Shown here: one piece after another, positions 1-15,661 of the stretch
Layout: the number at the start of each line of letters is the position of its first letter
Numbering within the stretch: position 1 is the first letter of the stretch
From: a virus
Taxonomy: Duplodnaviria; Heunggongvirae; Uroviricota; Caudoviricetes
IMG/VR virus record: IMGVR_UViG_2724679238_000003
Coordinates: 1-15,661 of that record
Direction: 5' to 3' (one strand)
Length of the DNA: 15,661 nt
Made by a program: the position numbers and the translations under genes
The notes under the pieces: generated by a model
Databases searched by the model: none
Seen by the model: the letters and a program-made list of their open reading frames with translations, nothing else
Told to the model about the DNA's origin: nothing

Positions 1-263
1 ATCATTAGCGCGGTAAAAACCCGGTGTGCATCGTTTTTGATTATTTCCGCACACTCGCGCAGAGGAGTTCCCCATCGGGCTACGGTCATGGTTAATGCGG
101 GAATACAGCGACGATACAGCGCATGATGTGTCAGGCTTGAACACCTTTATCCGTTAAAAGGGATATCAGTTAAGTTATCCCGTGTAGGGTATAAGCCATT
201 ATCAAGCCCACCAGTAGATGGGCTTTGTAATGGAGAGCCGTTGTGAAAGTGGCTCTCAGACTG

Positions 264-467
264 TCATTTTTTCCCTTTCTGTTTACCTGCCCACTGTTTT
301 GCAATGTACAGGCAGTCATCGAAAATTCGGCCTTTTCTGCTGGCTTGTGAACAACGGCGGTAATGTTCCACCGCCATGTCAGCGCCAGTCATAGCCGCGT
401 TTTGGTCGTATCCAAACTTTATTAACTCGGTTGTTACATTTTTATGTATGAAATCAATCGGAGTCAT
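264..467 (-). CDS. hypothetical small protein (67 aa), translationally coupled to the upstream Rha-like gene
   Basis: ATG (plus cat 465..467) overlaps the upstream ORF's stop in an ATGA arrangement; lysine-rich C-terminus (KQKGKK); no family recognised. Confidence 0.5.
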   Translation of the reverse strand: MTPIDFIHKNVTTELIKFGYDQNAAMTGADMAVEHYRRCSQASRKGRIFDDCLYIAKQWAGKQKGKK

Positions 468-1060
468 GCTGGTTTACCATCAGGGAAATCCCCCATGTCA
501 CATAGCTTGAACTGAATCAGATCCTTCACAAGCTGCTCAGCCTTTTTAATGGCCTTCTTCTCTTTCTTCCGACGAGTCATGAGAGCGCTACCTGCTTGAC
601 CGTGCATTTCAAATGAGAACTTCTCAGCAGCCGCGACACGGTTTTGCATTTCGCTGATTGCCATATCGGTCAGGCCAGAGAAATCGAGAAGGTTAATGTC
701 CTTCCCCCCCTCAAGCTCAGTCATGTGGTCATACACCTGCGCCTGAAGCTCATAGCTGTAGCTCATTGCCATGAGGCAAGCTTCACGCTTGGGAAAATTG
801 TAAATATCCCTCTCCACAACACCACCTGTTCCGTTGATATAGGTATCAGTTGCAAAAAATTTTGCAGCTGCATCCCCGAGGACCTTGGGTACTTTCTTCA
901 TGAAACTGCGGTGTTCGAGTTTGCGATATTTCTTACAGGGGAACGCAAGCCCCTCCGCCTCCGCTTTGGATTTCCGATCAGCATTAATGTAATCCACCAT
1001 CTCAAGACTGCTCATGGTCGGGTATTCGCCAGAAGGAAGAACGGTTAATGATTTGTTCAT
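464..1060 (-). CDS. putative phage regulatory protein, Rha/antirepressor-like (198 aa); product tentative
   Basis: ATG at 1060 preceded by AAGGAAAT RBS; N-terminal region resembles the Rha-family winged-helix pattern from recall; sits after Rz where I recall lambda carrying bor. Confidence 0.55.
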   Translation of the reverse strand: MNKSLTVLPSGEYPTMSSLEMVDYINADRKSKAEAEGLAFPCKKYRKLEHRSFMKKVPKVLGDAAAKFFATDTYINGTGGVVERDIYNFPKREACLMAMSYSYELQAQVYDHMTELEGGKDINLLDFSGLTDMAISEMQNRVAAAEKFSFEMHGQAGSALMTRRKKEKKAIKKAEQLVKDLIQFKLCDMGDFPDGKPA

Positions 1061-1204
1061 GTCGGTATTTCCTTTAGAAAGTTGAGCCTGTTCGCACAGA
1101 AAAGCCGTCCCCGAGAGGTCCTCACCTATACGGCAGTTCTCAGGCTCAGCTTTCTGAAAGACTCGGGATTGTTACGCGCTGCGATACGCTGTGAAATTCA
1201 GATG

Positions 1205-1231
1205 TAAAAAAAGCCCCGCATCGCGAGGCTC
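1205..1231 (-). terminator. intrinsic terminator downstream of Rz/Rz1
   Basis: On minus strand: GCCTCGC-GAT-GCGGGGC stem-loop (7 bp incl. one G-U) followed by TTTTTTTA; lies just 3' of the Rz stop. Confidence 0.6.
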
Positions 1232-1262
1232 ATTAAATTGACTTTGTGATTTGCAAAAAAAA

Positions 1263-1700
1263 TTATTTCAGGCATTGCGTCCTGATGTATTCCTGCAGGT
1301 AGTTAACCTGCGCGGTTATCCTGTCGATTCCACTTCGGAGACGGTAATAATTGAGTTCAGCATCTGCTGTAAGTCTTGGGCTTTCTCCATCGCCCATGCT
1401 GCTGGCTTCGGTCGTTGACTTTGCACAGGTGGCGGCGACTTGCAGGCGCTTACGACCAGCAGAAACATCAGCACGGAGACTTTCGATAGTCGCGTTAGCA
1501 TCAGCAAGCTCCTTTGTGTATCTGGCGTCGAGTTCTGCTACATCACGTTGACGCCTCTGCATGTCAGCGATAATGGATGCGGCTTTATCGCGCTGCTCTT
1601 TGTAGGTCATGGCGTTATCACGGTAATGATTAACAGCCCATGACAGGCAGACGATGATGCAGATAACCAGAGCATAAATAATCGCGGCGACTCTGCTCAC
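1263..1700 (-). CDS. Rz: Rz i-spanin
   Basis: Translation from GTG 1700 ([29 protein letters not shown]...) closely matches lambda Rz as I recall it ([29 protein letters not shown]...); GTGA overlap with endolysin stop; GGGGGA RBS upstream. Track ORF begins at an upstream TTG (1715). Confidence 0.85.
1316..1501 (-). CDS. Rz1: Rz1 o-spanin lipoprotein, embedded in Rz in the +1 frame
   Basis: Embedded ORF with signal-peptide-like N-terminus, lipobox VSAC and proline-rich mature region ([16 protein letters not shown]), as in lambda Rz1; ATG at 1501. Confidence 0.75.
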
Positions 1701-2230
1701 TGATCTATCCCCCAACAGGCTAATGCGCTTTCCTGGTCACGACGAATAACCTGTCCATAGCAGTTATTTGAACGTATGCGGCAATCGCGCCCACCATCTT
1801 TTATCCACCAGCGAATCGCCTCGCATGCACCTTTACGATCACCGGCATTCAGCCGCTTATAAAACGTCGACGGGAAACACTTACCGGGGCCAATGTTATA
1901 GGGACAAAATGACGCTATACCCGCTTTCTGTGGTTCGGTCAGTGGCACTTTAATATTGCGCTCCACCCATGCCAGCGCCTTATCCCGTTCAATGGCGTTA
2001 ACCTGGTCGCATTTTTCCTTCGACAGTTTCATACCGGGAAAAACGGGTTTTCCATCCACCACCGTGGCACCCCGACAGATGGTCCAGATGCCGGAACCAT
2101 CGCGGTATGCCGTTGTGTGGTTACCTTCTTTTTCATCCAGAAACTGGTCGAGAATATCAGGCGCAGGCGCACCGACGGCAATCAGTGCCAGAACGGCAGC
2201 CGACAGGCCGTATCTGATTTTTGCGTTCAT
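1697..2230 (-). CDS. R: SAR endolysin, T4-lysozyme-like muramidase (phi21 R-type)
   Basis: 177 aa; N-terminal hydrophobic Gly/Ala-rich SAR segment ([17 protein letters not shown]) followed by a lysozyme-like E...D...T pattern ([24 protein letters not shown]); located between holin and Rz. Confidence 0.85.
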
Positions 2231-2335
2231 GGATATTTATCAGGATTTATCGGTTTCTGAACCCTGGATATGTTTATCTGTCCCGGCCTGTTGAATCAGG
2301 CAAGGAATAGTTAAATACAATAGAGAGGATTGTTT

Positions 2336-2608
2336 ATGGACAATAGCACCATTTCTCTACAGGAGTTGCTCGACTGCATTTCCAAGCTTCGGGATGATGT
2401 AAATGCCCTTACTGTCGCATTTTCATATCTGGCATTCTCAATTCCCAAGGAACAAATGCAACCAACACTGGCATCGCTCCAGCTTGAATCACTCAACCCC
2501 AAATGGTCCCAGCAACAACAAAATTCTTTCAAGTGGCTGGCGGTATTACTGGAAGAAAAATATGCTGGTGAAATTACCATTTCGGCGGAGTCTTCAGAGA
2601 ACCAGTAA
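2336..2608 (+). CDS. hypothetical protein (90 aa) encoded antisense to the lysis operon
   Basis: ATG 2336 with GAGAGGA RBS 6-7 nt upstream; helical-looking, protein-like composition; 3' end overlaps the convergent 114-aa ORF by 35 bp; not recognised. Confidence 0.45.
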   Translation: MDNSTISLQELLDCISKLRDDVNALTVAFSYLAFSIPKEQMQPTLASLQLESLNPKWSQQQQNSFKWLAVLLEEKYAGEITISAESSENQ

Positions 2609-2918
2609 TTCTTCCCGGTAGCTTTCCTTTGTAGGTTATCCACACATTCTGCGCCTCTAAAATTATGGGGCGCTTTTCCGGCGACAGCTCATCCCCTTCA
2701 CATAACCCGGCAGCAACATCCAGGAAGACCTGTCTGATGCTCCTTCTGGCTGCTGCCTCATAAAACTCCAGCGCGGCACCTTCAACACGGTCCAGCGAGA
2801 TGTCCAGGTCAAAAATTTCACCGTCAAAGCGTTTTTTGTCCCGTAACGCTAAAGTTACCGTAACTTTATTCTCAAAATTGCGGATCCCTTTCACAATCAG
2901 TTCATAGTTTTGAGTCAT
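2574..2918 (-). CDS. hypothetical protein (114 aa) inserted between holin and endolysin; possibly YdfR-like small prophage protein
   Basis: ATG 2918 with GGGGAGAG RBS; starts 5 nt after holin stop; resembles small proteins found in the holin-endolysin gap of E. coli cryptic prophages (weak recall). Confidence 0.55.
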   Translation of the reverse strand: MTQNYELIVKGIRNFENKVTVTLALRDKKRFDGEIFDLDISLDRVEGAALEFYEAAARRSIRQVFLDVAAGLCEGDELSPEKRPIILEAQNVWITYKGKLPGRITGSLKTPPKW

Positions 2919-2922
2919 TGAA

Positions 2923-3138
2923 TTACTCTCCCCGTGCAGCCTTACGCTTGTCTTCTTTAATCTTGAAATAAAGATTTGTCAGGTACGTCAGCAGGCCAAA
3001 AACCAAGCTCCCTAGCACACCTATCGCCACCCACTGGGATGGAGAGACTTTGTCCAGCAGCTGCAGTAACCAGTATCCCGTCCCCACCGCTGACGTGGTG
3101 TATGACACACCTGTTGTGATTTTTTCCATCTGGTACAT
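2923..3138 (-). CDS. S: pinholin (phi21 S-type class II holin) with dual-start motif
   Basis: 71 aa [71 protein letters not shown] closely matches phi21 S as recalled; two in-frame Met (3138 and 3129) typical of antiholin/holin; GGGAGA RBS. Track ORF extension to 3246 is judged spurious. Confidence 0.85.
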
Positions 3139-3170
3139 ACCCCGTCTCCCGTTATCCGGAAGCTGACAAC

Positions 3171-3203
3171 AATAAAAAAGCCACCAGTTAATTACTGATG
3201 GCT
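3171..3203 (-). terminator. terminator-like hairpin just upstream of the holin gene
   Basis: On minus strand: GCCATCAG-TAATTAA-CTGGTGGC stem (one G-U) followed by TTTTTTATTG. Confidence 0.4.
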
Positions 3204-3359
3204 CTGATGCATAAACGTCATAATACCTGACCATTATGATTGACAATAATTATAATGTTTATATAGAAATATCCCCGATATGTGTTACATATCATTTCTC
3301 CACGGGGTATATCCCTACGCCAGCGTAATCTTCTCTTCTACTACGCTGGCGTTTTTTTA

Positions 3360-5213
3360 TTATGATGCCGGTGCATTTATCTCCAGCATCAGACTTTCTA
3401 TCTCAACGCCATACGCTGCATTTTTTGTAACATCCGTCAGCGTCAGCGCATTCAGTCCCAGAGTCAGACTGTCTTTTATAACCTGGAATGCCGGGCCAGC
3501 CACTCCATTCAGTTTCGGAGTAACCGTGGCACTGCCGGCGGTGAACACCAGCTCCAGCGTCTGCCAGTCGTTACTGTAGCCCCCAAATTCCCCCAGCTTC
3601 GTGTTTCCTGCTTTCCTGTGATGCATCAGATTCAGTCTACCGTCAGTGGTCTGAGTGAAGTACGACATCAGGAACGGATTACCGGTACCCGTCATCGCCA
3701 CACCATCAGGAACGGGAGCGTCCGTATACAGATAAATCCCCAGCCCGAACTGATTATTAGTCAGAGCTCCAGACAGGCGGAACTTACAAGTCAGCCTGCC
3801 GCCCTGTGTCAGCAGGGTAATTGCGTCATCCACCGGATGCGCCAGGGACCAGGTTTTATTGCTCTGCTTGGTGATCTTAAATACACCATCTGCCAGCTGA
3901 ATTCCGCCATCTTTAATAGTCCAGCCCTGCGTAGCAGCCTCTCCGTCTGCCGGCAGCAGGGAGACTGTGCGGACGGATGTTTCGCTATCAGACGGCCCCG
4001 ATGGCGTATCGCCGCCGGGCGAGGGGTTGATTTCCGGTGCCTTACCACTGATGAAGGCTGAGGTGCGCCCGGCTGCGTTCAGAATAGCGGTTGCCAGGCG
4101 ATCCGAAATAATGCTCCTGCGCGCCCATGAACTAAAATGTGTCGGGCGGTTTGATGATACCCAGTTTCCATTCGTTCTCGATGCCGCACCGTAATATCCT
4201 GATGCCGGAATATCTGGATCTTCTGCCGGCGCATTAGTGGCGGTATTGACGCCGTTACCGTCTGTCATGAACGGCACAAAATAAACGCCCTCACTCTCCC
4301 TGTTTTTGTACGCCCCGTAAATGGTGTTGTACTGCGTGCCGTAGGTGTTTTTCCAGTAATACGTCGTGTCACCACAAATCCACGGCACATTTACAGCACT
4401 GCCACCATGACACTGCGCGTTAAACACAGTGAGGTCAGCACGAAACTGCTTCAGCATGGCTGTAAACAGAGCAGGTTGCTGTGCGTAGGTGGCGGCGCTC
4501 ATGTCAAACTCTCCCTGCATCCAGCACACCGCCAGCAACACATTTTTCTGGTTCTTCTGTAATGCAGCTTTGGTGCGCACAATCAGGTCCTGATATAACG
4601 GTTTACCCACACCCCAGCGCGCCGAATCCTGGCTGGCCCCCGTGTCCGCACTGAATGTCCCCTCCGCGCCCAGGGTAAATGCCGAACCACCACGACAGCA
4701 TGGTACCAGCAGGATCCCCGCATTATTCGGGATATACGGGAGCAGTTTTTTGGCAATATGAAGTCCCTGCCCCACACAGCCATACTGACCTTTGCTTAGG
4801 TCAGCCCTCGGATGATTCAGCGTACTCATATCCTGCACATCATGCAGACAGTGGTCAGCCGGGATGATGTCGTTATACGTACAACTCTCTCCACCCGGAG
4901 TTACCGTGCTGCGGCGCGCCAGCTGTTTAATGCGCGGATCCGGAGCATCGTAAGAATCCGGCAACGGAAGCCCTTCACCGTAGGCCATGCCGTTGGACTG
5001 TCCGGCAAGCACAACCACGTAGAACCAGTCCGGCTCAGATGAAGGGCCGACCTGTGGATCTCCTTCAATAGCCACCGCCTGCATCAGTGTGTACGGCGTA
5101 ATGGCAACCGGTCCGCCGTATGGCTGCCAGCCCTCTTTCAGCTTTTGTGTCAGTTTTTCCGCCAGATCTGACGGCGAGGAAGCCCTGACCAAATCATAAC
5201 GTTTAATCGACAT
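3360..5213 (-). CDS. nanS: NanS-p-like prophage sialate O-acetylesterase with N-terminal DUF1737-like region
   Basis: 617 aa from ATG 5213 (MSIKRYDLVRASSPSDLAEKLTQKLKEGWQPYGGP...); resembles the large esterase ORFs I recall downstream of stx in Stx prophages; sits between Q and the holin. Track ORF begins at upstream GTG 5231. Confidence 0.7.
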   Translation of the reverse strand: MSIKRYDLVRASSPSDLAEKLTQKLKEGWQPYGGPVAITPYTLMQAVAIEGDPQVGPSSEPDWFYVVVLAGQSNGMAYGEGLPLPDSYDAPDPRIKQLARRSTVTPGGESCTYNDIIPADHCLHDVQDMSTLNHPRADLSKGQYGCVGQGLHIAKKLLPYIPNNAGILLVPCCRGGSAFTLGAEGTFSADTGASQDSARWGVGKPLYQDLIVRTKAALQKNQKNVLLAVCWMQGEFDMSAATYAQQPALFTAMLKQFRADLTVFNAQCHGGSAVNVPWICGDTTYYWKNTYGTQYNTIYGAYKNRESEGVYFVPFMTDGNGVNTATNAPAEDPDIPASGYYGAASRTNGNWVSSNRPTHFSSWARRSIISDRLATAILNAAGRTSAFISGKAPEINPSPGGDTPSGPSDSETSVRTVSLLPADGEAATQGWTIKDGGIQLADGVFKITKQSNKTWSLAHPVDDAITLLTQGGRLTCKFRLSGALTNNQFGLGIYLYTDAPVPDGVAMTGTGNPFLMSYFTQTTDGRLNLMHHRKAGNTKLGEFGGYSNDWQTLELVFTAGSATVTPKLNGVAGPAFQVIKDSLTLGLNALTLTDVTKNAAYGVEIESLMLEINAPAS

Positions 5214-5547
5214 CAAATTTCTCTCATGCACAGGAATAAAGTAGGGAAAGGCCGGAGCAGGAACAGAAGAAAATCACAGGATGAACATCTGCCAATAGCA
5301 GGCCGTAAAAAAAGGCCGCGCCATGCGCAGCCAAAACTCACAAGGAAAATGATAACTGGAATAACAATTGTGATATACGCATGGTACCGGGAGCTTCCCG
5401 GTGAGTTCAGCCTGGTGCAACCGAACCCGCGTCAGCCGCCAATCGACAATTAATCGAAGTATTCGACATTCACCAGTCGCCCCCCCATACAGGGGAATTC
5501 ACCATGCAGAAATGTTTTTAATAAACAGCAAACAAAAAAATCAAGCA

Positions 5548-5649
5548 TTATTCAGTCTGTTTTTTCATCATAGGCCACAGCAATACCATAATGCTGCAGA
5601 CCAGAACGCCATCCGCCAGCACCGACATAATTCTGCTGGTGAAATCCAT
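5548..5649 (-). CDS. possible small hydrophobic peptide (33 aa); speculative
   Basis: Minus-strand ATG (plus cat 5647..5649) to TAA gives MDFTSRIMSVLADGVLVCSIMVLLWPMMKKQTE; one predicted TM helix with charged C-terminus; weak GGTGA RBS; below the ORF-track size cutoff. Confidence 0.2.
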   Translation of the reverse strand: MDFTSRIMSVLADGVLVCSIMVLLWPMMKKQTE

Positions 5650-5791
5650 TATCACCATCACTAAAAGCAGGATCACAACAGCAAGCAGACACGGTTTACA
5701 AAACAATGTTCAGAAAACGCATTCTGCATGTCTAAGGTTCTATTCCTACGAATAGCCAACTTGCAACTTAAAATATTATTTATGCAGCCAA

Positions 5792-6550
5792 TTAAATTCT
5801 GGTCCTTACAATATCAACCTGAAGATTCTTATCTTGTGCTGATTGATAAATGACAAACCTTTTACTACCTGCATTGAAAGAAGTAGACAAAACCAGACAA
5901 TTATCATAACGAGCAAGAACATAATACCAACCATCATTATAATTAATCATTTCATATTCTTTCTTAAACTGTGGTTTGTAATATCCTGTCAGAAATGAAA
6001 AAAGCCAGAAATATGCCACAAAAGCAATCATCACAATCTCAAAAAAATGTTTTTTTATAAATGGCTTATCATAGAAGCATGATACCGATAAAAATCGCCC
6101 ATAAGATCTTATCGAAATTGTAACCGCCAGCGCAATCGCTGCTGACAGTAGCAAAAGAGGTACCTGAATCTTCTGTCTCAATATAGAAAACTCAATAATT
6201 GCCGGCACAAACAATAATTCCACAGCAAAATAAAGGCGAAATACATTTAGCTCTTGCATAGAATGTTTTCTTTTCACTGCGAAAAAGAATACAACACCAA
6301 TACCCCAACCGATAAGAAATATAGCAATGACGATAACTGCAAAAAATAAACTTCTGGCAACATCATCAACACCTGCACCTACAATCCACCATGGGAAGCC
6401 GTAGTAAAAAGAAGTACCCCATCCATAGAAATAAGCACTCCCCCATCCAAGGCATCCCATATAGGCAATAAAAAGTGAAGAACTCCTGAGCAGCGCACCA
6501 TCCTTCATAACCACCCCAATACAAGATGATAACATTGGCTTACAACTCAT
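5792..6550 (-). CDS. hypothetical integral membrane protein (about 5 TM helices plus ~60-aa C-terminal soluble domain); cargo gene
   Basis: 252-aa ORF in a visibly AT-rich segment directly downstream of pR'/Q; several long hydrophobic stretches; start ambiguous (ATG 6550 has no RBS, internal Met15 has GGGGTGG upstream); no family recognised. Confidence 0.6.
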   Translation of the reverse strand: MSCKPMLSSCIGVVMKDGALLRSSSLFIAYMGCLGWGSAYFYGWGTSFYYGFPWWIVGAGVDDVARSLFFAVIVIAIFLIGWGIGVVFFFAVKRKHSMQELNVFRLYFAVELLFVPAIIEFSILRQKIQVPLLLLSAAIALAVTISIRSYGRFLSVSCFYDKPFIKKHFFEIVMIAFVAYFWLFSFLTGYYKPQFKKEYEMINYNDGWYYVLARYDNCLVLSTSFNAGSKRFVIYQSAQDKNLQVDIVRTRI

Positions 6551-6699
6551 AACAAAAGCAATTCAATGCCGTCAAGAGGTTACAGGCTAAAAAAACTCTA
6601 TTACATTGCAGTCAGCATGTTTACTACACAAATACAATTCAGGGCATAAAAACTACTCGGTGGCAGGTTATTGAGATTCATCAATGGCAGGCAAAAAAC

Positions 6700-6745
6700 A
6701 CCCATTGTTGGCGTCAAATTTACCCAAAGTTATTCAAAAAGTCAA
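6700..6745 (-). promoter_or_regulatory. late promoter pR' with overlapping qut (Q-utilisation) region
   Basis: Minus strand reads TTGACTTTTTGAATAACTTTGGGTAAATTTGAC, matching lambda pR' -35 TTGACT / -10 TAAATT as recalled; 40-90 bp downstream of Q stop. Confidence 0.65.
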
Positions 6746-6787
6746 TATTATGCCATTAATACGTTGCCATCCGTGGCAATCATGCTG

Positions 6788-7411
6788 CTAACGTGTGACC
6801 GTATTCAAAATGTTGTCTGCAATTGACTCTTCCTTGTGGCATTGCACCACCAGAGCGTCATACAGCGGCTTAACAGTGCGTGACCAGGTGGGTTGGGTAA
6901 GGTTTGGGATTAGCATCGTCACAGCGCGATATGCGGCGCTTGCTGGCATCCTTGAATAGCCGATGCCTTTGCATCTTCCGCACTCTTTCTCGACAACTCT
7001 CCCCCACTGCTCTGTTTTGGCTATATCAACCGCACGGCCTGTACCGTGGCAATCTCTGCATCTTGCGCCCGGCGTCGCGGCACTACGGCAATAATCCGCA
7101 TAAGCGAATGTTGCGAGCACTTGCAGCACCTTTGCCTTAGTATTTCCTTCAAGCTTTGCCACACCACGGTATTTCCCCGATACCTTGTGTGCAAATTGCA
7201 TCAGATAGTTGATGGCCTTTTGTTTGTCTTTCTGGCTGAGTTCGTGCTTACCGCAGAATGCAGCCATTCCGAATCCGGCTTGTGATTGCGCCATCCCCAT
7301 AGCAGCCATCACATCAGTACCGGAAAGAGAGTCAGAAGCCGTAGCCCGTGGTGAGTCGCTCATCATCGGGCTTTTTGGCGAATGAAATTTAGCTACGCTT
7401 TCGAGTCTCAT
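6788..7411 (-). CDS. Q: late gene antiterminator Q (lambda type)
   Basis: 207 aa, same length as lambda Q and recognisably the same protein; ATG 7411 with GGGAGAAGG RBS; ATGA overlap with ninI stop. Confidence 0.93.
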
Positions 7412-8073
7412 GCGCCTTCTCCCTGTACCTGAATCAATGTGAGGTTTCCGCAGAACACTGCGCCAGTATCGATATACATCTGGTTGGCAAACTTGAGTGG
7501 TTTCACTGCTGGCGTATGACCAAAGATGAACGTGTCCGCGCCTTTAATTTCTTTCACGATCCCGTCTTGTGAGTTGCTGATTCGTTCGCGGTTCCAGATT
7601 ACCTGCTGATGATCAACTGGCTTTCCAAATTCGTATTCGTCACAAGGATAATCGGCGTGGCAGATGACATATTTTTTACCTTTGCTCACCAGTTCGATGA
7701 TTAACGGAAGTTCTTCTGCTTTATGGGCAAGAGCTTTAGCCAGAATTTCTTTGTCGTAATCGAGATTAAAGAACCAGCCACCGCCATTAAGCAGCCAGTG
7801 ATTGACGTTTCCACGCTCTGATAAGCCATCAATCATCATTTGCTCATGGTTTCCACGTACAACTCTGAACCAGGGGAATGTGATTAATTCCAGACATTCA
7901 ACGTTCTCTGTACCGCGATCAACCAAATCGCCCACCGAGATAAGCAGGTCTTTTTTGTTATCGAATCCAATCGTATCCAGTTTGTTCATCAGGTTCGTGT
8001 AGCATCCGTGCAGGTCGCCAGCTACCCAAATATTTCGGTATTTGCTGCCATCAATTCTTTCGTAATAGCACAT
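7408..8073 (-). CDS. ninI: NinI Ser/Thr protein phosphatase (lambda PPase, calcineurin-like metallophosphatase)
   Basis: 221 aa from ATG 8073 ([25 protein letters not shown]...GNHE...); metallophosphatase motifs GDLHG, GDLVDRG, GNHE visible; overlaps ninH 3' end by 23 nt as in lambda. Confidence 0.9.
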
Positions 8074-8257
8074 CTCTTTCACTCCATCCGCGATGAACCA
8101 TGAGAACGTCGTTGACGATGGCGTGCATTTTCCCGTCTTTATCATCAACGTATTTTCTGACCGTACCGCGACTACATTTCAGTCTGCGTGCTACTTCTGT
8201 CTGGTTTCCGTATGCTTCAACGAGCATGTCTGGAATGGTTTTTACTGAGAACGTCAT
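8051..8257 (-). CDS. ninH: NinH
   Basis: 68 aa, same size and position as lambda NinH; ATGA overlap with ninG stop. Confidence 0.88.
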
Positions 8258-8859
8258 GCGGCCTCACTTCTGCTATTTCGCAGGTCTTTGAGTTTCTGTT
8301 GGTACTCTGCCTTGATCGCCTTGCACTCTTCGACAGTCCAGCGATGGCGGCTATGGTTTGATTCGATTTCGTCTACTGCTTCCTGCCCGATGCGGTTAAT
8401 CAGTTCGACTCGATACGGAACGAGATTTCCGCTTTTGTGCTGGTTGCACACCACGCATTGCTTGTGAATATTGCGTTCATCAAATCGGAGTTGAGGTGCC
8501 GCAGCAGTTGTCCGGTAATGTCCGGCATCCCACTGAGCAGACGTGAGCGTTCCGCACGAGATACATGGTAAGTCGCGGTCTCTTTCTCTGATGAAGGCGT
8601 TTACGGCTTGTTGGGCTTGTTTAATCCAGTAACTGCGGGGCTTTAAGGCGAGTTTTCGAATCTTAAGTTTATCTTTCTGTTTCTGTTCATCTCGTCGTCG
8701 TTTCTTCTCTGCTGCTTTTTCCGCTTTTTCGCGTTCTTTACTTCGTCGTTCGAGTGCTAATTGAGTTCCGTGTTCCGGGCAGCACCACCACTGATTTGAG
8801 AATGCCGGGTGAAACCATTCCTTGCATATTTTGCATTTCCTTCGCGCTGGTTTAGCCAT
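8254..8859 (-). CDS. ninG: NinG (Rap) recombination-associated endonuclease
   Basis: 201 aa, Cys-rich N- and C-terminal regions and lysine-rich central helix as in lambda NinG; conserved position. Confidence 0.9.
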
Positions 8860-9022
8860 CGTCTTCTTCCTCGTGCATCGAGCTATTCGGAGCGCTCATC
8901 AGTTCTGCGCAGCAGTGCTCACACACGTGAACTTCCAGCACATGCAGCTTCTGACCGCAGTTAGCGCACGTTAAAGCTCGCTCGACGCTTTCTTGTTCGT
9001 AACTTCGATTTTGGTCAATCAC
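8852..9022 (-). CDS. ninF: NinF
   Basis: 56 aa from GTG 9022 ([27 protein letters not shown]...); GTGA overlap with ninE stop; same length as lambda NinF. Track ORF begins at upstream ATG 9064. Confidence 0.8.
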
Positions 9023-9201
9023 CTTGTTTTCCTCGCACGATGTCTTAGCCACCGGATATCCCACAGGTGAGCCGTGTAGTTGAAGGTTTTTACGTCAGAT
9101 TCTTTTGGGATTGGCTTGCGTTTATTTCTGGAGCGTTTCGTTGGAAGGTATTTGCAGTTTTCGCAGATTATGTCGGTGATACTTCGTCGCTGTCGCCTCA
9201 T
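9019..9201 (-). CDS. ninE: NinE
   Basis: 60 aa from ATG 9201 ([30 protein letters not shown]...), matching lambda NinE; ATGA overlap with the methyltransferase stop. Confidence 0.9.
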
Positions 9202-9725
9202 GCCGCCCTCCTGACGCCATGCCCGATTGCCATCAATGCCGCTTTGGATACGGTAGTAAACATCCGTCGAGGACTGATGAACGGTCGCCAAATCAGCAGC
9301 ATGGAGCCTTTGCTGTTTCCCTTCTTCTCCAGCCCTGTCGATGGTTCGATAAAATTAATCCGTCCATCAGTGATAATGCGAACTTCGTCAACGCTCTCCA
9401 GAGCCTTGCTGAACCAGCCGACAGACATATCTTCTGGCACAAGCATCACTACCGCCTGTCGCTGTTGTATGCACTGCTCAGCGGCTTTTTCCACCCACGG
9501 TCTGATATTACTGTACGGTGGGTTATTCCAGATTGCACCGTGGCTTACCCACTCAGAATTGAGCGCGTCGTCAGCCTCAGTTAGCCAGTGAGCACACAGA
9601 GCATTTTTGTCGCTCGCTGCCGAATCCAGCCAGAATCCAAACTCAATATCCAGTGCATCAAAAAGCCAAAGCGGCGTTTGCCAGCAGTCCTTGTCGTGTG
9701 CTGGCGTATTTGATTTGATAGTCAT
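9198..9725 (-). CDS. phage DNA N6-adenine methyltransferase (Dam-type, orphan)
   Basis: 175 aa from ATG 9725 ([25 protein letters not shown]...); NPPYS motif (D/NPPY catalytic motif IV); ATGA overlaps with ninB stop upstream and ninE start downstream; no adjacent restriction endonuclease gene. Confidence 0.8.
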
Positions 9726-10162
9726 GCAGCCCGATCTCCCCATCGCGCTCTCCATTCGAGAGCCAGTCGCGCTTCGTCTGACCACTTAACGCCACGCTCT
9801 GTACCGAATGCCTGTATAAGCTCTAATAGCTCCGCAAATTCGCTTACACGCATCCTGCTGGTTGACTGGCCTATTACCACAAAGCCATTCCCGGCAAGGT
9901 TAGGAACAACGTCCTGCTGCTTTAATGCTGCTGTAAAAACGCACTTCCAGCTTTCTGCATCCAGCCAGCGACCATGCCATTCAACCTGACGAGAGACGTC
10001 ACCAAGGCAAGCCCAAAGCTTTCGATTCTGGTCTAAGCTGCGGTTGCGTTCCTGAATGGTTACTACGATTGGTTTGGTTGGGTCTGGAAGGATTTGCTGT
10101 ACTGCGTGAATAGCGTTTTGCTGATGTGCCGGAGATCGAATTTCAAAGGTTAGTTTTTTCAT
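9722..10162 (-). CDS. ninB: NinB (Orf-family recombination mediator)
   Basis: 146 aa from ATG 10162 (MKKLTFEIRSPAHQQNAIHAVQQILPDPTKP...), matching lambda NinB; RBS GGGAGAGGGAAG. Confidence 0.9.
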   Translation of the reverse strand: MKKLTFEIRSPAHQQNAIHAVQQILPDPTKPIVVTIQERNRSLDQNRKLWACLGDVSRQVEWHGRWLDAESWKCVFTAALKQQDVVPNLAGNGFVVIGQSTSRMRVSEFAELLELIQAFGTERGVKWSDEARLALEWRARWGDRAA

Positions 10163-10177
10163 GACTTCCCTCTCCCC

Positions 10178-10211
10178 CAAATAAAAAGGCCTGCGATTAC
10201 CAGCAGGCCTG
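10178..10211 (-). terminator. intrinsic terminator between ren and ninB (tR2 equivalent)
   Basis: On minus strand: AGGCCTGC-TGGTAATC-GCAGGCCT perfect 8-bp stem followed by TTTTTATTT. Confidence 0.65.
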
Positions 10212-10235
10212 TTATTAGCTCAGTGATGTAGATGG

Positions 10236-10526
10236 TCATCTTTTAACTCCATATACCGCCAATACCCGTTTCATCGCTGCACTCTGGCGACACTCCTTAA
10301 AAATCAGGTTCGTGCTCATCTTTCCTTCCCGTTCTTCCCTGGTAGCAAACCGGTAATACACCGTTCGCCAGACCTTACCTTCGATAACCAGAAGACCTGC
10401 CCGTGCCATTTTAGCCGCGGCCTGATTTATGCTGGTTACGGTTGCGCCTGTTAGCGCGGCAACGTCCGGCGCACAGAAGCTATTATGCGTCCCCAGGTAA
10501 TGAATAATTGCCTCTTTGCCCGTCAT
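10236..10526 (-). CDS. ren: Ren (Rex exclusion resistance protein)
   Basis: 96 aa, same length and position as lambda Ren; ATGA overlap with P stop. Confidence 0.88.
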   Translation of the reverse strand: MTGKEAIIHYLGTHNSFCAPDVAALTGATVTSINQAAAKMARAGLLVIEGKVWRTVYYRFATREEREGKMSTNLIFKECRQSAAMKRVLAVYGVKR

Positions 10527-11224
10527 ACACTTGCTCCTTTCAGTCCGAACTTAGCTTTAATTTCTGCGATCTTCGCCAGAGCCTGTGCACGATTTAGAGG
10601 TCTGCCGCCCATAACAGGAAGTTGCTTTACGGGTTCAGGTATCGTCTCACCACGGTTAATTCGCGCGGTCATACAGGTCAGTTCATCGGCAGCCTTGCGC
10701 CGTAATTCCGCATCAGTAAGCGCATTGGCCCGCATGTTCTGATACAGGTTGGTAACCAGCCAGTAGTGCGCGTTTGATTTCCACGGATAAGACTCCGCAT
10801 CCGGATACAGGCCTCGCTTCCGGCAATACTCGTAAACCATATCAACCAGCTCGCTGACGTTTGGCAGTCCGGCGATAACGGATGCTTCTTCCCGGCACCA
10901 TGCAACAAACTGCCCGGGTGATGGCAGAAATGGTCGATTCTGCCGACGGGCTACGCGCATTCCTGCGTTAACCTGTTCCATTGTGGTGATCCCGTTTTCC
11001 CGGAAAGCCAGAACCCACTGGCGGCGAATTTCGTTCAGTTCGTTCTGGTCACGGTTAGCCAGACTCGCCGGGAAAGTTGCCAGTAACTGGCTGAACACAC
11101 CGTTGATGATCTGCGCTACCTGCTGTACCTGCGGCTTTTCGTCGTACTGTTCCGGCATGTTGTTGGCGATCCGACGCATCTGCTCACGGTCAAAGTTAAC
11201 CATCTGTGCGGCGATGTTTTTCAT
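10523..11224 (-). CDS. P: replication protein P (DnaB helicase loader)
   Basis: 233 aa, same length as lambda P and recognisably the same sequence; ATGA overlap with O stop. Confidence 0.93.
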   Translation of the reverse strand: MKNIAAQMVNFDREQMRRIANNMPEQYDEKPQVQQVAQIINGVFSQLLATFPASLANRDQNELNEIRRQWVLAFRENGITTMEQVNAGMRVARRQNRPFLPSPGQFVAWCREEASVIAGLPNVSELVDMVYEYCRKRGLYPDAESYPWKSNAHYWLVTNLYQNMRANALTDAELRRKAADELTCMTARINRGETIPEPVKQLPVMGGRPLNRAQALAKIAEIKAKFGLKGASV

Positions 11225-12120
11225 AGATCCACCCCGTAAATCCAGTCTGTGTTTGTCAGGTCGAGTTTTGGTTTACTGGCTGTCACGACTGCCTGTTGCT
11301 TGTTACGGTTGATTTCGAGCTGGGTCCACTTGTCGCGGAGTTTGGCCGGGCTAAGCACGTTACCGGACCAGAAGTTGTCCTGGCATGCCCAGCGGAACAG
11401 CACGCACATGTCGCGGTGGTTACGTCCGTCACGTTCACGCATCAGGCGGATATCGTTAGCCCACCCTGCAAAATTCGGTTTTCTGGCTGATGGCGCGATG
11501 GTCTTCACCATGTCAAACATCCACTCTGCGGCGGTCAGGTCTTCTGCTGTCCCCCACTTGCTGCCGCTCTGAATTGCAGCATCCGGTTTAACCACAGAAA
11601 GATCGTTTTCTGGCTGGTCAGAGGATTCGCCAGAATTCTCGGACGAATAATCTTTTCTTTTTTCTTTTGTAATAGTGTCTTTTGTGTCCCCCTGTTTTGA
11701 GGGATAGAAATCCCCCAATTTGAGGGATGTTTTATCCCTCGTTTTAGGGGATTTTCCCTCGTTTTGAGGGATGCACCATTCTGAGATGTTTTTATTTGGT
11801 CCAAACATGCCGCATTGCTGCTTGATAATATTCATTCTGACGAGTTCTAACTTGGCTTCATTGCACCGTTTGACGGGTAACTTTGTAATCTCGCTAAGTT
11901 GAGAATCGGTGATTCTGTCCATTGGTTTATTCCACCCATAGGTTTTACGCAGAATGGCAAGCAGCACTTTAAACTGTCGCTTGGTCAGATCTGCGCCTGA
12001 ATAAGCCTCAAGCAGCATATTTGATAGTCTGGCGTAACCATCATCGAGATCTGCCACATTACGCTCCTGTTTGGCAAAGTTACCTCTGCAGAAGTTGAGT
12101 ATTTTTGCTGTATTTGTCAT
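11221..12120 (-). CDS. O: replication initiator O
   Basis: 299 aa from ATG 12120 (MTNTAKILNFCRGNFAKQERNVADLDDGYARLSNMLLEAY...), matching lambda O; AGGAG RBS; contains the iteron array in its central part. Track ORF starts further upstream. Confidence 0.93.
   Translation of the reverse strand: MTNTAKILNFCRGNFAKQERNVADLDDGYARLSNMLLEAYSGADLTKRQFKVLLAILRKTYGWNKPMDRITDSQLSEITKLPVKRCNEAKLELVRMNIIKQQCGMFGPNKNISEWCIPQNEGKSPKTRDKTSLKLGDFYPSKQGDTKDTITKEKRKDYSSENSGESSDQPENDLSVVKPDAAIQSGSKWGTAEDLTAAEWMFDMVKTIAPSARKPNFAGWANDIRLMRERDGRNHRDMCVLFRWACQDNFWSGNVLSPAKLRDKWTQLEINRNKQQAVVTASKPKLDLTNTDWIYGVDL
11645..11775. repeat. origin of replication (ori-lambda type): four ~19-bp palindromic iterons plus adjacent A/T-rich region, inside the O gene
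   Basis: Four spaced repeats of the form TCCC(T/C)C-N5-7-GAGGGA at about 11687, 11710, 11734 and 11755, flanked at 11645-11686 by an A/T-rich tract (tcttttcttttttcttttgtaatagtgtcttttgtg). Confidence 0.85.
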
Positions 12121-12154
12121 AATGACTCCTGTGGATTGATCCAGTCTTTCTACA

Positions 12155-12433
12155 TCAGGCCTCAAAACTGTTGCAGCAGTCTTGAGGCTTTTCTTTTGTC
12201 AGCACCATGGCTACTTTCTTTGCCAGCTCCGCTAATTCCTCGTCTTCAACACCCCACTCCAGCACAGCCAGAAGCATGGCCATCTTTGGGATAAAGCTGT
12301 CTTTCCATCGCGAAATTTGCGATTCATTAATCCCTAATGCATCAGCAACCTTTCGCTGACCACGTACAGCAATTCGATTTAGGATGTTGCTTGTAATTGC
12401 ATTCGCTTTCTTGCGAGTACTTGTAAGTTGCAT
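12155..12433 (-). CDS. cII: CII-type transcriptional activator (P22 c1-like)
   Basis: 92 aa from ATG 12433 (MQLTSTRKKANAITSNILNRIAVRGQRKVADALGINESQISRWK...), HTH region and C-terminus similar to lambda CII/P22 C1; AGGA RBS. Track ORF extended upstream. Confidence 0.85.
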   Translation of the reverse strand: MQLTSTRKKANAITSNILNRIAVRGQRKVADALGINESQISRWKDSFIPKMAMLLAVLEWGVEDEELAELAKKVAMVLTKEKPQDCCNSFEA

Positions 12434-12490
12434 ATGTAAGTATTTCCTTAACAAATAAGAAGTTATACGCACCAACTGATGCGCGTTGTA

Positions 12491-12534
12491 TTCCCGCATT
12501 TCGGCGGGAATGAGGACCATGACTGTTAAAGAGC
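12491..12534 (-). promoter_or_regulatory. nutR (boxA + boxB) N-utilisation site
   Basis: Minus strand reads GCTCTTTAAC (boxA-like) - 14 nt - TTCCCGCCGAAATGCGGGAA (boxB stem-loop); the same boxA and identical stem-loop recur upstream of N on the plus strand. Confidence 0.65.
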
Positions 12535-12541
12535 AATTTGC

Positions 12542-12727
12542 TTATGCCGCTTTGCGATAAGCACTTTCTTGATACTTCAGGGCGCCAGCTGTAACGACTT
12601 CCAGTCGATAGGCGTCTTTCTCTGGGATGACTTCCTTCCACTGAGAGACTGCTGCATCGCTAATGCCTAACGCTTTAGCTACCGCACGCTGGGTTCCGAA
12701 GTGGTCGATAACATCTTTCTTGTACAT
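12542..12727 (-). CDS. cro: Cro repressor (P22 type)
   Basis: 61 aa MYKKDVIDHFGTQRAVAKALGISDAAVSQWKEVIPEKDAYRLEVVTAGALKYQESAYRKAA, matching P22 Cro as recalled; GGAG RBS; divergent from the repressor gene. Confidence 0.9.
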   Translation of the reverse strand: MYKKDVIDHFGTQRAVAKALGISDAAVSQWKEVIPEKDAYRLEVVTAGALKYQESAYRKAA

Positions 12728-12807
12728 AGACTCGCTCCAAAATTAAAGAACACTTAAATTATCTGTCAAAGGAATCTTAAGTCAAGTTTATTTAAGATAT
12801 CTTAACT
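12728..12807. promoter_or_regulatory. OR operator/promoter region (pR toward cro, pRM toward repressor)
   Basis: Three 18-bp sites fitting the P22-type pattern nnTnAAG-N4-CTTnAnn (about 12742-12759, 12775-12792, 12790-12807); minus-strand TTGACA -17 nt- TTAATT upstream of cro; repressor ATG 12808 has no SD (leaderless-like). Confidence 0.7.
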
Positions 12808-13458
12808 ATGAATACACAACTGATGGGTGAGCGTATTCGCGCTCGCAGAAAAGAACTCAAGATTAGGCAGGCTGCCCTTGGCAAGATGGTTGGCGTGTCT
12901 AATGTTGCTATTTCCCAATGGGAGCGTTCTGAAACTGAGCCCAATGGCGAAAACCTATTGGCCTTAGCCAAGGCTTTGCAGTGTTCCCCTGATTACTTGT
13001 TGAAAGGAGAAGATAGTCTTTCAAACATTGCCTATCACAGCAGGCATGATCCAAGAGGTTCGTATCCTCTAATTAGTTGGGTAAGCGCAGGATGTTGGAT
13101 GGAAGCTGTAGAGCCATATCATAAGCGTGCAATAGATAACTGGTACGATACAACCGTAGATTGTTCAGAAGATTCGTTTTGGCTGGACGTAAAAGGTGAT
13201 TCGATGACGGCTCCAGCCGGTCTTAGCATCCCTGAAGGGATGATAATACTCGTCGATCCTGAAGTAGAACCTCGTAATGGGAAGCTGGTAGTGGCAAAGC
13301 TCGAAGGAGAAAACGAGGCAACTTTCAAGAAGTTAGTTATTGATGCTGGCAGGAGGTTTCTAAAACCACTTAACCCACAATATCCGATGATTGAGATCAA
13401 CGGGAACTGCAAAATCATCGGTGTAGTTGTCGATGCAAAAATAGCAAACCTTCCATAA
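12808..13458 (+). CDS. cI: prophage repressor, P22 C2 type (HTH plus LexA-like S24 autopeptidase domain)
   Basis: 216 aa, recognisably P22 C2 (MNTQLMGERIRARRKELKIRQAALGKMVGVSNVAISQWERSETEPNGENLLALAKALQCSPDYLL...); Ser in GDSM and Lys in VVAKLEG consistent with the S24 catalytic dyad. Confidence 0.93.
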   Translation: MNTQLMGERIRARRKELKIRQAALGKMVGVSNVAISQWERSETEPNGENLLALAKALQCSPDYLLKGEDSLSNIAYHSRHDPRGSYPLISWVSAGCWMEAVEPYHKRAIDNWYDTTVDCSEDSFWLDVKGDSMTAPAGLSIPEGMIILVDPEVEPRNGKLVVAKLEGENEATFKKLVIDAGRRFLKPLNPQYPMIEINGNCKIIGVVVDAKIANLP

Positions 13459-13480
13459 GGGGCATTCGCCCCTTTTTTCT
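13458..13480 (+). terminator. intrinsic terminator immediately after the repressor gene
   Basis: AGGGGC-ATTC-GCCCCT stem-loop followed by TTTTTTCTTTCC, starting at the repressor stop codon. Confidence 0.65.
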
Positions 13481-13520
13481 TTCCTTTAAAAATCAAAGCA
13501 AAACTTAAGTCCTGCAATAA

Positions 13521-13580
13521 AATTTAAGTTTTCTTCAAAAACACTCTTGACCACAAATTAAAGAAATCTTAAATTTAAGT
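13521..13580 (+). promoter_or_regulatory. OL operators and pL promoter
   Basis: Two 18-bp P22-type operator-like sites (13521-13538 atttaagttttcttcaaa; 13556-13573 attaaagaaatcttaaat); TTGACC (13546-13551) -17 nt- TAAATT (13569-13574) reading toward N. Confidence 0.6.
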
Positions 13581-13621
13581 CATCAGCAGGACGCTGGTAG
13601 CCAAACGGAACAGATTGGCAG

Positions 13622-13663
13622 GCTCTTTAACATTGATGGGATTGTCCCGCCGAAATGCGGGAA
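13622..13663 (+). promoter_or_regulatory. nutL (boxA + boxB)
   Basis: GCTCTTTAAC boxA-like at 13622-13631, then 13 nt, then TCCCGCCGAAATGCGGGA stem-loop (13645-13662), identical to the element between cro and cII. Confidence 0.65.
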
Positions 13664-13715
13664 CCAAAGAGTAGTTGGCTTTGGGGTGATGTGAAGTGCA
13701 GCCGCGCGACAGCAT

Positions 13716-13770
13716 CAGGGAATTAACCTCCCCCCCCCCCCCACAGGGAATTAACCCCCCCCCCCCCCCC
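13716..13770 (+). repeat. tandem direct repeat, each copy CAGGGAATTAACC followed by a long poly-C tract (13 C and 16 C), in the N leader
   Basis: Directly visible: cagggaattaacct + C13 (13730-13742), then cagggaattaa + C16 (13755-13770); about 40 bp upstream of the N start codon. Confidence 0.9.
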
Positions 13771-13807
13771 GTCACGTCACCGCTAAAGTCAATCATCGGA
13801 GGTCAAC

Positions 13808-14107
13808 ATGACAGTAGTCATTACATATCTGGCTGACGATAACGCCAGAAATCGCCGCAGAGCACGCAGACAGGCTCAACGTGAACAGGCAATGCAAGAG
13901 CAGCGACTGGCGCGAAAGATTGCGCTAAAGCTCTCTGGTTGCGTCAGAGCAGATAAAGCAGCATCACTCGGAAGCCTTCGCTGCCAGAAGGCAGAAGAAG
14001 TCGAGCGTAAACAGAACCGTATTTACTACCGCAAGCCACGCAGTGAAATGGGTGTGACTTGTGTTGGTCGCCAGAAAATGAAATTAGGCAGCAAACCACT
14101 TATTTGA
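13808..14107 (+). CDS. N: N-type transcription antiterminator (phi21-like)
   Basis: 99 aa with arginine-rich N-terminus (NARNRRRARRQAQREQAMQEQRLARK) and C-terminal half matching phi21 N as recalled (...RKIALKLSGCVRADKAASLGSLRC..KAEEVERKQNRIYY.KPRSEMGVTCVGRQK.KLGSKPLI); GGAGG RBS; downstream of pL and nutL. Confidence 0.85.
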   Translation: MTVVITYLADDNARNRRRARRQAQREQAMQEQRLARKIALKLSGCVRADKAASLGSLRCQKAEEVERKQNRIYYRKPRSEMGVTCVGRQKMKLGSKPLI

Positions 14108-14115
14108 GGTGATAT

Positions 14116-14565
14116 ATGGAAGAACAGGCAAATAAGATTCTCATAGAACTATTGCAAAAAGCCAGTAATGGAATAGACGCGGCTGTCTCATTTAGCCAGG
14201 CACAGATTCCTGATGTTGTTCATCAATTGCTGCTATGGAATATGGTTGATAGCCTGATTAAAACATTAATAGCCATTCTAACAATCCCACTGGTTTTCTG
14301 GTTTATGAAGAAACAGTACCAAAAAGTTGAAATTGGTATATTCGATAATGAAGGATGGTTATGGGAGAAGGGAAAGCCTAAATACAAACCGACTATGATT
14401 TGGGAAAGTAACGGTGAGATTAGTTTTCTAATCTTACCATTAGCAGCAGTTTTTGTTCTGTGGGTAAGTTTTATTATTGCTGTAGTAACCAATATGACAT
14501 GGTTAAAAATTTGGCTGGCCCCAAAGCTTTACCTTATCGAATATGCAGCATCATTGGTTAAGTAA
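14116..14565 (+). CDS. hypothetical small membrane protein (149 aa, about 2 TM helices) in the sieB-equivalent position after N
   Basis: ATG 14116 with GAGGTGA RBS, 8 nt after N stop; hydrophobic segments LIKTLIAILTIPLVFWFM and ISFLILPLAAVFVLWVSFIIAVVT; AT-rich; followed by an intrinsic terminator; not recognised. Confidence 0.6.
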   Translation: MEEQANKILIELLQKASNGIDAAVSFSQAQIPDVVHQLLLWNMVDSLIKTLIAILTIPLVFWFMKKQYQKVEIGIFDNEGWLWEKGKPKYKPTMIWESNGEISFLILPLAAVFVLWVSFIIAVVTNMTWLKIWLAPKLYLIEYAASLVK

Positions 14566-14569
14566 TTTC

Positions 14570-14596
14570 AGGCCGCATAGTCGGCCTTTATTTTTG
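14570..14596 (+). terminator. intrinsic terminator after the 149-aa membrane protein gene
   Basis: AGGCCG-CATAGT-CGGCCT stem-loop followed by TTATTTTTGG. Confidence 0.6.
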
Positions 14597-14624
14597 GCAT
14601 AAACAACAGAATAAACACTGCACT

Positions 14625-14652
14625 GTGTATTCATTCCAACGAGTGAATACAC
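14625..14652. other. 28-bp near-perfect palindrome (12-bp arms, 4-nt centre) in the early-left intergenic region
   Basis: GTGTATTCATTC-CAAC-GAGTGAATACAC; arms complementary with one mismatch. Confidence 0.5.
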
Positions 14653-14714
14653 GGAGCAATGTCGCTCGTAACTAAACAGGAGCCGACTTGTTCTGATTAT
14701 TGGAAATCTTCTTT

Positions 14715-14741
14715 GCCCTCTAATGTGAGGGCGATTTTTTA
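14715..14741 (+). terminator. intrinsic terminator about 20 bp upstream of the ea10-like gene
   Basis: GCCCTC-TAATGT-GAGGGC stem-loop followed by GATTTTTTATC. Confidence 0.55.
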
Positions 14742-14760
14742 TCTATGAGGATATGAATAG

Positions 14761-15129
14761 ATGTCAAACATCAAAAAATACATCATTGATTACGACTGGA
14801 AAGCATCAATAGAAATTGAAATCGACCATGACGTAATGACAGAGGAAAAACTTCACCAGATTAATAATTTCTGGTCAGACTCTGAATACCGACTCAATAA
14901 ACACGGCTCTGTATTAAATGCTGTATTAATCATGCTGGCGCAACATGCTCTGCTTATAGCAATTTCAAGCGACTTAAATGCATATGGTGTTGTGTGTGAG
15001 TTCGACTGGAATGATGGAAATGGTCAGGAAGGATGGCCTCCAATGGATGGTAGCGAAGGAATAAGAATTACCGATATCGATACATCAGGAATATTTGATT
15101 CAGATGATATGACTATCAAAGCCGCCTGA
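14761..15129 (+). CDS. ea10: Ea10-like early protein (122 aa, acidic C-terminus), function unknown
   Basis: ATG 14761 with GAGGA RBS; 369 nt, matching the size and position (immediately upstream of cIII) that I recall for lambda ea10; assignment by position and length only. Confidence 0.55.
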   Translation: MSNIKKYIIDYDWKASIEIEIDHDVMTEEKLHQINNFWSDSEYRLNKHGSVLNAVLIMLAQHALLIAISSDLNAYGVVCEFDWNDGNGQEGWPPMDGSEGIRITDIDTSGIFDSDDMTIKAA

Positions 15130-15153
15130 GCGCTGCGTTACCGCATACCAATA

Positions 15154-15177
15154 ACGCTTCACTCGAGGCGTTTTTCG
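15154..15177 (+). terminator. terminator-like hairpin between the ea10-like gene and cIII
   Basis: CGCTTC-ACTC-GAGGCG stem (one G-U) followed by TTTTTCGTT. Confidence 0.4.
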
Positions 15178-15201
15178 TTATGTATAAATAAGGAGCACAC
15201 C

Positions 15202-15366
15202 ATGCAATATGCCATTGCAGGGTGGCCTGTTGCTGGCTGCCCTTCCGAATCTTTACTTGAACGAATCACCCGTAAATTACGTGACGGATGGAAACGCCTT
15301 ATCGACATACTTAATCAGCCAGGAGTCCCAAAAAATGGATCAAACACTTATGGCTATCCAGACTAA
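15202..15366 (+). CDS. cIII: CIII (FtsH/HflB protease inhibitor)
   Basis: 54 aa [54 protein letters not shown], matching lambda CIII; AGGAG RBS 6 nt upstream; below the ORF-track size cutoff. Confidence 0.9.
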   Translation: MQYAIAGWPVAGCPSESLLERITRKLRDGWKRLIDILNQPGVPKNGSNTYGYPD

Positions 15367-15478
15367 ATTCACTATCGCCACTTTTATTGGCGATGAAAAG
15401 ATGTTTCGTGAGGCCGTCGACGCTTATAAAAAATGGATATTAATACTGAAACTGAGATCAAGCAAAAGCATTCACTAA
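15335..15478 (+). CDS. kil: Kil (host cell-division inhibitor)
   Basis: 47 aa [47 protein letters not shown] from ATG 15335 with AGGAG RBS; overlaps the 3' end of cIII as in lambda. Track ORF 15209..15478 is the same frame extended upstream. Confidence 0.85.
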
Positions 15479-15552
15479 CCCACTTCCCTGTTTTCCTAAT
15501 CAGCCCGGCATTTCGCGGGCGATATTTTCACAGCTATTTCAGGAGTTCAGCC

Positions 15553-15661
15553 ATGAACGCTTATTACATTCAGGATCGTCTTGAGGCTCAGAGCTGGACG
15601 CGTCACTACCAGCAGATCGCCCGTGAAGAGAAAGAGGCAGAACTGGCAGACGACATGGAAA
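15553..15661 (+). CDS. gam: Gam (RecBCD inhibitor), 5' part only; runs off the window end
   Basis: ATG 15553 with AGGAG RBS; [36 protein letters not shown] matches lambda Gam (short form) as recalled; truncated by the window edge. Confidence 0.85.

Follow-up and report, generated by a model that had tools for sequence, protein, structure and literature searches.

The interval between the holin gene (S) and the lysozyme gene (R) of the prophage considered here holds two genes of different standing. One, ydfR, is an ordinary resident late gene of this type of lysis cassette. The other is a gene of 90 codons, antisense to the late operon, to which I will refer as ORF90. It is probably a separate and optional piece of moron-like cargo, lodged in a hypervariable slot between ydfR and R, and its overlap with ydfR is probably incidental. 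The arrangement is real but common, and it was already annotated: roughly one complete E. coli genome in five has ORF90, and RefSeq genomes carry both genes, annotated side by side by PGAP. A role as moron-like cargo is the best supported reading of ORF90. A gene pair that is common in E. coli prophages but unstudied can now be parsed into a resident late gene and an optional antisense cargo gene.

The window (the whole stretch of 15,661 nt analysed here) is part of a lambdoid E. coli prophage whose late genes lie on the minus strand. A CI-type repressor gene is found on the plus strand at 12808-13458, followed in the wider layout by O, P, NinB, Dam, NinG and a phosphatase. The minus strand carries the genes for the Q antiterminator (6788-7411) and for a SASA/NanS-like esterase (3360-5231), and then the lysis cassette. 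The first gene of the cassette (2923-3138, minus strand) encodes a pinholin of 71 aa, a class II holin of the S21 type with a MYQM dual-start motif (PF04971 Phage_holin_2_1, E = 1.1e-32; essD / class II holin in PGAP). Four nt beyond its stop at 2923 begins ydfR (2574-2918, minus strand), which has an ATG start, 114 codons and a strong Shine-Dalgarno sequence, GGGGAGAG. ORF90 lies on the plus strand at 2336-2608, counted from an ATG that gives 90 aa (an alternative start, TTG at 2330, would give 92 aa), and is preceded by its own Shine-Dalgarno sequence, AGAGAGGA, at 2322-2329. The 3' ends of the two genes share 35 bp (2574-2608). From the stop of ydfR it is 344 nt to R (1697-2230, minus strand), which encodes a SAR-type phage lysozyme of 177 aa with a hydrophobic, SAR-like segment at its N-terminus (PF00959, E = 1.4e-24; annotated rrrQ/lysozyme); no recognisable Shine-Dalgarno sequence precedes the start codon of R in its leader (2231-2286). 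Rz lies at 1263-1715 on the minus strand (PF03245). The initial annotation, which had described a 114-aa minus-strand and a 90-aa plus-strand ORF between a pinholin and a SAR lysozyme, each with a ribosome binding site and overlapping by 35 bp, was therefore accurate as to coordinates and as to the identity of both flanking genes.

The same annotation held that neither protein of the interval could be confidently recognised. For the 114-aa protein this was wrong. It scores 142.8 bits against the DUF1327 profile (PF07041, E = 4.1e-42; the cut-off is 25), with residues 1-112 aligned to positions 1-92 of the 93 in the profile. It also belongs to PHROG 406, and its RefSeq annotation is "YdfR family protein". 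By sequence it is unambiguously a member of the YdfR/DUF1327 family. Genes of this family are found, in the orientation of their neighbors, between an S21-type holin gene and a lysozyme gene in the window, in the Qin prophage of E. coli K-12, in strain EC958, in phage records and in the IMG/VR loci considered below. In such a position ydfR would share the Q-dependent late promoter with S, R and Rz.

The sole functional work found in the literature on either protein concerns YdfR of K-12; for DUF1327 itself a passing mention was found and nothing more. The available text of that work describes K-12 YdfR as found in a two-hybrid screen, with residues 1-72 binding the N-terminal catalytic half of RNase E, and as co-purifying with an N-terminal fragment of RNase E and with DNase-resistant nucleic acid, i.e., RNA (PMC13232886). 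According to the same text, few transcripts were altered when K-12 YdfR was overproduced, and growth arrest is reported there for YegJ only (PMC13232886). The residues that interact with RNase E, 1-72, are the conserved part of the YdfR family. By analogy with the K-12 protein, YdfR of the window probably acts on host RNA metabolism. Binding to RNase E is the only functional lead for YdfR, which had no match in PADLOC, and it suggests that lysis cassettes carry a factor of RNA metabolism.

The standing of the two genes becomes apparent when related cassettes are aligned. The region from S to R was compared by BLAST with 80 IMG/VR loci that encode a nearly identical YdfR. In 23 of them, positions 2579-3129 and 1697-2286 of the window find matches and nothing lies between, about 19 bp taking the place of 2287-2578. 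Three more carry different inserts at the same site. I will refer to the stretch missing from these otherwise collinear lysis cassettes (2287-2578, about 292 bp) as the ORF90 cassette. Its G+C content is 42.5%, as compared to 47.5% for ydfR, 49.5% for S and 52.2% for R, and no convincing direct repeats were found at its boundaries. Since the absences from IMG/VR loci are clean and ydfR of the K-12 Qin prophage has no antisense gene, ydfR is to be taken as the resident gene and ORF90 as the sole variable insert. The initial annotation had seen the two genes as one convergent insertion that splits holin from endolysin. That view cannot be kept, given that ydfR stands without an antisense partner in K-12 Qin and in the 990 genomes with an empty slot described next.

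The survey that the initial annotation had proposed, of how often the pair occurs between S and R, was made over 5426 complete E. coli genomes, with ORF90 counted as present at a coverage of at least 80%. The ORF90 cassette was found in 1155 of the 5426, and the empty-slot junction in 990. A third allele, in 294 genomes, consists of a YdfR with a C-terminal extension of 70 aa (183 aa in all) and a convergent ORF of 86-88 aa, which I will call ORF88 (PHROG 2572), and a fourth, in 90 genomes including an O104:H4 strain, of a YdfR of 268 aa and a convergent ORF of 104 aa (ORF104; PHROG 1853). All three cargo genes are antisense to the late operon. They show no detectable homology to one another: the notion that ORF88 and ORF104 are distant homologues of ORF90 was rejected, hhalign assigning a probability of 0.3% to both. 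The alleles all break just past the YdfR sequence ...GSLKTPP and rejoin in the conserved leader of R, about 55 nt (2231-2286) that alignments and junctions indicate to be common to all of them and that forms the far-upstream region of ORF90 as well. Carriers of the ORF90 allele include the ST131 strain EC958, an APEC O78 strain and E. coli C, and the cassette is also present in isolated or induced phages (Chlobot, vB_EcoS-783R2 and phiSTEC1575-Stx2k). The slot between ydfR and R, its alleles numbering at least four and their frequencies comparable, amounts to a natural experiment on the cargo that phages retain beside lysis genes.

The boundaries of the cassette bear on the overlap of the two genes. 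YdfR of the window ends ...GSLKTPPKW, the last 35 nt of its gene lying within ORF90, and the last 30 nt or so of ORF90 are DNA of the ydfR backbone, still present where the cassette is not. In the overlap, omega for ORF90 is about 1, and its last ten or so codons are poorly conserved. Because the tail of ORF90 is derived from the backbone, is predicted to be disordered (see below) and has an omega near 1, the 35-bp overlap is best read as a by-product.

ORF90 itself is annotated by PGAP as WP_000370550.1, a "hypothetical protein", and a strain 99.9% identical has a PGAP CDS of 273 nt at the position of ORF90. Residues 1-90 align with positions 1-90 of the 90 in PHROG 2411 (E = 2.2e-59). A gene so short, without a Pfam family, named only as hypothetical and sometimes frameshifted might be suspected of being a spurious ORF or an artefact of annotation. 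To the contrary, when the six reading frames are followed through six diverged copies (57-100% amino acid identity) taken from phage, island, plasmid and Citrobacter, that of ORF90 alone stays open in every copy. Over the part outside the ydfR overlap its pN/pS is 0.32 and the median pairwise omega is 0.23, and the variable sites are skewed towards the third codon position (25/18/49). Four of the other five frames give pN/pS values of 1.1-1.5. The remaining antisense frame, which shares the wobble position, gives 0.27 but has stop codons in 4 of 6 copies. Remote homologues were found in several genera by profile search, and the protein has a confident AF2 model. A spurious ORF is very improbable in light of these results, and it is the frame and pN/pS test together with the profile-search homologues that effectively refute it. 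By its pattern of substitutions, ORF90 is a real protein gene under purifying selection. It is intact in 57 of 59 related loci, with a premature stop in the other two. Selection is not absolute, since some genomes carry copies that are truncated or frameshifted (94 aa). The initial annotation had taken it as a point against its own reading if related prophages kept the minus-strand ORF and not the plus-strand one. Many related prophages do have ydfR and lack ORF90, but its coding is conserved wherever it occurs.

A profile search of 1.8 billion representatives and a second homology search brought to light relatives of ORF90, 81-106 aa long, in Citrobacter, Serratia, Chania, Sodalis, Gibbsiella, Acerihabitans and Chimaeribacter. 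They have in common a motif around AFSYLAF...ES.N. The settings in which they are found are diverse. An island relic (L006) has an intact 90-aa homologue beside iha, with 60% amino acid identity to the phage copies, dS of about 1.1 and omega of about 0.2. The island has plentiful IS remnants and no ydfR, and a decayed trace of the first 20 nt or so of R lies upstream of the ORF90 copy. This copy was found in 60 genomes, all at least 99% identical, and being clonal it counts as a single independent event of retention. Another copy, on a plasmid, has an AIDA autotransporter nearby. The homologue (X) of Serratia marcescens and Chania is chromosomal, within the conserved order rne-pyrC-dinI-X-bssS-solA, and that of Sodalis likewise has a chromosomal setting away from phage genes. 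Locus L005, the island relic, Serratia, Chania and Sodalis all have the homologue without ydfR. Two homologues lie in phage surroundings of other kinds. In a Citrobacter prophage (L092) the homologue (PHROG 2411, E = 1.9e-33) is upstream of the holin gene, antisense, and convergent with an ORF of 63 aa that ends ...ITGSLRAP, like the tail of YdfR; in another phage contig it is antisense and adjoins the genes that precede terminase. I propose that ORF90 represents an uncharacterised family of the Enterobacterales that has been captured repeatedly by lambdoid prophages near their lysis genes.

What the protein might do can be approached only from its form. The AF2 model, built on the alignment of homologues, predicts three helices (residues 8-33, 38-52 and 59-77; pLDDT 80.7) and a tail disordered from residue 80 (pLDDT 43 for residues 80-90). 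The protein is acidic (pI 4.3). Inspection of the sequence by eye reveals no hydrophobic leader and no membrane-spanning stretch, and the N-terminus, MDNSTISLQELLD, has neither a hydrophobic leader nor a lipobox cysteine. No match was found in Pfam, NCBIfam or PADLOC, a sequence-profile search of the PDB gave only hits with E > 0.1, and fold searches gave generic helical matches and no specific relative. Literature searches by RefSeq accession, phrog_2411 and ybl58 found nothing on ORF90, and searches combining holin or endolysin with moron or antisense found nothing relevant. The model and the composition suggest a protein, probably cytoplasmic, that most likely acts by attaching to some other protein; an enzyme, a membrane protein or a functional RNA is less likely. 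Size, charge and fold class are the grounds for this guess at its mode of action, no specific fold relative having been found to guide it.

The initial annotation had looked to promoter prediction for a plus-strand transcript starting near 2290-2330. This turned out poorly, as a consensus scan found no sigma-70 promoter upstream of ORF90. There is a candidate, TTGAAT (2291-2296) and TACAAT (2316-2321) on the plus strand, but the assignment is weak: the spacer is 19 nt and the leader would be very short. Diverged copies preserve the -10-like hexamer (TACAAT, GACAAT, TATAAT), and a similar string, ACAAT..AGAGGATT..ATG, is found ahead of the unrelated ORF104 cassette. No LexA box was seen by eye upstream of ORF90 or of its Serratia homologue; dinI alone has one. 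At the other end, RNA folding indicates a candidate terminator at 2651-2679 (plus strand), a hairpin with a stem of 7 bp and a loop of 9 nt followed by UUUUCC, 43 nt past the stop of ORF90 and antisense within codons 81-90 or so of ydfR. The hairpin is not reported by a consensus terminator scan limited to loops of 3-8 nt and at least 5 T, its loop being 9 nt and its U's four. Conservation of the hairpin within E. coli phages is confounded by its location inside conserved ydfR coding DNA. Homologous hairpins with U-tracts also follow the ORF90 homologues of the island relic and of the Citrobacter prophage, making three contexts with the window.

Taken as moron-like cargo, ORF90 would have its own promoter and be expressed in the lysogen, an expectation drawn from orientation and architecture. 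Most likely it would be transcribed on its own, against a late operon that is silent at that time, and its transcript would probably end at the hairpin inside ydfR. The suggestion of a moron-like gene was made in the initial annotation, and a good deal of it stands: presence and absence with clean boundaries, low G+C content, a Shine-Dalgarno sequence of its own, purifying selection, retention and chromosomal homologues all accord with it. What does not stand is the pairing with ydfR as one insert.

The alternatives differ in what they make of the opposed orientation and of the neighboring gene. The initial annotation offered as another possibility that the transcript acts as an antisense regulator of the timing of lysis. 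Spelled out, the transcript would act in cis on the expression of R (and ydfR), whether through convergent transcription or through a duplex with the late mRNA in the spacer between ydfR and R, the ORF being secondary. Such a transcript would pair without a mismatch over about 340 nt of the late mRNA immediately ahead of R, and over the 3' end of ydfR as well. R lacks a Shine-Dalgarno sequence and lies 344 nt past the ydfR stop, so that its expression could be sensitive to events in the spacer RNA, and in each of the three cargo alleles the small gene opposes the late operon. The substitution patterns, however, are those of selection on an amino acid sequence. ORF90 persists intact where S, ydfR and R are gone and has chromosomal homologues in other genera, while nearly identical cassettes lack it: 990 genomes have the empty slot and ydfR abuts R in K-12 Qin. 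The RNA itself is undistinguished, with no Rfam match at E < 0.77 in 2100-3300 and none at all inside 2231-2922, and with fold z-scores of -0.4 to -2.1. I therefore regard antisense control as decidedly improbable. It is unlikely, if not to that degree, that ORF90 is instead a gene of the phage cycle, serving anti-defence, superinfection exclusion or host takeover and expressed early or after induction. Many phage inhibitors of host proteins are small, acidic and helical, ORF90 is carried by isolated or induced phages, and the consensus scan gave no promoter that would fix the timing of expression. Against this, ORF90 runs counter to lambdoid transcription, early rightward and late alike, and shares its orientation with cI (12808-13458). 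Its expression in the phage cycle would need a local promoter and would be opposed by late transcription. It is moreover retained in an island relic that is not a phage, and has homologues among the core chromosomal genes of Serratia and Chania.

A further alternative makes partners of the two genes, on the model of toxin-antitoxin or colicin-immunity systems: a small protein made in the lysogen would neutralise a late DUF1327 effector, ORF90 being such a partner or an orphaned one. It has in its favor that in other alleles a YdfR extended at its C-terminus is accompanied by a convergent ORF of its own (183 aa with ORF88, 268 aa with ORF104). The unit of C-terminal module and ORF88 is found on two N-domains only 49% identical, with different junctions, and so it moves as a unit. 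The Citrobacter homologue of ORF90, convergent with its 63-aa ORF, fits as well, and in pore-forming colicins, too, the genes for colicin and immunity protein converge. YdfR of the window, however, has no C-terminal module, ending two residues past the junction, and the two genes are widespread independently of each other, ydfR without ORF90 (K-12 and the 990 genomes) and ORF90 without ydfR. Neither protein matches PADLOC, the effects of overproducing K-12 YdfR were slight in the published text cited above (PMC13232886), and physical linkage by itself would lead module and antisense ORF to co-occur. For the C-terminal module, dN/dS rests on 15 substitutions, too few to decide. A pair of this sort seems to me unlikely. 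The same alleles admit a broader conjecture: the ydfR-R junction may be a polymorphic effector slot, in which DUF1327 proteins, expressed late, engage RNase E or RNA by their N-domain and carry swappable C-terminal modules, each with a private convergent protein, made in the lysogen, that neutralises or modulates it. ORF90 would be a partner that lost or never needed its module and is able to act alone, in the way of the chromosomal copies of the Serratia type. This conjecture stays alive, at low probability, because YdfR extensions are found again and again with convergent ORFs of their own. If true, it would mean a previously undescribed layer, colicin-like or toxin-antitoxin-like, in lambdoid lysis cassettes.

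Whichever of these holds, and a moron-like cargo gene remains the reading I prefer, the family has a reach that its annotation does not suggest. It is without a Pfam entry, yet it is present in about one in five complete E. coli genomes and in an Stx2k phage. In Serratia and Chania it is also part of the core chromosome, next to dinI and bssS, and what is learned of its function in one setting would carry over to the other. Neither PHROG 2411 nor WP_000370550.1 gives a function, the chromosomal relatives in Serratia and Chania or the polymorphism of the slot.

The closest known counterpart to the cassette is essQ-ydfR-rrrQ-rzpQ of the K-12 Qin prophage, which has the same families in the same order and orientation (S21-type holin, DUF1327, lysozyme, Rz). 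The two YdfR proteins are 67% identical over the aligned part and differ in the C-terminal third. The K-12 gene encodes 103 aa, has a 4-bp overlap with the start codon of rrrQ and is followed by no antisense gene, whereas the window has the ending ...GSLKTPPKW and then the 292-bp ORF90 cassette. For YdfR alone there is a functional analogue in Dip (gp37) of phage phiKZ, another phage protein that binds RNase E.

The operons of pore-forming colicins offer a likeness of arrangement, an inducible gene ahead of lysis functions faced by a small convergent gene, and ORF90 may be constitutive in the same way. The variable C-terminal modules on the upstream protein, found in other alleles of the slot, are a second colicin-like trait. 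YdfR of the window differs from colicins in that it shows no sign of toxicity and has no receptor or translocation domains and no C-terminal module; the two genes also occur independently.

The concept of the moron comes from Hendrix and colleagues, and ORF90 may be set beside the bor gene of phage lambda. That gene is a small extra one beside the lysis genes, oriented against the late operon, with lower G+C content and absent from close relatives; it lies after Rz, and Bor is an outer-membrane lipoprotein. ORF90 is no member of the Bor family, having no Pfam match of any kind and no lipoprotein signal by eye. Unlike Bor, it is acidic and helical, without a hydrophobic leader as judged by eye, its gene lies between ydfR and R rather than after Rz, and its promoter is only a candidate. 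It resembles bor in its position by the lysis genes, its orientation, its presence in some genomes and absence from others and its low G+C content. Given a gene as small as bor, so oriented, absent from relatives and low in G+C, expression from the prophage rather than with the late genes would be expected.

In other alleles of the slot between ydfR and R, the gene for the SAR lysozyme, YdfR is longer by 70 or 156 residues beyond ...GSLKTPP, and each of these alleles carries its own convergent small ORF, from PHROG 2572 or PHROG 1853. The extended ydfR and its ORF lie at 2998-3549 (+) and 3497-3763 (-) in locus L053, at 2998-3804 (+) and 3814-4128 (-) in L051 and L072, and at 2320-2829 (-) and 2112-2372 (+) in L004. 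Since the 70-residue module and its ORF are found together on two N-domains with a mutual identity of only 49%, joined at different points, the module and the convergent ORF are mobile as one unit.

ORF90, the plus-strand gene (PHROG 2411) that fills the slot in the window, has homologues in several settings. The homologue in a Citrobacter freundii prophage (L092, 5001-5252, +) lies upstream of the holin and converges with a 63-aa ORF (5239-5430, -), which differs from YdfR in lacking the DUF1327 N-domain but resembles the YdfR tail at its C-terminus (...EKITGSLRAPIKL). Just as a terminator would, a hairpin with a short T-tract (CGCCAGTGGTAGGACACTGGCG, then TTTC) stands 5' of this homologue, and a homologous hairpin is found in L051 5' of ORF104, the antisense ORF of that allele. 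A relic of a lysis cassette lies beside iha in a pathogenicity island of E. coli E41 (L006, 2886-3360). S (the pinholin gene), ydfR and R are gone there; what remains is an ORF90 homologue that is still intact, the hairpin downstream of it and a decayed trace of the 5' end of R. This relic occurs in 60 complete genomes, with identity of at least 99% throughout. Serratia marcescens and Chania have chromosomal homologues of 92-93 aa (L091, 5001-5282; L096, 3001-3279), set in the conserved order rne-pyrC-dinI-X-bssS-solA, where X is the homologue. It follows the dinI terminator and has its own Shine-Dalgarno sequence; a LexA box is present at dinI only, not at the adjoining homologue.

In some genomes ORF90 loses its frame at about residues 47-65, in most cases close to the CAGCAACAACAAAA run, and is read to its end in the +1 frame (…NNKILSSGWR…SR), four copies (P0046, P0049, P0051 and P0058) reaching 94 aa. 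The corresponding frame in the window spans 2403-2621. Such alleles may be pseudogenes, or the shift may be a sequencing error in a homopolymer.

Elsewhere in the window, which contains no stx or tRNA genes, a 623-aa DUF1737/SASA/DUF6645 esterase (3360-5231, -) lies directly upstream of S; it is NanS-p-like, of the kind that Stx phages carry downstream of stx. Between it and a 252-aa ORF that matches no Pfam family (5792-6550, -), itself between the esterase and Q, is an STnc100 sRNA match (5303-5536, -; Rfam, 95.8 bits, gathering score 47). A lambda cIII thermoregulator element is matched at 15189-15247 (+; Rfam, 88.5 bits).

On the late strand, a strong terminator-like hairpin of 12 pairs with a T-run after it (3177-3205, -) precedes the start codon of S by about 40 nt, and late transcription must read through it. 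A leader of about 55 nt before R is conserved across every slot allele. No recognisable Shine-Dalgarno sequence precedes the R start at 2230 (…GATAAATCCTGATAAATATCC-ATG; 2231-2260, minus strand), which lies 344 nt past the ydfR stop. The arrangement differs in K-12 Qin, where an ATGA overlap couples translation of R to that of ydfR.

Follow-up and report, generated by a model that had tools for sequence, protein, structure and literature searches.

A TfpB/STM1630-family cargo cassette at the stx position of a lambdoid phage late region

The AT-rich stretch that follows the antiterminator gene Q in this virus sequence is a real accessory cassette, and it lies at the position that stx occupies in Shiga-toxin (Stx) phages. 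Its parts are a promoter-like element, tfpB (a TfpB/STM1630-family gene of 238 aa), a DUF3927 gene of 52 aa and a small RNA of the STnc100 family, the terminator of which closes the unit. The TfpB-family gene is already catalogued and annotated, and it is functionally unstudied. The reading we favor, with moderate confidence, is that of a self-promoted lysogenic-conversion moron located behind the late promoter pR' and encoding a non-enzymatic envelope protein.

Results

Composition and layout of the cassette

Throughout, the window is the whole 15,661-nucleotide stretch of DNA that was analyzed. Base composition sets positions 5214-6787 apart, as the original prediction had described: the segment is 39.3% GC versus 47.4% for the whole window, and the flanking Q and nanS-p genes are 51.6% and 54.6% GC, respectively. 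The tfpB gene itself is 36.1% GC with a GC3 of 30%, compared with 52-59% GC3 in the flanking genes, and its GC content is below that of every 717-bp segment elsewhere in the sequence (minimum 36.7%; z = -2.9). The features of the region, and of the genes that border it, are as follows.

6788..7411, minus strand: late-gene antiterminator Q of the lambda type (203 of 207 residues as in lambda Q; Pfam PF03589, E = 2e-56), upstream border of the slot
6717..6745, minus strand: late promoter pR' of the lambda type (TTGACT-17-TAAATT; promoter scan and lambda alignment)
6576..6716, minus strand: pR' leader, with the 3' half of the phage 434 tR' hairpin at about 6650-6672
6546..6575, minus strand: candidate cassette promoter (TTGACG, 18-nt spacer with TGn, TATGAG)
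5792..6508, minus strand: TfpB/STM1630-family gene (PF27470), 238 aa; the longest ORF reaches 6550 (252 aa)
5548..5706, minus strand: DUF3927/TciB-like ORF, 52 aa, TTG start; a two-helix small membrane protein (Pfam PF13064)
5303..5536, minus strand: STnc100/PasD-family prophage small RNA (Rfam RF02076)
5305..5332, minus strand: intrinsic terminator, an 8-bp stem (7 G-C pairs) followed by U7, at the 3' end of STnc100
3360..5213, minus strand: NanS-p-type sialate O-acetylesterase gene (Pfam DUF1737, SASA and DUF6645), downstream border of the slot
2923-3246: holin (PF04971), beyond nanS-p

The predicted surroundings of the slot were thus borne out on both sides. Upstream are a Q that is 98% identical to lambda Q and a lambda-type pR'; downstream, the NanS-like esterase gene is followed by genes for the holin, a DUF1327 protein, lysozyme and Rz. 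The start of nanS-p is the MSIKRYD methionine in both the PGAP and the phage 434 annotations. The assignment to an stx-equivalent slot also holds, as the cassette is located between pR' and STnc100, which in Stx2 phages adjoins stx2B, 75 nt downstream of it (PMC12370729). One part of the original prediction needs correction: the 578 bp described as having no long ORF hold the DUF3927 ORF (5548-5706) and STnc100 (5303-5536). A tRNA search of the sequence returned none, unlike in Stx phages.

The cassette as an accessory unit

Among the 80 best-matching viral contigs, the identical cassette was found behind a lambda-type Q in 47 and behind a Q82-type Q in 32, and diverged homologues were found behind a PF06530-type Q in E. 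coli and Yersinia. Relatives of tfpB sit behind three unrelated types of Q. Phage 434B, which is viable, lacks the whole block, so the cassette is accessory and tfpB is dispensable for lytic growth of the phage; in lambda, the interval between Q and S holds only the 6S region and orf-64. The same cassette behind different Q modules, together with its absence from 434B, agrees with the earlier view of a horizontally acquired accessory gene.

The same gene order (tfpB, DUF3927, terminator, nanS-p, holin) is present in phage 434 (OL657226), where tfpB is CPT_434_68, a "putative membrane protein", and in O157:H7 EDL933. EDL933 shares the lambda-type Q junction of the window. Phage 434 differs in having a Q82-type Q, an intact tR' hairpin and LpxR just upstream of the cassette, whereas in the window Q and pR' are those of lambda and a remnant is all that is left of the 434 tR' hairpin.

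Several properties of the unit are those of a moron. It is dispensable and inserted between genes that are adjacent in related phages, its base composition deviates from the surrounding phage DNA, and it contains a terminator, common to the cassette and STnc100. Classical lambdoid morons (bor, lom and HK97 gp15) are promoter-gene(s)-terminator units of deviant composition that are expressed in the lysogen; unlike these, the present cassette sits inside the late operon directly behind pR' and carries a small RNA. The stx2AB moron is similar in where it lies, with Q/pR' on its upstream side and STnc100, nanS-p and the lysis genes following it, and in carrying cargo that is not needed for phage growth. 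It differs in what is carried, which is a secreted AB5 toxin with tRNAs in the one case and membrane proteins in the other.

The TfpB/STM1630 family and its distribution

A direct Pfam-A and NCBIfam scan of the tfpB product was blank because the PF27470 model is newer than the versions scanned. Precomputed matches to PF27470 ("TfpB"; "STM1630 family" at NCBI) were present on 103 of 103 homologues, including those that are 100% identical, and the protein that matched by tblastn at 99.6% over all 238 aa is named "STM1630 family protein" by PGAP. The architecture of the family was also found here: about 238 aa, an N-terminal aromatic/glycine hairpin, further helices and a short C-terminal beta domain. 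Identity over the 238 aa is 100% to phage 434 CPT_434_68 and to the EDL933 prophage gene WP_001302581. The protein had been put forward as unrecognized and a candidate for something undescribed; with PF27470 and the phage 434 and EHEC annotations in place this fails for the sequence and stands for the function only, and our literature search found no paper on TfpB/STM1630-family function.

The tfpB DNA was found in 693 of 5426 complete E. coli genomes, one of which has an IS1 element inside the matched region. Databases also contain truncated copies, and PHROGs has fragment families. When 1.84 billion representatives were searched with a profile, only 75 relatives came up, which include proteins of Moraxella, Pasteurellaceae and Neisseriaceae. 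Homologues are carried on 106 Shigella plasmids and on ETEC LT/STb plasmids, where the copies are ~0.9 kb from eltAB; a homologue adjoins sseJ in Salmonella and lpxR in C. rodentium, one is within an iroBC-bor island, and others are in Klebsiella prophages. The gene travels as cargo of prophages, virulence plasmids and islands of animal-associated Proteobacteria.

The Salmonella Typhimurium gene STM1630 belongs to the same family, is of the same length and encodes a protein with 46% identity over 238 aa. It too is AT-rich and stand-alone, has its own promoter, and adjoins a virulence gene, sseJ; it differs in being chromosomal, syntenic with C. rodentium and outside a prophage late operon. STM1630 is listed with SPI-2-co-regulated genes in Salmonella. 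It was picked for study from intramacrophage RNA-seq data, and in that work its start site was mapped, its -10 box was found disrupted in ST313 strains with an inactivated gene, the mutations there abolishing expression, its deletion left growth in LB normal, and macrophage replication was reduced only for the other gene under study, STM2475 (bioRxiv 10.1101/689075). A motility phenotype of STM1630 in a screen was re-examined with cassette-free deletions, the authors having suspected polar effects.

The namesake of the family, the Moraxella tfpB ORF, was reached by profile in M. bovis, M. lacunata and M. equi, with E-values of 1e-41 to 1e-19 for the M. bovis and M. lacunata proteins. These share the AY.YGWG..YYG.PWW hairpin, the overall length and a C-terminal Y-Y-x-L motif with the protein of the window. 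They differ in that identity is 20-29% and that the gene stands between type IV pilin copies beside Piv, while the window has no pilin. In M. lacunata the homologue is the ORF inside the pilin inversion region, and in M. lacunata, M. equi and M. oblonga type IV pilin genes stand on either side of the homologue, not far from the Piv invertase gene. The protein called TfpB in Acinetobacter baylyi is an unrelated PilB-like ATPase. Neighbor clustering of 33 Moraxellaceae, Pasteurellaceae and Neisseriaceae loci showed no shared partner outside the Moraxella pilins, and a conserved partner gene for tfpB was rejected on these loci.

Start site, selection and predicted structure of TfpB

The 252-aa minus-strand ORF at 5792..6550 is present and intact, as had been described, and its start is likely Met15 at 6508, giving a protein of 238 aa rather than 252. 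Homologues are 236-238 aa long, PGAP also starts the protein at Met15, and a conserved Shine-Dalgarno-like GGGG/GAGG precedes the Met15 ATG. The ATG at 6550 falls within the conserved promoter-like -10 element.

Across homologues of 46-68% identity, dN/dS was 0.12-0.20, and ORFs of 237-238 aa were intact in eight contexts, which indicates a functional gene under purifying selection. All 80 best-matching viral contigs, and EDL933, encode it with 100% identity. In each of the contexts examined the ORF was intact and showed purifying selection. These results make it most improbable that tfpB is a decaying, hitch-hiking ORF without a current role. Such decay would fit the lack of a phenotype for Salmonella STM1630, the truncated copies in databases and PHROG fragment families, and the IS1 within the matched region of one E. 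coli genome; it does not fit the low dN/dS, the retained length, the invariant aromatic/glycine motifs or the complete conservation among those contigs and EDL933.

An AlphaFold2 model built from 55 sequences (pLDDT 80.7, pTM 0.75) has five long helices and a C-terminal domain of 55 aa with five strands, all beta; it replaced a run with 24 close homologues that was too poor (pLDDT 59). The model agrees with the original description of about five transmembrane helices and a tail of ~60 aa, and shows the tfpB product as polytopic in the inner membrane, with a small C-terminal domain that is all beta. Positive-inside charges, counted by hand, were 11 versus 2, and the N-terminus is accordingly predicted to be cytoplasmic and the beta domain periplasmic. 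The first helical hairpin is highly conserved and rich in aromatic residues and glycine (AY.YGWG...YYGFPWW). G175 is the sole invariant position in the 55-sequence alignment, and A, Y, G and P make up the near-invariant ones. As not one polar or catalytic residue is strictly conserved in the family, the protein appears to be a non-enzyme, and binding or scaffolding at the periplasmic face of the inner membrane seems the more likely activity.

Searches against known structures gave no usable lead: the top Foldseek hit in PDB had E = 0.9, and we do not trust the weak matches, which were MscS-like and SH3-like (integrase C-terminal domain, KorB); a search of BFVD reached 0.08 over 66 columns; and a profile of the 238-aa protein had no match among PDB sequences. 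In PHROGs the protein matched only "unknown function" families, fragment families among them. No fold, profile or defense-system match in PDB, BFVD, Pfam, NCBIfam, PHROGs or PADLOC assigns a function to the family, and no homology to a characterized housekeeping phage protein was found in the profile and structure searches. Structures beyond PDB and BFVD may include a relative whose role is known.

The predicted fold bears on whether tfpB could be a phage-carried accessory factor of type IV filaments (pili or the type II secretion pseudopilus) that alters host piliation or toxin secretion. The family takes its name from the Moraxella tfpB ORF, whose relatives are flanked by pilin genes with the Piv gene near, and the ETEC copies lie ~0.9 kb from eltAB, the LT product being exported by type II secretion. 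TfpY/FimB-like accessory proteins of P. aeruginosa and D. nodosus are likewise membrane proteins of 235-245 aa, in which membrane helices at the N-terminus are followed by a C-terminal domain in the periplasm; they have no known enzymatic motif and have been proposed to be inner-membrane adapters. By description, however, these proteins have three helices and an alpha/beta periplasmic domain that makes up about half of the protein, and they are always encoded beside the major pilin gene. The published periplasmic part of TfpY is a beta-alpha-beta mixed sheet plus an antiparallel sheet, whereas our model has five helices and one five-strand, 55-aa all-beta domain. The window has no pilin gene, so that the position after a major pilin gene, typical of the TfpY/FimB type, is absent, and outside Moraxella no homologue has pilin or secretion gene neighbors, the 33 clustered loci sharing no partner. 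S. Typhimurium and Shigella are not known to have the relevant filaments. We regard a filament role as improbable.

The DUF3927 ORF, STnc100 and the terminator

The 52-aa ORF matched PF13064 at 57.1 bits (cutoff 25; E = 1.7e-15) over profile positions 8-50 of 53. It belongs to phrog_1470 ("TciB-like"), is a DUF3927 family protein in RefSeq and is called TciB in phage 434. Of the 80 best-matching viral contigs, those with the identical cassette, 79 have it after tfpB. Next to the diverged tfpB homologues of Salmonella, Shigella and ETEC it is absent, which rules out an obligate TfpB-DUF3927 pair.

Superinfection exclusion or another anti-phage defense, in which the inner-membrane protein would block phage DNA entry or trigger abortive infection with DUF3927 as a possible partner, is to us an unlikely but serious alternative. 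A prophage-borne, AT-rich, self-promoted membrane protein is of the size and kind typical of exclusion genes, and the PHROG label of DUF3927 points the same way, as does the Moraxella homologue among pilin genes, type IV pili being phage receptors (PMC11841053). Against this, none of 5027 PADLOC models matched the TfpB-family protein, DUF3927 or NanS-p, and the neighbors of the homologues are toxin, effector, siderophore and lipid A genes, not defense genes. Moreover, a syntenic chromosomal orthologue exists in Salmonella and C. rodentium and is listed with SPI-2-co-regulated genes, and the DUF3927 partner is missing from all diverged contexts.

STnc100 matched RF02076 at 95.8 bits (gathering score 47; E = 4.8e-21) over model positions 1-206 of 206, and the element folds with z = -2.75. 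The STnc100/PasD family has been described elsewhere (bioRxiv 10.64898/2026.05.13.724894, PMC12370729). At the gathering threshold it stood behind the cassette in 2 of 11 related loci and is thus not a constant companion. A third small gene, the 62-aa CPT_434_70 of phage 434, which is annotated as a "putative membrane protein" and starts with TTG, was rejected: its frame is lost in the window, where the same DNA is STnc100.

The terminator at 5305..5332, GC-rich at 5332-5314 (-19.4 kcal/mol, z = -2.9), was the first strong one downstream of pR' in a scan of every U-run from pR' to nanS-p, and the same terminator is annotated in phage 434. Its position weighs on a further alternative, namely that TfpB is a membrane protein that acts like an antiholin or sets the timing of lysis, its gene sharing a pR' transcript with the lysis cassette. 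That the late transcript encodes a membrane protein ahead of the holin, DUF1327, endolysin and Rz genes would suit such a modulator. Between tfpB and the holin gene, however, lie this strong terminator and the 1.85-kb nanS-p gene; the TfpB-family protein had no holin-family match in Pfam; homologues are common on plasmids and chromosomes without lysis genes; and lambda and 434B lyse without tfpB. A lysis function is in our judgment very unlikely.

The late promoter, its leader and the candidate cassette promoter

The pR' hexamers (TTGACT-17-TAAATT) are also present in lambda itself, and in a base-by-base alignment homology to lambda stops a few bases past the pR' start site. After pR' there is a -10-like element, AACAAT, where lambda has AACGAT; by analogy with Q loading in lambda it would be the pause element. 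Identity with phage 434 begins at the tR' hairpin remnant at about 6650-6672. The 434 tR' hairpin has a folding energy of -13.3 kcal/mol (z = -3.3) versus -3.9 kcal/mol (z = +0.3) for its equivalent in the window, and the whole pR' leader has a fold z of +0.19 versus -3.0 for the lambda 6S RNA with its terminal hairpin. By fold comparison, no tR' was recognizable in the pR' leader; since a simple terminator scan fails on lambda's own, real tR' as well, the absence is suggestive only.

The candidate tfpB promoter was identified by comparison. The pattern CTTGAC(G/T) ... TGnTAT occurs at a fixed distance from the start codon, despite unrelated upstream sequence, in five contexts: the window, phage 434, an E. 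coli prophage (68% homologue), the ETEC LT plasmid and the iroBC island. The candidate also aligns with the promoter of Salmonella STM1630. A promoter scan of the region found 4 promoter-like sites versus 4.7 expected, which is the level of chance, so the argument for this promoter is its comparative conservation only.

Discussion

The moron reading implies two modes of expression. In the lysogen, TfpB would be made from the gene's own sigma-70 promoter and probably also from the constitutive pR', whose transcripts could read through since the usual tR' appears to be lacking; Q would boost expression once the prophage is induced. The benefit of the TfpB-family protein would go to the bacterial host, as envelope or host adaptation, and not to phage replication or lysis.

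A broader proposal is that TfpB/STM1630 proteins form a so far unrecognized class of mobile-element inner-membrane effectors confined to animal-associated Proteobacteria, with a periplasmic SH3-like domain acting on a machine of the surface or envelope, and that loss of tR' makes pR' a lysogen promoter. We put this forward as speculation that is probably wrong in at least some part. Such effectors might, for example, tune type IV filaments or block phage DNA entry. Loss of tR' would convert the constitutive pR' into a lysogen promoter for a transcript of tfpB, DUF3927 and STnc100, and STnc100 could be freed as the 3' end of the tfpB transcript, in analogy to StxS in Stx phages. Stx phages keep tR', which yields the StxS small RNA.

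Since tfpB is catalogued and annotated, finding the gene is not in itself news. The family is among the commonest function-unknown cargo genes of enteric pathogens: identical copies occupy the toxin slot in prophages of EHEC O157 and in phage 434, a classic phage, and relatives are found on the Shigella invasion plasmid, with the ETEC LT genes, by sseJ in Salmonella and at the Moraxella pilin switch. A conserved stand-alone membrane protein that is under purifying selection and has no structural relatives in PDB is a reasonable first target for functional study. For the phage, the apparent absence of tR' suggests a simple route by which a slot in the late operon may come to be expressed in the lysogen.

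Gene, start codon and family

The original prediction placed a 252-codon ORF on the minus strand (5792..6550) between the Q stop codon (6788) and a NanS-like gene, in unusually AT-rich DNA. Both points held: the ORF is real, and a GC profile gave 39.3% GC for the region (5214-6787) versus 47.4% for the whole window. The gene, tfpB, most likely spans 5792..6508 and encodes 238 aa from Met15, because homologues are almost all 236-238 aa long, PGAP starts a near-identical gene at the Met15 equivalent, and a Shine-Dalgarno-like GGGG/GAGG is kept ahead of the Met15 ATG; a further reason is that the ATG of the longer ORF falls within the -10 of a conserved promoter-like element. The GC content of tfpB itself is 36.1% (GC3 30%), with 51.6% in Q and 54.6% in the esterase gene on its flanks, and no other 717-bp window in the sequence matches its AT-richness (z = -2.9).

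Eight copies of the family were examined, all intact at 237-238 aa, and pairwise dN/dS was 0.12-0.20 against homologues of 46-68% identity; tfpB is therefore a functional protein-coding gene. That it is a decaying ORF is contradicted by this purifying selection, and we attach next to no probability to it.

Direct Pfam and NCBIfam scans, with model sets predating PF27470, gave no match for the 238-aa protein. In precomputed annotation, PF27470 ("TfpB") is carried by every homologue in a large protein collection, and RefSeq gives the name "STM1630 family protein" to a protein matching 99.6% over all 238 aa. Protein identity was 100% with CPT_434_68 of phage 434, with the O157:H7 EDL933 prophage copy and in the best 80 matching IMG/VR viral contigs. 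Searching 1.84 billion representative proteins with a profile yielded 75 relatives, a small family whose distant members (20-29% identity) occur in Moraxella, many Pasteurellaceae and some Neisseriaceae. The Moraxella lacunata homologue, flanked by a pilin copy lacking a promoter on one side and a complete type IV pilin gene on the other, and adjoining the Piv recombinase gene, is the ORF named tfpB in the pilin inversion region, hence the Pfam name. In the older literature Moraxella tfpB is not known to have an assigned function, and a literature search on that function found no paper. The Acinetobacter baylyi "TfpB" is a namesake only, an unrelated ATPase.

The cassette and its position

The original prediction had left 578 bp without a long ORF. 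This stretch is in fact occupied by two further elements, the second ending in a terminator:

5548..5706, minus strand: DUF3927 ORF, 52 aa, two hydrophobic helices (57.1 bits versus a cutoff of 25)
5303..5536, minus strand: STnc100 prophage small RNA, whole Rfam model (95.8 bits versus a gathering score of 47)
5332-5305, minus strand: GC-rich hairpin plus U7 at the 3' end of STnc100 (-19.4 kcal/mol)

The DUF3927 ORF matches a "TciB-like" PHROG, carries annotation in both RefSeq and the phage 434 record, and accompanies only the 434/EHEC-type cassette. The STnc100 stretch folds better than shuffled sequences (z = -2.75), and no tRNA is present. In phage 434 (L002), a 62-aa "membrane protein", CPT_434_70 (8060-8248), has been called over the small-RNA stretch; it starts at TTG, its frame is not kept in the window, and it is likely an annotation artefact. 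At the DNA level, tfpB occurs in 693 out of 5426 complete E. coli genomes. All three cassette components are already catalogued and annotated, and the phage 434 announcement paper already speaks of morons in that genome. The original description thus stands except that it missed the small ORF and small RNA and called the protein undescribed: as a PF27470/STM1630 family member it is annotated in public records.

Small-RNA content behind the cassette is variable among relatives, since STnc100 fell below the Rfam gathering score in 9 of 11 related loci scanned, phage 434 itself included, and in some (L083, L090; 6978-7230) STnc100 (145 bits) abuts AgvB, an anti-GcvB small RNA encoded on the opposite strand.

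The neighbours are as first proposed. Upstream is Q (PF03589, 98% identical to lambda Q), followed by a lambda-type late promoter pR' (TTGACT-17-TAAATT, 6745-6717); lambda homology covers both and ends a few bases past the transcription start, and phage 434 identity starts at ~6666, within the hairpin of the 434 terminator tR'. Downstream, the NanS-like gene encodes DUF1737, SASA and DUF6645, the domain arrangement of NanS-p esterases, and a P21-type holin, a DUF1327 protein, lysozyme and Rz follow; that TfpB modulates lysis we consider very improbable. Because stx2B is followed 75 nt downstream by STnc100 in Stx2 phages (PMC12370729), tfpB-DUF3927 is placed exactly as stx2AB, between pR' and STnc100/nanS-p, which agrees with the predicted stx-equivalent slot.

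Among the best 80 viral contigs with the identical protein, DUF3927 follows tfpB in 79; lambda-type Q lies 282-283 nt upstream in 47, and the Q82-type Q of 434 lies 214-216 nt upstream, itself preceded by LpxR, in 32. Diverged homologues follow a third Q type (PF06530), in the order Q, methylase, TfpB, LpxR, PmrD, NanS in E. coli and NinG, Q, TfpB in Yersinia. That three unrelated antiterminators stand upstream argues that the position itself is favoured.

The cassette is accessory, as had been proposed for the gene, since it is missing from phage 434B, a viable clear-plaque 434 derivative with its Q, late-promoter and lysis block replaced by DLP12 DNA (PMC9119081), and since lambda has only the 6S region and orf-64 at this position. 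A misc_feature in the 434 record includes the tfpB gene, tciB and nanS in the replaced stretch.

Elsewhere in the window, a second AT-rich stretch in the early-left operon (14100-15130, plus strand, 36-39% GC) may be another moron; it holds an ORF at 14116-14565 (149 aa, no Pfam match) and a DUF2528 ORF at 14761-15129. The Rfam cIII thermoregulator Lambda_thermo lies at 15189-15247 (plus strand, 88.5 bits), as in lambda.

Expression

A promoter-like element, TTGACG-18-TGnTATGAG (6575-6546), is kept with the gene across five upstream contexts that are otherwise unrelated (the window, phage 434, a 68% prophage homologue, an ETEC plasmid and an iroBC island), in a region where the count of promoter-like sites is at chance level. 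It aligns with the Salmonella STM1630 promoter, the -10 of which carries two disrupting SNPs in ST313 strains with an inactivated gene (bioRxiv 10.1101/689075).

In the window, the pR' leader is no more stably folded than shuffled sequences (z = +0.19) and has no lambda-like terminator, although a simple terminator scan also misses lambda's real tR'; lambda 6S RNA, by comparison, has a fold z of -3.0 and ends in a hairpin and U-run. In 434, tR' folds as a clean hairpin (-13.3 kcal/mol); the window retains only its 3' half (-3.9 kcal/mol). Downstream of pR', no strong terminator occurs before that of STnc100. As lambda pR' is constitutive, transcription from pR' may cover the cassette and small RNA in the lysogen as well; Q would then have the sole task of carrying RNA polymerase past the STnc100 terminator and on into nanS-p and the lysis genes. 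This arrangement, with tR' apparently missing, can be tested.

No tR' was recognisable at 6540-6712, only the 3' half of the 434 hairpin being left at the recombination joint; the junction is the same in EDL933, and the spacing in 46 of the 47 lambda-Q viral contigs. A U6 run lies at about +12 to +17 from pR', the region where RNA polymerase pauses for Q loading in lambda.

Contexts of the family

In Salmonella, STM1630 and the effector gene sseJ are divergently oriented, and STM1630 appears in a list of genes co-regulated with SPI-2. Intramacrophage RNA-seq data led to its selection for study, and a deletion mutant showed no phenotype in macrophage replication or in LB growth (bioRxiv 10.1101/689075); a motility phenotype noted earlier was later revisited, and polar effects were the suspected cause. 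A syntenic copy in C. rodentium is divergent from lpxR. On ETEC plasmids a copy lies 0.9 kb from eltAB and near estB, and 106 Shigella plasmid records, virulence plasmid pWR100 included, have one among IS elements, labelled "TfpB protein" in one record. In ExPEC-type islands the copy lies between iroBC and bor. A distant Klebsiella/Enterobacter clade occurs in prophages beside SRAP and umuDC-like genes, and Pasteurellaceae copies have housekeeping neighbours with no shared partner. These contexts have in common animal-associated hosts, mobile or island DNA, virulence or envelope neighbours, and a stand-alone gene.

The lipid A deacylase gene lpxR recurs near TfpB-family genes (L044-L046, 5972-6919; L047, 3863-4823; L002, 4708-5667). 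It is the convergent neighbour in an E. coli prophage, with pmrD beside it in one of three loci (L045), and closely precedes Q in phage 434, as it does in 31 of the best 80 viral contigs with the identical cassette. Q and LpxR are listed as conserved PasD neighbours in a Pas-sRNA preprint (bioRxiv 10.64898/2026.05.13.724894). The proximity could reflect co-hitch-hiking or a functional link.

Small Pasteurellaceae genomes (Aggregatibacter actinomycetemcomitans, Mannheimia glucosida) hold two or more diverged paralogues (L021, L022, L025, L026, L036; L009, L012), and a GDP-mannose dehydratase-type (polysaccharide) gene stands beside some A. actinomycetemcomitans copies.

Predicted structure and function

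AlphaFold2 gave a pLDDT of 59 with 24 close homologues and of 80.7 (pTM 0.75) with 55 diverse sequences; the latter model was used. It bears out the expected five or so membrane helices and ~60-aa tail, with five long helices within residues 4-181 (4-36, 47-79, 84-111, 116-137 and 155-181) and a five-strand domain at 184-235. A hand count of loop Lys/Arg gave 11 on one side versus 2 on the other, and from this charge count, rather than a dedicated predictor, the N-terminus is predicted to be inside and the beta domain periplasmic. Conservation is highest in the first helical hairpin (AY.YGWG..S.YYGFPWW..G.DD.ARSL) and just past helix 5 (YKPQFKKEYE...WYYVLARYD..L.LSKS). Across all 55 sequences one residue, a glycine, is invariant; the near-invariant ones are Ala, Tyr, Gly and Pro, and the alignment has no conserved candidate catalytic residue.

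The structure and profile searches suggested with the original prediction found no relative of known function: the best Foldseek E-values were 0.9 against PDB and 0.08 against BFVD, the family profile matched no PDB sequence, and no PADLOC defence model matched TfpB. The gene looks the part for superinfection exclusion or defence, yet the PADLOC result, the lack of defence neighbours and a conserved chromosomal orthologue listed with virulence-regulated genes make this role unlikely. A type IV filament accessory factor, for which the Moraxella locus and the proximity to the LT genes in ETEC speak, is less likely again, as the architecture differs from that published for TfpY/FimB and no pilin link was found outside Moraxella.

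On balance, TfpB is probably a lysogenic-conversion envelope protein, a non-enzymatic inner-membrane adapter expressed for host benefit; the periplasmic beta domain and conserved first hairpin would bind some envelope component, and our confidence in any specific target is much lower. With its ordinary architecture, tfpB stands as a widespread, conserved pathogen cargo gene.

What the first reader, a model, noticed from the sequence alone, without database searches (positions are those of the whole stretch)
13716..13770. Tandem repeat with C13 and C16 homopolymer tracts in the N leader
Seen: two direct copies of CAGGGAATTAACC, each followed by an uninterrupted run of C (13 and 16 nt), sit between nutL and the N ribosome-binding site. 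Tracts this long are rare in enterobacterial DNA and prone to slipped-strand length variation; on the pL transcript they would form an unstructured C-rich leader (G-rich on the other strand). Inference: they could modulate N translation or processing, act as a contingency locus, or be a sequencing or assembly artefact.
Basis: seen in the sequence. Interest (0 to 1): 0.5.

Follow-up and report, generated by a model that had tools for sequence, protein, structure and literature searches.

The report
Expanded poly-C repeat in prophage N leader
Two unusually long runs of C and a 28-base tandem duplication sit in the dispensable top loop of a conserved RNA hairpin upstream of a lambda-like prophage's N gene; close relatives with the same flanks carry only one copy and short C runs, so this is most likely a private slippage product (exact lengths uncertain) and not a regulatory device.

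Summary
Window 13716-13770 reads CAGGGAATTAACC-T-C13-A-CAGGGAATTAACC-C14, and the second C run is 16 long if the unit's own CC is counted. It lies at about +135 to +189 of the pL transcript, between nutL (boxA 13622, boxB 13645-13662) and the N Shine-Dalgarno (13798).

The repeat is not in a free leader. It fills the 3' side of the apical loop of a predicted 21-bp hairpin (13674-13694 / 13772-13793). This hairpin shares its stem motif with lambda's N-leader hairpin, and it is kept, with compensatory changes, across leader types whose apices are unrelated.

Twenty resolved alleles of the same leader type have one unit and C runs of 5-9 that differ by single bases. One has (GTCAC)17 next to the tract. 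A sister assembly (3,275 of 3,276 flanking bases identical) has a 24-N gap exactly here.

Best reading: a replication-slippage hot spot in a structure-tolerant loop that expanded privately in this lineage, neutral or mildly harmful. A role as a Rho-loading site or expression tuner is not excluded and is untested. A pure assembly artefact is less likely, though the tract lengths remain unverified. The interest is modest.

The parts
13547..13575 (+). pL promoter (-35 TTGACC, 17-nt spacer, -10 TAAATT). The transcription start is about 13582.
   Evidence: Consensus scan. The window aligns to the phage 21 record, where OL1-3 and the pL start are annotated.
13622..13662 (+). nutL: boxA GCTCTTTAA (13622-13630) and the boxB hairpin UCCCGC-CGAAAU-GCGGGA (13645-13662).
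   Evidence: Identical to the annotated nutL of HK620 and homologous to boxA-L/nutL of phage 21. The hairpin appears in every fold.
13674..13694 (+). 5' strand of the long N-leader hairpin (GUUGGCUUUGG GGUGAUGUGA).
   Evidence: Minimum-free-energy and centroid folds. Mean pair probability is 0.95. RNAalifold gives a consensus with compensatory pairs. The same GGCUUUGGGGUG motif forms the stem in lambda's N leader.
13696..13707 (+). Small inner hairpin GUGC-AGCC-GCGC in the apical region.
   Evidence: Folds. RNAalifold pairs 31-34/39-42 include one compensatory change.
13716..13743 (+). Repeat copy 1: CAGGGAATTAACC, T, C13, A. GGGA/UCCC forms a weak local hairpin.
   Evidence: fold.
13744..13770 (+). 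Repeat copy 2: CAGGGAATTAACC followed by 14 C (C16 run at 13755-13770). It abuts the 3' strand of the stem.
   Evidence: No relative has a second copy.
13772..13793 (+). 3' strand of the long hairpin (UCACGUCACC, bulged G, CUAAAGUCAAU). It contains the (GTCAC)2 repeat that is expanded to 17 copies in locus L009.
13798..13802 (+). Shine-Dalgarno GGAGG of N.
   Evidence: Sequence. The equivalent site is annotated as the ribosome-binding site in phage 21.
13808..14107 (+). N antitermination gene (99 aa). The C-terminal two thirds resemble phage 21 N, while the arginine-rich N-terminus differs.
   Evidence: phrog_271, E = 1.5e-36. It is 70% identical to phage 21 N, with the differences concentrated in residues 1-33. 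The exact protein is present in 57 blocks of public assemblies.

Best explanation
The feature is a lineage-private expansion of a simple-sequence hot spot. The hot spot lies in the apical loop of the conserved hairpin of a lambdoid N leader.

Shown here:
- pL, nutL, a predicted 21-bp stem, the N ribosome-binding site and N are arranged as in lambda, phage 21 and HK620.
- The stem is conserved across leader types, but everything inside it is replaceable.
- The repeat occupies the 3' side of that replaceable apex, next to the stem.
- Relatives carry a single CAGGGA(A/G)TTAACC unit followed by T and a short C run of 5-9, often interrupted by T or A.
- Those relatives differ from one another by single-base steps.

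Inferred origin: in the GGGAATT sub-lineage the interrupting bases were lost, giving the C9 seen in L043 and L062. This made the run prone to replication slippage. The run then expanded, and the unit plus its run was duplicated in tandem by slipped mispairing at the C runs.

Inferred effect: by analogy with lambda, RNase III would cut the stem, so the apex would be removed from the mature N mRNA. The stem is still predicted to form with probability 0.95. The expansion is therefore tolerated and has little or no regulatory role. At most, the unpaired C-rich loop may slightly lower early N expression.

The exact tract lengths in the assembly should be treated as approximate.
For: 1. Anatomy. The repeat lies between stem strands 13674-13694 and 13772-13793 in the minimum-free-energy and centroid folds. 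The same stem forms in relatives. Mean stem pair probability is 0.95 in the window against 0.975 in the single-copy alleles L010, L004 and L035, and the predicted accessibility of the Shine-Dalgarno is unchanged.

2. Conservation of form.
- RNAalifold on 8 leaders (type A, type B, phage 21) keeps the stem, and 7 predicted pairs have changes on both sides.
- Within type B, GUGA/UCAC is replaced by GUAA/UUAC.
- Type C leaders (Gally, IME10, 611R6) keep the stem base and replace the upper stem by the complementary GAUUGGAUG/CAUCCAAUC, with an unrelated ~125-nt apex.
- Lambda's own N leader folds with the same GGCUUUGGGGUG...CACC.CCAAAGC stem and yet another apex.

3. Hot spot. Twenty resolved type-B alleles show CCTC7, CCTC8, CCTC9, CCTCCCTC5-7, CCTCCCAC6 and CCTCCTTC6. 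L009 has (GTCAC)17 instead of (GTCAC)2 immediately 3' of the tract.

4. Private allele.
- No second unit copy was found in IMG/VR.
- The 271 complete E. coli genomes that cover the query have loci of 173-180 nt, against 211 nt in the window.
- L010 has an identical leader apart from the tract. L043 is 99.8% identical in the flanks and carries C9.

5. Probably real.
- Sister assembly GCA_009684735.2 matches the window at 1840/1840 nt downstream and 1435/1436 nt upstream, and has 24 N exactly between CAGG and CCCGTCACG.
- The tracts are internal and collinear with relatives on both sides. By contrast, 92 of 120 C16/G16 tracts in IMG/VR lie within 150 nt of a locus end.
- The surrounding genes are intact.

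6. Non-coding.
- Allele lengths differ by steps that are not multiples of 3.
- The two ORFs across the tract are not on record anywhere.

7. Literature. The lambda leader between nutL and N is highly structured and is tied to RNase III and to N-mediated translational repression (PMC5725501, citing Wilson 1997 and 2002; PMC5371410, citing Steege 1987).
Against: - No reads were available, so tract lengths, and even the duplication, could be consensus errors.
- RNase III cleavage of this particular hairpin is inferred from the stem motif it shares with lambda, not shown.
- Deriving the window allele from any observed relative needs several steps: a duplication, two expansions, and loss of a T and an A in copy 2. 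That is a lot of change for a lineage that is otherwise 99.8-100% identical to its relatives. It hints either at very high local mutability, at selection, or at error.
- The loop carries the strongest C>G bias of the whole window, so an effect on Rho loading cannot be dismissed.
- The equilibrium folds ignore co-transcriptional folding of a loop enlarged from 45 to 76 nt.
Confidence: 0.6

Rival explanations
1. Sequencing or assembly artefact. The true allele would be a single unit with a shorter or differently sized C run. The duplication and the 13/16 lengths would come from homopolymer miscalls or from a mis-resolved repeat in the assembly graph.
For: - The allele is unique. It was absent from IMG/VR, from the metagenome and species-representative genome scans, and from 5,426 complete E. 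coli genomes.
- The nearest relatives, at 99.8-100% flank identity, have C9 or an unresolved gap.
- Long C/G homopolymers in public contigs are often artefacts: 92 of 120 in IMG/VR lie at locus ends.
- The sister assembly's gap is 24 N, whereas the window has 48 nt there.
Against: - The tracts are internal, and both flanks are collinear with relatives.
- A de Bruijn or long-read consensus does not readily invent the junction CCCCA-CAGGGAATTAACC without reads that contain it. This is an inference.
- An independent sister assembly failed at exactly this spot, which a simple C9 allele would not cause.
- Coding genes across the window show no frameshifts.
- Neighbouring alleles prove that the site really does vary.
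Confidence: 0.2
2. Functional tuner of N expression. The roughly 50 nt of unpaired, C-rich, untranslated RNA just upstream of N would act as a Rho-loading (rut-like) site. Alternatively it would slow closure of the RNase III stem. Either way, fewer unmodified pL transcripts would complete N. Slippage in the tracts would make this heritable setting adjustable, giving a contingency-like control of prophage induction threshold.
For: - The 55-nt repeat has 33 C and 6 G.
- The 78-nt window starting at 13721 has the highest (C-G)/length of the whole 15.6 kb, at 0.42.
- The tracts are predicted to be unpaired and lie in untranslated RNA upstream of the RBS.
- Rut sites are described as C>G regions of low structure, optimally 60-90 nt, though about 30 nt can suffice (PMC12360218).
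- Tract lengths of 13-16 are well above those that vary among relatives.
- The first N molecules must be made from transcripts not yet protected by N. This rests on established knowledge of the lambda pL operon.
Against: - There is no conservation. Relatives with identical flanks lack the tracts, and types A and C and lambda have unrelated apices.
- The loop is closed by a 21-bp stem and would be excised if RNase III cuts there as in lambda.
- No frame or promoter spacing depends on tract length, so a sharp on/off switch is not expected.
- The N ribosome-binding site lies only 28 nt downstream, so translation would soon shield the RNA.
- Nothing was measured.
Confidence: 0.13
3. DNA-level element. 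The G13 and G16 on the template (-) strand would form a G-quadruplex or rigid poly(dG)-poly(dC) DNA that impedes transcription or replication through the pL leader.
For: The only canonical G4 motif in the window, on either strand, is the G16 on the - strand at 13755-13770.
Against: - This is pure motif matching with no conservation.
- A single homopolymer G4 with G loops is weak evidence.
- No experimental handle is available here.
Confidence: 0.04

Closest known systems
Lambda N-leader hairpin (RNase III processing site between nutL and the N ribosome-binding site; Steege 1987, Kameyama 1991, Wilson 1997/2002, as cited in PMC5725501 and PMC5371410)
   Same: - The order is the same: pL, boxA, boxB, long hairpin, Shine-Dalgarno, N.
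- The leader is of similar length: 226 nt here, against about 220 nt in lambda.
- The stem uses the same motif, GGCUUUGGGGUG...CACC.CCAAAGY.
- The stem is about two helical turns long, which is the size of an RNase III substrate.
   Different: - The apex is unrelated in sequence, as it also is between leader types A, B and C.
- Only this allele carries long homopolymers and a tandem duplication.
- RNase III cleavage of the phage 21/HK620-type hairpin was not tested here, and I know of no direct test.
Phase-variable homopolymeric tracts or contingency loci (for example poly-C/G tracts in Bordetella, Neisseria and Campylobacter; PMC1891110, PMC5084427)
   Same: - The C runs are long and uninterrupted, above the length at which slippage becomes frequent.
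- Single-base length variation is seen among related alleles.
   Different: - The tract is not in a reading frame or in a promoter spacer. It lies in an RNA loop at +135 to +189 of a 5' UTR.
- The host is an enterobacterial prophage, where such loci are unusual.
- No on/off phenotype is known.
Rho utilisation (rut) sites and poly(C) as a Rho ligand (review PMC12360218)
   Same: The RNA is C-rich, G-poor, predicted to be unpaired and untranslated.
   Different: - The unpaired part is shorter than the optimal 60-90 nt.
- It is enclosed by a stable stem.
- It is not conserved, and no termination data exist.
Mosaic 'boundary sequences' of HK620/CUS-3-type phages (CUS-3 record feature bsq5)
   Same: The pL-to-N leader is annotated as a boundary sequence in CUS-3. 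The conserved stem base flanks interchangeable apices (types A, B, C) and, in CUS-3, an extra ~200-nt insert.
   Different: The change in the window is a local slippage or duplication event, not the exchange of a module.

Membership tests
Lambdoid N-leader long hairpin (lambda RNase III site type) | Lies between nutL and the N ribosome-binding site on the pL transcript | tested here: met
   boxB at 13645-13662, stem at 13674-13694 / 13772-13793, SD at 13798, ATG at 13808.
Lambdoid N-leader long hairpin (lambda RNase III site type) | Long, nearly perfect duplex of about 20 bp | tested here: met
   21 pairs with one bulged G. Mean pair probability is 0.95 in the window and 0.975 in relatives.
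Lambdoid N-leader long hairpin (lambda RNase III site type) | Structure conserved across phages, with compensatory changes | tested here: met
   RNAalifold finds 7 pairs changed on both sides. GUGA/UCAC is replaced by GUAA/UUAC within type B. The type C upper stem is replaced by a complementary pair of strands. Lambda has the same stem motif.
Lambdoid N-leader long hairpin (lambda RNase III site type) | Cleaved by RNase III in vivo or in vitro | not testable with these tools
   Inferred from the stem motif shared with lambda. The primary papers (PMC126142, PMC275398) were not held.
Contingency locus (phase-variable simple-sequence repeat) | Uninterrupted repeat tract long enough for frequent slippage | tested here: met
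   C13 and C16.
Contingency locus (phase-variable simple-sequence repeat) | Tract placed in a reading frame or a promoter spacer, so that length switches expression | tested here: not met
   The tract lies 135-189 nt downstream of the pL start and 38 nt upstream of the N ATG. Alleles differ by steps that are not multiples of 3. The ORFs over the tract are not on record.
Contingency locus (phase-variable simple-sequence repeat) | Length polymorphism among close relatives or within a population | tested here: inconclusive
   Between lineages the run varies from 5 to 9 C, and a sister assembly has a gap. Within-population heterogeneity needs reads.
Contingency locus (phase-variable simple-sequence repeat) | Reversible phenotype linked to tract length | not testable with these tools
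   Requires experiments.
Rho utilisation (rut) site | C>G-biased RNA of low secondary structure in an untranslated region | tested here: met
   33 C against 6 G in 55 nt, the top C>G window of the 15.6 kb. Predicted to be unpaired. Upstream of the N RBS.
Rho utilisation (rut) site | 60-90 nt of accessible RNA and Rho-dependent termination downstream | not testable with these tools
   Only about 50 nt are unpaired, inside a stem-closed loop. Termination needs a bicyclomycin or Rho assay.
Poly-G/C assembly artefact | Tract at a contig end or joining unrelated sequence | tested here: not met
   The tract is internal, and its flanks are collinear with and 99.8-100% identical to relatives. The typical IMG/VR cases are terminal.
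Poly-G/C assembly artefact | Not reproduced by independent data from the same lineage | tested here: inconclusive
   The only sister assembly has 24 N at the site. No reads were available.

The most novel reading that the evidence does not exclude
The expanded poly-C loop would be a heritable, slippage-adjustable Rho-loading attenuator placed just upstream of N. It would set how many unmodified pL transcripts complete N. In effect it would be a contingency-style dial on the induction threshold of a lambdoid prophage, a control layer not described for lambda-like phages.
Probability: 0.07. Interest if true: 0.6.

Novelty: new member of a known kind. Interest (0 to 1): 0.27.

Why it matters
If the tracts are real, they mark the apex of the lambdoid N-leader hairpin as a natural hot spot for slippage and module exchange. 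The evidence is C runs of 5 to 16, (GTCAC)2 to (GTCAC)17, and three unrelated apices on one conserved stem. This would be a natural mutagenesis series showing that only the stem, and not its content, is under constraint.

Two practical points follow:
- The site breaks short-read assemblies.
- It attracts spurious proline- or glycine-rich ORF calls.

The finding would add to phage regulation only if the C-rich loop proved to affect Rho loading or RNase III processing. Otherwise it is an ordinary, private repeat expansion.

Tried and rejected
- Rfam scan of 13400-14150 with permissive thresholds: only sub-threshold chance hits, none to a phage leader family.
- Pattern scans of the metagenome and species-representative genome collections with CAGCATCAGGGARTTAACC: 16 of 18 hits were chance matches in unrelated organisms. 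Only L025 and L032 were homologous.
- Scan of IMG/VR for the duplication junction: no hit.
- Coding readings were rejected. The + strand 46-aa (poly-Pro) and - strand 73-aa (poly-Gly) ORFs are not on record anywhere. The - ORF's only PHROG hit covers 19 residues outside the tract. Allele lengths do not keep a frame.
- Anti-Shine-Dalgarno idea: ACCUCC in copy 1 is complementary to the N GGAGGU. I dropped it because type A, type C and lambda leaders lack it, and the predicted SD accessibility is the same in all alleles.
- IHF-site idea for CATCAGGGAATTA, judged by eye: two mismatches to the consensus and absent from the other leader types, so I did not pursue it.
- Attempts to find the source record failed. 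Exact look-ups of the 623-aa ORF returned nothing, the cI protein is in 8,843 blocks, and a text search for BEZY01 found nothing.
- The primary lambda papers PMC126142 and PMC275398 are not held.
- One literature query was rejected for syntax. A search for homopolymeric tracts in E. coli prophages found nothing relevant.

Full report
**Observation**

Window 13716-13770 reads CAGGGAATTAACC T C13 A CAGGGAATTAACC C14.
- Tandem Repeats Finder calls a 28-nt period with 2.0 copies, 96% matches and score 103.
- The repeat finder gives 13716-13742 and 13744-13770 at 96% identity.
A T (13729) separates the first unit from its C13. The 'C16' (13755-13770) includes the last two bases of the second unit.
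- No other homopolymer in the window exceeds 8 nt.
- From base composition, the expected number of C runs is 2e-4 for 13 or more and 3e-6 for 16 or more.

**Context**

The window is the early region of a lambdoid prophage.
- On the - strand lie cro, cII, O, P, nin genes, a DNA methyltransferase, NinG, NinI, Q, a 623-aa protein of unknown function, and the holin, endolysin and Rz genes.
- On the + strand lie cI, N, two small genes and kil. All of these look intact.
- The pL -35/-10 is at 13547-13575.
- Alignment to the annotated phage 21 record puts the transcription start near 13582.
- boxA is at 13622-13630 and the boxB hairpin at 13645-13662, identical to HK620 nutL.
- The Shine-Dalgarno GGAGG is at 13798-13802 and the N ATG at 13808.
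- N is 70% identical to phage 21 N. The differences are concentrated in the arginine-rich N-terminus, which fits the different boxB.

**The tract lies inside a conserved hairpin**

Folding the leader gives a 21-bp stem with one bulged G. The strands are GUUGGCUUUGGGGUGAUGUGA (13674-13694) and UCACGUCACC-G-CUAAAGUCAAU (13772-13793). The stem encloses an apical region that contains the repeat.

The same stem forms in single-copy relatives and in the commoner 'type A' leader of HK620, N7 and most E. coli prophages.

Evidence that the stem is conserved:
- RNAalifold on eight leaders, including phage 21, keeps the stem, and 7 predicted pairs are changed on both sides.
- Within the window's own 'type B' leader, GUGA/UCAC is replaced by GUAA/UUAC in L005, L007, L016 and L032.
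- A third 'type C' leader (phages Gally, IME10, 611R6) keeps the stem base. Its upper stem is the complementary GAUUGGAUG/CAUCCAAUC, around an unrelated ~125-nt apex.
- Lambda's own N leader folds with the same motif, GGCUUUGGGGUG...CACC.CCAAAGC, around yet another apex.

This is the structured region between nutL and N. The literature links that region to RNase III processing and to N/Nus-mediated translational repression (PMC5725501, citing Wilson 1997 and 2002; PMC5371410, citing Steege 1987). Cleavage of this particular hairpin is inferred, not shown.

The stem is constrained and its contents are not. The repeat sits in the unconstrained part, directly against the 3' strand of the stem.

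**Related alleles**

I collected 20 resolved type B alleles from complete E. coli genomes, IMG/VR, one metagenome contig, an Escherichia sp. genome, an NCBI draft and a Logan assembly.
- All have one CAGGGA(A/G)TTAACC unit followed by T and a short C run. The forms are C7, C8, C9, CCCTC5-7, CCCAC6 and CCTTC6.
- Leader lengths from boxA to the start of N are 158, 159, 160, 161 and 162 nt. That single-base ladder is the signature of slippage and is incompatible with coding.
- In L009 the adjacent GTCAC repeat, which forms part of the 3' stem strand, is present in 17 copies instead of 2. This is a second kind of slippage at the same spot.

No relative carries the window's allele:
- No IMG/VR contig has the duplication junction.
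- Of the 271 complete E. coli genomes that cover the 211-nt query, the longest locus is 180 nt.
- L010 has a leader identical to the window's from boxA to ATG, except that CCCACCCCCC replaces the 41-nt tract region.
- L043 and L062 are 99.8% identical in the flanks, belong to the same GGGAATT sub-lineage, and have C9.

**Real or artefact?**

No reads were available, but several points bear on the question.
- The nearest relative is contig BEZY01000009.1 of GCA_009684735.2. It matches the window at 1840/1840 nt downstream and 1435/1436 nt upstream; the one difference is at 12739.
- That contig has a run of 24 N exactly between CAGG and CCCGTCACG. An ordinary C9 allele would not break an assembly, so the lineage probably does carry something hard to sequence at this site.
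- The window's tracts are internal and flanked on both sides by collinear sequence. The usual poly-G/C artefact is terminal: 92 of 120 C16/G16 tracts in IMG/VR lie within 150 nt of a locus end.
- Against this, the allele is unique. Deriving it from any observed relative needs several steps. The sister gap estimate of 24 nt is shorter than the 48 nt the window has there.

I put about 0.75-0.8 on long tracts being real. I put less on the exact lengths 13 and 16.

**Origin and effect**

The path I infer has three steps:
1. Loss of the interrupting T or A gave a pure run, the C9 seen in L043 and L062.
2. Replication slippage then lengthened the run.
3. Slipped mispairing at the C runs duplicated the unit together with its run. 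The A at 13743 matches the interrupting A of the L010/L011 alleles.

ViennaRNA predicts that the stem still forms, with mean pair probability 0.95 against 0.975 in relatives. It also predicts that the N Shine-Dalgarno is equally accessible in all alleles. If RNase III cuts the stem as in lambda, the apex is removed from the N mRNA. These points explain why the expansion is tolerated and suggest that it does little.

The main functional rival is Rho loading.
- The 55-nt repeat has 33 C and 6 G.
- It lies in the most C>G-biased 78-nt window of the whole 15.6 kb.
- It is predicted to be unpaired and is untranslated. These are the compositional hallmarks of rut sites (PMC12360218).
- Because the first N molecules come from transcripts not yet protected by N, such a site could lower early N expression.
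- This reading is untested and not conserved, and the loop is closed by a stable stem.

A template-strand G-quadruplex is a remote possibility. The G16 is the only G4 motif in the window.

**Comparison with known systems**

- The hairpin is a member of the lambda-type N-leader hairpin family on position, size, covariation and shared stem sequence. Only the enzymatic feature is untested.
- The repeat itself is best filed as a simple-sequence length polymorphism.
- It fails the defining layout of a contingency locus, because no frame or promoter spacer depends on its length.
- It meets only the compositional criteria of a rut site.

**Verdict**

The feature is an unusual but mechanistically ordinary private repeat expansion at a genuine slippage hot spot, in the replaceable apex of a conserved N-leader hairpin.

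Interest is modest, at 0.27. Most of it lies in two things: the hot spot as a natural demonstration of what the leader tolerates, and the small chance that the C-rich loop tunes N expression through Rho.

Noticed in passing
L009 (IMGVR_UViG_2740892426_000004), - strand, about 70-155 nt 3' of the pattern match at 137-155: The pentanucleotide GTCAC forms the 3' strand of the N-leader stem and is present twice in all other alleles. Here it is repeated 17 times in tandem, immediately after the C tract. This is a second, independent slippage expansion at the same hot spot.
   Followed up: partly
L052 / L055 (GCA_009684735.2, BEZY01000009.1), L052 1437-1460: A run of 24 N replaces the repeat exactly (CAGG-N24-CCCGTCACG). 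The prophage is otherwise 3,275/3,276 nt identical to the window over the compared flanks. The single difference is at window 12739, between cro and cI.
   Followed up: yes
L001 (CUS-3) about 560-810; also L044-L051: In CUS-3-type prophages a ~200-nt insert lies between the leader hairpin and the N ribosome-binding site. It contains its own GGAGG-ATG and a terminator-like hairpin. Gene callers place a 129-138-aa ORF on the opposite strand. L049 and L050 carry a further ~250-nt insert between boxA and the hairpin.
   Followed up: no
L002 (phage vB_EcoP-611R6) 381-521; L039, L040: The type C leader apex carries a 46-aa ORF annotated as 'repetitive proline-rich cell wall protein 2'. It lies wholly inside the N-leader hairpin and is probably a spurious call.
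   Followed up: no
window 11735-11772: Two tandem copies of a 20-nt unit, TCCCTCGTTTTAAGGGATTT (TRF score 62), lie inside the O-like replication gene. They are probably origin iterons, as in lambda ori.
   Followed up: no
window 12155-12520 (- strand): The 121-aa ORF matches CII-like families only from residue 30 onward. Relatives have a 92-aa CII, so the true start is probably an internal ATG.
   Followed up: no
window 13808-14107 versus L003 614-913: N is a mosaic. Residues 34-99 are nearly identical to phage 21 N, while the arginine-rich N-terminus differs. This matches the HK620-type boxB rather than the phage 21 boxB, although the pL/operator region resembles phage 21.
   Followed up: partly
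window 3360-5231 (- strand): A 623-aa ORF downstream of Q belongs to phrog_143 (bit score 1137.6, function unknown). Its GTG start is probably not the true start, because the exact product is not on record.
   Followed up: no
That is typical of poly-G read-tail artefacts.
   Followed up: partly
L193 (lambda NC_001416) 38-439: The RefSeq lambda record annotates N as a 133-aa ORF starting at 35438. That start lies inside the leader hairpin, upstream of the accepted N start at 35360 (the accepted start is from memory).
   Followed up: no

Follow-up and report, generated by a model that had tools for sequence, protein, structure and literature searches.

The window, i.e. the whole stretch of 15,661 nucleotides analysed here, is a segment of a lambdoid prophage of the Escherichia albertii type. 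Its minus strand carries the genes for Rz, endolysin, a 623-aa protein of unknown function, Q, NinI, NinG, a methylase and NinB, followed by open reading frames at the positions expected for O, P, cII and cro (assigned by position, unannotated). On the plus strand lie a cI-like repressor gene (12808-13458), a pL-like promoter, N, the open reading frame under study (hereafter the ORF), the Ea10/DUF2528 gene and cIII with an RNA thermometer. The lysis genes, Rz (1263-1715) and endolysin (1697-2230), are 12 kb away from the ORF. The features of the pL region are as follows.

13547..13575, plus strand: pL-like promoter (TTGACC, 17 nt, TAAATT), predicted start of the unit formed by N and the ORF (consensus scan)
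13645..13662, plus strand: putative nutL hairpin of boxB type (CCCGCC-GAAAUG-CGGG...), assigned from folding and position
13808..14107, plus strand: antiterminator N, 99 aa, phage 21 / CUS-3 type (phrog_271, PF25694, blastn)
14091..14124, plus strand: upstream boundary, with the end of N, the ribosome-binding site (RBS) GAGGTGAT and the first three codons ATGGAAGAA (blastn, alignment)
14116..14565, plus strand: the ORF, predicted 149-aa protein with two transmembrane (TM) helices, PHROG 3054 (ATG start, ORF list)
14570..14595, plus strand: intrinsic-terminator-like hairpin and T-run directly 3' of the ORF (scan, folding, blastn)
14713..14744, plus strand: tL2a-like terminator upstream of ea10 (scan, folding, alignment)
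14761..15129, plus strand: Ea10 (DUF2528), next gene of the operon (PF10800, E = 1.8e-47)

An earlier inspection of the letters alone (the sequence-only reading) had described an ORF that starts 8 nt past the N stop codon behind a good RBS, encodes two hydrophobic helices, is AT-rich and is followed by an intrinsic terminator. This observation was confirmed in all details. The TGA of N occupies 14105-14107 and is separated from the ATG by the spacer 14108-14115. GAGGTGAT, at 14106-14113, is an 8-nt match to the complement of the anti-Shine-Dalgarno sequence of 16S rRNA, and its GAGG core stands 6 nt from the ATG. Kyte-Doolittle means over 19 residues reach 2.0 at about residue 55 and 2.8 at about residue 115, and the GC content is 0.37-0.38 in the ORF versus 0.49-0.57 across N. 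Downstream, the hairpin AGGCCGCATAGTCGGCCT followed by TTATTTTT (14570-14587) is GC-rich, with a 6-bp stem and -9.7 kcal/mol (z = -1.95), and is thus a moderate terminator candidate.

The hexamers of the pL-like promoter are also present upstream of N in Gally, and the promoter region has its homologue in the OL/pL segment of phage 21. The putative nutL hairpin (-10.5 kcal/mol, z = -3.1) is kept in the leaders of CUS-3 and Gally and has the position of the annotated nutL of phage 21. N itself matches phrog_271 with E = 1.5e-36 and, weakly, PF25694; at the nucleotide level its identity is 98% with the 3' portion of the phage 21 gene and 97.9% with CUS-3 N. Beyond the ORF, the hairpin at 14713..14744 (-14.2 kcal/mol, z = -5.05) aligns with the terminator annotated as tL2A in Sf6, and Ea10 marks the continuation of lambda/21-type sequence, with 97-98% nucleotide identity to phage 21 and lambda from 14577. 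Because the ORF abuts N and the hairpin just behind it is the first plus-strand terminator candidate downstream of pL, the predicted signals suggest that N and the ORF would form an N-independent immediate-early pL transcript. A consensus scan detected no sigma-70 promoter inside the N gene of the window, and manual inspection gave nothing convincing.

The PHROG 3054 family and the architecture of the protein

The protein had been called unrecognised, and it indeed has no match in Pfam, NCBIfam or PADLOC. None of the defence-system models of PADLOC-DB v2 and no PHROG other than 3054 was matched at E <= 1. No holin or antiholin family of Pfam or PHROG was matched. Pfam searches with 66 diverse relatives returned only noise, and a sequence-profile search of the PDB gave nothing meaningful. 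The one clear match was to PHROG 3054 (E = 1.6e-60, residues 1-149 aligned to the whole profile, positions 1-137), a family labelled "unknown function" whose members carry, at their source, no name beyond "hypothetical protein" or "phage transmembrane protein". An identical 149-aa protein has been deposited from Escherichia albertii. Given the full-length PHROG match, this identical protein and the conserved ends described below (pN/pS ~0.1), the ORF is, as judged by these comparisons, a genuine gene, and a chance reading frame is excluded.

The family is large. In a profile search of 1.84 billion cluster representatives, the clusters (50% identity) with E <= 1e-3 numbered at least 2,457, and 1,105 had E <= 1e-10; a second database search with the family profile added little diversity. 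Relatives were found in P22-like and lambda-like temperate phages, in many Vibrio phages, in N4-like Schitoviridae, in 146-kb Justusliebigvirus myophages and in Pseudomonas and Rheinheimera phages, and genome matches came from Enterobacterales, Pseudomonas, Alcaligenaceae and others. PHROG 3054 is present in both temperate and virulent phages of Gamma- and Betaproteobacteria. Named relatives include Sf6 gene 34, CUS-3 ORF47 (ECRS218_0047), HK639_44, Oslo AMBK_46 and Gally GALLYPH_30. These proteins resemble the ORF product over their full length (48-91% identity), with the same N- and C-terminal motifs and two predicted TM helices, and their genes share the pL-operon position and the terminator that follows; the window copy differs from them in that it abuts N and that the orf28-ral cassette is missing. 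The alleles vary in length, from 149 aa in the window to 141 aa in Sf6 and 121 aa in HK633 and E. coli W. A literature search by locus tag, PHROG id, motif and topic found no functional study of any member. Together, these searches indicate that the ORF is a new copy of a catalogued, uncharacterised family that is absent from curated domain libraries.

The predicted layout of the protein comprises acidic N-terminal helices (residues 1-43), TM1 (~44-66), a variable loop (67-101), TM2 (~102-126) and C-terminal helices (127-149). The N-terminal ~41 aa are acidic and conserved and end in FSQAQIPDVVxQLLxW, and the C-terminal 23 aa, WLKIWLAPKLYLIEYAAxLVK, are conserved as well; the loop ranges across the family from 6 to 65 aa, in at least three sequence types. 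Among 66 divergent members, F26, P32, K137 and Y143 are invariant and V34, Q37-L39, W41, I132, A135, P136, L140 and E142 nearly so, and the ORF carries these conserved N- and C-terminal residues on either side of its two hydrophobic helices. AlphaFold2 gave a pLDDT of 62.6 with a shallow alignment, which was not used, and of 89.7 with a diverse alignment, which was taken. In the latter model, the N-terminal segment would be continuous with TM1 in one helix (2-68); a loop that contains short strands leads to TM2 (106-125), after which two more helices, 128-134 and 136-148, form the C-terminal end. Fold searches returned only unannotated family members or generic helical hairpins. K+R residues are enriched just after TM1 (0.24 per residue) and TM2 (0.10) and D+E residues just before both; the K+R totals are 479 for the N and C termini versus 516 for the loop, so that the charge bias is ambiguous on topology.

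The slot behind N and its relation to SieB and Ral

The sequence-only reading had placed the ORF in the sieB slot and suggested a divergent or a distinct exclusion or anti-defence factor. A divergent SieB was rejected by BLASTP, by the PF14163 profile with positive controls and by hhalign. BLASTP gave E = 11 and 54 against the SieB proteins of lambda and Oslo. The ORF has no Pfam match at E <= 1, under conditions in which lambda SieB and Oslo SieB match PF14163 with 1e-29 and 5.9e-27; moreover, PF14163 was not among the 25 of 76 Pfam families listed for the 66 diverse relatives. Profile-profile comparison with hhalign yielded a probability of 0.2%. Gene position points the same way: sieB lies antisense to N, between N and ral, whereas the ORF is on the same strand as N. 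Nor is sieB a same-strand gene of the pL operon after N, as the sequence-only reading had it: both lambda and Oslo encode it on the strand that does not encode N. The remark that the 149-aa product is smaller than SieB (184-195 aa) was correct. SieB of lambda, P22 and Oslo is like the ORF product a small phage-encoded membrane protein, non-essential and encoded in the accessory region by N; it is unlike it in sequence, profile, size and in being encoded antisense to N. In Oslo, a homologue with 81% identity to the ORF comes directly after sieB, and the two genes occur together in Oslo and in at least eight IMG/VR loci. All of these comparisons lead to the conclusion that the ORF product is not SieB.

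Instead of the sieB position, the ORF fills the site that the orf28-ral cassette takes up in phage 21 and lambda, and the suspected absence of ral from the window was borne out by comparison with these two phages. The order is N, ral, terminator, ea10 and cIII in phage 21, and N, sieB (opposite strand), orf28, ral and ea10 in lambda. By blastn, the window matches both phages up to 14124 and again from 14577, so that only the ORF is foreign. The upstream junction is formed by GCAAACCACTTATTTGAGGTGATATATGGAAGAA, which comprises the RBS and the first three codons; lambda, phage 21 and Sf6 have it too, as the beginning of orf28 before ral. Downstream, the junction falls within the terminator hairpin, of which the 3' half and the T-run recur in the sequence after ral in lambda and phage 21. 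The ORF has taken the cassette position of Ral and orf28, and it shares with this cassette the RBS and first three codons (those of orf28) and the 3' half of the terminator. Ral itself, which alleviates restriction, is a protein of 66 aa (201-nt gene) with no sequence relation to the ORF.

Sf6 and CUS-3 have the arrangement N, (orf28) ral, homologue and tL2a, and a near-copy of the initiation sequence, AGGTGATATATGGAAGAA, also precedes the homologue in both phages. In addition, the 3' end of the gene and the terminators are 92.6% identical between CUS-3 and the window. Recombination between the repeated AGGTGA(T/G)ATATGGAAGAA initiation sequences, with a second junction in the shared terminator, could swap the cassette, and in a CUS-3-like ancestor recombination between the initiation repeats would yield exactly the window arrangement. 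In the window prophage the ORF has replaced the orf28-ral cassette, which fits recombination between initiation repeats.

Genomic contexts, expression and mosaic evolution of the gene

The 80 IMG/VR loci that carry the same allele show the arrangements N-ORF, N-ral-ORF, N-SieB(-)-ORF, N-SieB(-)-ral-ORF (as in locus L130), N-GALLYPH_31-like-ORF and Rz-x-ORF-Nu1. Ral and an ORF homologue are neighbours in Sf6 and CUS-3, and also in at least 13 of the IMG/VR loci. Since homologues coexist with both SieB and Ral in varied arrangements, the ORF is an independent cassette. Across the family, four contexts were distinguished: the early pL operon after N (Sf6, CUS-3, Gally, Oslo) or after putL (HK639); the position that comes right after holin-endolysin-Rz/Rz1 and ahead of terminase (PhiR46_1, Pantoea, Buttiauxella, Proteus, Yersinia and others); an antisense position among the head/tail genes of a Vibrio myophage, where a bidirectional terminator is present; and the early regions of virulent N4-like and Justusliebigvirus phages. 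Neighbour clustering over 38 genome loci revealed no conserved partner gene and only two recurrent contexts; one representative (P0154), on a 918-bp contig, had no context.

Phage 21 and lambda have related backbones without the ORF. As in morons, the gene is dispensable, occurs in varied genomic contexts, deviates in composition and is followed by a terminator. By these comparisons the ORF is a conserved, dispensable and mobile phage accessory gene, and its predicted product is a two-helix membrane protein.

The expression of one homologue could be followed in published RNA-seq data from the Gally lysogen E. coli LF82, given as log2(fpkm+5) in S1 Table (PMC9928086). This homologue, LF82_104, is 82% identical to the ORF, and the gene order in Gally is C2, N, GALLYPH_31, homologue. 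LF82_104 was at background in LB stationary phase (4.5 / 3.9) and reached 7.1 / 7.0 in B6, 7.0 / 7.0 in MB1 and 7.0 / 6.9 in MB6, its level in macrophages being 6.9-7.0 (PMC9928086). The values of Gally N were 2.3 / 3.4 in LB stationary phase, 3.9 / 4.1 in B6, 6.7 / 6.6 in MB1 and 4.5 / 5.1 in MB6, and those of the downstream recombination genes 3.1-4.5 in LB, 4.2-4.9 in B6, 4.5-5.4 in MB1 and 4.4-5.4 in MB6 (PMC9928086). LF82_104 was thus about 8-fold above N in B6 and MB6, and the repressor, at 10.5-12, was far above LF82_104; no moron was listed in Gally by the authors (PMC9928086). By these data the Gally homologue is transcribed uncoupled from N in B6 and MB6. Because a terminator lies directly upstream of the homologue, an internal promoter is likely in Gally; a scan from the upstream terminator to the homologue gave weak candidates only.

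The ends and the centre of the gene have had separate histories. Relative to the window, Sf6 and CUS-3 keep 89-93% identity over the first 138 nt, the last ~65 nt and the terminators, with an unalignable centre; for Sf6 the two ends stand at 90-92% nucleotide identity. The reverse is seen with PhiR46_1, whose centre is near-identical (dS 0-0.18) and whose N terminus has a dS of 1.57, the C terminus being too saturated to estimate. A match was found in 268 of 5,426 complete E. coli genomes, 151 of which have the same centre; in the other 117 the best place covers less than 80% of the gene and, among the examples listed, only the two ends match (87-92% identity), corresponding to the 141-aa and 121-aa alleles. 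From these alignments we conclude that the gene is an intragenic mosaic, in which the TM1-loop-TM2 centre is exchanged between alleles by recombination.

Selection was evaluated on 59 unique sequences of the 149-aa allele. The pN/pS ratio was 0.12 for the N terminus, 0.12 for TM1, 0.35 for the loop, 0.92 for TM2 (2.37 for codons 111-125) and 0.10 for the C terminus; these are pairwise estimates that lack phylogenetic independence and take no account of recombination, and for a TM helix a value close to 1 possibly reflects neutral exchange of hydrophobic residues. The N-terminal ~41 aa and the C-terminal ~23 aa are under strong purifying selection.

Functional interpretation

We consider a distinct exclusion or anti-defence factor to be the most plausible class of function for the ORF. 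Our main reading, which we hold tentatively and at a probability of about 0.3, is that the protein is an inner-membrane factor in phage-phage or phage-host conflict, most likely of the superinfection-exclusion or immunity type. The protein would insert in the inner membrane and interfere with a membrane step of incoming phages; the conserved N- and C-terminal module could serve as a constant scaffold, an oligomerisation surface or a host-contact surface, and the fast-evolving, recombining TM2/loop could set specificity. The reassortment of ends and centre and the difference in pN/pS between TM2 (0.92) and the ends argue for this, a constrained TM1 versus a free TM2 together with allele swapping being expected of the specificity element of a conflict system. 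The same holds for the accessory and mobile nature of the gene, with its low GC content, its terminator and its many genome positions, for the uncoupling of the Gally homologue from the lytic programme and for the known exclusion and anti-restriction genes, sieB and ral, that flank the slot in relatives. However, the same central allele (81-91% identity) is found in podoviruses (Gally) and siphoviruses (Oslo, PhiR46_1), so that the centre does not track the injection apparatus of the carrier, and an N/C module kept from Vibrio to Alcaligenaceae phages fits a conserved host component rather than variable phage parts. Moreover, the TM2 ratio can be neutral, the background level of the Gally homologue in LB stationary phase and the lack of a moron listed in Gally weigh against such a role, and so do the lack of a sigma-70 consensus in N of the window and the ambiguous topology.

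In a rival reading, the N/C module would bind and sequester or inhibit either a conserved host component in or close to the inner membrane or an abortive-infection effector bound to the membrane, with the TM hairpin mainly as an anchor. Conservation of this module across phages of Gamma- and Betaproteobacteria, a dispensable loop length (6-65 aa) and a central allele independent of virion type are consistent with such counter-defence or host takeover, as is the predicted immediate-early place by N, in the usual slot of ral, which suits a need right after entry; in the early regions of virulent N4-like and Justusliebigvirus phages, protection of a lysogen is irrelevant. About a third of the genome loci are nevertheless behind the lysis cassette, and in Pantoea prophages the start of the gene overlaps the LysC/Rz1 ORF, which suggests late expression, too late for most counter-defence. 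A mere anchor, furthermore, needs neither a constrained TM1 (0.12) beside a free TM2 nor allele swapping. We regard this alternative as only slightly less probable than the main reading. The post-Rz loci could also point to a modulator of holin or lysis timing, antiholin-like, that was captured in the early operon as well. In at least about 12 of the 38 genome loci the gene follows holin-endolysin-Rz immediately or at a short distance and precedes terminase, all in the same orientation, and the same placement is seen in 8 of the 80 IMG/VR loci and in PhiR46_1; the protein is, like holins and antiholins, a small two-TM inner-membrane protein by prediction, and a fast-evolving TM helix could track diverse holins. 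This role is nonetheless quite improbable, given that no holin or antiholin family is matched, that the copies of the window, Sf6, CUS-3, HK639, Gally and Oslo lie in the pL early operon, in the window 12 kb from the lysis genes, and that the same N/C module occurs beside unrelated holins (Phage_holin_3_1 and Phage_holin_8). The position behind Rz is, besides, a classical slot for accessory genes such as lambda bor.

The least probable of the specific alternatives, and one we think very unlikely, is a divergent SieB or SieB-like abortive-infection membrane protein expressed in the lysogen from a promoter in N. A membrane protein in the N-proximal accessory region would suit it, as would the uncoupling of the Gally homologue from N in some conditions, since sieB has its own promoter. 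It is opposed by the profile, BLASTP (E > 10) and hhalign results given above, by the opposite strand and co-occurrence of sieB and by the absence of a promoter consensus inside N; an immediate-early Abi killer, present also in strictly virulent phages, would moreover need self-immunity, to which nothing points. Some other membrane role outside conflict, for instance as a membrane tether for replication or assembly, is unlikely too, though less so; the same group of readings includes an ORF that is spurious or in decay. The uninformative fold search leaves room for another role, but a core one is disfavoured by close backbones that lack the gene and by its movement between unrelated genome positions, and a spurious ORF is excluded by the constrained ends and thousands of relatives.

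More speculatively, and with well below even odds, PHROG 3054 could represent a novel kind of modular determinant of conflict at the inner membrane, common to temperate and virulent proteobacterial phages. A constant juxtamembrane N/C "clamp" would be combined with recombining, diversifying TM2/loop specificity cassettes, and in lambdoid phages the protein would be made together with N as an immediate-early product and would close or guard the membrane against competitors, or disarm a membrane-bound defence. If a role in exclusion or counter-defence is true, a function would be given at once to thousands of "hypothetical" phage genes, including those of Sf6, CUS-3, HK639 and of Stx-converting and AIEC prophages, and a membrane-level player would be added beside N to the lambdoid immediate-early programme. 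If there is no such role, the ORF is one more accessory gene at a known mosaic hot-spot. Either way, the correction stands that the ORF is not SieB, is not at the sieB position and coexists with SieB and Ral. The family is of interest because it is large, missing from curated domain libraries, modular in its evolution and placed beside N, and its constant ends and swappable TM centres are a natural handle for specificity-swap experiments.

Small inner-membrane exclusion proteins, expressed early or accessory, exist in virulent and temperate phages alike, as illustrated by T4 Imm and HK97 gp15. The ORF product may be like them as a membrane exclusion protein found in both lifestyles, in a comparison by description only. 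P22 SieA is an inner-membrane, accessory protein of ~160 aa with diverged sequence types; it is predicted to have three TM segments, carries an FxRYPxEAxxFNK motif on the cytoplasmic side and has a separate promoter near the immI region (PMC10883804). Homology of the ORF to SieA was rejected (hhalign probability 0.3%, two TM peaks only, no RYP motif). SieA is known only in P22-like temperate phages, unlike PHROG 3054, which spans many phage types; by analogy, its block of DNA delivery at the inner membrane is the type of mechanism proposed here for the ORF product.

The PHROG 3054 allele of HK633 and a third occupant of the ral cassette position

The 149-aa two-TM ORF of the window (PHROG 3054) occupies the ral cassette position directly after N. 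One locus bears on its family and one on this position:

2501–2863 of the phage HK633 locus (L055): 121-aa allele of PHROG 3054, stop-free in translation
2691–2942 of the phage Gally locus (L054): GALLYPH_31, 83-aa ORF at the ral cassette position

In the GenBank record of HK633, two different CDS (HK633_045 and HK633_044) are drawn over the 121-aa allele. Since this allele is free of stops and yet other CDS are annotated over the locus, the gene is mis-annotated in HK633. The GALLYPH_31-type ORF, which was also found in five IMG/VR loci, is preceded by the same boundary sequence (end of N, RBS and first codons) and followed by a terminator of its own. GALLYPH_31 is a third alternative occupant of the ral cassette slot.

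A C-run tract in the N leader

13722–13771: tandem repeat with C runs, downstream of the putative nutL hairpin and ahead of the start codon of N

Here GGGAATTAACC is present twice in tandem, and after each copy comes a long homopolymeric stretch of C residues, about 13 in the first case and about 16 in the second. The leader is otherwise homologous to that of CUS-3, of Gally and of phage 21, none of which has the tract. The tract could be slippage-prone (phase-variable) and act on N expression; alternatively, it could be an assembly artefact.

Features within and downstream of the 149-aa ORF

14223–14492, minus strand: 89-aa antisense ORF within the 149-aa ORF
14616–14644, plus strand: perfect 9-bp inverted repeat GTGTATTCA...TGAATACAC between the two terminators
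15189–15247, plus strand: lambda cIII RNA thermometer (RF01804, 88.5 bits)

The antisense ORF is probably spurious; in the promoter scan, the minus-strand promoter-like site at 14500–14473 scored at chance level. Phage 21 and Sf6 have the inverted repeat as well, in their sequence upstream of tL2a. Further downstream, the RNA thermometer is complete and lies ahead of cIII, indicating that the operon 3' of the 149-aa ORF is of the standard lambda type.

The late region

5303–5536, minus strand: match to the STnc100 sRNA (Rfam RF02076), 95.8 bits against a gathering score of 47
3360–5231, minus strand: 623-aa ORF of PHROG 143 (unknown function)

The STnc100 match is situated between Q (6788–7411) and the 623-aa ORF, which is itself flanked by Q on one side and by the lysis genes on the other. 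The toxin genes of Stx phages lie at this same late-operon position.
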